Positions 1-64,000 of a DNA stretch of 64,000 bases are shown here, in pieces. The DNA is from a virus. The stretch lies in the IMG/VR virus record IMGVR_UViG_3300028874_000010, positions 1-64,000 of that record. The stretch is one strand, 5' to 3'. The notes beneath the pieces were generated by a model, which saw only the letters and a list, made by a program, of their open reading frames with translations, made no database searches and was not told where the DNA came from. Each line of letters begins with the position of its first letter. Position 1 is the stretch's first letter. The position numbers were made by a program, and so were the translations under genes.

Positions 1-966
1 CATAATATCCAGTTTACTAGTCATTGATAGATGTTGCTGCATATCAAAAACCCGTTGATCTAAAGTATCAACAATTCGATCATCTGGATAGATCATTGGC
101 GGCGACGAATTCCTGATCCTAGGCAAAACCATTGGTCTATATGCCGCATCCGGGCTTCCGATACTTTTAATTTGATGTACAGTCAATGGTTTCTTTTCTG
201 GCAATTCTGGTTCAAATAATATAGCCGGTGGACTAGTATCAATCGCGATTGCAATTTCTTCTTTGGCATATGAATCCATTAGCCTTTTATATGAGGCTGG
301 CATATCTTCAAGTGTTCGTAGTGAAACATCTTCAACTACGACTTTCCATTTTGGAAATTTTTTAACTAGACGCGGTCGATGATTAGTCAATGAATGAATC
401 ATCTGGGAATTGGAGAATTTTCCCGATATAGTTAATTGTTTGTTTTCATAGTCATACCAAAATTCATCAGACACTACTAAACTATGGCCGTCAAAATGAA
501 CTTTACAAATACCAAAATCAAAATCCGTCTCAACAAATTCTGACGGGTTTGCTTCAATAAACATCAGATTGTAGAGTTCACCATTATATTTCAAATCATA
601 AATCAAAGTGATAAATGATTGGAGCAATGAATGTTGTCCATTAGGCTCTTGGTGAATATACGTTGGATCAACTTTAGTATATTTTACAGAAGCTCCAGCT
701 TTAATAGCTTTGAAATCTTGTTTGAGGATAATATAATCTCGATTCTCCGGAGGTTTATCACCTGCTACAACTTCAACTCCATATAACGCAGCAATCTTAT
801 TAATATCTGCACCTTCATCATCACGGATATAAATGTCGATATCTTTAACTAAGTTATCACAAATGATATCACGGAGAGCACCACCAGCAATAATAGCAGA
901 TGGATATAAAGTTTGCAATTCAGACAGAAACTTCTTCCATGGTGTTGGAATGATTGAATGATCCAT
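1..966 (-). CDS. class II (CCA/poly(A) polymerase-type) nucleotidyltransferase, 3' end runs off the window
   Basis: Not in ORF track. Hand translation from ATG at 966: MDHSIIPTPWKKFLSELQTLYPSAIIAGGALRDIICDNLVKDIDIYIR...ETDFDFGICKVHFDG, giving GGxxRD/DxD motifs and an RDFT-like motif. Confidence 0.75.
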   Translation of the reverse strand, partial: MDHSIIPTPWKKFLSELQTLYPSAIIAGGALRDIICDNLVKDIDIYIRDDEGADINKIAALYGVEVVAGDKPPENRDYIILKQDFKAIKAGASVKYTKVDPTYIHQEPNGQHSLLQSFITLIYDLKYNGELYNLMFIEANPSEFVETDFDFGICKVHFDGHSLVVSDEFWYDYENKQLTISGKFSNSQMIHSLTNHRPRLVKKFPKWKVVVEDVSLRTLEDMPASYKRLMDSYAKEEIAIAIDTSPPAILFEPELPEKKPLTVHQIKSIGSPDAAYRPMVLPRIRNSSPPMIYPDDRIVDTLDQRVFDMQQHLSMTSKLDIM

Positions 967-999
967 ATTTTCTTTTTTGTATTGGTATTACTAGAAATA

Positions 1000-1386
1000 T
1001 TATTCTGATACTTCTTTTTTATAAATCAGGCTTGTTGAAGTGTACACTTCATTTTCTTTTGGAGGTCTAGTGATTTGTCCACTCCGGTTATATCGAATAA
1101 TACCATCATATACATATTTAGTGCTAACACCATCCGCTGGATTTTTAATCATGATAAAAGCATGAATAGGTTTATCATCAAACACTCCTAGTAATTGTTC
1201 CGACTTGCTTTCGATCTTTAGCGCAACAATTTGATTGAGAATTTTTTGTTGGTCTGGAACCCTAATAGGAATCATGATTGGAAAACACAGTAATACTAAA
1301 ATGATTGCAGTGAGAATCGCATAAACGAGCCCAGCATTAATGAAAATCAGTGCCAGTAAAGCACCAATAAATAAATCGAAAGCCAT
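1000..1386 (-). CDS. hypothetical membrane protein
   Basis: Hydrophobic N-terminal 40 aa. Confidence 0.6.
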   Translation of the reverse strand: MAFDLFIGALLALIFINAGLVYAILTAIILVLLCFPIMIPIRVPDQQKILNQIVALKIESKSEQLLGVFDDKPIHAFIMIKNPADGVSTKYVYDGIIRYNRSGQITRPPKENEVYTSTSLIYKKEVSE

Positions 1387-1414
1387 GTGATGTTCTTATA
1401 AAAGGAAATTTAAA

Positions 1415-1597
1415 ATGGAAGAAGTTAAAGAAATAAAGCCAACTGAATGGGAAAATATGTCATTTGATCAATTGATGGCCCAGAAAACAATCATGTTGGA
1501 TAGATATGAATTTTTAATTCGGCGAGGCTATGAACAACAATCTAAATTTTTGATAGAGGGAATCACTAAATTAGACTCCCTCCTATTTGGTACTTAA
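1415..1597 (+). CDS. hypothetical protein
   Basis: AAGGA SD upstream; fills intergenic gap. Confidence 0.55.
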   Translation: MEEVKEIKPTEWENMSFDQLMAQKTIMLDRYEFLIRRGYEQQSKFLIEGITKLDSLLFGT

Positions 1598-2328
1598 TTA
1601 GTAGCTTCAACAATCGTAGGCTGATCTTCCGGAGTTCCTTCGGAAGTAACAACTTTACCTTTGGTCTTTTTTTTGGTAACTGGTTTTACCTTTGGTTCTG
1701 GTAATTCTGGAATTACCACTTCCGCATCTTCGAGATCCTCATCAAGGTCTTCTTCATCGACCCACGGATCACGAATCTCATCGCAAATACCGTACTTCAA
1801 ACAATCTTCTGGTGTTAACCAAGTATCTGAGGGCCGAAGTAAAATAGTACGAATCTGTTTTTCAGTCATCTTAGTATGACGCAAGAAATGCTGAATGAAT
1901 TGCTTTTCCAAAGTATCATGGAATTTACGAGCCGCAATTAGTTCATGATGTTTTCCTGCTAACACTGATGAAAATTGATGTGTCATCACAGCAGTTCTAG
2001 GAGTCATAATTCGTAAGCCTTTTGTCCCGGCCACGAAAATAGAAACTGCCATTGAAGCAATACATCCCATAGCTACAGTCGAAATATTGACTCGACTTGC
2101 TTCCATAACATCAATGATCGCCCATCCATCTGTCACTGAACCACCGCCAGAATTAATAAACATGGTTAGAGTATCATCTGGGTCACAAATCAAATTAGCC
2201 TTTAAAAGATAATCACAACACCGTAATGCAGATTCTTCACATATTTCTTCAAAGAGCATGTACGCACCAAGGTTAGTCAGTGATACATTGTCAAGTAGAA
2301 TAAGTTCTTGTGGACTTGGTTGAGTCAT
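1594..2328 (-). CDS. clpP: ClpP-family ATP-dependent protease proteolytic subunit
   Basis: INSGGGSV, IASMA (Ser), MTHQ (His), SDTWLTPEDC (Asp); acidic then basic C-terminal tail. Confidence 0.9.
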   Translation of the reverse strand: MTQPSPQELILLDNVSLTNLGAYMLFEEICEESALRCCDYLLKANLICDPDDTLTMFINSGGGSVTDGWAIIDVMEASRVNISTVAMGCIASMAVSIFVAGTKGLRIMTPRTAVMTHQFSSVLAGKHHELIAARKFHDTLEKQFIQHFLRHTKMTEKQIRTILLRPSDTWLTPEDCLKYGICDEIRDPWVDEEDLDEDLEDAEVVIPELPEPKVKPVTKKKTKGKVVTSEGTPEDQPTIVEATN

Positions 2329-2492
2329 CTATGCTTCCTTTATTATTATTTTTATATTCTTTACTACCAAATAAAACATACATACCAAATGCATATCTTA
2401 TTAGTATTTACATTTTAAAATAAACTCAAAGAATTTGATACAAATATTTCCGTTGACTCATTATACAACAAACCGCATTTCCAAACTCTAGA

Positions 2493-3050
2493 TTATTTTT
2501 CTAAATAATCTTTAAGATATACTCTTTCAAATCTGTATCCGGGTTCTACCGCAACCATGAACAATGTTTTTGTATATTCGCCAGTCTGAAATTTCAATCT
2601 TATTTCACCTAGAGGTCCATCTTCCTGAGATAATGAAAATGGATTGCCTGCCATATCAGCATTCAATCTATCGGTTTGCTTCTTAAGAATCTTATGAGCC
2701 TCATCCATTAATTGCTTCTTGCAATCATTCTTAATGCTCTTTGAATAAGCACCACCAATCTTAATAGATGGATACACCGAACTCTTATTCCCAAATCTTC
2801 CAACATTCGTTTCTTTATCAGTAAATTCGACGTTATCAAAATATTTTGAATCAGAAAGATCATCAAAATCAGAAATATCTGCTGGAGAAAATGTATTGAC
2901 TATCTTAACCCAAGATTTTTCTAACTCGGATCGAATTTTCTTTGCAACGTCAACATGCTCATTTTGCTCGTAATCAAAGAAACGGAGAGTATGCTTAGCT
3001 CTTGCTGCTTCCGTTAAAACATAAGACTTAAAGGTTGGTTTCATATTCAT
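2493..3050 (-). CDS. hypothetical protein, possible capsid-internal protein
   Basis: N-terminal MKPTFKSYVLTE resembles T4 capsid-targeting peptide; late-promoter-like GATAAATA at 3066-3073. Confidence 0.55.
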   Translation of the reverse strand: MNMKPTFKSYVLTEAARAKHTLRFFDYEQNEHVDVAKKIRSELEKSWVKIVNTFSPADISDFDDLSDSKYFDNVEFTDKETNVGRFGNKSSVYPSIKIGGAYSKSIKNDCKKQLMDEAHKILKKQTDRLNADMAGNPFSLSQEDGPLGEIRLKFQTGEYTKTLFMVAVEPGYRFERVYLKDYLEK

Positions 3051-3133
3051 GTGCTATTTTTATTATATTTATCGCACAAACCACAAACCCGCGCGTTGGT
3101 TAAGCAGCTATTTTGTAAATATTTTCATGTTTT

Positions 3134-3141
3134 TATAAATA
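3134..3141 (+). promoter_or_regulatory. T4-type late promoter TATAAATA
   Basis: Exact motif 20 nt upstream of the GIY-YIG ORF; same motif on minus strand at 5849-5856, 12341-12348, 44982-44989. Confidence 0.65.
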
Positions 3142-3161
3142 GAAGAAAAACATGATTACAT

Positions 3162-3863
3162 ATGAAAGCTCTTCCATACGTTTACAAATTAGTACATAAA
3201 GAAACAGGCGAATTCTACATAGGTTTTAGATGTGCAAACAAAGTACCAGCAAATGAGGATTTGGGAATTAAATATTTTACTTCTTCAAAATTGGTTAAGA
3301 AAACATTTGAAAATTTTGAATGTTTTGTTTTAGGAGAATTTGAAGATAAAGATGCCGCATATACTTTTGAACAAAATCTTATCAAGGAGTGTTTTTCTAA
3401 TCCATTAATCCTAAACAAACATTGGCAAGATACTAAAACATATTCTATGCTAGGATTTAAGAGGCCAGATCTTGGAAAATTAAATTCTGAAATAAAAAGA
3501 AAACCAAAAGAATATAGAAATTATGATTGTGCTCAATGTGCTACGCCTTTGTCAAAATTAGAATTTATTCATCATAAGCCAAAGGAGCATTATTATTGCA
3601 ATGCTAAATGCCGAAATGAATTTAATAGAGGCCCATCAAAAAAAGGAATTAAGCTTCCGCATTTGTGGGGTAGGGCAGCTTGGAATAAAGGTTTGACTAA
3701 TCCAACTGCAGCAGAAAACGCAAGGAGAGGCGCAGAAAAACAACGCGAATTGGTAACCGGAAGAAAGAGACATTATATTTCAGAGACCGAATGGACCTGG
3801 AAATGTCAAGACAAAGATGGATGGTACATACGCCAAAACGGGGAACAAGTCCCCGTTTTGTGA
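3162..3863 (+). CDS. free-standing GIY-YIG homing endonuclease (Seg-like)
   Basis: PYVY...FYIG, YFTSS, conserved E and LN; C-terminal Cys cluster and AWNKG NUMOD-type motif; opposite strand to neighbours. Confidence 0.85.
   Translation: MKALPYVYKLVHKETGEFYIGFRCANKVPANEDLGIKYFTSSKLVKKTFENFECFVLGEFEDKDAAYTFEQNLIKECFSNPLILNKHWQDTKTYSMLGFKRPDLGKLNSEIKRKPKEYRNYDCAQCATPLSKLEFIHHKPKEHYYCNAKCRNEFNRGPSKKGIKLPHLWGRAAWNKGLTNPTAAENARRGAEKQRELVTGRKRHYISETEWTWKCQDKDGWYIRQNGEQVPVL
3834..3860 (-). terminator. intrinsic terminator downstream of tmRNA, overlapping the 3' end of the GIY-YIG ORF
   Basis: CAAAACGGGG-N7-CCCCGTTTTG, perfect 10-bp inverted repeat. Confidence 0.65.
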
Positions 3864-4210
3864 TCATTCTGTTTCTTGGCTGATCAGCCTCATGGGGATC
3901 ATGCCGCTAGGCGAGTCTCACCAAAGTAAGCATCATTTGCATTTGCTTTGTTTGCTTCATTTACGTCGATCGCCTGACGTGTTGTCTGCATCAATACTAA
4001 TCACCCAATCAAAACCTTGGCGAGCCCATCAGAAGAACCCAAACTCATATCGGTCGTTAGCTTGGTTTATTGCAATACCCGATCCATCTTAGCAAGACTT
4101 ACGTTATTGCACCAGTGAATATTCTAGAAATACTCACCTTAGGTTCTTCTGGTGGACTCGATGGGACTCGAACCCATGTCTTGAGCACCTTTCTATCAGC
4201 TTCATACAAC
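3861..4210 (-). ncRNA. ssrA: tmRNA, circularly permuted (two-piece) gene: acceptor piece ~4210-4150, intervening segment 4149-4028, coding piece 4027-~3861
   Basis: GAC-ATGGG-TTCGAGT-CCCAT-CGAGTCC-ACCA ends at 4150. GGGCTCG starting at 4027 pairs with it, including G3.U70. Tag frame 3940-3899 reads ANDAYFGETRLAA*. Confidence 0.92.
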
Positions 4211-4305
4211 AATAATAATGTTGACAGATTCTAATCGCGTATCTGTCTTGATTCACAAAGATATCGCGATTTAAGCTCTTTGTGAATCGCACTGCCAACA
4301 AATGA

Positions 4306-4334
4306 ATTATACACAGCCCTGAGGAAATGTATAC
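4306..4334 (-). promoter_or_regulatory. early/sigma70-type promoter for tmRNA
   Basis: GTATAC-N17-TATAAT; cf. GTTTAC-N17/18-TATAAT-like at 9206-9235, 52037-52065, 58692-58721. Confidence 0.65.
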
Positions 4335-4415
4335 TTAATCTCCAAAAAATTCCAGTTTGAATTTGGAGCCTTTCTTAGTTTCAGGCAACAAATCTTTAAT
4401 TTTCATAATGTTTCT

Positions 4416-5099
4416 TTATTTATCGTACAAAGGCATTTTTACATCAATTAATTCTAGATCGATGTGTTCAATCTTTAGTTCTGCTATTTTATCATGGTTG
4501 ACTATCCCATCAAAGAATAGTACGCCTCTATAAAAATCGACTGGTGCTGCACCATGGCGTATTTCTATTTCATTTAAGGCGAAAGCAGAATTCCCAACAT
4601 CATACTTATAATTTTGTGTATTTTGGTGGATTAATGGCAACCCATTATTTCCTGGTATTTCGGTTAGCGGTAACTTAAAACCAAGATATTTATTCTGTTT
4701 GTGGATCTCTGGAAACTCATCACCATAATCGACATGTAAAGGAAGAGTTGTACCAGGAATCTGGAGTAAAATAAACATCCTAGTGAATTTATCAAAAACT
4801 TTCAATAATGGTTCAGCAATAGGTTTGATGATTTCTACTATCGGATCATCTTTCCATGTCCAATTAAAATTTGGATCCATCCGTTTAGTGAATGTTCGAT
4901 TTGTTTTTTTATCTACTATTTCACGGAGATGTTTAGTTAGCCAAAAATGCCCAAACTCTTCACCGTTATAGCCCCATCCAACAGGTTTAATTTTGCCAGT
5001 GTTAAGCTGATCTTTCATATGTTGAATAATCAGCTTTTGTTGTTCATTAGTAATGGTGATGTTTGGAATAGAAAATCCAAATTCTTTTGATAATTGCAT
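4416..5099 (-). CDS. putative 2OG-Fe(II)/cupin oxygenase (aspartyl beta-hydroxylase-like)
   Basis: PGTTLPLHVD ... IRHGA ... R: HxD...H facial triad. Confidence 0.6.
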   Translation of the reverse strand: MQLSKEFGFSIPNITITNEQQKLIIQHMKDQLNTGKIKPVGWGYNGEEFGHFWLTKHLREIVDKKTNRTFTKRMDPNFNWTWKDDPIVEIIKPIAEPLLKVFDKFTRMFILLQIPGTTLPLHVDYGDEFPEIHKQNKYLGFKLPLTEIPGNNGLPLIHQNTQNYKYDVGNSAFALNEIEIRHGAAPVDFYRGVLFFDGIVNHDKIAELKIEHIDLELIDVKMPLYDK

Positions 5100-5100
5100 A

Positions 5101-5325
5101 TTACATATTCGCTAGTGCCTTGATTGCTTCTTCTAGTTTTGCAAATCGTTTACCACCTTTATAAACAACATTAAGCCCAGTATCAAGGTATGCTTTCATT
5201 GCTTGACCTTTTATTTCTATTTCAGTACCAGATTCAGCGCCGAGAATAGAGACTATCATATTAATGATTTGGCCTTCGGTAAATCCGTATTTTTTAAAAA
5301 CTGCTAGACATTCTTCTCGGGTCAT
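5101..5325 (-). CDS. hypothetical protein
   Basis: Translationally coupled ORF. Confidence 0.6.
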   Translation of the reverse strand: MTREECLAVFKKYGFTEGQIINMIVSILGAESGTEIEIKGQAMKAYLDTGLNVVYKGGKRFAKLEEAIKALANM

Positions 5326-5816
5326 GCCGAATGTCCAGTATAATCTTTGTAGTATTTCAGGAATTTTCTCCTATCGAAGTGTTCACTACCAGTATCTCTG
5401 TCAATATCCTGGACGTCAGGGAGCGTGTAGGTATTGTCATTAGTATCAACAATAGCCAAACCCTTAGAGAGCCCTATCGCTTTGTTATGGAGTTTTAGGT
5501 TTTTGACCTGAGCTGTTTCATCTGGCGAATCTTCTGGAGCACTCGGATTATCAATAGTGATTGTATCTTTAGGCTGAGGAAGATTATATTTTCGTTTGAT
5601 TATTCCTAGAGCTGTAAAGAGTTTTGACGTTTTATTGTATTCAACTTTAACACTATTGATTTCTTCAATATCTTGGAAATAGACAATTGGATTTTGTCCA
5701 TGGTCTACGTCGATATAAACAGCAGGTTCAACTTTATAGTTAGTATAAGAATCAACTGTAAATTCTTGGCCTTCTGTTGTGGTGATCTTGTCACCTTTAA
5801 TCGGAACAACTAACAT
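5322..5816 (-). CDS. hypothetical protein (late promoter upstream)
   Basis: ORF with TATAAATA at 5849-5856. Confidence 0.65.
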   Translation of the reverse strand: MLVVPIKGDKITTTEGQEFTVDSYTNYKVEPAVYIDVDHGQNPIVYFQDIEEINSVKVEYNKTSKLFTALGIIKRKYNLPQPKDTITIDNPSAPEDSPDETAQVKNLKLHNKAIGLSKGLAIVDTNDNTYTLPDVQDIDRDTGSEHFDRRKFLKYYKDYTGHSA

Positions 5817-5871
5817 GTTTCTGTGTATCCTATGGTATCATTTAACGATATTTATATCGGATAGCAGAAAC

Positions 5872-5904
5872 AAAAAAGGCTCCTAAGTTTTCTTAGGAGC
5901 CTTT
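5872..5904 (-). terminator. intrinsic terminator
   Basis: AAAGGCTCCTAAG-aaaa-CTTAGGAGCCTTTTTT. Confidence 0.85.
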
Positions 5905-5911
5905 ACAATTA

Positions 5912-6130
5912 GTGAGGAGGATAATCTTCATTAAAGAAGAGTCATTTAAACGAAAGTTCACATAAACAACTAAACATCTGAACAAAATGATATAAGAGCG
6001 GGACAGTTCAACATGCTTTGGCTAGCATAAACAATGCCTGATTCGTTAAGCGCTCTGACAAAATCATCCAGTTATTTTTAGGAAGTCGAATTAAATGTGC
6101 TTATCTAAAAATCCAACTATCTTCCTCGAT
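5912..6130 (-). ncRNA. candidate structured ncRNA 3' of the helical protein gene
   Basis: Closing helix 6127-6116/5925-5914 (11/12 bp); internal helices TTTTTAG/CTAAAAA, AGAGCG/CGCTCT, ATGCT/AGCAT, TCTTC/GAAGA; followed by terminator. Confidence 0.55.
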
Positions 6131-6135
6131 AAACT

Positions 6136-6726
6136 TTATACTACTATATTCAATGTTTCTAAGTATACAAGATCATCATCGGCAACTTCAATAACCGAAG
6201 TTGAATTTATCACTGATGATTCATCCGCAATACGAAGAAGTTCTTTCTTCAAAAGCTTTTGTTCACCTTTCAAGAGATCTAAAGATCTCTTTGTCAGAAT
6301 AAAATGAACAGAAACTTGATCAGTAAGGCGACCATATGCGTCAGTCGATGTTTTATCTGACGTAACAATTGATGCATGTTTCTTTCGCGCAATTTCGTAT
6401 TCGGCGTCAGTAAATTCAGGCCCAATCGCATTTTCCAATATAGTCAGCTCAGCACGAACTTGGACTTCACGATTCATTAATTGATTTAGCCCAGATTCTT
6501 GATGCAATCCTTGGATAGCTAAACGAATCGCATACCGAATTTTATTTAACTTTTTAATCTCTAGAACAGCATCCAAAATCTTTTGTTGATGAAGATGAAC
6601 ACTCTGTTCAAATCCTTCGTACATAGAAATTGCTACATTTCGTGTATTAAGGTTGCCAGTAACAATACTGACTTGGGTTTCGATTTCGCGTTCCAACCGG
6701 CGAGCTTGACGTAGAGAAAGTTTCAT
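6136..6726 (-). CDS. alpha-helical/coiled-coil hypothetical protein (possibly DIP1984/DUF6847-like)
   Basis: MKLSLRQARRLE start, heptad-rich, C-terminal INSTSVIEV; family assignment is from recall only. Confidence 0.6.
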   Translation of the reverse strand: MKLSLRQARRLEREIETQVSIVTGNLNTRNVAISMYEGFEQSVHLHQQKILDAVLEIKKLNKIRYAIRLAIQGLHQESGLNQLMNREVQVRAELTILENAIGPEFTDAEYEIARKKHASIVTSDKTSTDAYGRLTDQVSVHFILTKRSLDLLKGEQKLLKKELLRIADESSVINSTSVIEVADDDLVYLETLNIVV

Positions 6727-6825
6727 TTCAGTGTTTACCTTTTATTATAATTTTGGGCATGTGCATCTTGGAGAGAGGCATTATATCACCAATAGAATAA
6801 ATGTGTAATGCTATTGGTGATATTT

Positions 6826-7308
6826 TTATTTTAATTTTTTAATAAAGTCATCAAAATTAAACTTGCCGCTAAGGGCATATTCTTGACTTTCAAAAACTAA
6901 TTGATTGATTAATGAGCGGGAAATATACCAACAGTCATTGAATTCATCGGTGATAGTAATAGTTTGATCTTTTTCGAGGAGTTTAATATCATCAAGAATT
7001 TCTTCAGTGATAATAAACTTTCCGTCTTCACCACCAAAATCAATAGAAGCAGTTAAAGCTTCTTTATGGACTGTGCTGGTTGACATGGCAAGAATATCAG
7101 CAAACTCATCATCTACACCTTGGTCTTGATTTAATTCTCGAAGGTATTGTTTAAAATTAATCTTTTCGTGGCGTTGCTCTTGAATAGCTTCACTGATTTT
7201 TGGAGGAGCTTTAATGACTTTCTCAATCTTTGGTTTTGTTTCGAATTCTGGAAATTCACTGAATGTGTATTTTTTATTCATAATGGAACGGTGAGTGTTC
7301 CTCAGCAA
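6826..7308 (-). CDS. hypothetical protein (start probably M at 7281)
   Basis: ORF track. Confidence 0.6.
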   Translation of the reverse strand: MLRNTHRSIMNKKYTFSEFPEFETKPKIEKVIKAPPKISEAIQEQRHEKINFKQYLRELNQDQGVDDEFADILAMSTSTVHKEALTASIDFGGEDGKFIITEEILDDIKLLEKDQTITITDEFNDCWYISRSLINQLVFESQEYALSGKFNFDDFIKKLK

Positions 7309-7339
7309 GTGTAATCATATTTATTGCTAAGAAATAATA

Positions 7340-7813
7340 TCACTCTAGAACCCAGAGGGTTTTTTCAATATCTGGCCCAAGAGCATAATCAATAATTTGA
7401 CTCACTACAGACCAATCCCCATTTGCTAATCCACAACCAATAAGTGGAAAGTGAACTCCTAACTGTTTGACTTTATCTTTTAGAACCCCAGTCGCCAACC
7501 CAATGAAAGCTCGTTCTAATGCATCATAATCAACATAGACGACATTAGGATCGCGCCCATAGTCACGCTGTGTGATGGCATTGATGATGTATTTGTCTTG
7601 GCTGACCTGAGCCCATGTGTACGTTCCTAGGCGATCTGCACATCCTGCGTCGATTGGCTTTTCAAAGTCATGTCGGTATGCCGCAAAAGCTTTGGGAAAT
7701 TGTGTTTTGACCTGTTTAGCAAAACCACTACCCATAACGCCATGCGCATTACATCCATGTACAATAACCCCAGATGTAATATCCAGAAGATTCCCAACAA
7801 TTTTAGTTATCAT
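7340..7813 (-). CDS. macrodomain protein (Appr-1''-p/ADP-ribose hydrolase, T4 Tk.4-like)
   Basis: GNLL...IVHGCNAHGVMGSGFA, FPLIGCGLANGDW. Confidence 0.9.
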   Translation of the reverse strand: MITKIVGNLLDITSGVIVHGCNAHGVMGSGFAKQVKTQFPKAFAAYRHDFEKPIDAGCADRLGTYTWAQVSQDKYIINAITQRDYGRDPNVVYVDYDALERAFIGLATGVLKDKVKQLGVHFPLIGCGLANGDWSVVSQIIDYALGPDIEKTLWVLE

Positions 7814-7875
7814 GTTTCTTTATTCAAACTTATTATTTTAATAAGAGGACTTTATAAAGTCCTCTTTAAACAAGA

Positions 7876-8460
7876 TTATGCAGCCAGTTTTTCTGGCAAA
7901 CCTGTCGGAAAAGGCCAAGCAGCATTTTGCTCTGTTACTCGGGTTGGCCATGGATCATCTTCGCTGGAATTATCTAATTCTTGAAGAAATTCTTCAGCAA
8001 TGCCGTTTTGTTTATCATACTTCTTCATACGACTATATAAGGTTTGAAGAAATTTATTTTTCTTGAGTTCACCAACTTGATGGGCCCATTCAAGTGCATT
8101 GAATACTTGATCGACCAATGGTGCATCAGCATCAAGTTTAATTTGAAATGCATGTACATCCGAAAGATGATAGTTCGGATCATTAGCGAGTCGAGCTAAA
8201 GCATCGCTACTTGCGCATCGGTCTGCATGATATATGCATTCTGCTCGACCTGCGGCATAATTGAAATTATCATCTTCGCGGGTAATCGCAGCGGCAAATG
8301 AAAGTATATTTGCCGGATAATTAATTTCAAACATGAAAGAAATTCCGCCAGTGGGATTTGGTTCACTAACGAGAATACCAAGTTTGTTTTGGATCACGCT
8401 GTGGCCACGGAAATACCTGAATGTACGAATAAAGCCTTGAGCAATACTACCTAGTTGCAT
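7876..8460 (-). CDS. hypothetical protein ending in ssrA-like LAA
   Basis: C-terminus AAWPFPTGLPEKLAA; terminator-like hairpin ~7843-7866. Confidence 0.65.
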   Translation of the reverse strand: MQLGSIAQGFIRTFRYFRGHSVIQNKLGILVSEPNPTGGISFMFEINYPANILSFAAAITREDDNFNYAAGRAECIYHADRCASSDALARLANDPNYHLSDVHAFQIKLDADAPLVDQVFNALEWAHQVGELKKNKFLQTLYSRMKKYDKQNGIAEEFLQELDNSSEDDPWPTRVTEQNAAWPFPTGLPEKLAA

Positions 8461-8480
8461 ATCATCTCCGCGTGTCTAGT

Positions 8481-9194
8481 TTATTTAGTTGTATTCTTTT
8501 TGTTACGTGCTACTTGTAAAGCTTCTATCCTGCGATTCTTAGCAATAATCTCGATCTTCCGTTCATCCGAATATGCATCAATCCAACACATCTTTTGATT
8601 AGTTGAATAACTTTGAAGACATGCAAGGCGATCATAATCGTCATACTCATCCACAAATGTTACATACTTAGAAGATTCCGGAAACCTAAGTCTCTTATGT
8701 GAAGGACCTGAAATTTCATCAATCCCAAACCAAGCGTAAAAAGCTTTACGTGATTCATAACTTTTAAAATACAAGTCATACTCATCCATAAGATTCGTAA
8801 TACAAAGTTCGAGGCGAGCAATTTGTGCATCATCATTTGAACGAGATACAATTCGTTCTTCCTCTTGCTTTTGAATCTCATTAGAGCGTGTGAGTCTATT
8901 ATATCTAATTCGCAATAAAAGTGAGATCCCGAGAACGAAAAACAACACAATTCCAGGGATTCCACCTATACAAAAAAATACAGATAAAACCAACAACCCA
9001 ATAATCCACCGAACCGATGCCCAGAATATAGCTTTACCAAGACTGACAATATGGCTTGGTGTTATACCAAAGTAATAATTGATTATGCAGTAAAAGTTAT
9101 AGATGATACTCAGGAGAACACCAACCATAAGAAAATTGGTGAATGTTGAATTTTTACCAGAATCATTGTCTTTCATGATAAACTCCATGTTCAT
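8481..9194 (-). CDS. hypothetical membrane protein
   Basis: 2-3 predicted TM segments; early promoter at 9206-9235. Confidence 0.6.
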   Translation of the reverse strand: MNMEFIMKDNDSGKNSTFTNFLMVGVLLSIIYNFYCIINYYFGITPSHIVSLGKAIFWASVRWIIGLLVLSVFFCIGGIPGIVLFFVLGISLLLRIRYNRLTRSNEIQKQEEERIVSRSNDDAQIARLELCITNLMDEYDLYFKSYESRKAFYAWFGIDEISGPSHKRLRFPESSKYVTFVDEYDDYDRLACLQSYSTNQKMCWIDAYSDERKIEIIAKNRRIEALQVARNKKNTTK

Positions 9195-9237
9195 TCCATG
9201 GTTTTATTTTATCACAGAAATCTTGAATAGTAAACTG

Positions 9238-10206
9238 TTATTTTAAAGTTTCTTTATACCAAGCAATAAATTTCTTGACACCTTCTTCTGGTGATGTTTT
9301 AAGACGATTAAAATTAATATCTAATTCATATTTAGCCATACTCGCGTATGTTTGTCTAACATCACTTTCTGGTAATCCGACATGCTTAATAATAGCTTTC
9401 TTACCAAGTTCTTGTTCTAATAGCGTAATAAAATCTCTAACTAGAATAGGTGAGCCATGCCCGATATTAAATATTCTATGATTGCCGCCATACATAGAAA
9501 TGCTAGTTACATCAATCAACCCTTCAACGATATCATCAATATAAGTAAAATCTCTAGATAATTCTATTTCGCCATTAAGCCCGTCACGGAGTTCAATTTC
9601 TTGTCCATTCATAATCTTTTCAGCAAAGATAAATGGGGCCATATCTTTGCGGCCATACGGGCCGTACACAGTAAAAAACCGACAACATACTATATCGGTT
9701 TCTAAGAAATGATTGGACATCGATTTAGCCAAAGCTTCGCCAGCACGTTTTGTTCCGGCATAATAACTAACTTGGTCCGTTGTCGAATTACCTTCACTCA
9801 TCTCGTATGATTGATCCCCATAAACACTCGAGCTGCTTGAATAGATAAGCTTTGGAATCTTGTAGTCATGACATGCCATTAGCACATTATGGAAAGCTAA
9901 AACATTATTGTTGAAATATATCTCTGGACTATCTTTAGAAGCCTGAACACCAGTTGAGGCCGCCAAGTGATACACAATATCAAAGGGATCCCATCCTCCA
10001 GCTAGTGTTTTTCCTATAGAAAGATCATGATAAATCAATTTAAAATTTAGATTACGAGCAAGATTTAAATACTTTGTATGTTTATCTGGATCAGTAAATA
10101 CAGAATATCGCAAATCAATACCATATACCGTATGACCAGAACTTAAAAGTTTAGCACATAAATGATAACCAATGAAACCCAGTGCTCCAGTTACAAGTAT
10201 ATTCAT
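9238..10206 (-). CDS. NAD-dependent nucleotide-sugar epimerase (UDP-glucuronate 4-epimerase-like)
   Basis: TGALGFIG, SSSSVYG, YAGTK, RFFTVYGPYGRKDMA, RDFTYIDDIV. Confidence 0.9.
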   Translation of the reverse strand: MNILVTGALGFIGYHLCAKLLSSGHTVYGIDLRYSVFTDPDKHTKYLNLARNLNFKLIYHDLSIGKTLAGGWDPFDIVYHLAASTGVQASKDSPEIYFNNNVLAFHNVLMACHDYKIPKLIYSSSSSVYGDQSYEMSEGNSTTDQVSYYAGTKRAGEALAKSMSNHFLETDIVCCRFFTVYGPYGRKDMAPFIFAEKIMNGQEIELRDGLNGEIELSRDFTYIDDIVEGLIDVTSISMYGGNHRIFNIGHGSPILVRDFITLLEQELGKKAIIKHVGLPESDVRQTYASMAKYELDINFNRLKTSPEEGVKKFIAWYKETLK

Positions 10207-10322
10207 GAGAAAGAAAAGATTTTGTTAATAAGCCAAGCCGAGTATTCACCAGGCTTCCAACCGTTGAGTACTAATTCTTGATCGAACGCCCGAATCTGTG
10301 CAGTCATCAGACGAATATCAAT

Positions 10323-11192
10323 TTAAACAGCGACTGGGGCTTTGATAGCGTTGTGATAATAATAATTATCTAGCCGAATATCATCTAGTTTGAAATCATC
10401 TATATCTTTGATTTCTGGATTTAACCATAGCTTTGCCTGAGTAGTAATCGATTCACGAGATAACATTTCTTCTACTTGAGTAAAGTGATTTTGGTAAATA
10501 TGTGTATCCCCAGATGAAACAATTAATTCACCAACGCCAAAACCACAAGTTTGTGCAAGCATATAAGTTAACAAAGCATATGAGGCTATGTTGTAAGGCG
10601 CCCCCAAAAATAAATCCCAGGATCGTTGAGTTAGATGACACGATAACTTTCCATTTGCCACATAAAACTGAAAAAATGCATGACATGGTGGTAGAGCCAT
10701 GTTTGGAATATCACTAACATTCCAGGCCGAGACAATTAAGCGCCTATCATTAGGATTAGACTTAAGCTTGTTCACCAAATCTCGAATCTGATCAATTGAT
10801 TCAACACGAACTTTCGCATTTATTAATGTTTTTGGGCCATCCGAGTGATCAATAGGATAATCGCCCGGGTTCACAATTGTGTATTTTTGCCAATTACGCC
10901 ATTGCGCACCATAGACTGGTCCCAAGCCCCCGAACTCATCTGCCCACTCGTCCCAAATATGATTGTTGTTATCATGGAGATATTTGATATTAGTGTTACC
11001 TGATAGGAGCCAAAGTAGTTCTACGGCAATAAGGCGGAACGCGGTGAACTTGGCATGAACAATCGGAAATTCTTCTTGGAGATCGAATCGGATCTGCTGA
11101 CCAAATAAACTCCTAGTTCCGGTCCCAGTTCGATCTGTTTTATCTGTTCCGTTTGTATAGACATGACGGACTAAATCTAAATATTGTTGCAT
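10323..11192 (-). CDS. thyA: thymidylate synthase
   Basis: [36 protein letters not shown]...PYN; start reassigned to MQQYL. Confidence 0.95.
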
Positions 11193-11197
11193 ATGTA

Positions 11198-11437
11198 TTA
11201 AATTGGTTTGAGGTGGTATTCTTGAAGAGTGATAGCTTTCCATTGCATACCAATGTATGGTTTATCTAAAAGAACAATATAAAAGTGAGTTAAGCCAAAT
11301 CTACCTGGTTTGGCTTCAAATCCAACTACGCTTCCTGTTTTACCATTAAGGTGTTCATTTAAGCCTGTTTCAACTTTAGGGTCAAACTCAATTCGGACAT
11401 TCTGATCGAGTTTGAGATTCTTATTCAATAGGCTCAT
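11198..11437 (-). CDS. small SH3-like hypothetical protein
   Basis: [11 protein letters not shown] beta-rich pattern. Confidence 0.55.
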
Positions 11438-11449
11438 GATATAGTTCTC

Positions 11450-12307
11450 TTAAAAGTGTTTTGATTTTAACGTGATGTAAATATTTCCGTGCTCTCGTGT
11501 TTGTAAATCTGGTAAACCTACTCCGGTTAATCTAAGGATTGTTCCTTCTGGACTGCATGGAGGAACAGTCACAGTCAATTCCTTATTATTCAATCCCATA
11601 ACTTTAATAGAACCACCTTCTAATGAAGTTATTCTGTCAATAGAAGAGTTGGTATAAAGATCATTTCCTTTACGTAGGAAATTTACCCTATCTTCTACTT
11701 TAATTCTTATATTTTTGTATCTACGGTTGCCAGTTGGTCGTCTATTTTGATCAACGCATTGAAGTTTCAATATGACATTATCCCATACTCCTGGAGGTAT
11801 ATCAAAATAGCAATCAAAATCTATAATTTCTCCAGAACCTTTACAAGCTGGACATCGATTTAATTTCGAATCTTCTTCAGATGGTCTTGGAGTATATCCA
11901 CCGCCACCAAAGACTTGCCCAACTGTTCTAGAATGAGCTCCATATAAAGCCCCAGATCCATTGCATGTGGAACAAATAGTTTTCTTATTGGCTCTAGATA
12001 GGATTCCAGTTTCAACTTGATCTAATGATAGATAAACTGTTGCATCTGGAACAACATTAACTACTGTCGTTCTAGCATAATGTTTTGCTGCTTGTGGGAC
12101 TGAATCTTTTGCAACAGGAGGAATATATTTATACGATGGATCAGAAAGCTTTTCATAGGCTTGTTTGATCTCTTTAAATTTCTCTTCTGCATACTTGCTA
12201 TTGTTATTTCTATCCGGGTGCCATTTCATAGCGAGTTTTCTATAAGCACGAACAATCTCGTCAGTAGATGCACCCGGATCTAATTCCAATATTTTATAGT
12301 ATAGCAT
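11450..12307 (-). CDS. DnaJ-family co-chaperone (divergent)
   Basis: J-domain HPD; two CxxCxGxG motifs; own late promoter at 12341-12348. Confidence 0.85.
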
Positions 12308-12366
12308 ATGTATGGGTATAACTCTTTGTTATTATTCAAATATTTATACCGATTTCAGGTGGGTCC

Positions 12367-13386
12367 CTATAGCTTAGCTTTTTCAAGCTCGTCAAATTTT
12401 TGAAGTAATGTTTTCTGTTCTGATGTTAAGTTCTTTGGATATACTACTTTAATAATCATATACAAATCACCCACGGCACCACTAAACTTTTTCATTCCTT
12501 GGCCTTTCATCCTGAGTTTTTTGCCATGTGATGTTCGTTCAGGAATAGAAAGTTCTAATACATCGCCATTCAAACTTTCAACGCTGGTTTTTCCACCAAG
12601 TAAAGAAGTAGCAATTGGTATTTCTAATTCCATAATCAGATCATCGTCAGATCGCTGAAACTTTTTATGATTAAGGATTATTATCCGAACAATCAAATCA
12701 CCTGGTGGTAATTCAGAATTTTCTTTATTCCCAAGACCGGACAATTTAAACAATGCTCCATCAGGAATGCCGGGCATAATCTTCAAATCGGTTTCTGTTT
12801 CTTCTAATACAATAGAACGTCCAGAACAAACTTTACATGGATCTTCAACTTTAGTCCCCGACCCAGCACAGGTAGGACAGGTTTGCGCCATTTTAAAATT
12901 TGGATTGATCGCTCTTAAGATTTGACCTTTCCCATTACATGTGGAACATTTAACTTTTACTTTAGAAATCGATCCAGTTCCATCACAAGCTTTACACCCA
13001 ACAACGTGTTTGTATTTGACTTTTTTAGTGACACCAGAATTAGCTTCTTCTAAAGTAATATCAATTTCTGATCGCTTATCAGAATTACCAGGCATAGCTT
13101 GTTGAGCATTAACATGCTTAAAGATATCAGCAAAATCAAAGCCAAAATCTTGGGGTGCTCTTTGGCCGGGCTGTTCATGACCGAATTGATCATAATGATT
13201 TCGCTTCTCTTGGTTTCCTAGGACTTCATTTGCCTCGTTAACTTCTTTGAACTGCTCTTCAGCACCAGAATCAGTATTCCGATCTGGGTGATATTTCATC
13301 GCTAGTTTACGATAAGCTTTTTTGATGTCATCTTCTGTAGCAGTTTTAGCTACACCAAGGACTTCATAGTAATCTCGTTTTGTCAT
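12367..13386 (-). CDS. dnaJ: DnaJ chaperone (class A)
   Basis: J-domain HPD, four CxxCxGxG motifs, C-terminal domain. Confidence 0.93.
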
Positions 13387-13628
13387 ACGTCGTTAAGAAA
13401 ATCTGCAATTGCTTGTTTAAGTTCGGGTTGTTGATCTACATCATGAAGAAATCCACACATGATATCGCCATCTAGATCGAGCTTTTCACCTTCATATTTC
13501 ATTTTACGAATCAGCATTGTTCCAATATCAAAATGGACATGCATAAATTCTTGAATGAAAATTTTATTGACATCTTCATTGGTTGTTTGTTTATCTGGGA
13601 TAAAATAGAAATGGGCGATTGATGGCAT
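13383..13628 (-). CDS. hypothetical protein
   Basis: Coupled ORF. Confidence 0.55.
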
Positions 13629-13674
13629 AGTTTTGGTAAGTGGATGTCTTTATTGGAGATATCCACTTAGTTAA

Positions 13675-14088
13675 TTAGCGAGTGTATCGTGCGATAATTT
13701 CGGCGTGAGCCTGATCTGGCGATTTCCAGCCAAATGGCTTGATGACATCTAATGATGTGCCTCGTTTTGATTGGTCTGCTGATGTTGCTCTAACTTTAGA
13801 CATGTTTGCTTGTTGAACTGCATCCCACATTTCTTGCCACATAGCTGGAGAAACGCCCATCATCTGAGCAGTTCCATAGGCCACATAAACAAGATCAATA
13901 AGTGAATCTAAGGCTGTGGCTAGGTCATTGTTATAATGCGAATCTACATATTCTCGAAGTTCTTCTTGCATGAAACCAAGACGAAAATTATACGTATCGT
14001 CATCCAATAGCTTAGGTGTATCAGCTAAAGGAACTTGGAACTTGGAATGGAAATCGTTAACATCTTGGTAACCGGATTGCTGAATCAT
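13675..14088 (-). CDS. MazG-like/PRA-PH nucleotide pyrophosphohydrolase
   Basis: FMQEELRE...LDSLIDLVYVAYG...ANMSK...KPFGW. Confidence 0.85.
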   Translation of the reverse strand: MIQQSGYQDVNDFHSKFQVPLADTPKLLDDDTYNFRLGFMQEELREYVDSHYNNDLATALDSLIDLVYVAYGTAQMMGVSPAMWQEMWDAVQQANMSKVRATSADQSKRGTSLDVIKPFGWKSPDQAHAEIIARYTR

Positions 14089-14115
14089 TGATAGTGCCTT
14101 ATACTTTTATTGAGA

Positions 14116-14805
14116 TTATTGCTTTGCTGCTTCAGTATCATACAAATCTTGCATATCAACAGCAGCACAAGCCGCTGCACCCATGCTACGATATGTAGTC
14201 GCTGCCGAATTTAATGCACTGTAAGTGTCCGCCATTCCTTTTGCTGATGCAGTAAAGGATGCAAATTTTCCGCCTTGGATATTAAGAGTAGTTGCCATTT
14301 TTTGTACATCGATATTTGCACCAAGAAATAGAACTTCCCAGTTATGTTCTTTTTCAACTTTGGATATCAATGAGGCGACAGTGGAACCAGAAAATTCTTT
14401 ACTTGAGTTTTCTTCACCGTCCGTGAGAATAGCTAGAATAGTCTTTGTGTCATCTGAGACCTTCTCTTCTAAGCATTTGGTAATTGTAACACCAATTGCA
14501 TCATAAAGTGCAGTCATTCCACGCGGTGTATACACTTCTTCAGTTAGAACAGGAACATGATTTAGACCGACCCGAGAATGAATGGTTTCAATGATATTAT
14601 CAAAGATCACCAATGTGATATCTGCTTCACCAGGAACCTTCTTTTGGCCATCAACAAAAGCGTTGAATCCACCAATAGCTTCGTTTTTAATATTGTTCAT
14701 AGACCCAGATCGATCCAAAACAAAGACCAAACGAGCTTTAGTTGGTGCAACTTGTGTTTCGACAACAGTGGTTGTTACAGTGGTTGTTGTAATAGTTTTT
14801 GACAT
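14116..14805 (-). CDS. von Willebrand factor A domain protein
   Basis: MIDAS DRSGS, TALYDA, TDGEEN. Confidence 0.9.
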   Translation of the reverse strand: MSKTITTTTVTTTVVETQVAPTKARLVFVLDRSGSMNNIKNEAIGGFNAFVDGQKKVPGEADITLVIFDNIIETIHSRVGLNHVPVLTEEVYTPRGMTALYDAIGVTITKCLEEKVSDDTKTILAILTDGEENSSKEFSGSTVASLISKVEKEHNWEVLFLGANIDVQKMATTLNIQGGKFASFTASAKGMADTYSALNSAATTYRSMGAAACAAVDMQDLYDTEAAKQ

Positions 14806-15143
14806 GTTAATTTTTTAGTGTTATGGTTATGGTTATTTTGTACTACTGATGGATCATCCAACTTGATAGCTATTGAATGGGTATCTACTTTAACTCCGCC
14901 AGCATTATGATCAACAGAAACATAATAGTCATGGATAATATCTACAACAACCAGAGGACGATTATAACCAGCCATTTTATGTCGTGGATTATTTGGCGTG
15001 GCTGGGTTACCAAGTTGTGTAAAGTGAACGGTATCACCTATTGCTGGTATAGTAAGTTGGTGTGAGACATATGTCATTCCTTCAGGCCAAATGAATGTAA
15101 CAGAATGCCGTTGAACTTCAGGTTTCTTTATTTTGAAAAACAT
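14775..15143 (-). CDS. hypothetical protein
   Basis: ORF track. Confidence 0.5.
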   Translation of the reverse strand: MFFKIKKPEVQRHSVTFIWPEGMTYVSHQLTIPAIGDTVHFTQLGNPATPNNPRHKMAGYNRPLVVVDIIHDYYVSVDHNAGGVKVDTHSIAIKLDDPSVVQNNHNHNTKKLTCQKLLQQPL

Positions 15144-15412
15144 ATAGTCTCTTGTACATAATGAGCAGGAGTATGAGTCCCTTCAATAGTTTCTTTATGA
15201 ATCAGTTTACCATTTTCTATAGTATAAATTTCTTTATACACATAATCTGGAAATGGTTTTCCAGAAGCTTGATTTGCTTTACTTGGATATTGTCTAACGA
15301 TGATAACACTTTGTTTATCATCACTAATAGTCACTGAAACGATTTTGTGAGAACCATGAAGAGGAAGAGATTCTTTATGAATATCCGGAGTTACTATAGC
15401 GTGGTGTTTCAT
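15128..15412 (-). CDS. hypothetical protein
   Basis: ORF track. Confidence 0.55.
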   Translation of the reverse strand: MKHHAIVTPDIHKESLPLHGSHKIVSVTISDDKQSVIIVRQYPSKANQASGKPFPDYVYKEIYTIENGKLIHKETIEGTHTPAHYVQETICFSK

Positions 15413-15413
15413 T

Positions 15414-15806
15414 TCAATCGTGCCAATTTAATCTAACAATTCCTTCATCAGACAAATCATAGATAGAGTGTTTTTCGACAATTGATTTAACAATTGATAA
15501 ATCAGTACCCCATCCGGAATGTAAAAACCGGACAAGCTGAGTAATAGCTTGAAGCCCTTGCTTATCTGAATTAGAAGGGCCTTCTTTAAAATACTTTCGT
15601 GAACGAGTTCTGATATAGTTATCAGTCTCTTCAAGAATTTTTGAAGACAATTGGTAAACACCGGTATCCGGACACCAACCAAAGATGTGTAGGTCTGTGA
15701 TATTTTGTTCTTCATCAGCAAATTCAACTGGGCGCTGGACTTCGATAATGACCCACTCATTAAGAGTTAGATCATCAGATCCGGCTAACATACGTGTAGG
15801 AATCAT
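15414..15806 (-). CDS. hypothetical protein
   Basis: Start reassigned to MIPTRM, just after the upstream stop. Confidence 0.55.
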   Translation of the reverse strand: MIPTRMLAGSDDLTLNEWVIIEVQRPVEFADEEQNITDLHIFGWCPDTGVYQLSSKILEETDNYIRTRSRKYFKEGPSNSDKQGLQAITQLVRFLHSGWGTDLSIVKSIVEKHSIYDLSDEGIVRLNWHD

Positions 15807-15807
15807 A

Positions 15808-15987
15808 TTATTTAAATAGTTCGAGTTGTTCAGGGAGAGGACAATCATAATGACATCCGTCTAGTGCTATAGAACGGCTCAAGGTGGCATCAGTGAGCTC
15901 ACAGTAATAGGTACCATACCCAGGTGGAGAATAGTCCCTGTCGCCATCCTCCCACTTCCTGTGTTCACATTGGTGACACAGGTTCAT
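15808..15987 (-). CDS. small Cys-rich protein (59 aa)
   Basis: Hand translation MNLCHQCEHRKW...YYCEL...HYDCPLPEQLELFK; ATGA overlap with the upstream stop. Confidence 0.6.
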   Translation of the reverse strand: MNLCHQCEHRKWEDGDRDYSPPGYGTYYCELTDATLSRSIALDGCHYDCPLPEQLELFK

Positions 15988-16355
15988 TCTTCAACAATAG
16001 TAAGGAGCCATCTATCATCGAGATAGACAGTTTTTTCTGTTGTTGAATCAATAAAATGCCAAGAATTCATATCCGAATCATGAGTCACTGGCCCATCCGA
16101 AATATAAGTTCTGGTGTATAAACCATCAGGACTCATTTTCTCTACAATCCACTTTTCATTACCTGAAGTAGAAGAACTATCGGTTGATACGTCGGCATCG
16201 CTTGTAGCAACTGGTGCAATCGCTGAACTAGTTGGAGTGATAGATGTAGGACCATCATCATTACTACATGCACTAATGCTGCCAATTCCTAATCCAATTG
16301 CAAGGAGAACACCACAAAAGCTATAGTGGATTATACCTTTAATTTTTTCTTTCAT
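15984..16355 (-). CDS. putative lipoprotein
   Basis: Signal peptide with ISAC lipobox; Ser/Thr-rich linker. Confidence 0.6.
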   Translation of the reverse strand: MKEKIKGIIHYSFCGVLLAIGLGIGSISACSNDDGPTSITPTSSAIAPVATSDADVSTDSSSTSGNEKWIVEKMSPDGLYTRTYISDGPVTHDSDMNSWHFIDSTTEKTVYLDDRWLLTIVEE

Positions 16356-17461
16356 ACTACCTCCAGAGAATACTCAGGTAAAAAATGTTTAATAAAAAAT
16401 TCTTTATAACGCGGCTCTTTATCATTATATTTTGCCATAACCAAACTAAAATAAGGATTATCTTTAATTCGGATAACAAATTCACGAGTCCTATCATTAC
16501 CTTCACCAATCAAAAATGGATCAGCAATATTTACTGAATACAGATTATCAACAGTAGTTCGAAGATGATTCAATGTGTTAACAACTTTAGCTTCAATAGT
16601 TTCGACCTTTAAATGACTTTCACCAATAGCAGTCAAATATGATTTGAAGTCATCAATTGATTCTTCGATCACCATACGAGCAATATCTCGTTCACGAGTG
16701 AACGTCACTGAATGATGAAGGTTGATGTACCAAGGAGTTTTCAATTTGACCATATCGCCGGTATCAAATTGAACAACATATCCTTCTTTATTAGTTTCCT
16801 CCTGACAAGCATTTACTAAATCATGAACATTAAATTCACTAGAGTTAACAATTCGCTGTTCATCAACTACAGGAATATTATAGTTTTTTGCAATATCAGA
16901 AATATCAAATAGATATGTTCCGATGAATTTCTCACGGATGTGAGTTAGTACCAATTCATCATAATCGTATTTTAACACAATACGATCGCCAGGTGAGGTC
17001 CATTCAAATGTAGGAGTAAAATTATTATCATCACACATCTCAACAAACTTTTGATAGTTGCTGCGTTCGGCAATATAAGCATTTGCTCTAGCTGCTTGAT
17101 CAGTGTCAAAGCTTTTCTTTGTTTTGCAAATGATCTTACCATCTAAGATAGTTGGTGTAATCATAGACCCATCACGCTTGTCCATAACCCGAACCACCTT
17201 ATGGTGAGCAATGTTATGAACTTGGGTTTCTTCTAATTCGCCTATATTAAAAAATTTATGCATCGGCCTAACCAAAATAAATCCCGATGGATCAAATGCA
17301 ATCCCTCGACATTCCCGAGCCCATTCATCATCAAAGGTGTTTTTGCCCCCAATCGAATAACACACAACAGTACATCCATTTGGATGCAGTTTAACAGTAA
17401 TTTCCGGTTTATGTTGAATATGCGGAAGTAAGTCATCAAGATGATGAATGGTTGGAAACAT
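16352..17461 (-). CDS. rnlA: RNA ligase 1 (T4 RnlA family)
   Basis: ECRG, KFFN, KRDGS (motif I), EGYVV, KLK. Confidence 0.9.
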   Translation of the reverse strand: MFPTIHHLDDLLPHIQHKPEITVKLHPNGCTVVCYSIGGKNTFDDEWARECRGIAFDPSGFILVRPMHKFFNIGELEETQVHNIAHHKVVRVMDKRDGSMITPTILDGKIICKTKKSFDTDQAARANAYIAERSNYQKFVEMCDDNNFTPTFEWTSPGDRIVLKYDYDELVLTHIREKFIGTYLFDISDIAKNYNIPVVDEQRIVNSSEFNVHDLVNACQEETNKEGYVVQFDTGDMVKLKTPWYINLHHSVTFTRERDIARMVIEESIDDFKSYLTAIGESHLKVETIEAKVVNTLNHLRTTVDNLYSVNIADPFLIGEGNDRTREFVIRIKDNPYFSLVMAKYNDKEPRYKEFFIKHFLPEYSLEVV

Positions 17462-17495
17462 TTTTATGAACCTCTTTTAAAATACAGTAGACAGT

Positions 17496-17750
17496 TTATT
17501 CACAGAGTTTTACAGTAATCAAGATGATTACTGCCATCAGCCAGCCAATAGCGAGAATAGATATAATTCCTAAGATAATGCACCATCCTATATAGAACGG
17601 AAGCAACACAATCCACCATGACCAACTAGAAACAATACTAATACCAGAAACCTTAAGAGCGAATAAAACAACACCTAAGATAGTTAACCAATGTGGATTG
17701 ATTTGTTTTGTACTAACTGTTCCTTTCTTAATTTTTTTAATTAACTTCAT
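17496..17750 (-). CDS. small membrane protein
   Basis: WSWWIVLLP phage membrane-protein motif. Confidence 0.7.
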   Translation of the reverse strand: MKLIKKIKKGTVSTKQINPHWLTILGVVLFALKVSGISIVSSWSWWIVLLPFYIGWCIILGIISILAIGWLMAVIILITVKLCE

Positions 17751-17963
17751 TTAGTGCCTTTTAAAATACATGGTATCATAATCAAGTTCTATAAAATCAT
17801 CATTAGAAATTACAAAACTTGAAGGCCTAACTAGAATTTTTGAAGAATATAATTTAGATTTAACTCCAGTACAATCTTCAATACTATCGAGTTGAACACC
17901 AAGTTCTCGTGCTTCAATGGCAGTAATAACTCGGCCTTCTTCGGTATAGGATAAACTTTTCAT
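17751..17963 (-). CDS. hypothetical protein
   Basis: Start reassigned to MKSLSY. Confidence 0.5.
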   Translation of the reverse strand: MKSLSYTEEGRVITAIEARELGVQLDSIEDCTGVKSKLYSSKILVRPSSFVISNDDFIELDYDTMYFKRH

Positions 17964-17973
17964 TTTTATAATG

Positions 17974-19296
17974 TTATTTAAATTTAAGTTCGTTAAGTTC
18001 TTTGACATACATATCCCAATCTGTAGTATGTTCAAGACTATTAATATCTGTTTCGATAGCAATGATATCAGTTTCGAGTTTTTCTATTTCGTCTCTGGTG
18101 AGGCTATAGATTCTGATTTGGAGAAGTTTTTCGATCTCTACGAATTTATTTTTCTCTAGTAATGCATAGAGATCAGCTTTACCTTTCTTAGCAAAATCGT
18201 TAGGGCTCTTTAAATAGAATTTAATGAACCGAAGTTTTTCATTTGCCCAGGATAAATCATTCTTAAGATTTTCAATTAGCTTGATTCGGCGTGCTTCGTA
18301 TTTATCCAATCGATATTCAACGAAATAGTTAATGATCTCTTGAGCGCTATTAAAAACTTTCATCTTTCCATCGTGACCCCAACATGTAAAATTCTCAGTG
18401 TCACGAGCAACAAGTTTGAATGTCTTCATCAACTCATCACGACCCATCTCAAAAATCGGTGTTCCGCTTGTTACTCGTGGAACTTTAATTTCAAAATCAA
18501 AACCATCTTCAGTAGAACTATCTATATATTCTTTGATGATGCCTTCATCTTCTAGTTTATTCAGATGTTCCTTATAATCATCCTGGTAGACTCCAATTGG
18601 GAGTTCAGTGATTCGTATGGTTGTACTATTAACAATCTCATAGGCGCCTTCTATGACGGTCTGTTTATCATTCCTATATACTTTGCCTTTGAATCCTTTG
18701 AACCAAGGTAATACTTCTTTTGGCTTCTTCTTTTGAAGAATCGCCAAAATATTGTTCTTGATATCTTCTGGGTTGTAAGAAAGAATTTGTGTCGCATATC
18801 CCGTCCCAGTTCCAGAGACACCATTTACCAAGATCATTGGAAGTGTAGGCAAATATCGAACTGGCTCAATCTGCAAACCATCACTAAGCCGAGTATCGAG
18901 AATTGCGTCATCATCTTTTTTAAAAATCATTCTAAAATTCTTAGAGAGTTCAGTCATGATGTAACGTCCGGCACCGGGTGCCGGATCTAAACGAGATCCG
19001 AATTGGCCATTAGGCATTAGCAAATTCAGATTGTTTGATCCAGCAAATGTTTGGGCCATCTTAGCAATAGTTCCAACTAAAGAAGTTGCACCATGATGAT
19101 AATCCGAAACACCAGCAATATAATTTGCTAATGTTTCAACTCGAGCTTCATCGGCATGTTCGCCGCGCTTAAGCATACCAAACATAACTTTACGTTGGCC
19201 CGGTTTAAAACCGTCGATCGCATCAGCAATAGATCGATGGTTGTCATATACACTGAATAACCTAAATTGGTCATCCATAAATGTTTTAATTTTCAT
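17974..19296 (-). CDS. 52: type II DNA topoisomerase medium subunit (gp52, GyrA-like)
   Basis: DGFKPGQRK, YHHG, GQFGSR, AGRY active-site Tyr, ITELP. Confidence 0.95.
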   Translation of the reverse strand: MKIKTFMDDQFRLFSVYDNHRSIADAIDGFKPGQRKVMFGMLKRGEHADEARVETLANYIAGVSDYHHGATSLVGTIAKMAQTFAGSNNLNLLMPNGQFGSRLDPAPGAGRYIMTELSKNFRMIFKKDDDAILDTRLSDGLQIEPVRYLPTLPMILVNGVSGTGTGYATQILSYNPEDIKNNILAILQKKKPKEVLPWFKGFKGKVYRNDKQTVIEGAYEIVNSTTIRITELPIGVYQDDYKEHLNKLEDEGIIKEYIDSSTEDGFDFEIKVPRVTSGTPIFEMGRDELMKTFKLVARDTENFTCWGHDGKMKVFNSAQEIINYFVEYRLDKYEARRIKLIENLKNDLSWANEKLRFIKFYLKSPNDFAKKGKADLYALLEKNKFVEIEKLLQIRIYSLTRDEIEKLETDIIAIETDINSLEHTTDWDMYVKELNELKFK

Positions 19297-19416
19297 ATAG
19301 TTTTATATTATTCAATTCTTGTAATTCTCATGTATCAGGTCTAAAGTGAGACAGCCCTTTACGTATTCCTAATTTCTATTCTTTTATTTGAGATTTGTAA
19401 AGTATTCAGCCTAGGA

Positions 19417-20184
19417 TCATTCTAAATTTAACCAAACTTTTCTTTTATCTGCTGATCCAGCACCTTTAGAAAAAGCTAAATCTATACTATCTGAATCCTC
19501 ATTTGATTCAATTGTAATTGGAATCAAATGGGTATCCATATCTTCTAGATATGATTTAAAGTCTTTTGCATCTGAAGTAGCCAAGCCTTTATACCATTTC
19601 TTTCTGTATTTTACTTCTTTATTCTTTACTTCCCATTCATCGAATTCATTTTCCGAATAGAAATTAATAATTTTTTTTGGTTTGTCAATGAATACACGAA
19701 CCAATGGTGTTCGAAACATATACACCATCCCAAGTTTAAATAGTTCTGGCCAGAATTTGTTGATCATATTAAATTCAAGACCGCGAATATGGAATCCATC
19801 TAAGTCTTGGTCTGACATGATAATTAACTTTCCAAATCTAAGATCTGAGACTGATTTGACTTCAACACCTAATCGGAGTCCCATTGCTCCCATGAAATTT
19901 TTAAACTCATCATTTTCGAGGAGACGTTTGACTGGAACATCATTAACGTTTAATGGTTTACCTTTGAGTGGGAATGATCCGATATACTTAGCATTCTTTT
20001 CGGTCTTAGCAGAAATAATAGCTTTAGCAGCAGAATTATGGGAGATCACACCCGATGAAAGAGTAAATGTGAAATCTTCATCTACTTCAATGTCAACGCC
20101 GTTTGTATGTTCGATATGTTCGATTGAGACAATATCAACGAGCTCAATAAGGCGCGGATCGAAATTATATTGTTGTGTTTGCAT
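19417..20184 (-). CDS. split-intein C-half (50 aa, 20184-20035) fused to the topoisomerase II large subunit C-terminal Toprim part
   Basis: VDIEVDEDFTF...ISHN|SA; FPLKGKPLN, DQDLDGFHI, YKGLA. Confidence 0.92.
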   Translation of the reverse strand: MQTQQYNFDPRLIELVDIVSIEHIEHTNGVDIEVDEDFTFTLSSGVISHNSAAKAIISAKTEKNAKYIGSFPLKGKPLNVNDVPVKRLLENDEFKNFMGAMGLRLGVEVKSVSDLRFGKLIIMSDQDLDGFHIRGLEFNMINKFWPELFKLGMVYMFRTPLVRVFIDKPKKIINFYSENEFDEWEVKNKEVKYRKKWYKGLATSDAKDFKSYLEDMDTHLIPITIESNEDSDSIDLAFSKGAGSADKRKVWLNLE

Positions 20185-21088
20185 TTAAAAGTTTTTCTTT
20201 GATTGTTAGTACTGTTTGCTCAAATTTTTTATAATCTTTACGACCGTGCAAAACCAAGCTTCCAAATTTTGATTTTTTCTCTTCGATTCTAACATTGTAC
20301 TTTTCATAGTTCATGCCAGCGATTTCTACATATTGATTAATTTTTGGAAAGTAGAAATCATACATCAATATACTACCTTCATAGAACCCGTTGGACTTTA
20401 CTTCCGAAGAAATGCCATACTTTTCCAGCAACGAATAGAAATATCGTTCGCCATTAGAATTCAATAGCATTCCGGTACTTGTTTCAGTAATGTATGAGTA
20501 TGCGGTTTTCTTTCCGTTTGCTGTTGTGCAATTTTTGAGTTTCGTCTGTGCAGCTCGTAACAAACCAGCTTGCACTTTATCTAAGCATCGTCCATAGAAT
20601 AAATTTGCTTGGTACTTTGTATAGTCTTCATAAGAATCATGGTTCTCGGCATAAAATGGGCTTGCGTTTCGTTCTCGTATAATTTTAAGTGTTTCTTCTT
20701 CTGACTCGATTGCTCTCGTCCTACTTACGAAGGCAACAGAATTTGGATTCAACTGCTTCCCATCACATTTATTCATGTGATTTGAGTAACAAAAGAAAAT
20801 AGGTTTCCTATATCCAACGCTGGTAACTGTTATTTCTTTTCCTTTTAACTCGTAGAGTGGAAACCATGTTGAGTTATGGTTTCCACAAAAACAGCAATCG
20901 ACTTTATCTGATCCAGTATTACTAAAGATATCAAACCGAGACTTTGTAATATGAAGCTTTAATGCCTGTTCAAAGCCTTTCTTGGTGTGGTGTGAAACCT
21001 TAATTACTTTATTTGTATTAGTCAGAAAAAATAATTTTTTGTTATTGAAAAAAGCAACAGAATCTTTTTTAATTATACGTGTAGCCAT
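20165..21088 (-). CDS. free-standing putative homing endonuclease (Zn-binding N-term, PD-(D/E)XK/Vsr-like C-term) between the split-intein halves
   Basis: CCFCG, SNGE...YDFYFP...YVEIAG; start reassigned to MATRII (GAAGGA SD). Confidence 0.7.
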   Translation of the reverse strand: MATRIIKKDSVAFFNNKKLFFLTNTNKVIKVSHHTKKGFEQALKLHITKSRFDIFSNTGSDKVDCCFCGNHNSTWFPLYELKGKEITVTSVGYRKPIFFCYSNHMNKCDGKQLNPNSVAFVSRTRAIESEEETLKIIRERNASPFYAENHDSYEDYTKYQANLFYGRCLDKVQAGLLRAAQTKLKNCTTANGKKTAYSYITETSTGMLLNSNGERYFYSLLEKYGISSEVKSNGFYEGSILMYDFYFPKINQYVEIAGMNYEKYNVRIEEKKSKFGSLVLHGRKDYKKFEQTVLTIKEKLLNANTTI

Positions 21089-21092
21089 CAGA

Positions 21093-21132
21093 GATCCTTC
21101 AGTGATAAACATCTATTTATCACTGAAGGATC
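21093..21132 (-). promoter_or_regulatory. 17-bp hairpin sequestering the endonuclease SD, with an embedded late promoter
   Basis: GATCCTTCAGTGATAAA-tagatg-TTTATCACTGAAGGATC; GATAAATA at 21121-21114. Confidence 0.75.
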
Positions 21133-21139
21133 AAACGAC

Positions 21140-22912
21140 TTAGAAAAGCACCAATGAATGTTTATCAGTATTCAAGTTCTCGCACGATACCAAACAAAAG
21201 GATCCGGTAGAGCGATCCCAGACATAGAACTTATGGTCCATCGTACTGTTGATAAGACCGATATATTCTATATCCAAGTGAAGATCATATTTTTCATCTT
21301 CAATCCGAGTTACTGATTTGATAGCACCAAGAGCAATAGTGTCTGCCAGACGATTTTTCACAAGCGCATGTACAGAACTATCCAAGTCCTTAGCACGCAC
21401 TTCTAGGAACGTTTTAGTCGTCTTATCGTAAGCAATCAAACGGTGTTCTGGGGATACAATATGTTCGATATCACCACACTTGATCTTCACTCCTTCGATC
21501 ACTTTTTTACTAATGCCGAGAATCTTCCTGAGGCGGTTATTATGCGTAAGAATTAAATCTCCAACATTTACGTCTTTAATTTTTACATCGAAGAATTGCT
21601 CATTTTCATAAACTATGATTTGTTCATCTTCGTGAATTGTGTCACCTTCTGTAATAAACAGCAAACATTTACTACGGTCTTTTTTTTCTGTTGCATCGCA
21701 GAACTTTGGAATCCGATTTGGATTCATCTTATCTGTTTCTTTATTTAGTTCTCGTTCTTTAGCTCGTTCAGCCGCTTCAACTTTCATTTCAACCCAATCT
21801 AACACCGATTGAATGATATCAGATTTTGTTAATTTGAGAACCATTTTATCGGTGACTTCAAATGAGGTCCCAAAATTTCTAATTTCTGTAATCAGTTCTT
21901 CTTTTGTTTGGGACGAATATCTGGGTTTGATAATTGTTGCATCAACAAATAGTTGAAGATGATTTAAAATTTCTGATGGCTTGACATCAATTTTATGTTT
22001 CTTATTGAAGTAAGCTCGAAGTTTTGTTGTGATCTGTTCTTGGAGGTATTTGATATGAACACCGCCAAGAGTTGTTTCAGTTGTATTTACGAACGAGACA
22101 TGTTTGAATCCATCTGACTTAGCAATACCAATACGCCAATGATCATTTTCTTCAAAGACATAATCCTGTGTGTAGAACTCAATGTAATCTTTAAATGACT
22201 TGATTTTGATTTGCTTTTTATTTAGGTAAATCTTTAGAGTTGGATTGCAACCAGCAATATCATAAACCCGTTTAATCAGCTTTTCATAATTTCCTTGATC
22301 TAATGAAGTCATACCAAGTTTTTGGTAATCAGGAAGATATGTAATTTTTGTGTATTTTTCTGTGCTTGTTTTAATCTTTGGTTCTGATCTAACCCGGGAA
22401 TTTTCTGTGTGTTTTTGTTCAAATTCCTTTTTGCCATCGCCTGTTTTAACAATGAAATATTGACTGAAAATATTTGTCAATGCCGCACCTTCGCCGTTTT
22501 GACCTGTCAATGTTGAGTCATCATCATCATCAAAATTACTTCCTGCTCGCAATTCAAAAATGTATTCAGGGATGTATTGGTCATATTCTGGGTTCTTGAT
22601 AACTGCAATACCACCATCATCAAGAACCGATATCTCTCCTGTTACTTGATTGATATCAACTTTAATAGTAGAGAGGTGTTGACCTTCTTTTGTTTTTGAG
22701 AAGTCTACTGAATTAGAAATAACTTCGTCAAACATTTTAATAAATCCGGGACACCAGGTCAATTCCTTTTCGGCCATACGTTGTTCTACTTCATCTACGT
22801 AATAGGTGGCCGCTGTGTGAGCCGTAATGCTTCCTAGGTATCTGCCTGGTCTGAGAAGGACATGGGAGATCTCGTCAAGCTTTTTGTGCTTGAATATTTG
22901 TTTTGTTGTCAT
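21140..22912 (-). CDS. 39: topoisomerase II large subunit N-terminal part (gp39 ATPase, 424 aa) fused to split-intein N-half (21640-21143)
   Basis: HVLLRPGRYLGS, EVISNSVD, GQNGEGA, SQTKE, ITEGD followed by a Hint-like sequence (VGDLILTH, SPEH). Confidence 0.92.
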   Translation of the reverse strand: MTTKQIFKHKKLDEISHVLLRPGRYLGSITAHTAATYYVDEVEQRMAEKELTWCPGFIKMFDEVISNSVDFSKTKEGQHLSTIKVDINQVTGEISVLDDGGIAVIKNPEYDQYIPEYIFELRAGSNFDDDDDSTLTGQNGEGAALTNIFSQYFIVKTGDGKKEFEQKHTENSRVRSEPKIKTSTEKYTKITYLPDYQKLGMTSLDQGNYEKLIKRVYDIAGCNPTLKIYLNKKQIKIKSFKDYIEFYTQDYVFEENDHWRIGIAKSDGFKHVSFVNTTETTLGGVHIKYLQEQITTKLRAYFNKKHKIDVKPSEILNHLQLFVDATIIKPRYSSQTKEELITEIRNFGTSFEVTDKMVLKLTKSDIIQSVLDWVEMKVEAAERAKERELNKETDKMNPNRIPKFCDATEKKDRSKCLLFITEGDTIHEDEQIIVYENEQFFDVKIKDVNVGDLILTHNNRLRKILGISKKVIEGVKIKCGDIEHIVSPEHRLIAYDKTTKTFLEVRAKDLDSSVHALVKNRLADTIALGAIKSVTRIEDEKYDLHLDIEYIGLINSTMDHKFYVWDRSTGSFCLVSCENLNTDKHSLVLF

Positions 22913-22929
22913 TTGATTTCGAATTACTG

Positions 22930-23290
22930 TTATGACATATCCAAAAACGGATATGAATTTCTATTTATGGAGATATTGTACAATGAATATTTAGGTGTTG
23001 ACCTGGAAATAAAACAACAAAAGATTTTCCTGAATTCGTAATCGCCGCGCTTTTAGCGATTACAAATTCCTTGTATGGTGTCAACCATACAATATTGAGT
23101 GATAATTCTTCTATGGGATTTGTCTTTTTATTTACTACCAATTTTAATCACTACGCGTTGCTTCGTGCTTAAAAATATTAATTTAGGCGGTAAGCAAACG
23201 AGTTGCTTCTCCTAAATTAATATTTTTCGATCTCTTTTTCTTTTTTATTTAATTAAGAGACATATAGTATTAATTATGGATCCTCTTTTT
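22930..23290. other. non-coding hairpin-rich region, possible replication origin
   Basis: Inverted repeats at ~23032-23069, ~23071-23092, ~23171-23227; GCACGAAGC/GCGTAG-type motifs; A/T tracts. Confidence 0.35.
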
Positions 23291-23700
23291 CGATTCTCTG
23301 GATGCCCTGGCGCCTTTCGGCGCAACAACTATAACTTTGATGTAAAGCTACAGTAAGTTCACATTTCAGAGCGATGTTTTGCTCAACTCGTCCAGGTACT
23401 GCTTTACCGAGATTTATGTGGTCTGCATTCAGCGACGCTTACCCGCATTTGTTATTACTTACAATTCACAAATGCGCACAATTTTTAATTGTTCTGGAAA
23501 AATTTATAATTTAATATAAACCAAGCGATTAGTATACGGACATTTTACTAATTCTTCACGACGATGACTATCTATGCCTATCACGTACTTGTTGTTTAAA
23601 AAAGTACATCGGTATTACCCAATGCTGATCTTTTTAGAGTGTCTTTGCTAATGACTTCGCAGACCTCGGGCGCCTATATGGATATGCATATAGGCATGTA
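23290..23700 (-). ncRNA. candidate ~400-nt multi-domain structured RNA
   Basis: Nested long-range helices, a GAAA tetraloop and G.U pairs on the minus strand; no ORF of 60 aa or more. Confidence 0.55.
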
Positions 23701-23704
23701 TTTT

Positions 23705-24388
23705 TTAATTGAAAAAAGATTTAAAAAGTTCTTCTTTTGAAATTGAGCATTTTGTACTCTTCTTTAGATTTTCATATTTTGGAATCATTTCTAAATTACA
23801 TATATTACCTATAATATAGGCTGGAATCTTATTTTTAAATCCCTCATAAATTGAAAATCTATGATCTAGATGAAAAGCATCCCAATCATTCCCTCTTAAT
23901 TCTATATTGTTTAATTTTTGGACATCTGTAATGGACCAAACTATTTCACAATATTTTTTAAAATCCTTAAGATTATGAGCTTCTATTTTATTGCATTTTA
24001 TAATTTGATACGTATCATAACATGTTTTAGAACAAAAATCAGAATATCCTATTTTTATGTTTTTAAATTTTCTTGTTCTCTTAACACATTGACAGCATAT
24101 AAAATTTGATGGAGTAGTTTCAAATACATGATTGTATAATTTTTCTTCTTCAGTTTTACCAAGCTGTAAAGATTTAATATAAACAGAAAATTTTGGTATC
24201 TTCTTATAAAATTTATAGATATCTACTATATTATTATGGTTGCTTTTGATAAGATCTTTGATTGCGTCTTTTAATTTATTGCTATCAAATTCATTTTTAT
24301 TGATGTAATTTGCATACTCAACGTATTTTTTTAATTTATACTCTTTTTGTTTTATTTCTTCTATTTCAACTGTTTTTTTAGTTGACAT
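23705..24388 (-). CDS. HNH endonuclease with Zn-finger
   Basis: CCQC...FCSKTC; HLDHRFS...NLEMIPKYENLKK. Confidence 0.8.
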   Translation of the reverse strand: MSTKKTVEIEEIKQKEYKLKKYVEYANYINKNEFDSNKLKDAIKDLIKSNHNNIVDIYKFYKKIPKFSVYIKSLQLGKTEEEKLYNHVFETTPSNFICCQCVKRTRKFKNIKIGYSDFCSKTCYDTYQIIKCNKIEAHNLKDFKKYCEIVWSITDVQKLNNIELRGNDWDAFHLDHRFSIYEGFKNKIPAYIIGNICNLEMIPKYENLKKSTKCSISKEELFKSFFN

Positions 24389-24396
24389 AATAATTC

Positions 24397-24495
24397 TTAA
24401 AATATAACTAATACTAAAGCAACTACACTCGTGGTTACTAGTATGCCAATCATAAATCCTATATAACCAATCATGTATAGTTCATAAATGCTCAT
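24397..24495 (-). CDS. small membrane peptide (32 aa)
   Basis: Hand translation MSIYELYMIGYIGFMIGILVTTSVVALVLVIF; ATGA coupling. Confidence 0.4.
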   Translation of the reverse strand: MSIYELYMIGYIGFMIGILVTTSVVALVLVIF

Positions 24496-24905
24496 ATTAG
24501 TTCCAAATGATTATATCCATCTCTTGAAGTATAATAGATATGTTTGATACCTCGGTCTTTTATAGCTCTCATACATGCCCCACAAGGTTTTGAATCAGCT
24601 ATGGCTCCGGTCAAATCTTCTCTATACACATAGATAGAACTGCCGGTAAGGTCGGTTCTACCAGCTTTAATGATAGCATCCATTTCTGCGTGTGTCCGAC
24701 CTGCATCCGTTTCTACATCTCTAATGTTTATATATCGGTATTTTGAGTACCGTTTTTGTTTGGTGTGTGTCCGCCATCGATTGACACCAGTAGAAACGAG
24801 TTGGCGCCCAATGACTATTGTAGCACCTATATGTGTTCTTGGATATGTTGATGTTTTTGAAGCGACACTAGCCAAACGAAAGAATCGTTTGTTAGTTTTT
24901 GTCAT
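24492..24905 (-). CDS. CMP/dCMP-type zinc-dependent deaminase
   Basis: HAE and PCGAC motifs. Confidence 0.85.
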   Translation of the reverse strand: MTKTNKRFFRLASVASKTSTYPRTHIGATIVIGRQLVSTGVNRWRTHTKQKRYSKYRYINIRDVETDAGRTHAEMDAIIKAGRTDLTGSSIYVYREDLTGAIADSKPCGACMRAIKDRGIKHIYYTSRDGYNHLELI

Positions 24906-25021
24906 ACCTTATACTACATTATTTTTATTATTTGGTATGTCCTGATAGCAGTTAAACTATCAGGACATATTATACACTACTTCTGATCACACATGAACAG
25001 ATTATTTGGTATGTTTCCGGC

Positions 25022-25384
25022 TTAACACAAATCAGCTTTCTTCCACGGAAGTTTGATCCCGTCAAAAAATTGATTTAGGAGACTTGGTTGGAAAAATGCT
25101 ATGAAAGGGGCAATTGTACCAAGCAAAATAGCCCTTCCTAAAAGGATACCTTTGAAAACAGGATGTTCTTTAAACTGATATGATGTATCATCTGCCAAAA
25201 CATCATTATGAAATTTGTTAATTACGTAGGTCCAACGCATTACGATCAAACCATATGCACCTACAGCAATTCCTAACCCCGGACTAAAAGAAAACATGTG
25301 TACTCCAGCTGCCAAATGGTTTAAGAAACCGGCTATTATTTTTACAGTTAAGTTCACTAACTGTTATCTAACTGTCGGGTACAT
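25022..25384 (-). pseudogene. membrane protein gene, probably interrupted near its 5' end
   Basis: AGGAG-ATG at 25384, in-frame TAA after 6 codons, then continues into the 25357 ORF; short ACAGTTAG duplication. Confidence 0.4.
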
Positions 25385-25666
25385 TACACTCCTATAAGTA
25401 GTCATCCTCTGCCAAAGCATAGTCATTTCCCACTCATTGAAATTGATTATACCAATTCTACAAAACAAGTTGTAAAAATTTTATTGCGGATAAGATTAAC
25501 GTTATCCCATAAGCTATTGTTTTTAAACGGTATTTTATTTCTTTAAAAATAAAGTGTCTTTTTAACGACACTTTATTTGAACTATTTTTACAATCAGGTA
25601 TACAAAGTAGTATCACCATACCAATTCTATTTGTAATCTTTGTAATTATTAAAGATAATTATTTTA

Positions 25667-26341
25667 TTAAAGATATTTTTTTTGTTTTAATTGCATAAGA
25701 TACAAATAAAAATTTTTGGTGGAGGCACATTTTAATATTCTGTGATTGGCTTCAGGTGTAATATATACAAGTTTAGCTTCTTTGCAATCTTTGTATTGAT
25801 TGAAGGCAAACCCTATAGTTTTACTTCTGCCTGGTAAATCTCCATTAGGAAAACTATTCTCTAGCATCCTTTTAATATGATTTTTAAATGTCGGGTGATC
25901 AAATGGAAATTCAATGATAAACATTAATACCCCATTGATATAAGCACTGATCAGCATTTTGACTTCAACATCAAGATACCGTTGGTATGCTTTATATGTA
26001 AATAAACTAAAAATTCCTCGTCCATCGATTGGATTATCAATGAGCTCATTTTTTTTAATTATTTGACCTGTACAAACTTTATGTATTAATTCTTTATTGA
26101 TTATCTTTGATGAACTTTTTACTTCACAATATTTGTCCCTGACCTCGTCTCTCCCGTCAAACCCAAACCGGGCAGGCTCATGAATATATCCACTAGTAAT
26201 TACTGTATGAATTTCTGGCCATTCAAAATCTTTAATCGCGATCCTTTCAGTTTTCTTTTTATCTATGTCTACTAAATCGGGATCTGATAATATTGTGTGG
26301 AGTGAAAAATTATTCAGATAACTGAAAATTTCAAGCTCCAT
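25667..26341 (-). CDS. PD-(D/E)XK restriction-endonuclease-like protein
   Basis: GFDG...YCEVKS. Confidence 0.6.
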   Translation of the reverse strand: MELEIFSYLNNFSLHTILSDPDLVDIDKKKTERIAIKDFEWPEIHTVITSGYIHEPARFGFDGRDEVRDKYCEVKSSSKIINKELIHKVCTGQIIKKNELIDNPIDGRGIFSLFTYKAYQRYLDVEVKMLISAYINGVLMFIIEFPFDHPTFKNHIKRMLENSFPNGDLPGRSKTIGFAFNQYKDCKEAKLVYITPEANHRILKCASTKNFYLYLMQLKQKKYL

Positions 26342-26397
26342 CTATCTTCCTCTTTTGTAATTGTTATTATAGAGGTTATTATGTGACTTAATTGTTA

Positions 26398-26790
26398 TTA
26401 AAGAGTTATTCCTGGACTGAAAGTAGTCATAACTATATCTAACCCTTTCTTGCCAGCATATTCAATCATATGTCTTGTACCACGGCTTTGACTATCCCAA
26501 AACACTACTAGGATATCACCATAGTTTCCCATTTCTTGATTTCTTAAGAACCCTGCACTTTTGCCATAGGTATCCCAATCAGGAATAAATCTCTTAATAG
26601 CAATACTATTCTCTTTGGCATATCGTTCTCCTAGGCTGTCTGCACCTCTAGCTCCACCGGAGATGATTTCATCTGGCAGCCCGAAAGTCAGGATCAAGTT
26701 ATCCATTTGTTCTTGAAGCATTTTATAATGCCCTTCAGAACAGAAAGTTCTTGATCCTGCTATAATTATTTTTTTGAAATTATGTTCCAC
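26398..26790 (-). CDS. SLOG/YspA-like (DUF2493) nucleotide-binding protein
   Basis: IIIAGSR, ISGGARGAD, AGFLRNQEM, SRGTRHMI. Confidence 0.85.
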   Translation of the reverse strand: MEHNFKKIIIAGSRTFCSEGHYKMLQEQMDNLILTFGLPDEIISGGARGADSLGERYAKENSIAIKRFIPDWDTYGKSAGFLRNQEMGNYGDILVVFWDSQSRGTRHMIEYAGKKGLDIVMTTFSPGITL

Positions 26791-27370
26791 TTGAGATCAT
26801 TTCATCTGAAAGTAAATCACGTCCGGTTTGAATGAAGTAGATAACCTCATCCATGACCTGCTTATAAATGGCCTCATCAACCCCAGAGATCACACCAGCG
26901 GCATTCTGGATCACTAACATATGGTTTTCTCCATACTGGTAGTACTCGCGGATGCAGGCGTTGAATGTGTCTTTAGGCATACTGATTTTGTCATCAACAA
27001 AATCATGATTGATTTCTGGCCTAGTGAATAAAACTTGCTTGACATTAAACCTGGATTTAAATTCATTCCAGTAATGGGTTGAGATCCCAGTTGTCTCACC
27101 ACGAAGAACCCGATCATAGACCAGATTAGATGTAATGAATCGGTCTAGGATATAAGTTTTACTTTGATCCAAGTAATCAAATGCGGCAAATAATAGCTCA
27201 AATGATTTTTCATCATTGATTCTAAGTAGATTGCCACTGATCGGAAGAATTTTAGGAAAATTAAGTTCAACTACTTCTTGACCGGGATGAAACGTTTGTT
27301 TGACTTTATCGATAAACGTGGATTTACCTACTGAATCCACACCATCAAAGATTAAGAATTTTGTGCGCAT
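26780..27370 (-). CDS. deoxynucleoside monophosphate (thymidylate-type) kinase
   Basis: DGVDSVGKST, LDRF..S..VY. Confidence 0.85.
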   Translation of the reverse strand: MRTKFLIFDGVDSVGKSTFIDKVKQTFHPGQEVVELNFPKILPISGNLLRINDEKSFELLFAAFDYLDQSKTYILDRFITSNLVYDRVLRGETTGISTHYWNEFKSRFNVKQVLFTRPEINHDFVDDKISMPKDTFNACIREYYQYGENHMLVIQNAAGVISGVDEAIYKQVMDEVIYFIQTGRDLLSDEMISSGT

Positions 27371-28487
27371 TTATATTATTTTTATTGTAGTGTTTGCTAA
27401 CTTCATCACCATAGTAGACAAAGTAATGGCAATAATGCTTGCCTCCTGGATAAGGATTATATACCACTTCTTCCAACATTTGCGGGATATCCTCCATTGA
27501 TTCAATCATAAATCGAGATGGAAGCAAATTACTTTTGAAAGTAATAACTTGACAAAAATAATGAAAAAATTCGATAGTACCAGGATGAAGAACCGTATCT
27601 ATGTCATCCAACATAATTACGATAGGATGTTCATTTAATTTTCTATAATATTCTTGTTTATTTAATTTAACCTTATTCACAAACGGATATTTCTTGGCCA
27701 TCTCACCCGTAAATGAATCATTTGGATCTGTAATAGTGACTTTGTATTTTGTATGCAAATTATTTTTAACTAATACATCCATTGCTTCCTGGAATTTATA
27801 AGCCGCATCCGAAATTCTAAATGGCCAAAAAATCTCAGTTGATTGATACAATGCCTCGCTTCTAAAAAAATCTAATTCGTTGTATACTTTATTAATAATC
27901 TCATCATAAAAATCCGGCATCAATTTATTATGAGCCACTTTATAATACGCATAAACTTTATCTTTTAGATGTGGCGCCACTTCAAGTACATAATCTCGCT
28001 GTCTTGGATTAATCACAGTAGTAAATAATGCTAATTCCATTGACTTAATATCTAGATCAAAAAACTGATCTATATAAGGCCTATTCAATTCTGGAAGTTT
28101 AGTGATATTAAAGTTATTGATATATGGAACACCGAATCTGTATAAGTCATATCCAGTAATGTCTGTGATTAATAAATCAAATTCTCTGAATAGTTCACTG
28201 TAAAAATAGTCTTGATTATCATTCCAGAAATTCTTACGAGTTTCAACTGCATTCTCACCATACTTAAGAAATCTGAATCGGATATTTTTTTCTTTAATCC
28301 AACTCCAGTTTTGATTAATGAACTGTTGATAATCTTCACAACGCAACGGGAGAGTGACTATGAGTTCATCAAAATCAGATGCTATGATACGAGCCATAGT
28401 CAATTGGAAGTTTCCATCCTTTAGAATAGAATACGTTCCGGTATCATATGACCGCATTGAGAATATTGGACACCATAAAACTTTCAT
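27345..28487 (-). CDS. putative GT-B glycosyltransferase acting on modified cytosine (arabinosyltransferase candidate)
   Basis: Two Rossmann-like halves (KVLWCP; DLLITD; IFWPFR; HPGTIEF); genomic context. Confidence 0.55.
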   Translation of the reverse strand: MKVLWCPIFSMRSYDTGTYSILKDGNFQLTMARIIASDFDELIVTLPLRCEDYQQFINQNWSWIKEKNIRFRFLKYGENAVETRKNFWNDNQDYFYSELFREFDLLITDITGYDLYRFGVPYINNFNITKLPELNRPYIDQFFDLDIKSMELALFTTVINPRQRDYVLEVAPHLKDKVYAYYKVAHNKLMPDFYDEIINKVYNELDFFRSEALYQSTEIFWPFRISDAAYKFQEAMDVLVKNNLHTKYKVTITDPNDSFTGEMAKKYPFVNKVKLNKQEYYRKLNEHPIVIMLDDIDTVLHPGTIEFFHYFCQVITFKSNLLPSRFMIESMEDIPQMLEEVVYNPYPGGKHYCHYFVYYGDEVSKHYNKNNINAHKILNL

Positions 28488-28497
28488 AATTTAACCC

Positions 28498-29157
28498 TTA
28501 TTGTATTTTGATAGCATGGCCTTGTTCAATCATTTTATTTAGATCTATTTTATGGGTCAAATAGGATTCGCCATCTTCACATTTTTTATAAGCTTGAATA
28601 AACATATCAGAACGGATTATATACTTTGGTTTGACATCGAATCCACATATTTCTGTATTTTCTCTAATTCCAACAAGAACAAGAAAATCAGCAAGTAAGT
28701 GTCCTTTATTAATGAATGTAGTCAAATCTAATCCATTTTTATTTTCTGGATTATAATTGAAATAGAACACTGGGATATCGCCATCAAAATCTACTTTTTT
28801 AACTTCTAATCTATAATCATCAGTTTGTTCTATAGCATGTTGGGCTATTAAATTTTCGAATGTTGCATCAATATCATACCCATATGACAATACATCTTTT
28901 GGATTATGACGCCTTGGATTTCTTGTTGCTGATAAATTACCAGTAACAGTTTTTAATGCTGTAACTAAACCGGTTTCTGATATTACGCCATCCCAACAAT
29001 TTTTTTCAATTTGTTTATATGGCCTAGAGCTTCTCAGTTGGAGTTGTTCTGCTTGGAGTTTAACACTATCGTATAATGCTAATAATTCTTCTGCATTGAC
29101 TTGATAAATGCTAGATATATCTCTAGCTATAGTTTTTAATATTTCTACTATCGTCAT
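28498..29157 (-). CDS. putative PD-(D/E)XK nuclease
   Basis: GVISE...YDID...LEVKK. Confidence 0.45.
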   Translation of the reverse strand: MTIVEILKTIARDISSIYQVNAEELLALYDSVKLQAEQLQLRSSRPYKQIEKNCWDGVISETGLVTALKTVTGNLSATRNPRRHNPKDVLSYGYDIDATFENLIAQHAIEQTDDYRLEVKKVDFDGDIPVFYFNYNPENKNGLDLTTFINKGHLLADFLVLVGIRENTEICGFDVKPKYIIRSDMFIQAYKKCEDGESYLTHKIDLNKMIEQGHAIKIQ

Positions 29158-29211
29158 TTATTTTTATTTTTATTATATGAATAAGGGAACTTAACTAAGC
29201 TCCCTTTGATA

Positions 29212-30144
29212 TTACTTTTTCTTTTGTGACATATGAACTTCTTTACAATCTAAAATTTGATCGACTAGTGTTTGTTCACGATCAAAGTAATGGGCCGATA
29301 CGATGTTCTGATAGTAAGTACCAAGTGCTAATCCCGAAAAATCACCAGAATTCTTAAGTGTATTAAATAACCATTCATGCAACATGGTAAAATTGAATAC
29401 ATCATATACCAAAGTTAACACCATATTATTACTTCTCATATGAGTATACATATTCAGCTTGTTATCTCTGATTAAGAAAGTAATAGAATCAGTACATGGA
29501 TACTCTTCTTTGGTCTCTGTGCCAAGCATATTTAAATCATCTTCATTGAGAATATGAATAACGCACCGACGAGAATCTGGATCTCTTTTTAATTCTTCAA
29601 TGATATACGGCATTTGCTTATTGATACGAGGACCATATGCTGTTGAGAAATTGCTAGGCATTGCCTTAGTATCATCTTTAGGAGCATCGATAAAATCTTT
29701 TGCTTTTGGATTAGACCCAGCAACATATGAGAAATCAGTATCACCATTAATCATCCACAAGAAAAATTTCATTGCAAATTCATAATTTGTATCTCGCGCT
29801 TTATTCCAAACTAGCCGATCTCTGGGATCATAAAGCTCAAATGAAAGATTAGTAATCTCTCGAGCTCCAATTCCTCTAGGTGAAGGAGCAAATTCTGGAT
29901 TTCTTTTCAACTCTCGGAGAATGTCAATATAGATATCCTCAAAGCTATCTCCAGAGAATAGTTTCCTTTTCTGTGGTGCTGGTGTGGTTATTTTTCCGGT
30001 GCTGTAGCACATCTGACCAGACAACTTATCAACCGCGACGGCTAAGCCAGCCAATCCATCTGCACTAAATGGAATAAACGAGTTTGGAACTACTTGCGAA
30101 TAATTTGCTACTTTTTCGTAGTCTTTTATTTGTGTTTCAATCAT
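29212..30144 (-). CDS. thymidylate-synthase-like dCMP-modifying enzyme (hydroxymethylase/hydroxylase)
   Basis: AYGPRI, DPDSRR, YPCT, MRSN; Asp (VYD) in place of the dUMP-specifying Asn. Confidence 0.8.
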   Translation of the reverse strand: MIETQIKDYEKVANYSQVVPNSFIPFSADGLAGLAVAVDKLSGQMCYSTGKITTPAPQKRKLFSGDSFEDIYIDILRELKRNPEFAPSPRGIGAREITNLSFELYDPRDRLVWNKARDTNYEFAMKFFLWMINGDTDFSYVAGSNPKAKDFIDAPKDDTKAMPSNFSTAYGPRINKQMPYIIEELKRDPDSRRCVIHILNEDDLNMLGTETKEEYPCTDSITFLIRDNKLNMYTHMRSNNMVLTLVYDVFNFTMLHEWLFNTLKNSGDFSGLALGTYYQNIVSAHYFDREQTLVDQILDCKEVHMSQKKK

Positions 30145-30154
30145 ATTATAATTA

Positions 30155-30694
30155 TTATGGATTTTGTTGTTTGATATACTCTGATAATTCCTGTTCTACA
30201 TCAACCCCAAAATGCGAAAAAATAGCAAATAGAATATCAGTAAAAGCATTTTTTCCACCTTCATACAGAGAAACATAATCTGCATGTTTTAATACTATTG
30301 CTGGAGCATTTGATACGGTACATCCTAATGCACATTCTTGAAAAATGGCAAAGTCATAAATATCATCGCCAATATATACCACCTTTGACATATCATAATT
30401 GTCTCGGATGTAACCGTACTTATTGATATTTTTGCATGAAATAAAACCAAGACTGAGTTGAGCCAATCGTTGCTTTGTTACTTCTAATCCGGGTCCTTGA
30501 TCGCCCGTCAAAGCAATAATATCAAAACGATCACGTAGGCAATCCCTATAAAAATCCATTGCTAATGAATCATTAACGGAAAAATGTTTTTGGCGTTTAC
30601 CTTCGGCAGTATATGTGATATTAGCCGAGGTCATGATTCCATCTACGTCAGTAATGATTTGAATCTTGTCTGTGTTATGCTGGATTTTTTTCAT
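30155..30694 (-). CDS. KdsC-like HAD phosphatase
   Basis: DVDGIMT, GDDIYD, GGKNAF. Confidence 0.85.
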   Translation of the reverse strand: MKKIQHNTDKIQIITDVDGIMTSANITYTAEGKRQKHFSVNDSLAMDFYRDCLRDRFDIIALTGDQGPGLEVTKQRLAQLSLGFISCKNINKYGYIRDNYDMSKVVYIGDDIYDFAIFQECALGCTVSNAPAIVLKHADYVSLYEGGKNAFTDILFAIFSHFGVDVEQELSEYIKQQNP

Positions 30695-32292
30695 AATGTG
30701 AAATCTTTATTTACGAATTTGGTTGCTAGATATAAACCATGATAATGGGCTGCTAAGGATTTAACAGGGCTGTTCTTAATATATTGTGCTAGACCTAGCC
30801 AAATCACGGCCAGCCAATAATAATGAACCGGTTTAAAATGTTTGAGATGTGTACCTAAATCACCACCACCTAAAATATTAGGAATATCAAATTCTATTTC
30901 GGTCTCAGTGATATTTTTAATAAAGAAATTTTGTGAGTAGTTAAAATTATCATAGCCTGATAAACTATATAAAACCTTGGCATAGTCATAATCTGGCAAG
31001 CCATAGAGTTCTGTGTTTCCGAAATAGCCTCTTGGGTCAATCAATGTAACTTCTAATAGTTCATTATCAACCATCGTATTTGATAATTGTGAATCGCCAT
31101 GAATTAAATGGTATGTGTTATTTTCTGATAATGCATAATGTCCAATCAATTCATCTCTAAGTGATTTGATAATACGACGAGGATCTGGATCAATAGTATC
31201 AATTGGTAAACCATTTACTACTCTGATGTTTTTACCAAACGATTGGATCACATGTTCTATTTCGGAATATCTATCAAGAAGTTTATCATATGCTTCTTTT
31301 TTAACATCCCCGACTATTTGTGCCAGTGGAATATTTTTCTTGGTAATGCTATGGAGATTCTTAAGATTTTTAAAAAGTGAATCTAGAATAATATCTCGCT
31401 CAACGAGAAACATATCAGGAAATACTTTAAAAACTGCACATCCTTTAACCCTTTCCATGAGCATCTCGTCATTATTCAATGATGGATAAACCATAGGAAC
31501 AGAAACATGTTTATGTAACTCTGCTTCATAATGGACTTCATTATACCAGGCAATCTCGCGTTTGATAAGCTTCTTACCTTGTTCATTGAGTGCCTTCTTA
31601 TGAACAAACTTTTCGCCAATCTCTATGGAATTAAATTCTCGGCCTTCGTCTGTATTTTTCAATACCTCGAATAGTTTTTCTTTATCGCCAAAGTCAATAA
31701 TCGAATCAACTTGGTAATTTGAAAGATTTCCTTTACGAGCTAACACATCAGCAAAATCTTCACCTTCAGCATATTCATTATAAAAATTTTGAAAATTCGG
31801 AACATAATAAATTCCAAACACATCGCCGGTTGCATCATCTACTTTGACCAATGTATTATGTACGAATTTATATCTGTTTTTTTGATTGTTGACTGTGAAA
31901 ATGACCGGAGCATTATACAGGTTATTAAAAGCAGCACTGGGATCATCTAGGGTTGTGCTAGGGATTACATCACACCAAGTGAATAGAATATCATCTCCGT
32001 TGTGATCATTCCCAAGGGACGTTTCTATAGTGTGCGCAGTACCAAGAGCGGTATCAATAGTGATAATATTAAGTGTTGTTTCTTTGTCAAAATATAAATC
32101 GAAATATGCTCTAACTAATTCTTCATATTTTGGATGGATGATGATAGTGAAATCATCAGAGTAAGTTTTCCAGTATCGGATCAATTCAACAAACCCAGTT
32201 TGTTTTCCAATATTGATTAAGAATTTTGGGATGTAATTAGTGAGAGGTTGTAGCCGAGTAGCCAACCCAGCTGCAACAATGCAGATTTTCAT
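30691..32292 (-). CDS. NTP transferase fused to APH/choline-kinase-like phosphotransferase
   Basis: AAGLATRL..PK; IHGD...N, IDPRG, YDYAK. Confidence 0.85.
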   Translation of the reverse strand: MKICIVAAGLATRLQPLTNYIPKFLINIGKQTGFVELIRYWKTYSDDFTIIIHPKYEELVRAYFDLYFDKETTLNIITIDTALGTAHTIETSLGNDHNGDDILFTWCDVIPSTTLDDPSAAFNNLYNAPVIFTVNNQKNRYKFVHNTLVKVDDATGDVFGIYYVPNFQNFYNEYAEGEDFADVLARKGNLSNYQVDSIIDFGDKEKLFEVLKNTDEGREFNSIEIGEKFVHKKALNEQGKKLIKREIAWYNEVHYEAELHKHVSVPMVYPSLNNDEMLMERVKGCAVFKVFPDMFLVERDIILDSLFKNLKNLHSITKKNIPLAQIVGDVKKEAYDKLLDRYSEIEHVIQSFGKNIRVVNGLPIDTIDPDPRRIIKSLRDELIGHYALSENNTYHLIHGDSQLSNTMVDNELLEVTLIDPRGYFGNTELYGLPDYDYAKVLYSLSGYDNFNYSQNFFIKNITETEIEFDIPNILGGGDLGTHLKHFKPVHYYWLAVIWLGLAQYIKNSPVKSLAAHYHGLYLATKFVNKDFTL

Positions 32293-32330
32293 GTATTGCC
32301 TTTCTTATTATTTTTATTTTATATGAAGCA

Positions 32331-32383
32331 GAAACGAACATTCTCCACTTGGATATTTTAACACAAGTGGAGAATGTTCGTTT
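32331..32383 (-). terminator. long hairpin / terminator
   Basis: AAACGAACATTCTCCACTTG...CAAGTGGAGAATGTTCGTTT. Confidence 0.6.
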
Positions 32384-32396
32384 GAGTTATTTATTA

Positions 32397-32831
32397 TTAC
32401 GAAAGACCCATGAGATCTTTTAATTTATCAATAACTTGTGTAGTCATATTGCATCGTAGTGTGACCAATGTGACTTCAGTTTCGATAATTCTACGAACCA
32501 AGCTGCGTGGTTCGAATTCGGCATGATCAACTATAACAGCCGCAGCTGTGTTCAGTATATCAATACCTTGAATAACTTCATATGTTGTGTCTTGATGTTC
32601 CAACAGATAAATTGCTGGCATTGGCAATTCAAGCAACAGCATTTTCAAAATCTTTTCATTGATTTTGGGAACCAAACCACTAATCTCTCCCGAAACCATA
32701 TTATGATTTCGTATGATTGAGGCAAGTGTAGCAGGCCTTGACCTTACATCAATAAAGTCATTTTGTATAGTGTCCTGTAGTATTTCTCGAAGATTGGTTG
32801 TCATATATCCTCCAGTGATCATGAAATCCAT
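32397..32831 (-). CDS. degenerate DUF262 (GmrS/ParB-like) domain protein
   Basis: LLLELPMPAIYLLE...YEVIQG...RRIIETEVTLV; lacks the QR and DGQQR motifs. Confidence 0.55.
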   Translation of the reverse strand: MDFMITGGYMTTNLREILQDTIQNDFIDVRSRPATLASIIRNHNMVSGEISGLVPKINEKILKMLLLELPMPAIYLLEHQDTTYEVIQGIDILNTAAAVIVDHAEFEPRSLVRRIIETEVTLVTLRCNMTTQVIDKLKDLMGLS

Positions 32832-32846
32832 TCTATCACAGAACTT

Positions 32847-33356
32847 TTAACTATGTAAACTTGTTTTTAGTCTGGCACAAAAACTTGTCAGCCAGATTGT
32901 AGGATTTTCTTGAGGCTCAACATAATGAGGCAGTTTTACATTAAGTAAAATGTTATTATGTCCTGTTAAATCAAATGATACATTATCTACTACCACACCG
33001 TTGATAGTGTTACCTGGAGACAACCCAATTACCGGCTGATAATGGTTCTCTAGATTATTATCAGACTTATGGACATGTCGCAGAACCGGGACTCCAGGCT
33101 CTACACAAAACACGATCATAAATTTAATGTAATCTATATTCATTGCTTCTACTGCACGAGCAACTAAATCATTTTTTAGTTCGCTGATATGATAAACATC
33201 CCGAGCCCTAACACCTGCATCTCGGTCTTCATCATCAAAATTTACGATCGTGATGTATGATTGATTAGAAGGACTTCTAGTATTCCTCAAACCCTTGAAA
33301 TATTCATAATCTCCATAATCAAATTCTAATGGTGCATTATTTCTTATCAAAAGCAT
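32847..33356 (-). CDS. cupin/aspartyl beta-hydroxylase-like protein
   Basis: PGVPVLRHVH ... NVKLPHYV. Confidence 0.5.
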   Translation of the reverse strand: MLLIRNNAPLEFDYGDYEYFKGLRNTRSPSNQSYITIVNFDDEDRDAGVRARDVYHISELKNDLVARAVEAMNIDYIKFMIVFCVEPGVPVLRHVHKSDNNLENHYQPVIGLSPGNTINGVVVDNVSFDLTGHNNILLNVKLPHYVEPQENPTIWLTSFCARLKTSLHS

Positions 33357-33621
33357 TTTCTATGTTCCATGTCGCTGTAATATTTCTTTTTGCTAATGTT
33401 TCACGTTTCATCAAATCTTCCCAAGCTTGTTCCAATCCATCCAAATCTTCATCTTTACAGATTTCGACGATATACATAACTTTTCCGTCATCATGAAATG
33501 ATACCGACCTATTTACATGATGTTGTTCTAAGAACTCATTGTACGTGTGCCACTGATACGACCTAAAATACATGAAGCCAGTTGTTTGTGGGTTGGTTAA
33601 TGTTCTAGTAATTAATTTCAT
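33337..33621 (-). CDS. hypothetical protein
   Basis: Coupled ORF. Confidence 0.55.
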   Translation of the reverse strand: MKLITRTLTNPQTTGFMYFRSYQWHTYNEFLEQHHVNRSVSFHDDGKVMYIVEICKDEDLDGLEQAWEDLMKRETLAKRNITATWNIENAFDKK

Positions 33622-34616
33622 TTCATTGTAATATTGTAAAAACCATTTGTTCCAGATGTCGGAAAATCTTCTATCTGGATTCTCAATCCGCTACTTTCAG
33701 ATTGTTCTGGCTCCATGACGAATTCATCACATTGCCAGTTATATCTTTGTTCTGATTTATTTAATAGCCTATCAAAATACGCATCAAAGAAATTTGGACA
33801 GATATATTCATGGAGAATATTCCAATACGCACTAGACCTCACATTGAAATCAAAAATTAGAGGATTTGCTTTAGTTGGAAATGCCTGAAAGCTTCCGAGT
33901 GTTCCGAATGTTAGATTGTGCGCAAAATCATAATTATCAACATCAGTGATTTTGAAATATGTTTTTGATGTTGCGCGCGGAATCATACATTTTGTTTCCA
34001 TCCAATGTCTAGAAGTTCCATCATTTAAATAATGGTGATAGATCGAATGATCTGATTCTATGTATTGTTGGAATATATAAGTCCCAAGTGTCCCTGGATT
34101 TTTCTGCGCATAATAAAATCTAGCTAGACCTTCATCGACATCCCGCATCAGATAATTTGTAAAATCATCAATCGAATTATATGTTTCATACGCCCATGGG
34201 TCGCCGCCTTTACTACCAGATCCATAGACAGATTTGACGATAATTGGCATGTTTTTTGGAACATCTTCAATAGTTCGCCAAGACGGAATTCCATCTAATT
34301 TAGGACTGAGAGAACCTAAATATGATTTGTGTACCGCATTAAGAGGAATTGTTTCATAATCTAACAAAGAGTTTAGAATCGAAATAGCATTACCGAGATT
34401 ATCATTACAGCCAATAAAGAAATCGCAGTTTGATTGGGATCCGAGTTCTACAAGTCTTTCAATATTATTTGAATATAACGCTGTTGAATCTGGGAAATAT
34501 AAAGGACCTCGAGAAAAGATTTGTGGTGTATGGCCCACTCGTTCTATTGCATTAGAAAACAATGATGCTTTTCTCTGAGCGCTTCTTGCTGTCCCACATA
34601 AGATACCTATTTTCAT
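33618..34616 (-). CDS. ATP-grasp fold protein
   Basis: PIIVKS..GSGSKG, YIFQQYI, IFDFNVR. Confidence 0.7.
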   Translation of the reverse strand: MKIGILCGTARSAQRKASLFSNAIERVGHTPQIFSRGPLYFPDSTALYSNNIERLVELGSQSNCDFFIGCNDNLGNAISILNSLLDYETIPLNAVHKSYLGSLSPKLDGIPSWRTIEDVPKNMPIIVKSVYGSGSKGGDPWAYETYNSIDDFTNYLMRDVDEGLARFYYAQKNPGTLGTYIFQQYIESDHSIYHHYLNDGTSRHWMETKCMIPRATSKTYFKITDVDNYDFAHNLTFGTLGSFQAFPTKANPLIFDFNVRSSAYWNILHEYICPNFFDAYFDRLLNKSEQRYNWQCDEFVMEPEQSESSGLRIQIEDFPTSGTNGFYNITMK

Positions 34617-34622
34617 ATTGAT

Positions 34623-34901
34623 CTATATAAATTGAGCGACAACATTAATCGCATCTTGTTGTTTTCTATCTTCAATCAACTGTAGAAGAGTTTTGATTTT
34701 TGATTGGTATGGCGCAACATGGTATTCTAACTCACTGAACGGGATTTTTCCTTTACTATTTAATCTGATCAAATTATCTATATCATATTGACATGACGCG
34801 ATCAAAAAATTTAGTTCTGGTATAGTACGAAATTCACACTTGTTATATGACTTATTTCCAGTACAAATAACTATTCCAGAATCAGCGAGTTCTTTATCCA
34901 T
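34623..34901 (-). CDS. hypothetical protein
   Basis: ORF track. Confidence 0.5.
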   Translation of the reverse strand: MDKELADSGIVICTGNKSYNKCEFRTIPELNFLIASCQYDIDNLIRLNSKGKIPFSELEYHVAPYQSKIKTLLQLIEDRKQQDAINVVAQFI

Positions 34902-35062
34902 TACCTTTCCTTTTCCATGTGTTCAGCACGTCCGATTTGTGTAAATATTGTATCATCGATTGATTCTAAAAGATGCCATTCTTCAGTACCGAGTTCATAT
35001 TTTGATTGGATCATCGCATTAAATTCTTCAATCAATTTTAGATCATTTAGAATATTATCCAT
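34901..35062 (-). CDS. small hypothetical protein (53 aa)
   Basis: Hand translation MDNILNDLKLIEEFN...MEKER. Confidence 0.5.
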   Translation of the reverse strand: MDNILNDLKLIEEFNAMIQSKYELGTEEWHLLESIDDTIFTQIGRAEHMEKER

Positions 35063-35675
35063 TTGCTTTCTCTGCTGCAAGCATTGACCCGAGTGCCCCA
35101 GCCGGATGATACTTAAGGAAGTCCATTCTCGTAAATCCTTTTAGATCACTCAAAGTTACTGAAATACAATCAAGAATACAAAGTAATGCAGTAGTACTCG
35201 ATGTTGGTGCTAGACCTTCTTTATCACCTTCGATTACTGTCCCTATAAACAACTCATAATCCGCATTGCTTTTTGGTTTATCTTTTTTACAATGAATCAG
35301 AATTTGTTTCACATTAGGGCGAATAATTTTAACATAATTAATAACATCAAGCATTTCTTGTGTTTGCCCACTACGAGAAATGTGAATGATACAATCATCT
35401 GGGGAAATATATCCAAAATCCCCATGGCCACAATGGGTAATATTCAAAGGCATAGTTGATAAGCCTAATGATGCCATTGTTTCTGAGATCTTAGTAGCTA
35501 TGTTTGCATTCTTGCCAACACCAGCAATAATGATTCTTCTTGAATAATCGGTGAAGGTAGAAAGAAAATCAATAATCTGTTTATATTCTTCTGTATGAAT
35601 TACACTATACAAATTCTCTAATGCGCTAATTTGTTTATCAATACAATGTTCTGCTAAAGTTCTTGGTTGATCCAT
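35055..35675 (-). CDS. SIS-domain arabinose-5-phosphate isomerase (KdsD/GutQ-like, no CBS domains)
   Basis: GVGKN, HGDFG, SRSG, APTSST, HPAGALG. Confidence 0.88.
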   Translation of the reverse strand: MDQPRTLAEHCIDKQISALENLYSVIHTEEYKQIIDFLSTFTDYSRRIIIAGVGKNANIATKISETMASLGLSTMPLNITHCGHGDFGYISPDDCIIHISRSGQTQEMLDVINYVKIIRPNVKQILIHCKKDKPKSNADYELFIGTVIEGDKEGLAPTSSTTALLCILDCISVTLSDLKGFTRMDFLKYHPAGALGSMLAAEKANG

Positions 35676-35704
35676 ATTAATTGTCTCACTATATTTTTAT
35701 TATT

Positions 35705-36256
35705 TTATGTTTCTATTTTAAACTGAATTAATCCTGCTTGGTACGCCGAACTTTTATAAGTATTTACCTGATGTTCTGGCATATCGGGTCCAACACCTTG
35801 AGCGATAACAGTATGCCAATAATCATGATGCAATCCTACATATCCTAATGCTTCTATTAGATATGTCAGATTAGGGTTTTTAGTTTGACCCATAGTGATA
35901 ATCAAACTGATTGGTAGATTTAAAATAGGAGTTTTAGTTACTCCATCGTGCGTATAGGCAAAACCATTTACTAAGATTTTTTGCATGAATGCCACTAATG
36001 GATATGGCGGCATTTCACACCATAATGGAAATGAAAAACAGATTGCATCACACTCAAGAATGTGCTCTTTGTATGCCTCAATCAGCATTTCATTTCTATC
36101 ATTGCTTTGAGTATAACCGGTATGAAAATGATTCTCAAATAAATCTAACTTACCAATATCATGCCCTGCATCTTTAACACCTTGGATAAATTGATTGGTA
36201 AGTTCCGCGCCGAATCCGCTCTTATTGGGATTTGCAGTAATAACAAGGCTCTTCAT
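35705..36256 (-). CDS. flavodoxin-like NAD(P)H oxidoreductase
   Basis: ANPNKSGF, FPLWCEMPP, GFAY. Confidence 0.8.
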   Translation of the reverse strand: MKSLVITANPNKSGFGAELTNQFIQGVKDAGHDIGKLDLFENHFHTGYTQSNDRNEMLIEAYKEHILECDAICFSFPLWCEMPPYPLVAFMQKILVNGFAYTHDGVTKTPILNLPISLIITMGQTKNPNLTYLIEALGYVGLHHDYWHTVIAQGVGPDMPEHQVNTYKSSAYQAGLIQFKIET

Positions 36257-36257
36257 A

Positions 36258-36986
36258 TTATTTTAATAGTTTTAGTAATGGATATTCTTCAGCACTGCGA
36301 AACCGCAACCAATATTGTGGATGTCTACATGATTGGACATTATATCTGTTTGCTAAACACTTTGTCCACTTTGCAGCTTCATTGCCGAGTGTTATAATTT
36401 TTTTGGGTTTTAGGTTATCTAGAAATGTTTGTTCTGTTTCAACACCAAATCCATCTTTAGCATTGATCCAATAATATTTATCTTCCGGGATATTAGCATC
36501 TTCTAATTTTTTTAGGAGCCAACGCCCGGACCCAGATCCAACAAATGGAGTATTGTACCCTAATGCTTTAGCCCCAGGGCAATCGCCAACTAAAAGAATA
36601 TTTCCAACACGAAAGTTTCCAATTCCACTGCCTTTTTCATCTCTGTTTAATGATTGGATCGTCGTGGCAATAGATGTAAGACGAAGACTATTAGCTTCTA
36701 TTGAAACTAAAAATCTAGTTTGTTGACGCTCGATATAAAATTCAATTGCGTTATTGCCTAGAGCAATTCTTTCCAGGCCTCTACGCTCGTACGGTTGTAA
36801 ATATCGGCACCCATTAGAGAAAAAATTCCAGAGGAAATGAATCTGGTCTGGGTATTTTGCGCGCTCGGCTAAAGTGATAATAGCTTGATTAAATGAAAGT
36901 GGTTCATCGAATCCGACTATAGATGTATACACCCCATCCAAATTAATAGTCGGCAATTCTTTAAGTCCTTCATAGAAGACAAACAT
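36258..36986 (-). CDS. uracil-DNA-glycosylase-superfamily protein with N-terminal extension
   Basis: LLVGDCPG, PFVG.SG, IITLG, HPQY. Confidence 0.65.
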   Translation of the reverse strand: MFVFYEGLKELPTINLDGVYTSIVGFDEPLSFNQAIITLAERAKYPDQIHFLWNFFSNGCRYLQPYERRGLERIALGNNAIEFYIERQQTRFLVSIEANSLRLTSIATTIQSLNRDEKGSGIGNFRVGNILLVGDCPGAKALGYNTPFVGSGSGRWLLKKLEDANIPEDKYYWINAKDGFGVETEQTFLDNLKPKKIITLGNEAAKWTKCLANRYNVQSCRHPQYWLRFRSAEEYPLLKLLK

Positions 36987-36990
36987 GATT

Positions 36991-37677
36991 TTACCATCCT
37001 TCTGTCGGGTGTTCTAGATAGACTTGAACTTGTCTACGAATCTCATTCGTGATTTTATTTTGGCGACCGGTATTTCTTGATAACCTAATAAACCACCGCC
37101 ATCCATTGTCTATTGCTTTGACTCCAGAATGAAATGATTCACCATTGAACTGGATGTATTCACCAGATTTAACTTGATATTTTTCCAAGTGTGACATGGT
37201 TTCTATCTCATCATGCCACCTATTGTATATCCTTGTATTGATATCAGGTTCGGAAACTTCTACTGGCCCAATAATAAATGTGGTAGGACAAATCTCAGCA
37301 TTAACAAGACCTGATAAATGTTCAGCTCTATATTCTGGCGTCAAGTAATTTGGTTGTCCTGTTGATGTAGACCGAGGGATATCATCATGATGCCAACCTG
37401 GAATACACGGATACCAATTCTTCATGAGCATATGAACTCTCGAATCCAAAACCAGATTACTGCTGGTCCACCAATCATGCGGAAGCTTTAGAATAAATTC
37501 CTTAGTGATTGGTCCGCCATGCTGATATGCATAATCAAGATTACAATTAAAAAACATTGGTTCATTTTTAATATCTTCAATGTTCCAATCTGCCTTGAAT
37601 GATCCACGATTTTGGATTTGAGAATTGAATTTCATTTGATACCCTTTACATATTATCGAAACATATAAATTTTTCAC
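36991..37677 (-). CDS. 2OG-Fe(II) oxygenase-like protein
   Basis: PGWHHD ... FHSG ... RWFIR. Confidence 0.65.
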   Translation of the reverse strand: MKNLYVSIICKGYQMKFNSQIQNRGSFKADWNIEDIKNEPMFFNCNLDYAYQHGGPITKEFILKLPHDWWTSSNLVLDSRVHMLMKNWYPCIPGWHHDDIPRSTSTGQPNYLTPEYRAEHLSGLVNAEICPTTFIIGPVEVSEPDINTRIYNRWHDEIETMSHLEKYQVKSGEYIQFNGESFHSGVKAIDNGWRWFIRLSRNTGRQNKITNEIRRQVQVYLEHPTEGW

Positions 37678-37870
37678 TGATAGGATCCAGAAATCCTACA
37701 GAGTCATGCCCAAACTTTGCACTTTCTATAACCATAATATTTCCGATACTATTTGAACCTATCAAATAGTCATCAGGAAAATTAAATGTTTCTAACATTT
37801 CTTTAATACACTTGATGGTGACACATCTAAATGCAGGCATTCCATTTGAATCATTGAGTATCATATTCAT
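37646..37870 (-). CDS. hypothetical protein
   Basis: ORF track. Confidence 0.45.
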   Translation of the reverse strand: MNMILNDSNGMPAFRCVTIKCIKEMLETFNFPDDYLIGSNSIGNIMVIESAKFGHDSVGFLDPISEKFICFDNM

Positions 37871-38801
37871 CTACCAGTTTAGGAATTCCGTTGATTAAAC
37901 GGAATAGATTTGTTTTATCAAACTTTGGTAAAGCTTCAGCAAAAGCTTTCCAAATATCCTGGTTCTCATTAGTTCGACCCCAGTTTTTAGTAATATCTAA
38001 ATTCTGAGATTTTGCCATCACCTCTAGTTCTTCACAAATCAATTCCCAATGCTCAATGAACTTTGGTGTATTAGAAGTAGCACAATGAGCCAAGAAAAAA
38101 GCTGTCGCGAATAAAACCACTGAAGCCATTTCATTTATAGGCAGCTCTAGGGTCCGGAGTTCGATTCCTATGACCTTACCAAGTTGAAGAGGTATAACAT
38201 CATCAGACCATCGTTCGCGCAATCCGGCGCGCCCCTTACGTCCCCAGGACATAACTTTTTTAGAGTTTAATACTTCACTAATTCGTCTAGGAGAAGTAAA
38301 TCCAATGACTTCTAGAGCCATGAGAATCATCCCGGCTTTTTTGCCAAGCCCAAGACCGCCAAGTGTGATATGAAGCGAATGCTTATGATTCGTTGGAATA
38401 GCACCAATTCGGCGAAGTAGTTCGACTTCATACGCGAGGACCGCGGGGTTGTAGCATGGTTCAAACGCAAACTCGTAGTACTTGTCCTTGCCTTTTGGGA
38501 TTCCGCATTGCTCAGTAAGCTTCAAACGTGGAGTTAAATGCTCCTCTTCCCTAGAACAATGGTTCGTCAAAAGCTGTTTTGATCTATCCGATAGTTCAGA
38601 GTAAGGAGTATTCTTCAAATAGACTTCATACAAATGTGGAAAATAATGACGCCACCGAACTTCAACCTCTGCACCAATAGTGACACAATCACTTTCAGTA
38701 TAGAGGTCTTCGATGTATTGCATTTGGGTAATATTCTGTTCTGGAATTTCACCAAGCTCTGGAAAGGCATTGAACAGGTTGCGAATCGCGTCAGTTCTCA
38801 T
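37851..38801 (-). CDS. putative amidoligase (COOH-NH2 ligase fold)
   Basis: IGAEVEV, YEF..P, SLHIT, IELR; start reassigned to MRTDAI. Confidence 0.6.
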   Translation of the reverse strand: MRTDAIRNLFNAFPELGEIPEQNITQMQYIEDLYTESDCVTIGAEVEVRWRHYFPHLYEVYLKNTPYSELSDRSKQLLTNHCSREEEHLTPRLKLTEQCGIPKGKDKYYEFAFEPCYNPAVLAYEVELLRRIGAIPTNHKHSLHITLGGLGLGKKAGMILMALEVIGFTSPRRISEVLNSKKVMSWGRKGRAGLRERWSDDVIPLQLGKVIGIELRTLELPINEMASVVLFATAFFLAHCATSNTPKFIEHWELICEELEVMAKSQNLDITKNWGRTNENQDIWKAFAEALPKFDKTNLFRLINGIPKLVDEYDTQ

Positions 38802-38811
38802 TATATATGTT

Positions 38812-40695
38812 CTAGTCGAAGATGAAATCTTCCCATTGTTTAAGGAATGGATATGATTGTTTTGAAGTGCCAAGCTTGATATACTCAACAGACAGTTCAA
38901 TGAATTCCTTCTGCGTTGCAGAATTTGTTTTGATAAGCATGTTTACAACATGACCAAAATATGTAGAATTATCACTGAGCAGTTTTTTAGCTCTTGCTAA
39001 TTCACGAGTTATGATATTGGTGATAGCAATATCCGATTCTTGGATTGATGTCACCCAATTAATAGGGAGTCCAGCCGATCCGTCAATTAAAACCGGAACA
39101 TTATTTTCAAATCCAAATCGTCTAACATAATTGCTGGATAGATTTGTTGCTTGGACAATATCCGATTGTGCCCCACTTGTTATATTTTCTTTGCCATAGA
39201 TTAATTCTTCCGCAGCTCGACCAGCTAACATAATACAAATAGAATCAAGGCATTGTAATTTAGTTTCTGCTTCATCTGAAGGCGCATCAAGAATATACCC
39301 ACCTTTAAATTGAGATGTATTAACCTTTACTTCGAAAGGTGCCGATTTAGTCAATAGAGAATATATCACAGCATGTCCACTTTCATGAACAGCAACTAGA
39401 GCTTTGAAATCAGCTGAAGTTTTTTTCTTGTTCTCATTCATTTCCAATTCGACTGGAAATGATGCCGAAGAATTAAAACCATTAACTACTATATGTTTTT
39501 CATCATCATGCATGAAAAGAGATAAACTCTTTTCATCATTCTCTATAGCCCAAAATGTTGCGTTAACCAGCAGATTACTGAAAATTTTGTGGATAGATGA
39601 AAATACTGGCCGAGTTCCTTGTGTCGGGAAGACCGCATTGTTATAAATCTCATCTAATATTTTTTGATCTAATGTAAAGGATATATCCGACACTTTAGAC
39701 ATTTCATCAGTGTACTTAAGACATGTTGCTTTGATCAGCTTTTGATACGACGATTTACTCATAGACGGGTAGATAATATGATTATTGCCCATGCGAGAAA
39801 TCTGTTCTGGACGAAACCGTTCTTCTAGATTTGCCTTGATTTCATTGGATGTAATATTTTTGGTAACTTCATGATAATAATCAGCATCAGTATCAGAATC
39901 ATCTGTACTTGTCGCCCCAATAAAAGCAGTATCCAGATTACCAGAAATAAAGATAACTAATTTAGAATAATCAATTTCCCAAGTAGTTCGTGAGTCACAA
40001 AATTCATGGAACACTTTTGCTATTTTTGAGGTAGACCAAGACAGAATTTCACTAATTGGTTCCTGTAGGCGCAGAAGTTTCTTTAGATTTTTTGCTTCAT
40101 ACGGATATAGCGATGTTTTTTTCTTTGGTTTGCTATCCTCATCTTCATCAGACTCATTAAGAAATTTGCCATCATCATAATCTTGCTGTGCAATCAGCAT
40201 TTCAATTTCATCAAAAACTGATGAATCAGATGAAAACTTACCATCACTTAAAAGAGTCCAGACATCTTGGTATCGTTCAACCGCAACATCTGCATCATTA
40301 TCATCAACAGTCCGGTAACGTTGGATTTCATCTAACAACAAAATACCTGGTGTGCCTTCATCAATAGATGATTGCAAAAGAACAGATGAAATCGTAGTAG
40401 GTCCATATGCTTTAATAGACCCACCATCCATTTGTATTTCTACAAACTTGGTATTAAAATCCAGTAGTGATACGATACGCCGGACTAATTGGGTTTTGCC
40501 AACACCAGTCATACCCCAAAGATTAATGATCACTGGGCGAGTAATAATTTCTGGGAAAATATACCAAGCTGAAAGAGAGTCAACAATCTTTTCAATGATT
40601 TCATCCAAACCAAAAAATTCTGTTTTCAGCTGAATTTTAACTCGGTCTAAAACTTCACGCTTTGCGGTGATTAAACTTTTATCTAACGGCATCAA
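38812..40695 (-). CDS. AAA+ ATPase fused to peptidase M41 (soluble FtsH-like)
   Basis: GMTGVGKT, LLLDE, HESGH, LAGRAAE, GAQSD. Confidence 0.85.
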   Translation of the reverse strand: MMPLDKSLITAKREVLDRVKIQLKTEFFGLDEIIEKIVDSLSAWYIFPEIITRPVIINLWGMTGVGKTQLVRRIVSLLDFNTKFVEIQMDGGSIKAYGPTTISSVLLQSSIDEGTPGILLLDEIQRYRTVDDNDADVAVERYQDVWTLLSDGKFSSDSSVFDEIEMLIAQQDYDDGKFLNESDEDEDSKPKKKTSLYPYEAKNLKKLLRLQEPISEILSWSTSKIAKVFHEFCDSRTTWEIDYSKLVIFISGNLDTAFIGATSTDDSDTDADYYHEVTKNITSNEIKANLEERFRPEQISRMGNNHIIYPSMSKSSYQKLIKATCLKYTDEMSKVSDISFTLDQKILDEIYNNAVFPTQGTRPVFSSIHKIFSNLLVNATFWAIENDEKSLSLFMHDDEKHIVVNGFNSSASFPVELEMNENKKKTSADFKALVAVHESGHAVIYSLLTKSAPFEVKVNTSQFKGGYILDAPSDEAETKLQCLDSICIMLAGRAAEELIYGKENITSGAQSDIVQATNLSSNYVRRFGFENNVPVLIDGSAGLPINWVTSIQESDIAITNIITRELARAKKLLSDNSTYFGHVVNMLIKTNSATQKEFIELSVEYIKLGTSKQSYPFLKQWEDFIFD

Positions 40696-40939
40696 ATATC
40701 TCGGTTGAGGCGTTTCATTAGTCCAGCCATTTTAGTTTTCCTTCTATTTGAAGATAAGTGTATCGTTATACGTATTGCTCATATGACTTCCAAATTCTTG
40801 ATTATATGATTCATAGCCCATGAGATTTTGCAAATCGCATCGTAATAAATGCCTTGACGGATCAAAGCATTTACGAAATCCTTTTTCTTTTCTTCGATGA
40901 ACTTCAATTGATCTTTCGTTACAATATTCTTAGGCGTAG

Positions 40940-41812
40940 TCATTTATTCCACCCTAACTTCAGAGAAAGTTTCTCGAAGTAATTCCAATCAGCATAGTGG
41001 AGTAAAGTAACTTTCTTTTCATGTCTGGTAATAGTGATTCGTGTATCATCACCTCTCAACCTAGCAATCTCTTGTCCATCTGCTTTACATGAGACCTCAC
41101 GTCCTTTCTTGTTATGGACATCAATTGTAATTGCACTTTTACCAGATACGATAATCGGACGTGATGCCATAGTCAATGGAGCAACTGGAACAATTTCCAT
41201 GACATCTAGATCTGGCTCAATAATACTACCTCCAACCATCAGGGCGTAGGCAGTGGACCCGGTAGGTGTCGCCACTATGACACTATTAGCCTTATGTTTA
41301 CCGGCTGCTGAGGCCCCTATTTGCAAGTCATAATTTATAATTGAGTCGGAATATAAATCAGAAATAACGAAATCATTTAGTGCAAGATATTCATTACCGT
41401 TGAACTCAACGCTGAGCAATGTCCTATAATCTTTTTTAAATATTTCTTCTTGTTGAACACTGCTGGTGTAGATGAACAGTGAGTCAAACAAAATATCTAA
41501 TGTTTCTTCGGTTGCTGTCAAGTCAGTTAAAAATCCAACCTGGCCTAAGTTAACACCCAAAATAGGTAGGTTTAATTCTAGAGCTGATTTTGCCGCATAG
41601 AGAACAGTCCCATCTCCACCAACAGGAACAACAAGAGTTCTATCATCGGCTTCTTCATATGATTCAATGATTTTAATTTCTAACCATTCTGATCCAAACT
41701 GCGGATTATTTTGACGTAAAGCTAAATGCTTTTTAGCAAATGCTATAAGGCAATTTGCTAAACCGACGTTCGCTCCACCGATCTTCGGAATAAACAGAAT
41801 CTTGTTGTACAT
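40940..41812 (-). CDS. nadK: NAD+ kinase
   Basis: GGDGT, GQVGFLT, ALND, TPTGSTAY. Confidence 0.92.
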   Translation of the reverse strand: MYNKILFIPKIGGANVGLANCLIAFAKKHLALRQNNPQFGSEWLEIKIIESYEEADDRTLVVPVGGDGTVLYAAKSALELNLPILGVNLGQVGFLTDLTATEETLDILFDSLFIYTSSVQQEEIFKKDYRTLLSVEFNGNEYLALNDFVISDLYSDSIINYDLQIGASAAGKHKANSVIVATPTGSTAYALMVGGSIIEPDLDVMEIVPVAPLTMASRPIIVSGKSAITIDVHNKKGREVSCKADGQEIARLRGDDTRITITRHEKKVTLLHYADWNYFEKLSLKLGWNK

Positions 41813-41815
41813 TAC

Positions 41816-42139
41816 TTAACCTTTGTATTCTGTGATCAACTTAATAAGCTGGCCTTTGGATTGACCGCCAATTGCTCTATTGACAACTTGTCCAGCCCGG
41901 AAAAAAAGTAGAGTTGGGACAGCACGAACCTGATACTCACTAGCTAATTCAAAATCCTCATCAATATCAAGCTTGACTACGAGCATAGTACTGATATTTT
42001 CTGTTGCAACCTGTTCAAGTGTTGGGGCCATTGACTTACATGGCCCACACCAAGGAGCAGAAAAGTTAACCAATACGAACTCATTCATTTTGAGAATTTC
42101 TGCTAATTCACTACCTTTGATTTGTGTAACAGCTGACAT
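41816..42139 (-). CDS. trxA: thioredoxin
   Basis: WCGPC. Confidence 0.95.
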   Translation of the reverse strand: MSAVTQIKGSELAEILKMNEFVLVNFSAPWCGPCKSMAPTLEQVATENISTMLVVKLDIDEDFELASEYQVRAVPTLLFFRAGQVVNRAIGGQSKGQLIKLITEYKG

Positions 42140-42251
42140 TTAAAAGTTTCCTTATTATTTTTTATTGTGGCTTATAAAACATTATCAAAAATGCCACTCA
42201 CCGGACGCCAGCCGACAAGTGGTAAATGTGTTGGCTGGCGCGCTTATAAGC

Positions 42252-43778
42252 TTACTGATTTGCCCGAATTCGAATGTCAGCAAGATTATAATCAACCAAG
42301 TTCTGTCCATTGACCCATACAGTTTCCAAAGCCTCAGTATGGTTTTCGTCAAGGTCTTCGATTCGGATGGTTTGATATTCACCTAAAAGATTCTTAGCAA
42401 CGGTCAAACGTCCTTTCTTACTTCTTTTCCCTTGATCAGTGATTGGATCCTTAAACACATCGACATACACACCGTTGATCTTTGCTGCACATGTCTTCAT
42501 TGCGAATTTCAAATCATCGCGGTTGACCATCTGAAGCAATCCACCACCTTGACCGAAGACAAGATTTTCAACGCTGTATCCAGCTTCCATCACTGCAATC
42601 AGGATACGTTCGAAGTCTTCAGAAGTAGCAAGTCCATCACCTTGAAGAATACGAACCACGTTAAGAACCTTGAAGCCCTTGTTATTGATCACAACGCCAT
42701 AATGTTCTGCGAACATATCAAGCAACGTCAGGATCACCGAAACTGGATCACCAGAATCAGGACGAACAACAAGATTGATTCCTGAATCAAGGATTTCCTG
42801 CTTCAACGTCGTGCAATAATGCATTGCAAGTTCGAAGATGTTATACCCGTCTGACACGATCGAGACGATGGTGCCTGGCGCTTTATTGTACGTACGAATC
42901 AAGTCACGTACGGTTTGCAATTCACCAGATTTGCCGCGCATCGTCATGATGCTGTGTTCTGTCGCAAAGACACTGAAAGCGGCCATCGCTTCGTTGTAAT
43001 ACACATTAGCATACAACACGCCGGTGATCGTATCCGATCCCATTGCACCAGTAGCCAAGTGAGCAAAGTCACCGATCCCAGCACTTTCTCGGCTTGACAC
43101 ACCGCGAGCACCGAAATCGTGATACATGAAAGCGATTGCTGATTCGATATCAAGATCGCTAGTCAAAGCCAAATACTTCTTGATGATGTTCCGGTTCTTC
43201 ATGCTACGAGTCGCGACAGTTACTGGATACCAAATCGCACGAAGCAAAGTGGTTTCGAAGTACGCTGCCATCCACGCAAGTTCTGGGTCCGTGCATTCGA
43301 TGGTGACTAGTGCGTTTTGAGAAGGAATCACTGTGCCCTCTGGGAGCGCCCTGATGATCAGAGGAGGATATCCTCCATAGACATTGACAACCTTTTCCCA
43401 ATCAGCACGCGGAAACATTTCACGACCACCAACGATATGAGCAGCGAAGAATTCTTCGGCTTGATCAATCATTGCATGAGTGATAGGCTTGAAACGCTTG
43501 CGCCAAAGTTGAAGACCGACGAAGAGAATCTTTTCGCCTTCAATGCGTGGTTCGATATAGGAAAATGCTGAAGTCACACCGAGAACTTTGTACATCGCTT
43601 GGTGACAAAGCTTATACGAATCTGTATCAAGGATTTCGTTATCTTCTGGGCGAGCAATGGTCCGAGGATCACCAAGTAGTTCCAGTTCTGCCCAAAGAGC
43701 AGCACGACGAAGAGCGATTGATTCGAAAGTCAGAGTGGTAGCATCAGCCACTTGATTAGTGTTAGGATACATATCCAT
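42252..43778 (-). CDS. nadV: nicotinamide phosphoribosyltransferase
   Basis: DTDSYK, HDFGARG, ATEHS, RPDSGDP, QGDG, GGGLLQ, KRSKKG. Confidence 0.95.
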   Translation of the reverse strand: MDMYPNTNQVADATTLTFESIALRRAALWAELELLGDPRTIARPEDNEILDTDSYKLCHQAMYKVLGVTSAFSYIEPRIEGEKILFVGLQLWRKRFKPITHAMIDQAEEFFAAHIVGGREMFPRADWEKVVNVYGGYPPLIIRALPEGTVIPSQNALVTIECTDPELAWMAAYFETTLLRAIWYPVTVATRSMKNRNIIKKYLALTSDLDIESAIAFMYHDFGARGVSSRESAGIGDFAHLATGAMGSDTITGVLYANVYYNEAMAAFSVFATEHSIMTMRGKSGELQTVRDLIRTYNKAPGTIVSIVSDGYNIFELAMHYCTTLKQEILDSGINLVVRPDSGDPVSVILTLLDMFAEHYGVVINNKGFKVLNVVRILQGDGLATSEDFERILIAVMEAGYSVENLVFGQGGGLLQMVNRDDLKFAMKTCAAKINGVYVDVFKDPITDQGKRSKKGRLTVAKNLLGEYQTIRIEDLDENHTEALETVWVNGQNLVDYNLADIRIRANQ

Positions 43779-43846
43779 TTTAAATCACCTTTAATATTAG
43801 ATTATTTTAGTTGAAGCATGGTCAACCCATGCCGATTTGCTACTAT

Positions 43847-44959
43847 TTAGAAATTGCCACGATCAATAAAATATGTCGCGATATGGAAATGATCGGCAAA
43901 CATGATCATTTCCATCTTACGAAATTCTGCAAAAGTGAACCATCGTGCTTGTCTAGCGTCATCCATTCCTTTGACCTTTGGCAATCCTTTGCCATGTTGC
44001 TCGAGAGGGATATAGGCTGCTTCTGTAATATATCGACCACGAAGATCTCGATCTGGATGCATAAAGATTTTCTGCTCTTTAACTCGAGCACGAAGAACTG
44101 ATTCCATTATATCAAGTTGCGTTTCTTCTACCAATTCACGAATCCCGCAATCCAGAAATGTCATATCAATCTTGATATTTTTTGCAGGGTTTGCTTTAAG
44201 ATTCATATGACCACCCGGTAAAGCCCATAGATCCATCCCTGGCGCTTTATCACGTTGAATCAAAAGAATATGTCCAGACTGGGTGACAACAGTGTCGCCT
44301 GCGACGAATGGGACATCATAGGGAGCAAATGCCCAATCTCGTGCATGGCTGTCAAGATATTTTTGTTCATTGAGTACATAGGCATATCCTTCACTGGACT
44401 CGAACTCTTTTAGATATTGGAAAACATTTTGCGGGACATATAAAGGTGCACCGGCCATGAAGTGCCGCTTGAAATAAGCTTCACGTAGATCAGTTGCATT
44501 GATTGTTTCTTTTGCCGGAGATTCAATGTGGCCAAATTGAGGAAACTTATTCAGATAGTACGAAGTATGATCTTTCGTATACCCAATTAACGAAACTCGT
44601 TTGGCACCATTCCGGTTCTTGTTGATAGCACGTTGAACACCTTCGATCCAACCATCTTCATTGTAAGGCCTATCACGAAGAGGTTCGAACGAAACACGAT
44701 CTAATTCTTCTCGTGTGAGCGAGCCCTGAATCATCTGGATCCGTTCTTGATAAGACCATGGATTTTTAGGTGTACGTGGTTGATTGGCACTACCGATGAG
44801 AATGACAAGCCGTTCTGCTAGTTTAAGTGCTTCTTTGATAGTCAGTTCATGGCCAAGATGATATGGCTGAAACCGCCCGATATATGATAATAAATCGTAT
44901 TGCATATAGGACATCCCTATTATTTTTATGTTGATGAAAGTTGTTGAGACGAAATCCAC
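43847..44959 (-). CDS. bifunctional NMN adenylyltransferase / Nudix hydrolase (NadM-Nudix, NatV-like); true start probably ~44914-44905
   Basis: GRFQPYHLGH, KNPW, ALPGG...RELVEET, DDA. Confidence 0.93.
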   Translation of the reverse strand: MDFVSTTFINIKIIGMSYMQYDLLSYIGRFQPYHLGHELTIKEALKLAERLVILIGSANQPRTPKNPWSYQERIQMIQGSLTREELDRVSFEPLRDRPYNEDGWIEGVQRAINKNRNGAKRVSLIGYTKDHTSYYLNKFPQFGHIESPAKETINATDLREAYFKRHFMAGAPLYVPQNVFQYLKEFESSEGYAYVLNEQKYLDSHARDWAFAPYDVPFVAGDTVVTQSGHILLIQRDKAPGMDLWALPGGHMNLKANPAKNIKIDMTFLDCGIRELVEETQLDIMESVLRARVKEQKIFMHPDRDLRGRYITEAAYIPLEQHGKGLPKVKGMDDARQARWFTFAEFRKMEMIMFADHFHIATYFIDRGNF

Positions 44960-45045
44960 TTTCGTCTTTTTGCTACAAAAGTATTTATATGAGAATTATA
45001 TCGGATTGTTTACTACGCGTACCTAGAATTATTATATTTGCACGC

Positions 45046-45075
45046 AAAAAAAGATCCCATATAGGGATCTTTTTT
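45046..45075 (-). terminator. intrinsic terminator
   Basis: AAAAAAGATCCC-N5-GGGATCTTTTTT. Confidence 0.8.
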
Positions 45076-45121
45076 ATTTGGAGTAGGACTTTGTCCTACT
45101 CCATTGCCGCCGGTGTTGAAA

Positions 45122-45757
45122 TTATGCAGTGACCATGCGGTTCTTGAACTCGTCGGCTGGAACATTGCGAATTTCTTCGGTGCCGACATTTTGCAAGACC
45201 ACATCATGAGCACGTCCTTTCAGGCCGAGAACTTTGAATGAACCGGTTTCGCCGGCCAATTGGACTTCCTTGTTCAACAGACTTTGCTTGATCCCGACGA
45301 GCTTATGGAACTGAGCAAACCGCGCTGCTTCACGAGTTGCACCAGCAGCGCCACGGATCGCCTTAGCAACACCAGCTACGGTCCCGGAAATATGGAAACT
45401 CAGGCCGGAACCTTGGCGGGTGACTCGCGGCGTAACCGCGTCGAAGTTCAGGTCATTCTTGGCGCCGAGTTCTTTCATGAACGCAGTGATTTCACGTTGG
45501 ACACGCTTCGTCACGGATTCCTTTATCGTCGGCAACGGGACCTTCGGAGTCCGAATGTTTGTATTCGACTCGATCTGTTCTTGACGGGCCTTGGCAAGAG
45601 CGATCTTTTCGGATGCCGTCTTGAGTTGAGCTTCAAGGCGTTCCTTACGGAGCTGAGCCTTGGCGGCCAATTTTTGTTGGCGTTCAAGACGAGTGGCCTT
45701 CACTTCTTCAGACGTACGACGGACCGTGGTACCTTCGTTGACATTGACATTCGACAT
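45122..45757 (-). CDS. basic hypothetical protein, probably highly expressed early gene
   Basis: Strong AAGGAG SD, GC-richer codons, structured leader, own promoter and terminator. Confidence 0.7.
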   Translation of the reverse strand: MSNVNVNEGTTVRRTSEEVKATRLERQQKLAAKAQLRKERLEAQLKTASEKIALAKARQEQIESNTNIRTPKVPLPTIKESVTKRVQREITAFMKELGAKNDLNFDAVTPRVTRQGSGLSFHISGTVAGVAKAIRGAAGATREAARFAQFHKLVGIKQSLLNKEVQLAGETGSFKVLGLKGRAHDVVLQNVGTEEIRNVPADEFKNRMVTA

Positions 45758-45951
45758 GATAAATCTCCTTGTAATTAACAATAAAGACTTTTAAAGGTCT
45801 TCCTTAACAAGCCGTGGAATCTCCAGACATACTGTCCTCGGTTTCAGATTCGTTCCAGCATGATAAGAATAGTAAAACAAAAAAACGCCCTTGTAAATAA
45901 ATATTTGCGATATTTCAAAACAAATATCCACAAAAATTCATCTAGAAGAGC

Positions 45952-45964
45952 TAAGCTATTGATT
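45952..45964. promoter_or_regulatory. IHF-consensus site
   Basis: Minus strand AATCAATAGCTTA matches WATCAANNNNTTR; 19/20 copy at 25510-25529. Confidence 0.4.
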
Positions 45965-46010
45965 TTAAACGACTTTTTTAATAATCTTTAATTGTTATAT
46001 TAAAGCGGAG

Positions 46011-46439
46011 TTAGTCTAAATCTTCTTCTTTCCTAATGACTTGGTCTGCTAACTGGACGATTTCTGCATGAAGTTCGCGGCCAAACTTGATGAATTCATC
46101 GCAAGTGAACCATGTTACTTCTGATGTTTCAAAGTGTGGTTCATCAAACGAAACACGGTCTTTGACTTTTGCTACATAGACTGTTGTTCGTCCTAGGAAG
46201 TTTCCTAGTTCTGTTAAGGACAGCATATTACTTTGACGGAGACCAAGCTCTTCTGCACTCTCTCTTAATACAGCTGTCCGGTGGTCTTCACCTTCTTCAA
46301 TGACACCTTTACATAATTGAAATTTATCGCCGCCATACATTGTATCAGATGGTTTCATAAACATCATGTATACTTCACCATTTTCTACAATGTACGGAAT
46401 CATTCCGGCCCGGTATTGAATATTTCTACCTTTGTACAT
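46011..46439 (-). CDS. Nudix hydrolase
   Basis: KGVIEEGEDHRTAVLRESAEELG. Confidence 0.88.
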   Translation of the reverse strand: MYKGRNIQYRAGMIPYIVENGEVYMMFMKPSDTMYGGDKFQLCKGVIEEGEDHRTAVLRESAEELGLRQSNMLSLTELGNFLGRTTVYVAKVKDRVSFDEPHFETSEVTWFTCDEFIKFGRELHAEIVQLADQVIRKEEDLD

Positions 46440-46745
46440 TATTTAAGTCCTTGTTTATTACGTATTATCCATAGAGTCTATTGTCATTATGACTGTAGCT
46501 TTCTTTAATCGTGTTGCCTCATCTGTGCCACCAGCTCCAAAATGTAATTCAAAGCTGATATCTTGTAACGGGATGCTAGTATTGGCTAATCCCGTCGTCT
46601 TGAATTTCTGCTGAACATAATGGGATATTATTTCTTTAACTTGTAAATCCTAATATTGATTTGACCATCATATTTTTCTATTACTTTAATTGTTGGAAAC
46701 CTTCTAAGCCAATTAGACTTAGAAGGTTTTATTACTTCACTGAGA

Positions 46746-47555
46746 TCAGATACCTGCAAACATGCTATCTGACATACGTTGGAACAAGTTCTTGATTCGT
46801 GAGAAGATATAATTCACGATTTTGCGAACTGGATCATTGATCATAGTCCAGACAAACGAGATTGGCCAGAATGCAATCCATTCAGTAATACTCGTCTTAT
46901 GTTTCGAAGCCATTGGCTTGATCGATTGACCAATCAACGAAGGATCAGCTAATGTATCATTTAAATTTAACTTATTATAACAACGAAGACCACTATTGCT
47001 TACGGCATAAATAAAATCAGTAAGCTTTCTAGCTACCTGTTCAAACTTAGCTAGTTCTTCATCATACAAAGCTTTAGCCTTATGATATTCGGAAGTTAGA
47101 GCACTATAATTTGGATCATCACGATCTGGCCGTACCGGCGGAACTGGAGCAATCATAGGCGCAGAAATATCGCTCAGCGATAATTTATTTTTATTCAAAT
47201 GGTTGGCTTTAAACTCTGTGAAGATTGTCCGAACATTGTTCAAATGAAAATACCACTTTGCAAATGACCATACAACACCAACAACAAAATATCCGCCAAT
47301 CGAAATGGCAGTTAGAACAAGATTTGCCTTCAGCGAAGAGAACTCAATCCCAAAGTGGATGATCCCAAGCGAGACAAGAATCACCGAACCAAGCGTAGCG
47401 AAGAACCAATTGCCACTATCATGAGCATTATTCAGATCAGTATCAATACTGAAAACAACAATGATAAGTGCAATGATCAGTGCTGCATAAAACACAAACG
47501 GAATGGCTAGAATTACATCTAGCCATAGAGCAAACGGAGTCAATAAAGAGAACAT
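46746..47555 (-). CDS. membrane protein
   Basis: 3-4 TM helices; WIAFWP. Confidence 0.7.
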   Translation of the reverse strand: MFSLLTPFALWLDVILAIPFVFYAALIIALIIVVFSIDTDLNNAHDSGNWFFATLGSVILVSLGIIHFGIEFSSLKANLVLTAISIGGYFVVGVVWSFAKWYFHLNNVRTIFTEFKANHLNKNKLSLSDISAPMIAPVPPVRPDRDDPNYSALTSEYHKAKALYDEELAKFEQVARKLTDFIYAVSNSGLRCYNKLNLNDTLADPSLIGQSIKPMASKHKTSITEWIAFWPISFVWTMINDPVRKIVNYIFSRIKNLFQRMSDSMFAGI

Positions 47556-47577
47556 ATGTTTTCCTACTGGAGTGGAA

Positions 47578-47877
47578 TTAAAAACGGATATCTAAATCCG
47601 GCCTAACAGTTCTAAGAATTTGAAGTGCATATACTTCAGCATTTCTAATATCAATACCATCAGACAACATAAAAATAAAAGTCCCAACAGATTCTCTCAT
47701 TTTAGCCAAATGAACTACATTATCAAAAAATGACCCAATCAATATCTCAATATCGGATATTTCTTCAGCCATCTTAATAATATTCATATGACACTTAGAA
47801 TGAACCAAGACATGTTTTTTACCATCAGACCATGATCGTAAAATCTGACTTAACTCATGCGGATTTTGTAGGGACAT
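47578..47877 (-). CDS. hypothetical protein
   Basis: ORF track. Confidence 0.5.
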   Translation of the reverse strand: MSLQNPHELSQILRSWSDGKKHVLVHSKCHMNIIKMAEEISDIEILIGSFFDNVVHLAKMRESVGTFIFMLSDGIDIRNAEVYALQILRTVRPDLDIRF

Positions 47878-47950
47878 ATTATATTTAATATCGTGTGTGT
47901 TTGATAATTATATGATGTCTCATACAACAAGTGTATTTTTTCTTCTGGAT

Positions 47951-48892
47951 TTATACTTCCTTAGCTAACTCCGGAGGAACAGGATACCCCTTACGAACAA
48001 TTCCTTTTTTCACTATCTCTAAAATATCTTTAAGTTTATCTTTAAGAATGAAATCATTGGAATGAATAACTTTCCAAACTTGTTCCCATGTTAGTACTTC
48101 ATTTGGTTTAAATTTAGGTCCGAAAAATTTATCGACTATTTTTTGCGGGTCTGTAGTAATAACTTTCTTATCGGTTGTTTTTGCACCTTTGATTAATTTC
48201 TTTTTACCTTTAATGGTTTGAGTCCCAGACATTAATCCTCTGCCTAAATCAAAGAATAAACGATCCCATGTTGCTGGGACTTCCTCACCGGCATCATTAG
48301 TTCCTGTTTCTTTAACTTTGGTGTCTGCATAGCGTGCACAAGCATAATAGACTTCTTTTGGATACAATGCTTTATACTTACTCTCATCATACGATGGACT
48401 ATAAAATGACCATGCTGCATATTTAAGATCATCAACTGGCATTAAATCAAGTTGAACAATTTTGTCTTCTTGTTTGCCATCAGAGTTTGAAATAGGATAG
48501 GCTACACTGACGACATCAAGGCCAGGAAATGCTTTGACATCAGAGTAATCTTTTCCTATCTTGGTTAAGAATTCAAAGACCTCGGCTTTGTCCTTGAGAT
48601 TATTAGCTTTCATTAAAGCCTTCATTGATATCCCGAAATCAATATCCCCAGAGGATCCTTGTTCTGTTCCATTTTTTTCTGGGTTTCTTTTACCAGTGGA
48701 CCCGAGTAAAACAGTATCAGATTTCTTGAGGCCAAGTTTTGGAAGAAGTTCTGAATAGATAGAGGCTAATGTATCTTTAACATTAAGCTGATTAATCCTA
48801 GAAGAAGTCTTTATTGCGGCACCGCCCTCTAAAAGTTGGCGTCTGGTTGGAGTCTTTACTGACTCTTCTAGGTATTGTTTAAATGTCTTCAT
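47951..48892 (-). CDS. pol-beta-family nucleotidyltransferase, possibly virion-packaged
   Basis: LGSTG...SGDIDF, VQLDLM; N-terminal MKTFKQYLEE. Confidence 0.75.
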   Translation of the reverse strand: MKTFKQYLEESVKTPTRRQLLEGGAAIKTSSRINQLNVKDTLASIYSELLPKLGLKKSDTVLLGSTGKRNPEKNGTEQGSSGDIDFGISMKALMKANNLKDKAEVFEFLTKIGKDYSDVKAFPGLDVVSVAYPISNSDGKQEDKIVQLDLMPVDDLKYAAWSFYSPSYDESKYKALYPKEVYYACARYADTKVKETGTNDAGEEVPATWDRLFFDLGRGLMSGTQTIKGKKKLIKGAKTTDKKVITTDPQKIVDKFFGPKFKPNEVLTWEQVWKVIHSNDFILKDKLKDILEIVKKGIVRKGYPVPPELAKEV

Positions 48893-49329
48893 TAGTCAAG
48901 CGTTTTTGATAGGGTTATTTTTGGTTCGAAATCTTTATACGCATTTTGATACGATTTGAACTTAGGCCCATGACCAACTTTAAGCATCTCTTCATACCCA
49001 GATCGTTCAGCAATGGCTTCATGAACCATCTCATGACCAACGGTTTGCCAGAGATCAAATTTAGAATTAATGTGCTTAGAGAAGCGCAGAACTATTTTGC
49101 CACCTTCATAATCACAGAACCCGAGGATCTGTGCAGCTGGATTCTTTTCAAGATACTCGGTGTCGCTAGGAAAAGCCTTGTGATTTAAGCTATCTTCGAT
49201 GACAAACGTTGGCTCTTCAAGTTCGCCATCATACACGCCTTTGTTGATCGCATGCCAGATGGCTTCGATATCATGTACAGATGGTGTGTACATCTGTTGT
49301 TCTTTCATAAATCCTTTAAAGCTGAGCAT
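48892..49329 (-). CDS. SprT-like zinc metalloprotease
   Basis: HEMVH...HGPKF; N-terminal MLSFKGFMKE; GATAAATA at 49383-49376. Confidence 0.8.
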   Translation of the reverse strand: MLSFKGFMKEQQMYTPSVHDIEAIWHAINKGVYDGELEEPTFVIEDSLNHKAFPSDTEYLEKNPAAQILGFCDYEGGKIVLRFSKHINSKFDLWQTVGHEMVHEAIAERSGYEEMLKVGHGPKFKSYQNAYKDFEPKITLSKTLD

Positions 49330-49392
49330 AATTTGTCCGGATGCGATGATGGACGACCATTGCGTCGTCCATCTGTATTTATCATCGAGTAC

Positions 49393-49755
49393 CTAATGCT
49401 TATGTTTTGTCAGTAATATGGAAGCTTGTCCTGCTTTGAATGCTTTTTTGATCGAACTGATCGGATACGTAGCATGTTCACATGAAGCGATCGATCCGAG
49501 ATGTTTAGCTCGATATTGAGCGAACGTCATGGCCGGTTCGCCTGCGATCATGACACACGGGAGTGCTGCATCAACCAGATCAAGGTCTTCTTGACGGATA
49601 GTGACTTGGAACTCGGTATCACCAGCCATCTTTCCTGCACGCCGATGGATTTCTTCCATGATAGGGTTCCAAGCGATTGGAACAAGCATATAACCTTCAG
49701 GGATTTTTATAGTTATGTTCATTGGGTTACTTTGTGTTAGATGTATACTTTGCAA
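49393..49755 (-). CDS. hypothetical protein
   Basis: IPEGYMLVP phage motif. Confidence 0.5.
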   Translation of the reverse strand: MQSIHLTQSNPMNITIKIPEGYMLVPIAWNPIMEEIHRRAGKMAGDTEFQVTIRQEDLDLVDAALPCVMIAGEPAMTFAQYRAKHLGSIASCEHATYPISSIKKAFKAGQASILLTKHKH

Positions 49756-50143
49756 GACTTATGATTGCATCGACTGTGAACCGATATGTCTTGCCATCAT
49801 TAGCAGACTTAGCCAAGACTGGTGTTTTCCACGCTTTTGCATTCCAGCCAACGATCATGATATCACCAAGAGTCCGATGCTTAAGAGGCTTCTTGATATC
49901 AATATCTTTGAGATAGATTGCTGCATAATCTTCAAGAGCATCAGTGGTTCGTTGTTGACGAACCGTACCTGTTCCGGCGATGGTAACTTCCAGCTTCAAA
50001 GTGCAGGCGGTATCCGTTGCCAATTTACCGCCGTTTATGCGGAGAGCAATTCCGTATTTCTCTCCAATAGCTTTCAGATCTTCATTAAGCAAACTGGTCA
50101 AATTCATCGTCGAAGTACGATCGAGAGAAGTAATCTTGGTCAT
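49727..50143 (-). CDS. hypothetical early protein
   Basis: Promoter-like sequence ~50170-50205; weak similarity to C-terminus of 45122-45757. Confidence 0.6.
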   Translation of the reverse strand: MTKITSLDRTSTMNLTSLLNEDLKAIGEKYGIALRINGGKLATDTACTLKLEVTIAGTGTVRQQRTTDALEDYAAIYLKDIDIKKPLKHRTLGDIMIVGWNAKAWKTPVLAKSANDGKTYRFTVDAIISLAKYTSNTK

Positions 50144-50192
50144 GATTTTGTTTCCTAGCTGGTTGACGTTAGAATCATTTTAACCCAATCTT

Positions 50193-50954
50193 TTAAGTTT
50201 GTACACTATTTTCTTTAAGATTGGCATTATTTATTCTTTCGACCATTTCTTGGATTCGGTCTATTGCTTCAGAGGCTGGTTTAAACATACACACATCAAA
50301 TAATCTAGTATCAATATGACCGCCTCGGTCATATTCTTTATTATTTAAGATAGTGTATGATTTGTTTGGTGAATATCTATTTCCGGCAATATACTTCAAT
50401 GGAACAACTTCACCTGATGTTCCAATTACTATAATGATATCATTTCTGGATTTGCCGAAAGTTGAAAACATTTCTGCATACTTAGGCGCGGGTTCACCGA
50501 AGAATACTACACCCGGTTTCACATCTTCTAGAGAACCGCACCTCAGGCAGGGCATATTTAGTTCATATGGCGAATACCCTACATCCCAAGTATGCTCGCA
50601 GTTTAGACAAGTCATATCTGTAAATTTACCATGGACATGAACTACGTCTTCGCATCCAGCCCGTTCTAGAAAATCGTCAATGTTCTGGGTATAAATCTTG
50701 ACATTGTCTTTACCATATTTCTTTTGGATCTCAGCTATCCCTAAGTGGGCCTTATTAGGACTTAAACTAGGTAACCCTATCCGACGTTCATTATAGAAAT
50801 CAAATACCAAATTCCTATTTTTCTTGAATACATGGATATTACAAACTATGTCTGGATTATATTTCGTCCAAAGCCCATCTTCATTATCACGAAATGTAGA
50901 AATACCAGATTCAGCTGAAAGTCCAGCACCAGTAAAAATAAGAATTTTATTCAT
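50193..50954 (-). CDS. cobB: Sir2/CobB NAD-dependent deacylase
   Basis: TGAGLSAESGISTFR, TQNID, HG, CxxC...CxxC, VIGTSG. Confidence 0.92.
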   Translation of the reverse strand: MNKILIFTGAGLSAESGISTFRDNEDGLWTKYNPDIVCNIHVFKKNRNLVFDFYNERRIGLPSLSPNKAHLGIAEIQKKYGKDNVKIYTQNIDDFLERAGCEDVVHVHGKFTDMTCLNCEHTWDVGYSPYELNMPCLRCGSLEDVKPGVVFFGEPAPKYAEMFSTFGKSRNDIIIVIGTSGEVVPLKYIAGNRYSPNKSYTILNNKEYDRGGHIDTRLFDVCMFKPASEAIDRIQEMVERINNANLKENSVQT

Positions 50955-50965
50955 TATGTTTTAAG

Positions 50966-51157
50966 TTATCCAAACAGAACCTGGGCGCCGCCTGGCGTCT
51001 TAGGGATGATTAGTGGAGGTGTATCACCCTCACTGAGTGGCATGGTCGCTGCGGAGATCCTAGCTTGTTCTGCCGACCCATATGGGCCAATTTCTTGGCC
51101 GCTTGATAACCTAACGAAGAATTGAACTGCTGCTTGATCTGAATTTGTGAGTAACAT
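50966..51157 (-). CDS. small hypothetical protein
   Basis: AGGA SD; CATAAATA upstream. Confidence 0.55.
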   Translation of the reverse strand: MLLTNSDQAAVQFFVRLSSGQEIGPYGSAEQARISAATMPLSEGDTPPLIIPKTPGGAQVLFG

Positions 51158-51193
51158 AAATATATTCCTGTTGATTTAAATATATTTATGTTA

Positions 51194-51228
51194 CAAAAAA
51201 GGCCTCTTTAGATTAGAGGCCTTTTTTT
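51194..51228 (-). terminator. intrinsic terminator
   Basis: AAAAAAGGCCTCT...AGAGGCCTTTTTT. Confidence 0.8.
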
Positions 51229-51230
51229 GT

Positions 51231-51887
51231 TTATTGCGGGTTTTGGATTTCGGTTGGGGTGTAGACGAAAGTTCCAGTATCTTTATCCTTTGTGATCGGC
51301 ATAACAAATCGATCTTTTGGATTTCGGAGTATCGACAAGTAAACATGAACGATACGTTCAGATAGCTCCGAATTTTCTTTACTGCAGGTTTCCATGAGTT
51401 CCTTGACGGTCCACGGTTTGTAGTTCCCATTGGCATCTTTAACACGGAAAGCTGCCGCCATCCGTTGGAGCTTCGAGTCGCGAACTTTCCGGACTTTGGG
51501 GCCTGCGACTACTGGAGGAACTTGGTCAACCGCAGGTTGGATTTCGGCAGATGCAGCAATTTCTTGCTTATCGATCTCCAGAGCGGCTTCTTCGATTTTG
51601 GCTTCTTCAATCTTGTCCAATTGAACAAGAGCTGAAAGATCGAGTGCTTCGAGAGCCGACCAAACTTTCTGCATTGATTCTGTTTTGGAGGTCTTGAACA
51701 AATTCCGGGTTTCGCCGGTGATGGCGTTATATATTGATGTCAATTCGGCGCTCGAAAAATCATAGGCGGCCAAAGTATCAAGCGAAGAAACACAAAAATC
51801 TTTTGGATATTTCTCAGCGGCGATTGTCTGATCTTGGACATACCCGATGACCTTAGTCATATCTGCATCAATAATAAACAATGACAT
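51231..51887 (-). CDS. hypothetical protein with possible C-terminal winged-helix domain
   Basis: AGGAG SD before MSLFIID; WTVKELME...IVHVYLSILR. Confidence 0.65.
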   Translation of the reverse strand: MSLFIIDADMTKVIGYVQDQTIAAEKYPKDFCVSSLDTLAAYDFSSAELTSIYNAITGETRNLFKTSKTESMQKVWSALEALDLSALVQLDKIEEAKIEEAALEIDKQEIAASAEIQPAVDQVPPVVAGPKVRKVRDSKLQRMAAAFRVKDANGNYKPWTVKELMETCSKENSELSERIVHVYLSILRNPKDRFVMPITKDKDTGTFVYTPTEIQNPQ

Positions 51888-52036
51888 TGCAACATCTCCT
51901 GAATAGGTAATCATATTGAACTTAACTCTCACCAAAACTTGGCAGCGACTAAATCCATCCAGTATTTTGAATCATGCCAGTTTATTTAAGTAGGCATGAT
52001 TCTATATTGTTCTTGACTTCACAAGACCATGAGAAC

Positions 52037-52065
52037 ATTATACCAAGATCCTGATAATAGTAAAC
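52037..52065 (-). promoter_or_regulatory. T4-type early promoter
   Basis: GTTTAC-N17-TATAAT. Confidence 0.7.
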
Positions 52066-52088
52066 AGTTTTAACCAAATAGACCAAAT

Positions 52089-53612
52089 TTAGTTATTTTT
52101 GGTCCCGTTGGCAATGTATTCAGTATCCATTTCACCAATGATTGTACTGGGTGACTCGATGACTACATCAAATTCCCAGAGATTAGCAAGATGACCGATA
52201 GTCTCTTTAACCGAGTCATCATCAAGTGGCCTATTCAAATACGGAGTATGAACGATGGTTAGAGTTCGGTCACCAAGAATATCTACATTATCAACTTGAA
52301 GATCCGGAACCCAGTTTGCTCGGTTATAACTTTCAGAAAGTGAATTCCGGACTTTGATATAACCATCATCATTATGGATTGCAGAAATCTCGACAAAATT
52401 CTCTTCTTGAATATCCGTAATAGAAAAGAATTTAAAATCACGAATTACTTTTGGAGACAAAAACTGTGCTATGAATGAATCATCTTTATAATTCTCCATT
52501 GCATCTTTAACAACAGGAAGCCATGGTGTCCCAGCAAACTTTGGAAACCAATGACGGTCTTCTTCTGTAGGGTTTTCACAGATTCGTTTGATATCCATGA
52601 AGATAGCAAACCCGAGTGCATACGGATTAATTCCGCTGAACCAGCGCTTATCAAATTCTGGTTGATACACCACATTGGTATGTGATGCTAAAAATTCTAT
52701 ATATGACCCAGATGAAACAAGACCTTTTTCATATAGCCGTGTCATAATGAAGTAATGCGTGAATGTTGCAAATCCTTCATTTAAGACTTTGGTTGATCCT
52801 TGTGGATAAAAGTACTGAGAGACTTTACGAACAATGCGGATGATTTCACGTTTCCAAGATGGTAAATCTGGTGCATATTTTTCAATGAAGTACAAGATAT
52901 TATCTTCCCGATCTGCTGGGAATTTTTCATCTTTGGCGTTTTCTAACGTGTTATTTTTCGGGACTGTTTTATCCCAGATAGGATTGAAATCAATACGGGC
53001 TTGTTCAAGCCGTTCCATCGCCCGCTTTTCTTCATCACTTGCACTGATAGATGGAGGGCGCTTATATCGATCAATCCCATAATTCATTAATGCATGGCAA
53101 CTATCTAAAAAGGCTTCAACTTCAGCAACCCCATATTTTTCTTCACACTTTGCAATATAGTTCTTGGCAAACAACAAATAATCAATAATTGCTGAAGCAT
53201 CAGTAAATTGTTTGAACATGAAATTGTTCTTGAACACTGCTGAATGTCCAGCCGATGCGTGAGCCATGACCAAACATTGCATAGTCATGTTGTTTTCTTC
53301 CATGAGATATGCGATACATGGATCTGAATTAATCACGATTTCATACGCTAGACCCATTTGGCCATGTTGGTATGATTTATAATTCTTCAGGAATTCTTTT
53401 CCAAACGACCAATGCTTATACATGATTGGAAGACCAGTTGATGCATAGGCATCAATCATTTGCTCGGCTGAAATGACTTCCATTTGAGGCCGATAATAAT
53501 CAAGCTGAAGTTCTTCCTTAGCGATCTTTTCGATTTCAATCCAAGTCTTTTCAAGAAGATCAAAAGACCAATCTTGACCTGGCCCAAACAGCGGTTTATT
53601 TTTCTTAGCCAT
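52089..53612 (-). CDS. ycgB: SpoVR/YcgB family protein
   Basis: HWSFGK, GLAYEIVINSDPCIAYLME, QYFYPQ..TKVLNEG. Confidence 0.93.
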   Translation of the reverse strand: MAKKNKPLFGPGQDWSFDLLEKTWIEIEKIAKEELQLDYYRPQMEVISAEQMIDAYASTGLPIMYKHWSFGKEFLKNYKSYQHGQMGLAYEIVINSDPCIAYLMEENNMTMQCLVMAHASAGHSAVFKNNFMFKQFTDASAIIDYLLFAKNYIAKCEEKYGVAEVEAFLDSCHALMNYGIDRYKRPPSISASDEEKRAMERLEQARIDFNPIWDKTVPKNNTLENAKDEKFPADREDNILYFIEKYAPDLPSWKREIIRIVRKVSQYFYPQGSTKVLNEGFATFTHYFIMTRLYEKGLVSSGSYIEFLASHTNVVYQPEFDKRWFSGINPYALGFAIFMDIKRICENPTEEDRHWFPKFAGTPWLPVVKDAMENYKDDSFIAQFLSPKVIRDFKFFSITDIQEENFVEISAIHNDDGYIKVRNSLSESYNRANWVPDLQVDNVDILGDRTLTIVHTPYLNRPLDDDSVKETIGHLANLWEFDVVIESPSTIIGEMDTEYIANGTKNN

Positions 53613-53811
53613 TATTCTTTCCAATTAACGTGCAAATTTTATTGCACTATCTACTTCATCACCAAAGGCCACTTTATCACAATCCGGATAAAACCACGCG
53701 ATACACCCAGTAGGTAGTTCGATTTTGAATTCATCTATTTTATCAGCTATGAATTCATAACGAGCTAGAATTATTTCTAACTCTTCCTGAGTATATTTTG
53801 TGCTAAGCCTG

Positions 53812-55119
53812 TCATTTAGTTTTCTTTTCAAACAATTTTTTGAACACTGGATAGATCTCAGCATCTTCATAGACATTAGCCATTTGAAAATTCTCAAAAT
53901 CTTTCTTTACATTTTCATAGGTCGTCCAAATATCACTTTGATATCCTGGTGTTGTTCCAACTTGGATGTACCCAAAATATTGGACATAAGGCATAATATC
54001 ATCGCAGAGCAATTCATAGCACGTGCCATTGTCGGTGTCCCAATTATCACCGTCCGAACATTGGCAAATATACACGTTTGTTGAATTATCAGAATAATCA
54101 TCCTTGATAATCTTAGATGCCAAATCCAATGCAGACGAAACCATTGTCCCGCCACTATCTCGAGTATTAAAGAATGTATCTTCATCAACTTCAAAAGCTT
54201 CAGTGGTATGGTAAATAAACCTAAGTGAAACCTTTTCATACTTACGAACTAAAAACATATACAACAAAGCAAAGAATTTTCTAGACAATGTCTTTTCATG
54301 AGGGCCCATAGATCCAGAATTGTCCATAATGCAGATCATCACAGCATTTATTGCTGGGTGTTCAACTGCAACAGTTGAATGATACCTAAGATCCAATGGA
54401 TCAAGAAATGGAACATTTTCCATCTTCACTTTATACCCAGTAATCTTCTTCTGAAGTTCTACTTTACGATTCTGTAATTCTTGATCTTCTTCGGCAGATC
54501 TAACAACAGCTTGAATCAATATAGCTTCAATTTGATTCAATTCATCTTGCGCGGCCTTCAATCGTTTCTTATAAGGGGCACGCTGTGAGATCCTACGTGA
54601 ATGTGAATTTCGGAGTGATTTACTCCGATCCAATTTTGCTGGCGTCCCATTTGTAGTGTGTCCAGCATTATGATGTTTAATTTCAATAACTTCTTTTAGA
54701 CCTTCCTTAACAAGATCTGGAAGCTCCAAATCTTCAAAGAAATATTCCAGAAATTCATCACGTGTAATTTCTACTACAAAGTCATCTTCACCAGACCCAT
54801 CAGGCGAACCCTTCTTGCCAAAGCCACCTCCAGTCTTTGGCGGCTTTCTGAATTTATCACCGGCATTAAAATCTTGGTTACCAGGTCTAACGGCTTCATA
54901 TGTCCCGCCTTCACCATGCCTAAAATTTGGTTCGCTGATACTTTTTTGTGGGATATGGATTACTCCACCATCAGAATCAATATCTTCAATTTTACGAGAA
55001 TTGATAATATCCGGCAAAGATTTTTTAACAGATTCACGAATTCGTTTTAGAAACTTTTGACGGTTATCTAATGACTTTCCCTTACCGTTTGGGCGCCGAT
55101 CTACAATAGAGAAGCTCAT
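53812..55119 (-). CDS. yeaH: YeaH/YhbH (DUF444) vWA protein
   Basis: DRRPNGK, PGN..F..GD, MDNSGSM, SGGTMVSS, SDGDNW. Confidence 0.93.
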   Translation of the reverse strand: MSFSIVDRRPNGKGKSLDNRQKFLKRIRESVKKSLPDIINSRKIEDIDSDGGVIHIPQKSISEPNFRHGEGGTYEAVRPGNQDFNAGDKFRKPPKTGGGFGKKGSPDGSGEDDFVVEITRDEFLEYFFEDLELPDLVKEGLKEVIEIKHHNAGHTTNGTPAKLDRSKSLRNSHSRRISQRAPYKKRLKAAQDELNQIEAILIQAVVRSAEEDQELQNRKVELQKKITGYKVKMENVPFLDPLDLRYHSTVAVEHPAINAVMICIMDNSGSMGPHEKTLSRKFFALLYMFLVRKYEKVSLRFIYHTTEAFEVDEDTFFNTRDSGGTMVSSALDLASKIIKDDYSDNSTNVYICQCSDGDNWDTDNGTCYELLCDDIMPYVQYFGYIQVGTTPGYQSDIWTTYENVKKDFENFQMANVYEDAEIYPVFKKLFEKKTK

Positions 55120-55120
55120 A

Positions 55121-55345
55121 TTATTCTTTTCCTGAAGTAGGAGTTATTTTAATTCTACAAGCAAATAACTGATTGGTGACGTTAGCTGATGGCCCATTAT
55201 TTTCCAAGAGCACAGCTTGTTCACATGTCTGAGCATGAGCTATTGCATCATTTGCTTTGACATTGTAACTCCAAATGAAGAAACCAAGCCCAAGAATAAC
55301 ACTTGCAACCGCTATCCAAAATGCGCACCAAACATTATCTCTCAT
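55121..55345 (-). CDS. small membrane protein
   Basis: N-terminal TM helix. Confidence 0.55.
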   Translation of the reverse strand: MRDNVWCAFWIAVASVILGLGFFIWSYNVKANDAIAHAQTCEQAVLLENNGPSANVTNQLFACRIKITPTSGKE

Positions 55346-55503
55346 AATACTTTCTCATTATCAAATTATATGCGATCTCTAGAAATTAATCTAGAGGCCT
55401 CTTCTCTCTACTTATATTAAATTTTAGGAAAATCTTTATAACATATATCTAAGAAGGTTACTCCGTAATATGGAGTAACCTTCCTCAAATTCTATTGCGA
55501 GAA

Positions 55504-57444
55504 TTACTGATTTTTACGGATACGTAGCCACCATTCAACAAGTAGACGGGTTTGGCGTTGCGTATAACCCTTATCGGCCATCCGCTTGACAAATGATTCA
55601 TGAGCTTCTTGATCCTTCTTTGATCCTTTAGAAGTGAAGCTGATCACTGGTAGAATTTCTTCTGTCCCAGCGAACATTTTCTTTTCAATAACTTGGCGCA
55701 TCTTTTCAAAGTCGTTCCAGGCAGGCATATTGCCTTTATGGCCGGCTTTATGGCGAAGCACAAAGTTAACAACTTCATTCCGGAAATCTTTCGGGTTCAC
55801 AATACCTGCAGGCTTTTCAACTTTTTCTAGCTCAGCATTCAATGTCGAGCGATCAAATTGTTCGCCAGTATCAGCATCACGGAAATCTTCATCGCGGATC
55901 CAGAAATCTGCATATTGGACATATCGATCAAAAATGGTTTGGCCATAATCGCTGTATGAATCCATAAAGGCAATCCGGATTTCCTTTTCAACGAACTCAG
56001 CATACTTGTCGCCAAGTTGGTGCTTAATCAAATTGATCAGGTGTTCTTCACGATCTGATGGAAATTGTTCCTTGACGATTTCATTTTCCAAGACATACAT
56101 CAAGTGAACCGGGTTAGCACCGATTTCTTCAGTATCAAAGTTAAATACCTTTGATAGGATCTTGAATGCAAATCGGGTCGAGATTCCGTCCATGCCTTCA
56201 TTGACACCAGCAACATCCTTATATTCTTGGAGCGGCTTAGCACGTGGATCAACATCTTTGATATTTTCGCCATCATAGACGCGCATCTTGGAATATAGAT
56301 TCGAATTGGCTGGTTCAACCAACCGGGACATGACTGCAAACTTGGCAAGCATTTCAAGAGTTTCTGGTGCAAATGGAGACTTGGCCAATTTACTTTTCGC
56401 CAACATCTTTTTATAGATGCCGACTTCTTCACTAGCACGTAGGCAATATGGAATCTTGACAATGTTAACACGATCCAAGAACGCTTCATTGTTCTTGTTG
56501 TTACGGAAGGTCTTCCATTCACTTTCATTGGAGTGAGCAAGAACAATGCCATCGAAAGGAATACTGGAAATAGAATCTGTTCCGTTGTAATTCTTTTCTT
56601 GAGTTGCTGTCAAGAGTGGATGAAGCATCTTGATTGGGGCTTTGAACATTTCGACAAAGTCCAAGATCCCTTGATTAGCATTACATAGACCACCGGAGAA
56701 GCTATATGAATACGGGTTATCTGCAGCGTATTCTTCTAACATCCGGATATCAGTTTTACCAACCAGTGTCGTAATGTCTTGGTTGTTTTCATCACCAGGT
56801 TCTACTTTAGCAATCGCAATATTATTCAGAATGGAAGGATATTGCTTGATTACAGTCAATGACGAATGATCACCTTTCAGGTCTTCAAGCTTTTGCGCCA
56901 GCCAAGGAGACATTTTGACTCGAAATGCACTTGCCGGAATATCATATTCTTCTTCAAGGGCAGCACTGTGAAGATCGACATCAAAGATGGAAAGAGGATT
57001 ATCATGAATTGGAGAACCTTTGATGAAATAGATTGGTTCCTTTTCCATCAGTTCTTTCAACTTTTCGGCGATCGACGATTTACCACCACCGACGGGTCCG
57101 AGTAGATAAAGAATTTGTTTACTTTCTTCAAGGCCTTGAGCACTATGCCGGAAGTAAGAAACAATTGATTCGATTGCATCTTCCATGCCAAAGAAATCTT
57201 TGAAGGCTGGATAGATTTTGATGATGCGATTTGAAAAAATGCGGCTGAGGCGAGCATCAGTTTTTGTATCAACGAATTCCGGTTCGCCGATTGCCTTGAG
57301 CATACGCTCGGCTGGCGAAGCATAAACCGAAGGATCACTTTTGCAAAGATTCAAATATTCTTGAATCGACATTTCTTCCTGGGTGTTACGCTTAGCGTAA
57401 TCATTGGAAAATCTCGCCAGTACGCCCGAGTGTGCTTTGGACAT
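55504..57444 (-). CDS. prkA: PrkA/YeaG AAA+ serine kinase
   Basis: GPVGGGKS, EPGDENNQDI, FVEMFKAP, NNEAFLDR. Confidence 0.95.
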   Translation of the reverse strand: MSKAHSGVLARFSNDYAKRNTQEEMSIQEYLNLCKSDPSVYASPAERMLKAIGEPEFVDTKTDARLSRIFSNRIIKIYPAFKDFFGMEDAIESIVSYFRHSAQGLEESKQILYLLGPVGGGKSSIAEKLKELMEKEPIYFIKGSPIHDNPLSIFDVDLHSAALEEEYDIPASAFRVKMSPWLAQKLEDLKGDHSSLTVIKQYPSILNNIAIAKVEPGDENNQDITTLVGKTDIRMLEEYAADNPYSYSFSGGLCNANQGILDFVEMFKAPIKMLHPLLTATQEKNYNGTDSISSIPFDGIVLAHSNESEWKTFRNNKNNEAFLDRVNIVKIPYCLRASEEVGIYKKMLAKSKLAKSPFAPETLEMLAKFAVMSRLVEPANSNLYSKMRVYDGENIKDVDPRAKPLQEYKDVAGVNEGMDGISTRFAFKILSKVFNFDTEEIGANPVHLMYVLENEIVKEQFPSDREEHLINLIKHQLGDKYAEFVEKEIRIAFMDSYSDYGQTIFDRYVQYADFWIRDEDFRDADTGEQFDRSTLNAELEKVEKPAGIVNPKDFRNEVVNFVLRHKAGHKGNMPAWNDFEKMRQVIEKKMFAGTEEILPVISFTSKGSKKDQEAHESFVKRMADKGYTQRQTRLLVEWWLRIRKNQ

Positions 57445-57591
57445 TAACAACTCCTATTATTTTCAAAGTTTTGATTGAGAGAAACTACTGGTGAATCTAC
57501 TACTATTATTTTGTGGTTCAGCATAAATACGATTTTTACACACAAGTTTTTTATTGTAAATCAAATTAGACTTGTTATTATGCTTTGCAGC

Positions 57592-58239
57592 TTATTGCAT
57601 ATAATCAAACTTCGATTTTTCTGTATTAAACATTTCCAAAAATCTTTCATACACTATCGAAGAATTCAATGGCATCTCAAATTCTTGTAATTTCAATATT
57701 GAAACTTCTGGCGAATTAGACCAATTTTGTCCTCGCGAGACCATAAAATTATAAGCCTCTATTCTCTGTGCTAATACATCCGCAGCCTTAACAATTTGTT
57801 CTTCTATGTCATTAAGAGGAAGAAGTCCCAATGCTTCTAATATTGCATCTTGAATTTTCTTTTCTATTGTCTTAATGATAGGCCTGAACTCAGGAATCTT
57901 CTTTAGAGGCCCTGAAACATCCCCAGTGTACGCCTCACTGGCATCGTGAGTTAACCCTATTAGTTTCCATCTCGCGACTTCAGGCGGCGTTAGAACGTAT
58001 CCTTGAAACTGGTCTTGGTAATATTTGGCGGCTAGGTTAGCCGATTCATTGGCAACAACAATTGAATGTTGTGCTACGCTATATGGGATGGTGTTGATTG
58101 TATGGCCATTGAATCTAGCTAGGCGGGATAATGACCAAGCGATATCAATAAGGCAAATGTCGCTTGGGTTTGGATCAACCAGGTTGATAAACCGACCTGT
58201 GATGGTTTCTAGTGTTGTTTGGTTATTTGGGCTTGCCAT
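57592..58239 (-). CDS. HD-domain 5'-deoxynucleotidase-like protein (YfbR/YfdR-like)
   Basis: RFNGHT, YSVAQHS, HDASEAYTGD. Confidence 0.85.
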   Translation of the reverse strand: MASPNNQTTLETITGRFINLVDPNPSDICLIDIAWSLSRLARFNGHTINTIPYSVAQHSIVVANESANLAAKYYQDQFQGYVLTPPEVARWKLIGLTHDASEAYTGDVSGPLKKIPEFRPIIKTIEKKIQDAILEALGLLPLNDIEEQIVKAADVLAQRIEAYNFMVSRGQNWSNSPEVSILKLQEFEMPLNSSIVYERFLEMFNTEKSKFDYMQ

Positions 58240-58648
58240 TTTCTAGAGGAATTGGTGTTGTTGTGGTTTTACGTTTAACTAGGTGGCCATGAACTGTTGC
58301 ACCTGGTTCGATCTTGAGAATATCATATGTGATAGTACAGCCTTCACTGAGTTCAGCATTACCAGAAATACAAACCGATTTAGCTGAAATGTTTCCATTC
58401 ACTGTCCCACTGATTATCACGTTATCAGCTTCGATGTTGCCGGTCACACCACCCGGAAATTCAATGTCGACTGTAGTCGGTGAATTTTTATCGATATCTT
58501 TACCGGTAATATCACCAATAACGGATCCAGAAATTTTCAATGAACCAGAAAAATCGATTGGGCCAAATACACTGGTCTTAGTTGCAATCAACGAATCGAA
58601 ATGGTTGATTGTAGAAACCAATTTAACTTTCTTGTCAAAAATGCCCAT
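58223..58648 (-). CDS. bactofilin (polymer-forming cytoskeletal) protein
   Basis: beta-helix repeats GxIxAxxVxIxGxVxGxI; start reassigned to MGIFD. Confidence 0.85.
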   Translation of the reverse strand: MGIFDKKVKLVSTINHFDSLIATKTSVFGPIDFSGSLKISGSVIGDITGKDIDKNSPTTVDIEFPGGVTGNIEADNVIISGTVNGNISAKSVCISGNAELSEGCTITYDILKIEPGATVHGHLVKRKTTTTPIPLENGKPK

Positions 58649-58807
58649 GATGAAATCCTGAATGATTTGAGTGGATAAATAAACAGATTGAATCATACCA
58701 AACAAACCGATTTTTGTAAACAAACATTGTGGTATAATTTACTCCATGCGTGAAGTAGCAGAATCGCACTCACTCAAAAATAAAAATAATAAAGAAGAGG
58801 AAATAAA

Positions 58808-59392
58808 ATGGAACGCCCATTTTCAAAAGTATTAGCACTAGATCCGGGCGGAACTCCAAAAGACTGGATCTCATACAGACAAGCAATTCTTTATGCTGTC
58901 ACTGATTCAATTTCTTGGGTACCCCCAACAGCACAAAAAGTCACGGTTTATGGTGGAACAAATTCCAAAACCGGAGAACTCTCATCAGTTGAAATCGCCT
59001 CAATGGTTGCGATCCATGGTCCTATGGCGGCCAAAATTGCTAATGGAGGGTATCGAACACCACGAGTCTCCAATAAAGCATTGTTTGCTAGAGACTTTCA
59101 TAGATGTGCATATTGTGGAGAATATTTTGATATCGAATATTTAACCAAAGATCATATTCTTCCTAAGAAATTGAAAGGTAAAAACACTTGGCTAAATTTA
59201 ATCACCTCGTGTAAACCATGTAACGGAAGGAAAGCTGATAGAACACCAGAAAAAGCAGGGATGAAACTAAAGTATCAACCCTATGTTCCATCAAGGATCG
59301 AATATCTTTGTTTTGCTAATAGAAAAATTTCAGATGACCAACTAGATTATATAGAAGCATTCACTACAAAAAGTGCTAAACGGAAAGCTTAA
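58808..59392 (+). CDS. HNH endonuclease (McrA-like HNH family)
   Basis: RD.HRCAYCG, TKDHILP, WLNLITSCKPCNGRK. Confidence 0.88.
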   Translation: MERPFSKVLALDPGGTPKDWISYRQAILYAVTDSISWVPPTAQKVTVYGGTNSKTGELSSVEIASMVAIHGPMAAKIANGGYRTPRVSNKALFARDFHRCAYCGEYFDIEYLTKDHILPKKLKGKNTWLNLITSCKPCNGRKADRTPEKAGMKLKYQPYVPSRIEYLCFANRKISDDQLDYIEAFTTKSAKRKA

Positions 59393-59393
59393 T

Positions 59394-59428
59394 AAAAAAA
59401 AGGAGACTCATTGCGAGTCTCCTTTTTT
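59394..59428. terminator. bidirectional terminator
   Basis: AAAAAAGGAGACTC-attgc-GAGTCTCCTTTTTT between convergent genes. Confidence 0.85.
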
Positions 59429-60527
59429 ATAGTGCATTAATTCTGGCATTAAAGATTAAATCTTTAATTTTTGTTTTATCTTCTGTTGATAACGCAATCT
59501 CGGCAACATCGACATTCAAAATCTTATCAATATCACTATAAATTAATTCATGCGGCATCAGCCCAACTCCTTTAACATGTTCGCCGATATATCGACAAGC
59601 AGTTAGAACAACTTTGAATCTTTCAGGTCTCCTGAATAAATCAACTCTATTAAACAATTGGACCCGTTCTCTCTTACTTAATATTTGATATTTAGCAAGA
59701 GCCCCGCATTCGTTATTTACCAATGTAGAGACTTGTTCACAATCAACTGAGATAGTCCAACGTTTGTAATCTTCTTTATTTTTAAATCCATTTGCTATGA
59801 TAGCAAATCGAACTTCAAGCGGAGCATTATTCTGAGCTGCTTCATTTAATGAGTGTAGCCCACTGTCACGAAGCCACTGACCTGTTGTACGAGTTCCGCC
59901 CCCAAACCATTCATTTAAATGATGATTAGCGCCAACATACGACAGTATTACAAACATCGCTGAAGGTCTTGCTTCCATCAGACCTTTCTTAAATTCCATC
60001 CAAACTCGTTCCGGGGTTAATGACTTGAATTCGCCAGAATCTACTATTTGACGCATAAGTTCTATAGTATCTTCGTGGATAGTGAACTCGGTATATCTTG
60101 CAGCAAATCTGGCGATTCTGAGAACCCGAACCGGATCTTCAGCAAAGGCTTCTGATGTGTGTCGAAGAATTTTATTCTTTAAATCTTCTTGGCCACCATA
60201 CGGGTCAATGACGTTATTGTTTTCATCCATCGCCATCGAGTTGATTGTTAAGTCGCGCCGAAAAAGATCTTGCGCTAATGTAACAGTCGGATCAAAGTCA
60301 ACTTTAAACCCGTTGTACCCAGGAGAAACCTTACGTTCATTTCTGGCTAATGCATATTCTTCACCAGTGATTGGATGGAGGAAGACCGGAAAGTCTGCAC
60401 CAACTTGCTGGAAATTAAGTTCCAACATGGCTTCAGTTGTGGCGCCAGTTACCACATAATCTCGATCTCTGGATTCTATTCCGAGCAGCCGATCCCTAAC
60501 TGCGCCACCAACTAAATATGTTTTCAT
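59427..60527 (-). CDS. cca: CCA-adding tRNA nucleotidyltransferase
   Basis: [31 protein letters not shown]. Confidence 0.95.
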
Positions 60528-60537
60528 TATATCCCCT

Positions 60538-60720
60538 TTAATTTATTAATTCTTTAAATCCTGTAATTGGACCCCAAATACCGACCATTCGGTGATTAAA
60601 GCTAATGGCAGTTTCAAACCCTTTATCTTTTGAATATTGGATGGCTAGATCAATGGTATCGAATTCTTGATCGGCCCAATACCGCATGTTAGTATAATAC
60701 ACTCGGTATTTGTTAGACAT
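60538..60720 (-). CDS. small hypothetical protein
   Basis: ORF with upstream promoter-like TATAAT. Confidence 0.55.
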
Positions 60721-60790
60721 GATTTTATCCTAGTTCGTTGCCATTGACCCTATTATACTATAACTTTTTAGAAATATGAAATACTATATT

Positions 60791-61282
60791 TCAAGAATAA
60801 TAAAGAACTTGGCCACGCACCATCTCAATTTGATCGCCATCTGGCAAGATCAAAAGCAAAGAATTTTTTCGGATGATTGGTTTGATCTGTGTTGGAATAA
60901 ACTTTGATGTACAAACATGGCTATTCCATTCAACACATGGATAGAATAAAGTTTGGATTCCGCGAGGGAGAGTATGACTGTCGATGATAGTATCGATAGA
61001 AATTTCTTTAACTTGACTGGCTAAAAGCTGGAAAGCTTTTTCTGATTCTGGATCAACCAAGTTAAAGAATTTACCTTTGTCTCGGATGAAACAAAAAGCT
61101 TGATACGCAGCAAGAATGCTGGTCTTAGTAATGCGGAAGGTGTGGGTCATGATATTAGTCAATGCTAATTCAATTGGGCCTTCATAGAGTGTAAACCCTT
61201 GGCCAGGTTCTCCGATCTCCATATTCTTTACTTCGCAATGGAGATGTCCACCGATTTCCTTTACGCATGACAATTCTAGCAT
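60791..61282 (-). CDS. hypothetical protein
   Basis: AAGGT SD. Confidence 0.6.
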   Translation of the reverse strand: MLELSCVKEIGGHLHCEVKNMEIGEPGQGFTLYEGPIELALTNIMTHTFRITKTSILAAYQAFCFIRDKGKFFNLVDPESEKAFQLLASQVKEISIDTIIDSHTLPRGIQTLFYPCVEWNSHVCTSKFIPTQIKPIIRKNSLLLILPDGDQIEMVRGQVLYYS

Positions 61283-61361
61283 ATGGCACCTTTCAAGTTG
61301 TTACAACGTTGAAAATCCCATCTGCACTTATCCTATCTCAAAAATGGCAATAAAGAAACAA

Positions 61362-62219
61362 TTATTTTGTGGTCTTTATTAATGAAACCAATTCAGCCAT
61401 TACTTGTTTAAATTCTGGACCAACAAACTGTGGTGCTGCATTAATCTCCATAACATACCACTTACCAGTTTTGCTGTGCTGGATCAAATCAACACCAGTA
61501 ATCCCAAACCCCATAGCCTTACAAGCTTTGTTAGCTAATGATTCAGCCTCTTTAGATAGGTCAATAAATTCTTGAGATCCACCGAGCGAAACATTATTTC
61601 TAAATTCGCTCTTACTTGCAGTAATACGTTTAATTGAATAGATCAATTTATCTTTTAAGTAAAAAGTTCTGAAGTCACCATCATTAGGAATAAATTCCTG
61701 AAAGATAAAAGATTCATCTTTATTCTTGTTTAAGAAAGCAGATAAACTATCTTTGGTATCATGTTTGACGATCCCTTTACCTTGAGACCCATTTACAATC
61801 TTTGAAACAATCGGAAGATTCAAAGCTTTAATAAGTTCGGAACAAGAAACTTTTCCTGCATGACCAATGATTGTTTTTATTTGTGAGACCCCTTCCATTT
61901 TCATGATAACACTCTGAACTAATTTATTTTCTAGTTCATGAGGAGTTCCATATGAAAGAAATCCAATCTTGTATTTGTTAATGTATTTTATGACGCATGA
62001 ATACATATCAGTATTATCATGAATTGCACCTGCCATGATAAATTTGAATTTGGATATAGGAATATTTTTAGCAAAGACTTCACCATCTTCAATAACTAAC
62101 TCATTCCATGAAACAAAATATGGCCTATCAAGTTCTTTTTCTAGGAAAGCTTGTTTGCCTTCAGCTGCAAATCCTATGAATAGATATTTGAGACTGATTT
62201 CTTCTAAGAACATTGACAT
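61362..62219 (-). CDS. RimK-like ATP-grasp ligase
   Basis: GSQGKG, FQEFI, DFR, RNNVSLGG, GVDLI, EINAAP; start reassigned to downstream of the tRNA. Confidence 0.88.
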   Translation of the reverse strand: MSMFLEEISLKYLFIGFAAEGKQAFLEKELDRPYFVSWNELVIEDGEVFAKNIPISKFKFIMAGAIHDNTDMYSCVIKYINKYKIGFLSYGTPHELENKLVQSVIMKMEGVSQIKTIIGHAGKVSCSELIKALNLPIVSKIVNGSQGKGIVKHDTKDSLSAFLNKNKDESFIFQEFIPNDGDFRTFYLKDKLIYSIKRITASKSEFRNNVSLGGSQEFIDLSKEAESLANKACKAMGFGITGVDLIQHSKTGKWYVMEINAAPQFVGPEFKQVMAELVSLIKTTK

Positions 62220-62237
62220 TGTATTTTCTTTTAGATT

Positions 62238-62332
62238 TGGAGGAAGAAACGGGATTCGAACCCGTGGACCTAGGGTTTGCCTAGATCTATAGCTTTCCAA
62301 GCTATCGCAATCGGCCGCTCTGCCACTCTTCC
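62238..62332 (-). tRNA. tRNA-Ser(GGA)
   Basis: GGAAGAG/TTCTTCC acceptor, ATAGC-TTGGAAA-GCTAT anticodon arm, long variable arm, GGTTCGAATCC, encoded CCA. Confidence 0.92.
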
Positions 62333-62344
62333 ATTTGTTATTTA

Positions 62345-62515
62345 TTAATCTAAAAACCTTTTATAAAATGATTCGAATAATTTATCAAGGTCGAGTTCAA
62401 CTCTTTGATATTCATCAGGTTTACCTTTCAAGGATTTCCGTCTAACCCGAATTGCTTCATATTCAACTAGCATCTTTTTATAGAATGTTTCATCGAAGAA
62501 ATCTCTATTCTTCAT
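62345..62515 (-). CDS. small hypothetical protein (56 aa)
   Basis: Hand translation MKNRDFFDETFYKK...KRFLD; ATGA coupling. Confidence 0.5.
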   Translation of the reverse strand: MKNRDFFDETFYKKMLVEYEAIRVRRKSLKGKPDEYQRVELDLDKLFESFYKRFLD

Positions 62516-62907
62516 TCCATTCTTCCAATAGTAATATGAAAATTTTTATTAGTAGGCAAACCTAGTTCCTGCCTAATTTCTTTTAATCTTTTACTTTCTA
62601 CTGGCAATACCCAAAACTTCCAATGCTGTTCAATCTCATTGTTATATTCAAAATGTATTCTTTCGTGTTGATGCTTATTCCATAAAGCCATTTGTTCTTT
62701 AGATAATGGCGTTTTACCATCGAACACCGTTATATGCGGAAGCCATGCAGTATTTTGTAGCTTTAAATGAAGTTGTTTATCGACCCACCAACGATAATAT
62801 TTCGCAATATTGGGATCAACATCTGCAACGATCAATGAACCAGGACGAATCTTGCGGAGACCAGGACGATATGGATCGTACAGCACCTTAGCTGTAGATT
62901 TAAACAT
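62512..62907 (-). CDS. 2H phosphoesterase
   Basis: Two HxT motifs: PHITV and FHITIG. Confidence 0.8.
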   Translation of the reverse strand: MFKSTAKVLYDPYRPGLRKIRPGSLIVADVDPNIAKYYRWWVDKQLHLKLQNTAWLPHITVFDGKTPLSKEQMALWNKHQHERIHFEYNNEIEQHWKFWVLPVESKRLKEIRQELGLPTNKNFHITIGRME

Positions 62908-62981
62908 AATATTTTTATTTTTTGTATACTTTACAAATATGGATACAGAGAATTCTCTATATCCATATTATACTTTAGATA

Positions 62982-63272
62982 TTACGCGAGTTGCGTATAA
63001 GTGTTAGTAATTCCAGCAGCATTCCGACGTGCTGTTTCGTTAGCTAAAGCTGTTGCATATGTAATACCGAGTGCATCAATTGTAGGCTGAACTGAATCAT
63101 CATAAGTCAATGTTCGTGTACGAGTCAATCCATCAGCTGAAACTGTTGTCACTGCCGACATGCCTGGGATATTAGTAAATGCTGTTCCGTATGCACCCAG
63201 ACCAACACCATCAACGAAATTAAGACCAACTGAAGGCAAAACTGTAACCATTTGGTATGAAACTGTAGTCAT
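62982..63272 (-). CDS. hypothetical Thr/Ala-rich protein
   Basis: AAGGA SD; composition like a structural protein. Confidence 0.6.
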   Translation of the reverse strand: MTTVSYQMVTVLPSVGLNFVDGVGLGAYGTAFTNIPGMSAVTTVSADGLTRTRTLTYDDSVQPTIDALGITYATALANETARRNAAGITNTYTQLA

Positions 63273-63300
63273 GATAAAAATCCTTTATTGTTTTGTTTAT

Positions 63301-63924
63301 TTATAATTCTGTAAATGCTTCATGTGTTTCATATTCTACACAATCTTGTAAACCTAATTTATTGAACGCCCACCATCTTTCTCTACATGCGAAACATAGA
63401 CCACAGTGACTATCTATTTTTTCTGTGCATGTATGAGTTAGTTTAAGCAAATCAAATAATTGTTCTTGGTAATATAGATCAACTATATTTGTCTTTAAAG
63501 AAGTACCAAATGGCATATGCATATTTTTCCATTCAGTCTTGATATATCGATAAGGCTTTTGACCTTCCGGGATTTTATCGGCCCATTCTGGATTCATTGT
63601 TGTTCCAGTATAGAAGTAATCGACTTCATCCAAAGCTTTGGTAAATATTGGAGACAATACACCATTTGGATTCTTTGGATTATTAATTAATCTAACTTCA
63701 CATATAACATTCAATTCATCCAAGATCCTATTGACATATTCATAACTGTTTCCTAAATCAACCGTATACACTACAACTTTTTTATGATCGATTTCTTTAA
63801 GTAGATAATATGCAAGTAATGTACTATCCATTCCTCCGCTCATTGCAATTCCGATCTTGTTATATTTGATCGGAATATGGATATGAAGAATTTTGTCTAA
63901 CAGATGTAAATCAAGAGTTGTCAT
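63301..63924 (-). CDS. QueC-like PP-loop ATPase
   Basis: SGGMDS; HTC...HCGLCFACRER. Confidence 0.75.
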   Translation of the reverse strand: MTTLDLHLLDKILHIHIPIKYNKIGIAMSGGMDSTLLAYYLLKEIDHKKVVVYTVDLGNSYEYVNRILDELNVICEVRLINNPKNPNGVLSPIFTKALDEVDYFYTGTTMNPEWADKIPEGQKPYRYIKTEWKNMHMPFGTSLKTNIVDLYYQEQLFDLLKLTHTCTEKIDSHCGLCFACRERWWAFNKLGLQDCVEYETHEAFTEL

Positions 63925-64000
63925 TTGAATAGTAATCCTCTTTTCAATAAATCAAATGGTTGAATTCCAAAGAATTCATTTTTACTAAATTCTTCTCCAA

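Follow-up and report, generated by a model that had tools for sequence, protein, structure and literature searches.

The question raised by this locus is whether the minus strand of a peat phage genome carries a tmRNA gene whose two halves lie in reversed order and, if so, whether the 122-nt segment between them is an RNA in its own right or a part of the precursor that is discarded. The locus lies near one end of the window, the stretch of 64,000 nucleotides (positions 1 to 64,000 of IMG/VR virus record IMGVR_UViG_3300028874_000010) that was analysed. A sequence-only reading of this stretch had proposed a phage-encoded, circularly permuted tmRNA with a structured intervening segment, and the present analysis follows up that proposal.

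Identification of a permuted tmRNA gene

The gene is called as a circularly permuted tmRNA on the minus strand by ARAGORN (tmRNA* at 3808-4242(-)) and by two Rfam covariance models. The match to RF04321 scores 108.1 bits (cut-off 47) and that to RF01850 (beta_tmRNA) scores 97.3 bits (cut-off 84, E 2.7e-28). The cyanobacterial model RF01851 (22 bits) and the alphaproteobacterial model RF01849 (25.6 bits) both stay under their cut-offs. The score of 97 bits with RF01850 against 22 and 26 bits with these two models supports an assignment of the gene, by sequence model, to the betaproteobacterial type. Read along the minus strand, the acceptor piece is followed by the 122-nt intervening segment and then by the coding piece. 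The features of the two pieces and of the region upstream are as follows.

4150..4211, minus strand: acceptor piece, minimal extent (coordinates, ARAGORN and Rfam alignment)
4211-4183, minus strand: 5′ strands of P2, within the acceptor piece
4177-4161, minus strand: T-arm, ATGGG-TTCGAGT-CCCAT
4160-4154, minus strand: 3′ acceptor strand, CGAGTCC
4153, minus strand: discriminator A73
4152-4150, minus strand: encoded CCA
3834..4027, minus strand: coding piece, including tag frame, hairpin and terminator hairpin
4027-4021, minus strand: 5′ acceptor strand, GGGCTCG, with G1 at 4027
4016-4009, minus strand: D-loop-like GGUUUUGA
4008-4002 and 3984-3980, minus strand: 3′ strands of P2
3980-3963, minus strand: PK1 stem region
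3899..3940, minus strand: tag reading frame GCA...UGA, ANDAYFGETRLAA plus stop (Rfam alignments and tags of relatives)
3888-3860, minus strand: hairpin after the tag, within the coding piece
3835..3859, minus strand: terminator-like hairpin AAAACGGGGA-CUUG-UUCCCCGUUUU, aligned with the final hairpin in the Rfam beta model
4306..4333, minus strand: TATACA-16-TATAAT, the best match to a sigma-70-like promoter ahead of the gene, 10/12 (consensus scan only)
4228..4233, minus strand: putative alternative -10 box TAGAAT, aligned with TATAAT in the promoter-like 5′ part of Rfam beta_tmRNA

The acceptor strands GGGCTCG and CGAGTCC pair at 7/7 positions with a G3.U70 wobble and are followed by A and CCA, and the alanine identity elements (G3.U70, A73, CCA and the T-loop) are all intact. 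The Rfam alignments and the coordinates place a T-arm, its loop of the GGUUCGAnUCC type, and a P2 helix linking both pieces through the strands TGCTCAA/TTGGGTG and GTTGT/ACAAC. A PK1 stem, ACGUC/GACGU, is present at 3980-3963, the Rfam model covering the first pseudoknot stem only. The D-loop-like motif is divergent, with GGUUUUGAU here instead of GGUUUCGAC. A minimum free energy fold of the 392-nt precursor retains the T-arm, the acceptor stem, the closing helix described below and the terminator. Taken together the tmRNA features far exceed what chance would produce. The permuted, two-piece arrangement that had been proposed is thus borne out by ARAGORN, RF04321 and RF01850; the check with ARAGORN and Infernal against the Rfam two-piece models was positive, both models scoring over cut-off, and the CCA end at 4150, G1 at 4027, the T-arm, the 7/7 stem, G3.U70 and P2 were each found in place.

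The tag frame is intact, with an alanine resume codon, a canonical start (AND...), an end in ...LAA and a stop. ARAGORN prints a longer frame, EANKANANDAYFGETRLAA. The resume codon is placed at GCA 3940-3938 instead, and the stop at UGA 3901-3899, because this frame is favoured both by the Rfam alignments and by the tags seen in relatives (ANDAYFGEERLAA, ANDAYFGDERLAA); the tag ANDAYFGETRLAA with its GCA at 3940, as read earlier from the sequence, is supported on the same grounds. The hairpin at 3835..3859 was omitted by a strict terminator scan because it is followed by just 4 U. Upstream, 4 sigma-70-like sites were found where 2.2 are expected in shuffled sequence. The match at 4306..4333 is a candidate transcription start region which, if used, would give a leader of ~90 nt ahead of P2, and the box at 4228..4233 may serve as an alternative -10 element, as its alignment with the beta model suggests.

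Phage origin and assembly of the locus

The source record is a 112-kb fragment, about a third (~32%) of the genome, of an uncultured jumbo phage from peat. It has phage-like PHROG and Pfam content and 15 tRNAs, and its GC content is uniform at 35-37% on both flanks of the tmRNA gene. The locus is syntenic on both flanks with the 344-kb Ralstonia phage RsoM2USA, and two neighbouring genes are of particular relevance.

2493..3050, minus strand: conserved neighbour gene, function not assigned, directly downstream of the tmRNA in RsoM2USA too (37% identity)
1594..2328, minus strand: gene of a ClpP-family protease, with a counterpart (54% identity) that is syntenic with the RsoM2USA tmRNA

Judged by gene order and protein identity, the tmRNA locus is shown to have been inherited within a jumbo-phage lineage, beside a ClpP gene. 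The description of the gene as phage-encoded accordingly agrees with the phage gene content, with the RsoM2USA synteny and with related phage genomes. Neither SmpB nor ClpX was found within the 112-kb fragment, and SmpB is presumably supplied by the host.

Contigs from runs X4, X6 and X7 (DNA) each extend over both pieces together with the spacer and show 0-1 differences, and one run has A in place of G1 at low depth. A misassembled one-piece ssrA is ruled out, since these three independent assemblies carry the permuted order across the spacer. Exact-pattern scans with the acceptor arm gave zero matches in viral contigs and in metagenome contigs, and a pattern taken from the coding piece gave zero matches.

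The intervening segment

The segment between the two pieces consists of a closing helix and an interior with two hairpins.

4028..4149, minus strand: intervening segment, 122 nt, with an interior (~4044-4137) unique to this phage
4138..4151, minus strand: 5′ strand of the closing (processing) helix, beginning at C75 of the CCA
4030..4043, minus strand: 3′ strand of the closing helix, separated from G1 by the 2-nt leader AU (4029-4028)
4115..4137, minus strand: interior hairpin 1, GUGAGUAUUUC / GAAUAUUCAC
4071..4111, minus strand: interior hairpin 2, UGCAAUA ... UAUUGCA with an inner stem

All the elements that had been described for the segment at 4149-4028 (its length of 122 nt, its closure by CAGAAGAACC/GGTTCTTCTG and stems of its own) were located, and the closing helix CAGAAGAACC/GGTTCTTCTG continues to a total of 14 uninterrupted pairs (4151-4138 with 4043-4030). 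The term 'structured' holds for the segment as a whole, which has these hairpins and folds with z = -3.5, but not for the interior, which without the closing helix gives z = -1.4 and lies within chance (22 of 200 shuffles fold equally well). Because of the homology with known two-piece tmRNAs, the segment is expected to be absent from the mature RNA.

No homologue of the interior was found in viral contigs, in metagenome contigs or in 2.17 Mb of loci, and exact-pattern scans for the interior hairpin returned zero matches in both kinds of contig, among which very close records may have been left out. As a homologue is absent everywhere searched, there is no sign of selection on this interior. 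Several specific roles were tried and rejected. Rfam models gave no match with E below 3 and no riboswitch in the spacer, which disposes of a known riboswitch or RNA family; no plausible ORF is nested in it; and pairing of the spacer with the mature pieces does not rise above chance, so an action in cis by such pairing is also rejected. A consensus and terminator scan detected no promoter or terminator of the spacer's own, and the spacer is not repeated elsewhere in its own record. The earlier suggestion that the excised segment might be a stable RNA in its own right therefore finds no support, as homologue, significant interior structure, Rfam match and own signals are all lacking.

A viral family with exchangeable spacers

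The same beta-type gene occurs on about 100 IMG/VR contigs and in two cultured phages, the viral genes having been collected as those with the CCACCAGAAG junction. Homologous genes lie inside phage genomes of 155-170 kb that are 86-100% complete. The gene studied here is the most divergent member found, at 97 bits against 130-160 for most viral genes and 160-305 for cellular ones. Its spacer of 122 nt is also the longest among 98 viral genes, which range from 28 to 122 nt. The spacers of cellular genes are plain hairpins of 24-42 nt, relative to which the viral spacers are expanded.

The closing helix is the constant part of these spacers. Its register is identical in 62/66 unique genes, with a median length of 12 bp for viral genes and 10 bp for cellular ones. 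Positions 6-14 show several kinds of compensatory pair, and the helix covaries across the family. The acceptor stems are likewise maintained by compensatory changes. The interiors, on the other hand, fall into at least 17 unrelated types, that of the present gene being a singleton. In three pairs of genes (L016/L085, L020/L055 and L065/L096) the interiors are 99-100% identical, yet the flanks are at noise level and the mature parts are 64-73% identical. Conversely, 15 of the 27 pairs whose mature parts are 90-95% identical carry unrelated inserts. At the level of the family the spacer behaves, in these comparisons, as an exchangeable slot. The 50 unique interiors of at least 30 nt have a mean fold z of -0.7, which is not beyond chance. 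Among relatives with one and the same spacer type, conservation is higher in the interior than in the mature RNA, an argument against regarding every interior as neutral filler.

Other origins for the inserts were considered. There is one copy of the spacer cassette per phage genome, none outside tmRNA genes in 2.17 Mb and no repeat within the phage's own record, and a multicopy mobile element was rejected on these grounds. Copying of the viral cassettes from host ssrA has no support, the 87-nt type being absent from 401 sampled genomes of the order. A tree built from a short alignment of the mature parts, and carrying no support values, groups the cellular Rhodocyclaceae-type genes in a single clade that lies among viral genes. 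A class-level search with RF01850 placed 1/151 genomes over cut-off, and in a junction-pattern scan of genome contigs 2/120 among the matches listed were permuted genes, the rest being mostly one-piece tmRNA or tRNA ends. In one cellular genome (G002) there is, on a contig of 1.9 kb, a second copy that looks viral.

Proposed maturation and function

By analogy with characterized two-piece tmRNAs, processing sites, alanylation and tagging can be inferred for this gene. A single precursor would be transcribed, in which the ends of the tRNA-like domain are held by the acceptor stem, prolonged from C75 by the 14-bp closing helix. RNase P would cut 5′ of G1 (4027) and the 3′ end at A76 (4150) would arise from endonuclease cleavage and trimming, the phage's own CCA-adding enzyme being able to repair this end; the intervening segment would thereby be cut out. 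The two pieces would remain paired, be charged with alanine by the host AlaRS and act with host SmpB. Stalled ribosomes would then be rescued and their nascent chains tagged for Clp- or FtsH-type proteolysis.

Alternative readings of the gene and its spacer

The reading that we consider probable is that the gene is a working-looking, phage-encoded, circularly permuted beta-type tmRNA of a peat jumbo phage, from which the spacer is discarded and in which the interior is dispensable. The same judgement extends to the interior as a lineage-specific filling of a hypervariable, exchangeable slot of which the closing helix alone is conserved; relatives manage with 13-28 nt, so the interior would not be needed for tmRNA function. 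A gene that takes no part in rescue, either titrating the SmpB or AlaRS of the host as a decoy or inhibitor or surviving as a decaying relic, would fit its Rfam score (97 bits, the lowest among the relatives found), its divergent D-loop-like motif and the possible G1->A variant in one run, and the TLD-only RNA of mycobacteriophage DS6A, a proposed tmRNA inhibitor (PMC4131195, PMC11915505), is a precedent for a decoy. The tag frame from AND... to ...LAA, in a form common to many relatives, is nevertheless intact, the alanine identity elements are all kept, compensatory changes preserve the acceptor stems of the family and the locus is syntenic with that of a cultured jumbo phage, all of which make this reading improbable. 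Still less credence can be given to a host origin or an artefact, whether through a bacterial ssrA that borders a prophage or sits on a wrongly classified contig or through misassembly of a one-piece gene. Only ~4 kb separate the gene from the end of the record, PMC4383910 describes ssrA as a frequent site of prophage integration, and the cellular genome G002 has the viral-looking copy noted above. Against this stand the phage genes and the GC content of 35-37% on both sides, the synteny of both flanks with RsoM2USA, the three independent assemblies and the ~100 viral contigs with the same architecture, some of which hold the gene deep inside near-complete phage genomes; this explanation is largely refuted.

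A more serious competitor, although an unlikely one, concerns the spacer, whose exchangeable slot may hold cargo. The 122-nt interior would then be an accessory RNA with its own function, either a stable sRNA or an element acting in cis to adjust processing, set free by the very cuts from which the mature tmRNA arises. Among relatives the evolution of the interiors is uncoupled from that of the tmRNA, as seen from identical interiors between unrelated flanks and from unrelated inserts in 15 of 27 closely related pairs. Viral spacers are expanded over cellular ones, the cassettes occur once per genome and in this slot only, the present spacer has a hairpin of 10-11 bp and a domain closed by 7 bp, and a tRNA-Ala gene within such a spacer has been published (PMC11915505). 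The present interior, however, has no homologue anywhere searched and so shows no sign of selection. Its structure is within chance, as is the average over 50 unique interiors, it matches no Rfam family and has no promoter, terminator or ORF, and its pairing with the tmRNA is at chance level. Recombination across conserved flanks could moreover spread neutral inserts. The stronger version, in which the slot is dedicated to accessory cargo that moves horizontally between unrelated phages and the 122-nt filling is a by-product sRNA with its own function, is somewhat more doubtful again. A discarded spacer in a functional-looking tmRNA gene is preferred.

Significance of the locus and its family

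The gene itself offers little that is new, being a divergent peat, jumbo-phage case of a phage-borne two-piece tmRNA. It travels with ClpP in a lineage that includes the cultured RsoM2USA, where testing is possible. The more useful result lies at the level of the family, with its expanded spacers, covarying closing helix and cassettes that move independently of the tmRNA. If the cassettes are functional, the phage would use the maturation of its tmRNA to deliver small RNAs or small genes as well; if they are functionless, they would provide a natural, clean marker for recombination among phages that infect the same cell. Should the spacer indeed hold cargo, the 'disposable' part of a stable-RNA precursor would be a vehicle for phage accessory RNAs.

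Comparison with known systems

Betaproteobacterial two-piece tmRNA is attributed to Sharkady and Williams (2004), as cited in PMC3985003 and PMC9004378. The phage gene has in common with this type (RF01850) the permuted order, the tRNA-like domain, P2, the PK1 region and the post-tag hairpins, as well as the tag form AND....LAA and a closing helix that runs from C75 to position -3. It differs in its score (97 bits, against 160-305 for cellular genes), in its 122-nt spacer in place of plain hairpins of 24-42 nt, in its tag of 13 residues ending in RLAA where cellular beta tags end in ALAA, and in its encoded CCA, many cellular beta genes ending in CCT, CCC or CCG. In Caulobacter the two-piece tmRNA is functional, and permuted precursors are processed by RNase P and tRNase Z (PMC3985003).

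Phage two-piece tmRNAs are an already known, published kind, to which this gene adds one divergent example; the novelty implied by the sequence-only reading is removed by PMC9004378 and PMC11915505. ARAGORN-permuted tmRNAs have been reported from phage genomes in 53 cases, 50 of them from marine or aquatic samples, and the type need not match that of the host's own tmRNA (Buchholz et al. 2022, PMC9004378). The OM43 phage Melnitz and the pelagimyophages are aquatic myophages with a two-piece tmRNA (PMC9004378). As in Melnitz (PMC9004378), a complete permuted ssrA lies in a large lytic phage near nucleotide-metabolism genes. The Melnitz tmRNA is of the alphaproteobacterial type and is described as being under the control of a glutamine riboswitch, whereas the present gene is beta-type, comes from peat, lies in a jumbo-phage lineage beside ClpP and has no riboswitch detected by the Rfam models. 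A 2025 tmRNA database includes 79 phage tmRNAs, and among the intervening sequences of permuted genes it describes one that holds a tRNA-Ala gene and another in which a repetitive element leads to a 1152-bp gene (PMC11915505). Long insertions are tolerated there as here, and spacers with cargo can be much longer than this one; unlike those examples (PMC11915505), the present insert is short (~94 nt of interior) and without recognisable gene, repeat or family.

Two cultured phages have permuted tmRNA genes that are unannotated. That of RsoM2USA (MG752970.1) lies at ~331.6-331.9 kb and that of the cyanophage (Synechococcus phage) BUCT-ZZ01 (ON615601.1) at ~116.95-117.25 kb, with RF04321 scores of 96.7 and 111.9 bits, respectively. 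RsoM2USA has the gene neighbourhood in common with the present phage, ClpP included, and has a spacer of ~13 nt and a tag, read by eye, of ANDSRYAVAA. BUCT-ZZ01 has a long spacer too (111 nt), with an irregular closing helix and the tag ANDETFSMALAA. The spacers of both are without resemblance to the 122-nt spacer.

The intervening sequences of bacterial 23S rRNA are sporadic, hypervariable helix extensions that are excised by RNase III without religation, and the fragmented RNA works. The likeness to the present spacer is one of analogy only, a variable insert that caps a conserved helix in a stable RNA. The RNA is a different one, and the fragmentation of tmRNA is a consequence of the permutation of its gene and not of the insert.

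Anatomy of the permuted gene

The tmRNA gene occupies the minus strand of the window and is formed from an acceptor piece, an intervening segment (the spacer) and a coding piece. Read along that strand, it starts with the 5' strands of helix P2, which the T-arm follows. The parts and nearby signals are:

4333-4306, minus: best promoter match in a consensus scan
4233-4228, minus: alternative -10 TAGAAT, aligning with the promoter-like part of the beta model
4177-4161, minus: T-arm, ATGGG-TTCGAGT-CCCAT
4160-4154, minus: 3' acceptor strand, CGAGTCC
4153, minus: A73
4152-4150, minus: CCA
4149-4028, minus: intervening sequence, 122 nt
4027-4021, minus: 5' acceptor strand, GGGCTCG
3' of the 5' acceptor strand, minus: D-loop-like GGTTTTGA, then the P2 3' strands and the PK1 stem
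3940-3899, minus: tag frame GCA AAT GAT ... GCG GCA TGA, product ANDAYFGETRLAA
3859-3835, minus: terminator-like hairpin, preceded by another hairpin

The sequence-only reading had proposed a permuted tmRNA here, and the proposal is borne out at its exact coordinates. ARAGORN places a permuted tmRNA at 3808-4242, the Rfam models tmRNA_permuted and beta_tmRNA score 108.1 bits (cut-off 47) and 97.3 bits (cut-off 84), and the acceptor strands form 7/7 pairs including G3.U70. The gene is of the betaproteobacterial type, since the beta model exceeds its cut-off, against no more than 22 bits for the cyanobacterial and 25.6 bits for the alphaproteobacterial model. The longer tag given by ARAGORN reflects a start heuristic; the resume codon first proposed fits both the alignments to the Rfam models and the tags seen in relatives.

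A leader of ~90 nt separates the best promoter-like site from helix P2, and whether this region (4219-4300, minus) lies inside the mature acceptor piece depends on the promoter used. At 4027, peat-metagenome run X7 has C>T on the plus strand, equivalent to G1 to A in the coding piece. This change, seen in a single contig at a depth of ~4, would break the first acceptor pair and could reflect either an error or strain variation.

Phage origin and assembly

A 112,368-bp IMG/VR virus record, 32% complete by CheckV and carrying 15 tRNA genes, begins with the window, which makes up its first 64 kb. Both flanks of the tmRNA contain phage-family matches (ClpP/prohead-type protease, thymidylate synthase, topoisomerase II subunits, NAMPT and the CCA-adding enzyme), many flanking PHROGs are of unknown function, and GC is even across the locus at 35-37%. 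A YeaG/PrkA-like protein is nearest to those of RsoM2USA, a 344-kb Ralstonia jumbo phage, and of uncultured 630-640-kb phages. The ClpP (54% identity to that of RsoM2USA), the next gene downstream of the tmRNA (37%) and one upstream gene (39%) all flank the tmRNA in RsoM2USA too. Because RsoM2USA has its own permuted tmRNA as well as these flanking genes, the locus is one inherited within a jumbo-phage lineage. The flanking phage genes, even GC and synteny uphold the earlier assignment to a phage.

The RsoM2USA tmRNA is itself unannotated and of the beta type (96.7 bits); it lies in an intergenic gap (MG752970.1, ~331,600-331,930; L304:1318-1726) and is not mentioned in the paper on that phage (PMC8504454). 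Its tag, read by eye, is ANDSRYAVAA, and the tag called by ARAGORN differs.

Misassembly of a one-piece ssrA had been raised as a way to produce the permuted order. It is ruled out by three other peat-metagenome runs (X4, X6 and X7), whose contigs each span the acceptor piece, spacer and coding piece in that order with 0-1 differences.

A homing-endonuclease-like ORF (3162-3863, plus; PHROG 314, E 1e-7, without a Pfam match) converges on the tmRNA, its final ~30 nt overlapping the terminator hairpin. As RsoM2USA has no counterpart at this position, the ORF seems to have been inserted next to the tmRNA gene.

The spacer and its closing helix

Relatives were collected from IMG/VR contigs by a junction pattern (T-loop ... 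TCCACCAGAAG), which more than 118 contigs match; ~100 of these carry an ARAGORN tmRNA*. The beta_tmRNA model scores 130-152 bits for 9/9 contigs of an earlier, stricter scan, and 6/7 further representatives exceed its 84-bit cut-off. Some of these genes lie deep within phage genomes of 155-170 kb that are 86-100% complete.

Spacers of beta-type permuted tmRNA genes
98 viral genes: 28-122 nt, modes 87 and 74, the window longest
Cellular Rhodocyclaceae-type genes: 24-42 nt, plain hairpins, encoded CCA often absent
RsoM2USA: ~13 nt
BUCT-ZZ01 (cultured freshwater Synechococcus phage): 111 nt

The spacer is shut by a closing helix, and a 2-nt leader, usually AU, lies between that helix and G1. Of 66 unique genes, 62 have C75 paired with position -3, the median helix is 12 bp in viral and 10 bp in cellular genes (14 bp in the window), and positions 6-14 show several compensatory pair types. 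The helix is thus a precursor feature of the whole family, and most plausibly offers both mature ends to processing enzymes.

The interior of the window spacer (~4044-4137) is a singleton. No related interior was found in the 98-gene viral set, exact-pattern scans of viral and metagenome contigs gave no match, and the spacer has no second copy in its own record or in 2.17 Mb of loci. The interior has no Rfam family match and no plausible ORF, and its pairing with the mature pieces is not above chance. The segment had been described as structured: both inner hairpins exist and the whole segment folds with z -3.5, but without the closing helix z is -1.4 and 22/200 shuffles fold as well. The inner hairpins are thus weak evidence of selected structure, and the suggestion that the spacer is a stable RNA in its own right finds no support in homologue, family, ORF or fold.

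In the commonest viral spacer type (87 nt; L004:6403-6489) a Shine-Dalgarno-like motif precedes a paired start and stop codon (AGGGTGAT-ATG-TAA); the corresponding site of the window reads TAAGGTGAG and lacks a start codon. A second T-arm-like GGGTTCGACACCC lies within another viral spacer (L017).

An exchangeable slot in the viral family

Among permuted tmRNA genes of the viral beta type, the spacer acts as a slot for exchangeable cassettes. At least 17 unrelated types of interior sequence occur in it, and they evolve independently of the surrounding tmRNA. Pairs of the same type have a mean identity of 95% in the interior, 85% in the acceptor piece, 82% in the first 85 nt of the coding piece and 71% in the tag region, figures biased upward by the choice of pairs on interior identity. 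Compared segment by segment, three pairs of loci (L016/L085, L020/L055 and L065/L096) have spacers 99-100% identical, mature parts only 64-73% identical and flanks at the noise level of scoring. In L016/L085 (72-nt spacers; L016:10913-10984) identity starts and stops almost exactly at the mature ends, and the acceptor stems differ by a compensatory change.

Unrelated interiors are found in 15/27 pairs with 90-95% identical mature parts. Three near-identical tmRNAs (L081, L094 and L099) have inserts that are unrelated or absent, and the tag ANDAFYGEDRLAA is seen with spacers of 28, 80, 84 and 87 nt. Cassettes occur once per phage genome and never outside a tmRNA gene in 2.17 Mb of loci; the 87-nt type was not found in 401 cellular genomes sampled from the order. 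Taken together, the cassettes show no unusual degree of structure (mean fold z -0.7) and have no Rfam match. The simplest mechanism for their spread would be that the tmRNA genes of phages infecting one cell together recombine across their conserved CCACCAGAAG and CTTCTGATGGG flanks.

Proposed working and phage-borne partners

The anatomy and its conservation are read directly from the genes; the steps of processing and function are modelled on established two-piece tmRNAs (PMC3985003, PMC11915505). A single precursor would be transcribed, RNase P would cut 5' of G1, and the CCA end would be made by an endonuclease and then trimming. The acceptor stem and P2 would hold the two pieces paired, host AlaRS would charge the RNA via G3.U70, and host SmpB would bring it to stalled ribosomes. 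Finally, the tag would send products to Clp- or FtsH-type proteases. Three candidate partners lie in the window:

1594-2328, minus: ClpP-family protease, 1.5 kb from the tmRNA, synteny kept in RsoM2USA
38812-40695, minus: FtsH-like AAA + peptidase M41 protein
59427-60527, minus: CCA-adding-type nucleotidyltransferase

Together they resemble a set of partners brought by the phage for tagging by tmRNA and repair of tRNA ends. SmpB and ClpX were not found in the 112-kb fragment (32% complete by CheckV).

Relation to known two-piece tmRNAs

BUCT-ZZ01 (ON615601.1, L003:2790-3190) also contains an unannotated beta-type permuted tmRNA, in a tRNA cluster, with the tag ANDETFSMALAA; a tRNA called by ARAGORN with the amber-reading anticodon CTA adjoins it. 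In one Synechococcus elongatus control genome, nothing scored above the cut-off for a permuted tmRNA. A cellular genome (G002) has two beta-type genes, L247 (contig C126, 1.9 kb) and L250. Its cellular-style copy has a CCT end and a 31-nt spacer; the viral-style copy, on a tiny contig, has an encoded CCA and a GAAG...CTTCTGAT closing helix and could be DNA of a phage or prophage that was assigned to this genome in binning.

The weight of the finding lies mainly in the exchange of the spacer slot across the viral family and in the tmRNA-ClpP synteny of jumbo phages, and two cultured phages, RsoM2USA and BUCT-ZZ01, allow the predictions to be tested.

A two-piece tmRNA was described in the OM43 phage Melnitz by Buchholz et al. 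(PMC9004378), where ARAGORN-permuted tmRNAs number 53 among 18,146 phage genomes, 50 of the 53 marine or aquatic. The 2025 tmRNA database holds 79 unique phage tmRNAs, as well as permuted genes with a tRNA-Ala gene or repetitive element inside the intervening sequence (PMC11915505). The novelty implied by the sequence-only reading is therefore lost to these published cases. In a tree of the mature parts, which is descriptive only given its short alignment and lack of support values, cellular Rhodocyclaceae-type genes group as a single clade within the viral diversity and the window has a long branch, its identity to every other gene being ~71% or less. The window gene is a divergent addition to the phage two-piece tmRNAs already published.

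What the first reader, a model, noticed from the sequence alone, without database searches (positions are those of the whole stretch)
5912..6726. Candidate protein-ncRNA pair: helical protein gene followed by a ~220-nt closed RNA with UGUU repeats
Seen: the stretch between the stop of 6136-6726 and the terminator at 5872-5904 has no credible ORF in an otherwise packed genome. Its ends pair (GAGGAAGATAGT/ATTATCCTCCTC, 11/12). It encloses helices TTTTTAG/CTAAAAA, ATGAT/ATCAT, AGAGCG/CGCTCT, ATGCT/AGCAT and TCTTC/GAAGA. It also carries short spaced repeats (TTGTTTATG twice, ATGTTGA, TTGTTCAG, ATGTTTAG). Inference: a co-transcribed RNA with repeated binding sites for an oligomeric coiled-coil protein (reminiscent of DIP1984/DUF6847-like proteins), i.e. 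an uncharacterised ribonucleoprotein or type III TA-like system.
Basis: partly seen in the sequence, partly recalled or inferred. Interest (0 to 1): 0.75.

Follow-up and report, generated by a model that had tools for sequence, protein, structure and literature searches.

The report
Phage protein with partner structured RNA
A small helical phage protein gene is always followed by a folded, non-coding RNA carrying evenly spaced UUG motifs, a pairing conserved across very different large phages (Cronobacter GAP32, Caulobacter CcrColossus, Vibrio Vp_R1 and others) and not described in any RNA or protein family database searched here.

Summary
What makes it significant is the comparison with other phages, not this window alone. 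The window is a fragment of a jumbo phage. Gene 6726-6136 (minus strand, 196 aa) is followed by 231 nt without a credible ORF, then a strong terminator (5904-5875). Taken alone, the fold is not significant (z -1.3 to -1.7).

The protein belongs to a family of about 80 clusters. In all seven divergent phage lineages where I could reach the DNA, its gene is directly followed by a 213-353 nt stretch with no gene on the sense strand; in the fENko-Kae01/SE_PL subgroup the unannotated stretch is longer (477-587 nt) and holds further conserved sequence. Flanking protein genes are not shared between the lineages compared.

These RNAs share one plan:
- a terminal closing helix;
- internal hairpins;
- in six of seven lineages, a strictly phased array of NUG/UUG triplets just before the 3' arm (4-5 x 8 nt, or 5-6 x 7 nt).

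Covariation is strong in three lineages. The sense strand always folds better than the antisense. No Rfam, Pfam, NCBIfam or PADLOC family matches.

The protein models confidently as a helical fold. Its only full-length PDB match is DIP1984 (3KDQ), and it is predicted to form a homodimer.

Best reading: a new, widespread phage protein-RNA module, probably a ribonucleoprotein. Binding is inferred, not shown. The type III toxin-antitoxin features are not met.

The parts
6780..6809 (-). Promoter-like site (-35 ATTACA/TACACA, extended -10 TG-TATAAT) upstream of the protein gene
   Evidence: Consensus scan, 10/12 matches. It overlaps a 13-bp inverted repeat (6783-6795 / 6811-6823). Function not tested.
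6136..6726 (-). Gene for the 196-aa helical protein, the founding member here of a phage family of about 80 clusters at 50% identity
   Evidence: ORF. 81 representatives at E<=1e-3, nearly all 173-217 aa and full length. AF2 pLDDT 94.8. Weak match to phrog_25230. Single copy in the record.
5905..6135 (-). 231-nt non-coding stretch; the structured RNA proper runs from 6127 to 5914
   Evidence: No credible ORF. Fold. A positional equivalent of 213-353 nt follows the gene in every homologous locus; in the fENko-Kae01/SE_PL/Munch loci the unannotated stretch is 477-587 nt.
6116..6127 (-). P1 closing helix, 5' arm (GAGGAAGAUAGU)
   Evidence: Pairs with 5925-5914; pair probability 0.8-0.95 for 8 of 12 pairs. 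An equivalent closing helix covaries in other lineages.
5914..5925 (-). P1 closing helix, 3' arm (AUUAUCCUCCUC)
6045..6052 (-). CGCUUAAC motif
   Evidence: Occurs once in the whole 64-kb window on both strands. The same 8-mer sits in the first hairpin loop of the enterobacterial-phage RNAs (pEa_SNUABM_47, XbC2, fENko-Kae01). Noted after the fact, so it carries low weight.
5987..6067 (-). Internal domain: P3 AUGAU (6067-6063) / AUCAU (5991-5987); P4 AGAGCG (6056-6051) / CGCUCU (6000-5995); hairpin AUGCU (6028-6024) / AGCAU (6017-6013)
   Evidence: Present in the MFE and centroid folds. A nested P3/P4 domain holding small hairpins is also the plan of the alphaproteobacterial-phage RNAs. Homology between the helices is inferred, not shown.
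5955..5986 (-). Phased array of four 8-nt units, each with UG at the same position (UUUGUUCA GAUGUUUA GUUGUUUA UGUGAACU)
   Evidence: longest UG chain of 4 at period 8 (19/500 shuffles). The same position in the RNA holds 5 x 8 nt in GAP32-like phages, 4 x 8 nt in Vp_R1 and 5-6 x 7 nt in Colossus/Brevundimonas phages.
5925..5940 (-). Small hairpin UCUUC-UUUAAU-GAAGA just inside the 3' arm of P1
5875..5904 (-). Intrinsic terminator: 13-bp stem, 4-nt loop, T-run
   Evidence: With it included, the fold z-score is -3.2.

Best explanation
The locus is a two-part phage module.

1. A 196-aa all-helical protein with a DIP1984-like fold, predicted to form a symmetric homodimer.
2. A structured non-coding RNA of about 215 nt encoded immediately after the protein's stop codon on the same strand. 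A terminal helix closes the RNA, it contains internal hairpins, and just before the 3' arm of the closing helix it carries a phased array of NUG/UUG triplets spaced exactly 8 nt apart. In this window a strong terminator ends it.

Most likely mechanism (inferred): the RNA is made from the protein's own transcript as a long 3' tail, or from the promoter-like site at 6191-6162. It folds so that the closing helix presents the repeat array. The array then acts as a multi-site platform on which copies of the dimeric protein bind, one triplet per subunit or binding surface. This is the principle known from TRAP (phased GAG/UAG) and HutP (phased UAG).

The resulting ribonucleoprotein would act in trans during infection. 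The module sits in or near tRNA/tmRNA gene clusters in four lineages, which hints at a role connected with RNA or translation, but the target is unknown.

Shown: conservation of the pair, the RNA structure with covariation, strand polarity, and the phased repeats.
Inferred: co-transcription, protein-RNA binding, and any downstream function.

Confidence, by part: about 0.9 that this is a conserved structured RNA genetically coupled to the protein family; about 0.45 that the protein binds the phased array. The overall figure given is a blend of the two.
For: Conserved pairing. The protein family has 81 representatives. In every locus I could fetch, the gene is directly followed by a stretch of at least 213 nt with no gene on the sense strand. 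These are:
- a 375-kb metagenome contig;
- Brevundimonas phages Domovoi, Kabachok, Bambus, Gurke and Kikimora, and Caulobacter phages CcrPW and CcrColossus;
- Vibrio phages Vp_R1 and SJSY21;
- Erwinia pEa_SNUABM_47, Xanthomonas XbC2, Pectobacterium CBB, Yersinia fHe-Yen9-04, Erwinia Kaldavass, Cronobacter GAP32, Klebsiella fENko-Kae01, and Salmonella SE_PL and Munch.

Neighbouring proteins are not conserved between the lineages compared.

In fENko-Kae01 and SE_PL the blastn match covers the gap and the gene's 3' end but not the first ~450 nt of the gene.

RNA structure.
- MFE z-scores are -3.0 to -5.9 in six other RNAs, and the sense strand always folds better than the antisense.
- Enterobacterial group: 94% of cells paired against 37-46% when partners are slid; 16 pairs change on both sides against 1-4; the closing helix is 100% paired with 7 of 12 pairs covarying.
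- Alphaproteobacterial group: the core is 97% paired, 12 of 19 pairs covary, slid controls give 31-48%. A model built on one sublineage finds the others at the predicted coordinates.
- Vibrio pair: 3 compensatory double changes and no disruptive ones.

Phased UG/UUG arrays at the same relative position.

The UGU-rich segment is in the top 0.01-1.2% of its locus in each of the seven RNAs tested.

Protein.
- AF2 pLDDT 94.8.
- 3KDQ is the only full-length PDB match: Foldseek E 0.04, prob 1.0; VIA Z 9.2 over 144 residues at rmsd 7.1.
- Homodimer ipSAE 0.59 against a best control of 0.00; the three runs share at least 96% of contacts and partner pLDDT is at least 86. That mark was reached by 20 of 30 proteins solved as pairs and 1 of 23 solved as single chains.
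- The homolog ENKO_435 was detected by LC-MS/MS (PMC11218385).
Against: - No experiment or RNA-seq shows that the RNA exists as a discrete species or that the protein binds it.
- The protein is mildly acidic overall (pI about 6). Only its N-terminal 30 residues are basic, which is not the profile of a classic RNA-binding protein.
- For this window alone the fold is not significant (z -1.3 to -1.7). The thermodynamic model pairs the repeat array with an A-rich 5' strand (P(unpaired) 0.29), so single-strandedness of the array here is an assumption borrowed from other lineages.
- Neither the covariance model of the alphaproteobacterial core nor an nhmmer profile of the enterobacterial RNA detects the window's RNA. 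Its membership in the same RNA class therefore rests on position, architecture and the phased array, not on alignable sequence.
- One lineage (L003) has UGU-rich sequence but no strictly phased array.
- Covariation alignments contain few independent lineages, and the A9 alignment was fitted to the model.
Confidence: 0.55

Rival explanations
1. The element is a structured RNA that works without the adjacent protein. It could be a 3'-UTR-derived or independently transcribed small RNA whose U/G-rich array binds a host factor (an Hfq-, ProQ- or CspA-type binder of U-rich RNA), or it could base-pair with CA-rich targets. The gene linkage would then reflect only shared transcription.
For: The RNA structure, strand polarity and terminator are shown. 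The protein is not basic. In the window, a terminator hairpin with a U-tail after a U-rich segment resembles Hfq-dependent sRNA anatomy (established knowledge). An internal promoter-like site at 6191-6162 could drive the RNA alone.
Against: Strict linkage to one protein family is kept across seven lineages, even where protein identity has fallen to about 21-35% and no other neighbouring protein is shared in the lineages compared. A free-standing sRNA should sometimes be found apart from the gene. In the alphaproteobacterial phages no terminator follows the element.
Confidence: 0.17
2. The element acts in cis on the mRNA. It could be a processing or stability structure (an RNase III or RNase E site, or a 3'-end protector), an autoregulatory site for the protein's own message, or a leader for the downstream genes.
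For: It lies in the 3' UTR. The long coaxial closing stems look like RNase III substrates (inference from known T7 and lambda sites). In the alphaproteobacterial phages the next gene's ribosome-binding site follows within about 25 nt.
Against: The element is far more elaborate than known processing sites: six to eight covarying helices plus a phased repeat array. Downstream genes differ in every lineage. In this window a terminator and a TATAAATA late-promoter-like box separate the element from the next gene, and in the GAP32-like phages a tRNA follows.
Confidence: 0.13
3. The phased 7-8-bp repeats are DNA iterons, that is an operator, centromere-like site or origin bound by the dimeric protein. 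Precedents are the 7-bp heptad arrays of the omega repressor and the 8-bp-phased tetramer boxes bound by ParG.
For: The period and copy number (4-6 units of 7-8 bp) match known arrays bound by DNA-binding dimers (established knowledge, recalled from memory). The protein is predicted to be a dimer.
Against: The sense strand folds better than the antisense in all seven RNAs tested, by 5-26 kcal/mol. Compensatory changes preserve pairing in helices that surround the array and include G.U pairs. There are UUCG/UACG tetraloop hairpins. The fold search found no ribbon-helix-helix or helix-turn-helix match covering the protein.
Confidence: 0.07
4. A type III-like toxin-antitoxin pair: the protein is toxic and the repeat RNA neutralises it.
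For: A protein gene is paired with a repeat-bearing RNA, and a terminator lies within the unit.
Against: The protein is all-helical and not ToxN/AbiQ-like. It has no PADLOC match. The repeats are 7-8 nt rather than 34-45 nt tandem units. The gene order is reversed. The carriers are lytic jumbo phages, and the protein was detected in lysates of fENko-Kae01.
Confidence: 0.05
5. Nothing functional: a spacer or decayed gene whose pairings and repeats are chance.
For: For the window alone the fold z-score is not significant.
Against: Positional conservation in every family locus reached, covariation in three lineages, and phased arrays that beat shuffles at 0-3/500 in most lineages.
Confidence: 0.02

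Closest known systems
DIP1984 (PDB 3KDQ) / Pfam DUF6847 (PF20935) helical proteins
   Same: 3KDQ is the only PDB entry whose match covers the whole model: Foldseek E 0.04, prob 1.0; VIA Z 9.2 with 144 of 152 residues aligned at rmsd 7.1. An ESM-Atlas feature neighbour cluster carries DUF6847 on 19% of its members. Both families are of unknown function.
   Different: No HMM match to any Pfam or NCBIfam model at E<=1 for any of 39 members. The protein is about 45 residues longer. The Z-score is in the range that helical bundles reach by chance. No RNA partner is known for DIP1984.
TRAP and HutP: oligomeric proteins that read phased triplet repeats in RNA
   Same: An array of short, invariant triplets (UUG/NUG here; GAG/UAG for TRAP, UAG for HutP) at a fixed short spacing with variable spacers. 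This is the pattern of one binding pocket per subunit (established knowledge).
   Different: TRAP and HutP are beta-rich ring oligomers that act on leader RNAs to control attenuation. Here the protein is a helical dimer, the array lies inside a closed multi-helix RNA downstream of the gene, and binding is untested.
Type III toxin-antitoxin systems (ToxIN, CptIN, TenpIN)
   Same: A protein gene linked to a repeat-containing non-coding RNA, with a terminator in the unit.
   Different: The antitoxin RNAs are 34-45-nt tandem repeats upstream of a ToxN-fold endoribonuclease. None of these features is met here.
CsrB/RsmZ-type sponge RNAs and 6S / Y RNAs (protein-sequestering structured RNAs)
   Same: A structured RNA of about 200 nt with closed ends and multiple copies of a short motif. 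It could titrate or scaffold a protein.
   Different: No Rfam match to any of these. The motifs lie in a phased single-stranded tract, not in hairpin loops. The Ro60/TROVE gene is 93 kb away in CcrColossus and absent from the window record and Vp_R1.

Membership tests
Type III toxin-antitoxin | Toxin is a ToxN/AbiQ-type endoribonuclease fold | tested here: not met
   The model is all-helical. The top fold matches are helical bundles and 3KDQ. No PADLOC model matches.
Type III toxin-antitoxin | Antitoxin RNA is a tandem array of 34-45-nt repeats encoded upstream of the toxin | tested here: not met
   The repeats are 7-8-nt units in 4-6 copies, inside a closed structure downstream of the gene.
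DIP1984 / DUF6847 (PF20935) | Match to the family HMM above its threshold | tested here: not met
   No Pfam or NCBIfam hit of this family for the query or for any of 39 members at E<=1.
DIP1984 / DUF6847 (PF20935) | Same fold as 3KDQ over the full length | tested here: inconclusive
   Foldseek E 0.04, prob 1.0, TM 0.44/0.54. VIA Z 9.2, 144 aligned, rmsd 7.1. It is the only full-length match, but within the chance range for helical proteins.
Any Rfam RNA family (6S, Y RNA/YrlA, tmRNA, tRNA-like, group I intron, known phage RNAs) | Covariance-model match at or near the gathering score | tested here: not met
   Window at gathering and at E<=10. Homologous loci at E<=1. Only tRNAs and terminator-driven noise were found.
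New phage RNA class defined here (closed RNA with phased UUG array downstream of the family gene) | Lies directly 3' of a family gene on the same strand, with no ORF | tested here: met
   the same holds in all other loci.
New phage RNA class defined here (closed RNA with phased UUG array downstream of the family gene) | Terminal closing helix enclosing internal hairpins | tested here: met
   P1 6127-6116 / 5925-5914, probability 0.8-0.95 for 8 of 12 pairs. Covariation could not be tested for this lineage because no close relatives were reachable.
New phage RNA class defined here (closed RNA with phased UUG array downstream of the family gene) | Phased NUG/UUG array (period 7 or 8) just 5' of the closing helix's 3' arm | tested here: met
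   4 x 8 nt at 5986-5955; 19/500 shuffles reach it.
New phage RNA class defined here (closed RNA with phased UUG array downstream of the family gene) | Detectable sequence or covariance-model homology to the RNAs of other lineages | tested here: not met
   Covariance model R2 (alphaproteobacterial core) and the nhmmer profile (enterobacterial RNA) do not hit the window element. Only the CGCUUAAC 8-mer is shared.

The most novel reading that the evidence does not exclude
A previously unrecognised ribonucleoprotein is widespread in large phages: the GAP32/CBB/BF-like jumbo myophages, the Colossus-like and Brevundimonas jumbo siphophages, the Vp_R1-like Vibrio phages and many uncultured ones. In it, copies of a DIP1984-like helical dimer load onto a phased UUG array displayed by a closed, multi-helix RNA encoded in the gene's own 3' tail. 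This would be a new protein-RNA recognition mode. Given the tRNA/tmRNA neighbourhood, it might act on host or phage RNA metabolism or translation.
Probability: 0.45. Interest if true: 0.85.

Novelty: categorically new. Interest (0 to 1): 0.82.

Why it matters
Jumbo phages carry hundreds of genes of unknown function and almost no characterised non-coding RNAs. This work identifies a concrete two-component module, one protein family plus one RNA class. It is conserved from Caulobacter to Cronobacter, Xanthomonas and Vibrio phages.

- It is present in cultured, tractable phages (GAP32, CBB, CcrColossus, fHe-Yen9-04, Vp_R1).
- It is unannotated in the GenBank records inspected.
- It is absent from Rfam and Pfam.

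The phased UUG array gives a directly testable binding hypothesis. The result would also give a first functional handle on the DIP1984/DUF6847-like fold.

At the least, several spurious small antisense ORFs annotated inside the element in public genomes should be replaced by an ncRNA feature.

Tried and rejected
Searches that found nothing or were unavailable:
- The word-indexed protein search found only the query itself. The exhaustive HMMER search was needed.
- IMG/VR, metagenome and GTDB scans with protein patterns gave a single extra locus.
- tblastn of the window protein against GenBank phages found nothing, even at E=10. Cultured homologs were reached only through other family members and through a BFVD fold hit.
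- The scan's earlier notes hold nothing on this protein elsewhere.

Readings rejected:
- Y RNA was rejected because the TROVE gene is far away or absent.
- A small ORF in the gap was rejected. The frames are short, are not conserved between the window and L003, and the invariant triplets recur at 7- or 8-nt periods, which are not multiples of 3.

Technical failures:
- MAFFT plus RNAalifold misaligned helices P2-P4 of the alphaproteobacterial group. This was solved with covariance-model-guided alignment.

Literature:
- Searches found no description of this element or family. DUF6847 and DIP1984 had zero occurrences.
- The catalogue of 10,006 viral structured-RNA candidates does not mention these phages in its text. 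It could still contain the motif unnamed.
Full report
**What the window is.** The 64-kb window is part of a 112-kb IMG/VR viral record estimated to be 32% complete, which implies a jumbo phage of about 350 kb. It is 31-44% G+C, and almost all its genes are on the minus strand. It carries a permuted tmRNA at 3808-4242 and a tRNA-Ser.

**The observation.** On the minus strand, a promoter-like site (6809-6780) precedes a 196-aa ORF (6726-6136). After its stop codon come 231 nt with no credible ORF. Then comes a strong intrinsic terminator (5904-5875) and a TATAAATA box (5856-5849) ahead of the next gene.

- The closing helix GAGGAAGAUAGU / AUUAUCCUCCUC (6127-6116 / 5925-5914) is in the MFE fold, with pair probabilities of 0.8-0.95 for 8 of its 12 pairs.
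- The UGUU-type repeats are strictly phased: four 8-nt units with UG at the same position (5986-5955).

On its own the region is only marginally unusual.
- MFE z is -1.3 to -1.7.
- An end helix this good appears in 3/300 shuffles.
- A phased array this long appears in 19/500 shuffles.
- The UGU density is in the top 0.18% of the window.
- No Rfam family matches.

**The protein.** It has no Pfam, NCBIfam or PADLOC match and only a weak match to phrog_25230. An exhaustive HMMER search found 81 cluster representatives, almost all 173-217 aa and aligned end to end (alignment A1).

- AlphaFold2 with that alignment gives a confident all-helical model (pLDDT 94.8).
- The only PDB entry matching over the whole length is 3KDQ, the DIP1984 protein of unknown function: Foldseek E 0.04, prob 1.0; VIA Z 9.2 with 144 residues aligned at rmsd 7.1. 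That Z-score is within the range helical proteins reach by chance.
- An ESM-Atlas neighbour cluster carries DUF6847 on 19% of its members.
- A homodimer is predicted: ipSAE 0.59 against a best control of 0.00. The three runs share at least 96% of contacts and partner pLDDT is at least 86. That mark was reached by 20 of 30 proteins solved as pairs and 1 of 23 solved as single chains.
- The protein is mildly acidic (pI about 6) with a basic N-terminal 30 residues, which include the nearly invariant A-R-R motif.
- The Klebsiella phage homolog ENKO_435 was detected by LC-MS/MS of a concentrated lysate, so the family is expressed (PMC11218385).

**The decisive comparison.** I could reach the DNA of family members in seven divergent lineages. 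In every one, the gene is followed on the same strand by a long stretch with no sense-strand gene, while other neighbours are tightly packed.

| Lineage | Length of the stretch after the gene |
|---|---|
| This window | 231 nt |
| 375-kb metagenome contig (L003) | 234 nt |
| Brevundimonas phages Domovoi, Kabachok, Bambus | 311-314 nt |
| Brevundimonas phages Gurke, Kikimora | 286 nt |
| Caulobacter phages CcrPW, CcrColossus (after gp272) | 292 and 284 nt |
| Vibrio phages Vp_R1, SJSY21 (112 kb) | 215 and 213 nt |
| Enterobacterial/Xanthomonas jumbo myophages (pEa_SNUABM_47, BF, XbC2, CBB, fHe-Yen9-04, Kaldavass, GAP32 after gp372) | 299-353 nt, then a tRNA-Thr |
| fENko-Kae01, SE_PL, Munch (same group) | 477-587 nt unannotated; the element fills about the first 260 nt |

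- Flanking proteins are not homologous between the lineages compared. The only conserved partner of the gene is this stretch.
- In fENko-Kae01 and SE_PL the blastn match to pEa_SNUABM_47 covers the gap and the gene's 3' end but not the first ~450 nt of the gene.
- In four lineages the module sits among or near tRNA or tmRNA genes.

**It is an RNA structure.** MFE z-scores of six other RNAs are -3.0 to -5.9, and the sense strand always folds better than the antisense.

Enterobacterial group (8 sequences):
- 94% of pair cells are standard pairs, against 37-46% when partners are slid.
- 16 pairs change on both sides, against 1-4 in the slid controls.
- The 12-bp closing helix is 100% paired, with 7 covarying pairs.

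Alphaproteobacterial group:
- I identified helices P0, P1, P2, P2a and P3-P6 by hand and verified them.
- A covariance model built on the Domovoi-type core found the Gurke-type core (E 1e-12). After one iteration it found the Colossus-type core (E about 1e-3), each at exactly the predicted coordinates.
- On that alignment 97% of cells pair. Twelve of 19 pairs covary, including all six pairs of P3, which take three different Watson-Crick types. Slid controls give 31-48%.
- The 15-bp closing helix covaries as well.

Vibrio pair: Vp_R1 and SJSY21 differ at 25 positions. The six that fall in paired columns form three compensatory double changes, and none is disruptive.

**The phased array.** Just upstream of the 3' arm of the closing helix, six of the seven lineages carry a run of short units with an invariant UG or UUG at a fixed period.

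| Lineage | Array | Shuffles reaching it |
|---|---|---|
| Enterobacterial group | 5 x 8 nt, e.g. AUUGUAUG GUUGCAUG AUUGCAUU GUUGAACG GUUGCUUC | 0-3/500 |
| This window | 4 x 8 nt | 19/500 |
| Vp_R1, SJSY21 | 4 x 8 nt | 14-34/500 |
| Colossus, Gurke, Domovoi types | 5-6 x 7 nt | 0-1/500 |
| L003 | U/G-rich, not strictly phased | not significant |

- RNAalifold leaves the array unpaired in the enterobacterial and alphaproteobacterial consensus folds.
- In the window, the thermodynamic model instead pairs it with an A-rich 5' strand.
- Periods of 7 and 8 nt exclude coding.

**What it is not.**
- It is not any Rfam family, in the window or in the homologous loci.
- It is not the Y RNA known from CcrColossus. 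The Ro60/TROVE gene is 93 kb away there and absent from Vp_R1 and from this record.
- It is not a type III toxin-antitoxin system. The protein fold, the repeat size and the gene order all fail.
- Sequence and model searches do not connect the window RNA to the other lineages' RNAs. That is unsurprising at 21-29% protein identity to those two groups. The only shared string is CGCUUAAC, which is unique in the 64 kb and also present in the first hairpin loop of several enterobacterial-phage RNAs.

**Interpretation.** A conserved gene-RNA pair with a phased triplet array is most simply explained as a ribonucleoprotein, in which copies of the dimeric protein bind the array. TRAP and HutP read phased triplets in the same way. 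This is an inference; no tool here could test protein-RNA binding.

The rivals are:
- an RNA acting without the protein;
- a cis-acting processing or stability element;
- DNA iterons;
- a toxin-antitoxin pair.

The iteron idea is disfavoured by strand asymmetry and by the covarying helices that bracket the array. The cis idea is disfavoured by the complexity of the element and by the non-conserved downstream genes.

**Novelty.** I found no description in the literature searched. In the GenBank records I inspected the region is unannotated, apart from small antisense ORFs inside it in Kaldavass, SE_PL and Munch.

**Limits.**
- There is no expression data.
- Each covariation set contains few independent lineages.

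Noticed in passing
window 3808-4242 (-): Permuted (two-piece) tmRNA gene about 1.7 kb downstream of the element. ARAGORN gives the tag peptide ...ANDAYFGETRLAA, and Rfam tmRNA_permuted scores 108 bits.
   Followed up: partly
window 5849-5856 (-): A TATAAATA box (T4-late-promoter-like) lies between the terminator and the next gene (5816-5322). This suggests that gene is transcribed separately from the element.
   Followed up: no
window 6783-6795 / 6811-6823: Perfect 13-bp inverted repeat (ATATCACCAATAG / CTATTGGTGATAT) with a 15-nt loop, between the upstream gene's stop (6826) and the family gene's start. It overlaps the promoter-like -35/-10. It could be a terminator for the upstream gene or an operator.
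   Followed up: no
window 6162-6191 (-): Promoter-like site (TTGAAG, 18-nt spacer, TATACT) inside the 3' end of the protein gene. It could give an independent transcript of the RNA element.
   Followed up: no
L021 1095-1304 (Klebsiella phage fENko-Kae01); same region in L022 and L023: After the element and its hairpin, a further 210 nt of unannotated sequence, nearly identical between Klebsiella and Salmonella jumbo phages, precedes a tRNA (annotated tRNA-Gly in SE_PL and Munch; found only by Rfam in fENko-Kae01). It may be a second non-coding RNA.
   Followed up: no
L019 993-1082 (-); L022 and L023 1093-1245 (-): Small antisense 'hypothetical protein' CDSs are annotated in GenBank in the unannotated stretch after the family gene: inside the RNA element in Kaldavass, just downstream of it in SE_PL and Munch. 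They are probably spurious calls.
   Followed up: no
L011 1336-1991 and 3523-3599; L015 632-703, 3377-3448, 4000-4118; L003 262-337, 1439-1516: In Vp_R1, pEa_SNUABM_47 and the 375-kb contig, the module is embedded in or adjacent to tRNA genes. In the GAP32-like phages a tRNA-Thr follows directly after the element's 3' hairpin.
   Followed up: partly
window 7340-7813 (-): Macro-domain protein (Pfam Macro E 9e-8; phrog_335 'phosphatase' E 7.5e-44), two genes upstream of the module.
   Followed up: no
BFVD hits: Weaker structural matches of the protein to uncharacterised proteins of giant eukaryotic viruses: Catovirus CTV1 (E 4e-4) and Yasminevirus (E 3e-3).
   Followed up: no

Follow-up and report, generated by a model that had tools for sequence, protein, structure and literature searches.

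On its minus strand, the ORF-free gap at this locus encodes a structured, trans-acting ncRNA of ~650 nt that stands as an independent gene; it is a member of a small RNA family found in RsoM2USA-like jumbo phages of the T4 type. The RNA is laid out as a variable 5′ domain, a doubly pseudoknotted core, and a 3′ extension that bears a hairpin with an A-rich loop and a terminator-like hairpin. In terms of the motifs shared, the core appears as an enlarged, divergent relative of the orphan RNA family EGFOA. We consider it very likely indeed that the RNA is real and conserved, and probable, judging from sequence, that its core is related to EGFOA although it scores below the family threshold. The best explanation of the whole locus, namely an independent structured RNA with an EGFOA-like core accompanied by an unrelated mobile HNH-like gene, is in our view quite likely. 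The original prediction that the minus strand encodes a large structured ncRNA with several domains was upheld by comparative evidence from four phages.

The window, i.e., the whole 64,000-nt stretch of DNA analyzed here, covers the initial 64 kb of an IMG/VR record of 112 kb, whose completeness is estimated at about one-third. This jumbo-phage fragment is of peat/lake origin, and near-identical DNA is found in many peat metagenomes and in one lake metagenome. As shown in Table 1, the RNA lies among genes that are all encoded on the minus strand. The topoisomerase gene was also observed to be split by a second mobile insertion, 2 kb away. By topoisomerase II, the closest GenBank phages are Xanthomonas phages BUDD and X1 (58% at the amino acid level) and Ralstonia phage RsoM2USA (47%). 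Closer topoisomerase II relatives exist, at 85%, 82%, and 79% identity; the contigs of these 79-85% relatives were missed by four collection scans (two of metagenomes, one viral, and one of genome contigs). Among contigs from four metagenomic DNA runs, the RNA population was clonal, with no variant within the RNA, and no HNH-free form of the locus was found.

Table 1. Features of the RNA locus and of the neighboring genes, in window positions.
Feature	Position	Strand	Basis or remark
Topoisomerase II large subunit, N-terminal part	21140-22912	-	phrog_543, E 1e-104; gene downstream of the RNA
ORF-free gap, 792 nt	22913-23704		Between the 227-aa HNH-like ORF and the topoisomerase II gene
Whole ncRNA gene, ~650-680 nt, predicted ends	23020-23700	-	ORF-free gap; phage B homology throughout; helices kept in four phages
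Terminal hairpin (core 23063-23056 with 23045-23038), then U-rich tract; probable 3′ end	23031-23070	-	
P14 hairpin, A-rich loop (AAAAAAGAAA type)	23231-23260	-	Stems differ, loop kept in four phages
P11 variable hairpin and P12 (GCGCC-GAAA-GGCGC)	23310-23354	-	Comparison of four phages
EGFOA-like pseudoknotted core (pseudoknot 5′ strand, P5, P6, P7, P8, P9, P10)	23360-23498	-	A11 counts; sub-threshold RF02955 matches lie here
P8, enclosing P9 and P10	23420-23416 with 23364-23360	-	Two covarying pairs
P10 hairpin	23384-23381 with 23372-23369	-	Two to three covarying pairs
P9 hairpin, 4-bp stem and conserved 17-nt loop (GUAAAGCAGUACCUGGA)	23387-23411	-	Stem covaries
Long-range helix, 3′ strand	23426-23421	-	Kept in four phages
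P7 hairpin	23438-23435 with 23428-23425	-	Within 23421-23438
P6, 9 bp	23476-23468 with 23452-23444	-	Stems differ in four phages, all pair
P5	23492-23487 with 23483-23478	-	Stems differ in four phages, all pair
Pseudoknot 5′ strand UCCAG (EGFOA consensus 5′ CCcAG)	23494-23498	-	Pairs with 23391-23395, covarying
P4 hairpin, conserved loop AAUGUCC	23528-23552	-	Stems differ, loop kept in four phages
Hairpin followed by U6 run, terminator-like on the minus strand	23606-23625	-	No counterpart in phage B
5′ hairpin, conserved loop (GAAGUCAUUAGC type)	23641-23664	-	Its 5′ arm can join the long-range helix kept in four phages
9-bp hairpin directly after the HNH-like ORF	23672-23695	-	Terminator-like on the plus strand
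HNH-like ORF, 227 aa	23705-24388	-	phrog_5104; low GC; invariant motif; weak fold matches
dCMP deaminase	24492-24905	-	Complete gene
32-codon membrane-like ORF		-	Gene near the RNA locus

No minus-strand ORF of at least 40 aa was found in the gap, and tblastx gave no signal there. By pairwise alignment, homology with an uncultured relative, phage B, spans from ~23667 to the terminal hairpin near 23040. The RNA had originally been drawn as ~400 nt long and ending at 23290; the homology and the conserved hairpins continue instead to the terminator-like hairpin at ~23070-23031, which gives ~650 nt. The minus strand is favored by G.U pairs and by the same orientation in all relatives. The fold has a z-score of -3.9, equal on both strands, and the exact stretch is only ~2 sd below expectation when set against 400-nt windows of the same genome (an author's estimate from a fit). 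Thermodynamic stability alone is weak evidence for an RNA. A TATAAAT-like element is found ahead of the pseudoknot strand and may represent a late promoter; the distance between the two varies among the phages. No second copy of the RNA was found in the 112-kb record.

The local hairpins that had been read from the sequence were present where they had been placed, and most of those checked had a predicted pair probability above 0.85, namely 23695-23672, CAUUGG/CCGAUG, ACAAUU/AAUUGU, the 9-bp stem CGCAUUUGU, the 11-bp stem containing two G.U pairs, and GCGCC-GAAA-GGCGC (GAGC/GCUC reached 0.76). The architecture proposed for the whole RNA fared worse, at -66.6 kcal/mol compared with -116.4 kcal/mol for the minimum free energy (MFE) fold, with probabilities of 0 to 0.24 for its long-range helices. 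Of its four long-range closing helices, GUCUGC/GCAGAC was kept in all four phages, but CCGAG/CUCGG, CGCUU/AAGCG, and CCUGG/CCAGG were not. The CUCG strand pairs instead with a downstream CGAG to form P9, with compensatory changes.

The evidence for conservation comes from three relatives, which together with the window copy provide four distinct RNA sequences. An exact 18-mer of the GNRA hairpin matched three IMG/VR contigs that are identical throughout the region and represent phage B. With two single-sequence covariance models, both derived from the window copy, phage B gave adjoining matches of 53 and 77.7 bits (E about 1e-13). The nearest GenBank relative of phage B is RsoM2USA (gp46, 40.6% at the amino acid level). 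The syntenic place in RsoM2USA is a 1.4-kb unannotated gap, and the third member of the family lies inside it, at about 251.9-252.5 kb of MG752970.1. This copy was detected independently at 34.7 bits with a single-sequence covariance model; its score of 131 bits with a three-sequence model is not independent, given that its own sequence is part of the model alignment. The RsoM2USA genome paper makes no mention of the RNA. Finally, the three-sequence model retrieved a fourth member from a complete 360-kb IMG/VR phage (31.1 bits, E 1e-4 per genome). RsoM2USA is the cultured carrier among the four. The window-phage and phage B fragments have no ORF in common, and protein divergence therefore could not be used to calibrate the conservation of the RNA.

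Outside these four phages, the searches returned no further copy. GenBank phages gave no blastn match to the gap, and a search with the phage B version yielded only spurious short stretches. BUDD and X1 had no copy by either BLAST or covariance model, and the gap upstream of their topoisomerase gene is just 240 nt. At 80 IMG/VR topoisomerase II loci, nhmmer, blastn, and tblastx detected no similarity, and synteny was not retained. In 70-odd other related records, including BUDD, X1, XacN1, Xoo-sp13, CM1, and three huge uncultured phages, no copy was found; XacN1, said to be a clade-mate of RsoM2USA, lacks a gap downstream of gp46 and gave no match to the model. Two additional gapped patterns returned phage B alone from IMG/VR, and the same gapped pattern gave 29 matches in prokaryote genomes, all of which were judged by covariance models to be chance. 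Two candidate members were rejected, one at 21.9 bits that is without P9 and P12 (G022) and the other at 17 bits (G049).

When the helices were located by coordinates in the four phages, 14 of them paired in every phage despite differing sequences. In the core, the model-based alignment (A10) had 92.6% of cells paired, compared with 22-49% in slid controls, and 7 compensatory pairs. The MAFFT alignment that includes the pseudoknot (A11) had 96.8% of cells paired, compared with 22-42% in slid controls, and 8 compensatory pairs. None of 500 shuffles reached the values of A10, and none of 500 those of A11, although shuffle counts cannot be read as probabilities when the sequences are related. With just four distinct sequences, the statistics for covariation are thin. 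The homolog search with a covariation check that had been suggested at the outset gave three relatives, 14 helices, and 8 compensatory pairs in the core.

The individual helices illustrate how pairing was retained while sequences changed. The pseudoknot strands are UCCAG/CUGGA, CCUAG/CUAGG, UCCAG/CUGGA, and CCCAG/CUGGG in the four phages, with 5/5 positions paired in each and two covarying pairs; the 3′ strand (23391-23395) is held in the P9 loop. An alternative pairing of CUGGA with UCCAG in the 3′ tail was just 67% paired and was dropped in favor of the CCNAG element. The P9 stem is CUCG/CGAG in the window and CCUG/CAGG, CCG/CGG, and CCAG/CUGG in the relatives, and the P10 stems are GAGC/GCUC, GAA/UUC, GAAG/CUUC, and GGAC/GUCC. 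P6 consists of 7-9 bp with four unrelated stem sequences. P11 varies in length (11 bp in the window; 7, 5, and 5 bp in the relatives), and P12 has an invariant stem with loops that differ across the four phages. The GUCUGC arm of the 5′ hairpin (23664-23659) can alternatively pair with the GCAGAC strand to give a second pseudoknot; this long-range helix shows changes on both sides, with three pair types at one position, and crosses the first (CCNAG) pseudoknot. Sequence conservation lies in loops and junctions, including the loops of P4, P9 (17 nt), P14 (A-rich), and the 5′ hairpin. In the relatives, a U run follows the terminal hairpin.

These comparisons bear on whether the gap holds only chance hairpins or a decayed, functionless coding sequence. 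Such a reading would fit a fold stability just ~2 sd past the genome background, and the clonal population in the four metagenomes offers no within-species signal to oppose it. Nevertheless, 14 helices were kept by four divergent phages via compensatory changes, and similarity at the protein level is absent, so that this origin carries next to no probability.

Gene order around the RNA was compared among the relatives. Phage B, RsoM2USA, and the 360-kb phage share one gene order: late sigma factor, gp47, gp46, a RusA-like gene, one to two small ORFs, and the RNA, followed by a convergent baseplate-hub gene. No HNH-like gene adjoins the RNA in any of the three. In the window phage, the RNA occupies a genomic position unlike that of the other three copies. 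Because the relatives lack an HNH neighbor and carry a downstream gene on the opposite strand, the RNA is neither a nuclease partner nor a leader of the topoisomerase II gene. Among the points that stand against our best explanation are the internal terminator-like hairpin of the window copy (23625-23606), its differing genomic place, and the lack of a copy in XacN1.

The original prediction had proposed the RNA as a partner or guide for the adjacent HNH protein, and had itself named the presence of the RNA in relatives without that gene as the observation to count against a partnership. By analogy with HEARO, the omega RNA of IscB, a structured RNA does adjoin an HNH-type gene in the window, beginning immediately 3′ of the ORF on the same strand. 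However, the occurrence of the RNA without an HNH-like neighbor in three relatives refutes the partnership by that measure, and further evidence against it comes from the foreign GC content of the ORF, the match of its homologues to just the C-terminal 35-40%, the lack of a RuvC domain, and the lack of an Rfam HEARO match. A guide function is therefore vanishingly unlikely. Also rejected was a group I intron with an HNH homing endonuclease, since dCMP deaminase and the N-terminus of topoisomerase II, which flank the locus, are both complete and no Rfam intron match was obtained at E up to 10. The absence of group I intron and HEARO signatures had been noted from the sequence alone, and the Rfam searches agree with it.

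The designation of the neighboring 227-aa ORF as an HNH gene is weakly supported. The motif H173-x-D175-H176...N198-L199...N207...K210 is invariant in the comparison of the ORF, the C-terminal domain was modeled at pLDDT 80-88, and weak Foldseek rows (E at least 1) were enriched in Cas9-HNH, colicin E7, ScoMcrA, and I-HmuI; on the other hand, the ORF has no Pfam, NCBIfam, or PDB-sequence match. Its GC content is 0.22-0.25, compared with 0.34-0.43 in the neighboring DNA. The ORF is probably a free-standing homing endonuclease, a mobile insertion beside a conserved RNA gene to which it is unrelated. T4-type phages carry free-standing homing endonucleases (the seg and mob genes). Like these, the window has a low-GC endonuclease-like ORF between conserved genes, together with the second insertion in the topoisomerase gene; unlike seg and mob, the window protein matches no curated HNH profile, and its role as a nuclease is a predicted one.

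If the RNA served in cis, either as a leader for topoisomerase II or as the 3′ UTR/terminator region of the upstream gene, its position on the same strand as both neighbors, with the terminal hairpin only ~110 nt from the topoisomerase start, would be readily accounted for. In the three relatives, though, the RNA is followed by an unrelated, convergent gene and preceded by other genes than in the window, and the gaps upstream of topoisomerase II in its relatives (60-320 nt) are without the RNA. Such a cis-acting role is very improbable.

A primer or origin RNA, such as a ColE1 RNA II-like transcript or a T4 oriF/oriG-type R-loop transcript, had also been suggested. AT-rich tracts and hairpins do lie downstream at 23290-23170, and in the relatives the RNA stands at the boundary of convergent gene blocks. 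However, conservation is seen for a fold with pseudoknots, compensatory changes, and conserved loops, which would be unexpected for an R-loop primer, and not for an AT-rich unwinding element; moreover, no iterons or repeats were found, and the genomic position is not conserved between the window and the relatives. The suggestion was thus left unsupported, and we regard an origin function as highly unlikely.

With regard to known RNA families, Rfam at gathering thresholds returned nothing at the locus. At E up to 10, there was a single 25-nt match in the window, to EGFOA (RF02955), at 23387-23411 with 16.9 bits. Full-model matches to RF02955 (108 model positions) were obtained in the 360-kb phage (27.3 bits) and phage B (24.7 bits), covering the CCNAG element and the GUAAAGC...ACCUGG loop, and none in RsoM2USA. 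As all matches remained below the gathering score of 37.7 bits, membership in EGFOA by score failed. Over 46 phage records, RF02955 matches were confined to these loci, plus one 7.9-bit match elsewhere. The original view of the RNA as undescribed must accordingly be qualified: its core resembles a family already in Rfam, yet it lies below the cut-off, is ~650 nt long, and has additional domains.

EGFOA RNAs are putative small RNAs located in unusually large gene-free regions, and two members examined by cryo-EM self-assembled in vitro into trimers or strand-swapped dimers (bioRxiv 10.64898/2026.07.01.735769). By analogy, the EGFOA-like core may make the phage RNA oligomerize, and the conserved peripheral loops may, during infection, provide surfaces to which factors of the phage or host bind. 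This combined mechanism, in which the core drives self-assembly and the loops bind partners, is proposed tentatively and remains doubtful. The main alternative to a scaffold is a new ribozyme, self-processing or trans-acting. Large size, pseudoknots, and conserved junctions and loops are hallmarks of large ribozymes, and the RNA is large, with two pseudoknots and highly conserved junction and loop nucleotides. Nonetheless, it matched no known ribozyme family, even at E up to 10, it has no evident candidate substrate or cleavage site, and the solved EGFOA structures were reported as assemblies, not as catalysts (bioRxiv 10.64898/2026.07.01.735769). We thus consider a ribozyme quite unlikely.

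Few large, ornate ncRNAs lack a known function, and EGFOA has been without a known role or a named host. New here are the assignment of an enlarged RNA of the EGFOA type to T4-like jumbo phages, a comparative secondary structure that includes two pseudoknots, and the removal of a tempting but wrong link between the RNA and the HNH-like nuclease. As RsoM2USA is cultured and carries its RNA in the unannotated 1.4-kb gap, the RNA is open at once to experiments on expression, deletion, and structure. A bolder reading, which we rate as rather unlikely, is that of a self-assembling phage RNA machine with a homo-oligomeric core and recruiting loops, or else a new large ribozyme; if true, it would provide the first biological role for the orphan EGFOA family, in the culturable RsoM2USA-Ralstonia pair.

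Compared with EGFOA, the RNA shares several features. A 5′ CCNAG is complementary to CUNGG within a hairpin loop, and all five positions pair in the four phages here. The hairpin concerned, with its ~17-nt loop GUAAAGC...ACCUGG, corresponds to P9, which combines a conserved loop with a covarying stem. EGFOA consensus features common to these loci are the 5′ uuuCCcAG, the loop GUAAAGCUAGACCUgGG, and a small hairpin before the loop hairpin, an optional element that is present in the 360-kb phage. As in EGFOA, the surrounding region is unusually large and gene-free (792 nt here, 1.4 kb in RsoM2USA). The RNA also differs in several respects. EGFOA is a small RNA of about 100-200 nt, whereas the conserved span here is ~6 times longer. 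Two to three additional hairpins (P5-P7) lie between CCNAG and the core. In EGFOA, an 8-bp closing helix encloses only two hairpins, directly after UaaA; here, the 5-bp P8 and the additional P10 hairpin produce a three-way junction. Moreover, a 5′ domain with a second long-range helix and a 3′ extension of ~270 nt have no equivalent in EGFOA.

ROOL, GOLLD, and OLE are large bacterial or phage ncRNAs of unknown function, of which ROOL and GOLLD are phage-carried, and self-assembly into multimers has been reported for these families; for the window RNA, we only infer multimerization. The RNA differs from all three in giving no match to them in Rfam, even at E up to 10, and in having no motifs seen in common. 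Nevertheless, it resembles them in its size class (500-800 nt) and its ornate fold, and, like ROOL and GOLLD, it is borne by phages.

Two further elements lie inside the minus-strand structured RNA. Within its 5′ domain, a hairpin (window 23606-23625) followed by a run of six U residues resembles a minus-strand terminator, and it could truncate transcripts arriving from the upstream HNH-like gene. When the RNA was aligned with that of phage B, an uncultured phage also carrying it, no counterpart of this hairpin was found. Just 5′ of the 5′ strand of the pseudoknot, a TATAAAT-like element (window 23503-23510) resembling a T4 late promoter was also noted. This element occurs at aligned positions in all four phages (the source phage, phage B, Ralstonia phage RsoM2USA, and a complete 360-kb IMG/VR phage), with variable spacing to the pseudoknot strand; it could be a late promoter within the RNA, or else a stretch conserved in single-stranded form.

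In the 1.4-kb unannotated gap of RsoM2USA, about 550 nt are left past the terminator of the RNA. In phage B, the portal protein contains an internal HNH-endonuclease-like segment (residues ∼413-633), and this segment suggests an intein or inserted endonuclease in the portal gene. In the source phage, the large subunit of topoisomerase II is encoded in two pieces (window 19417-22912); in relatives, it is a single protein of 628-631 aa.

Coordinates of additional features (G000, the 112-kb record containing the window; L130, RsoM2USA sequence; L088, phage B sequence)
Feature	Position	Remarks
tmRNA	window 3834-4269	phage-encoded, permuted (two-piece), beta-proteobacterial type
Topoisomerase II large subunit, C part	window 19417-20184	
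315-aa ORF	window 20165-21112	unassigned; between N and C parts
Topoisomerase II large subunit, N part	window 21140-22912	~166 additional C-terminal residues
Remainder of RsoM2USA gap	L130 10160-10709	MG752970.1 ~252,476-253,025
GC-rich hairpin	near L130 10448-10472	bidirectional terminator-like; inside this remainder
Portal gene, phage B	L088 6627-9560	977 aa
ORF-free gap	window 37678-38811	
ORF-free gap	G000 82156-83678	
ORF-free gap	G000 97563-98295	
ORF-free gap	G000 101953-103201	

Four further ORF-free gaps of 0.7-1.5 kb, one in the window and three elsewhere in G000, may contain additional ncRNAs or tRNA clusters. The most stable fold of the genome was obtained for the folding window starting at G000 83201 (-4 sd, minus strand). 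Finally, the type of the tmRNA is consistent with a Ralstonia-like host clade.
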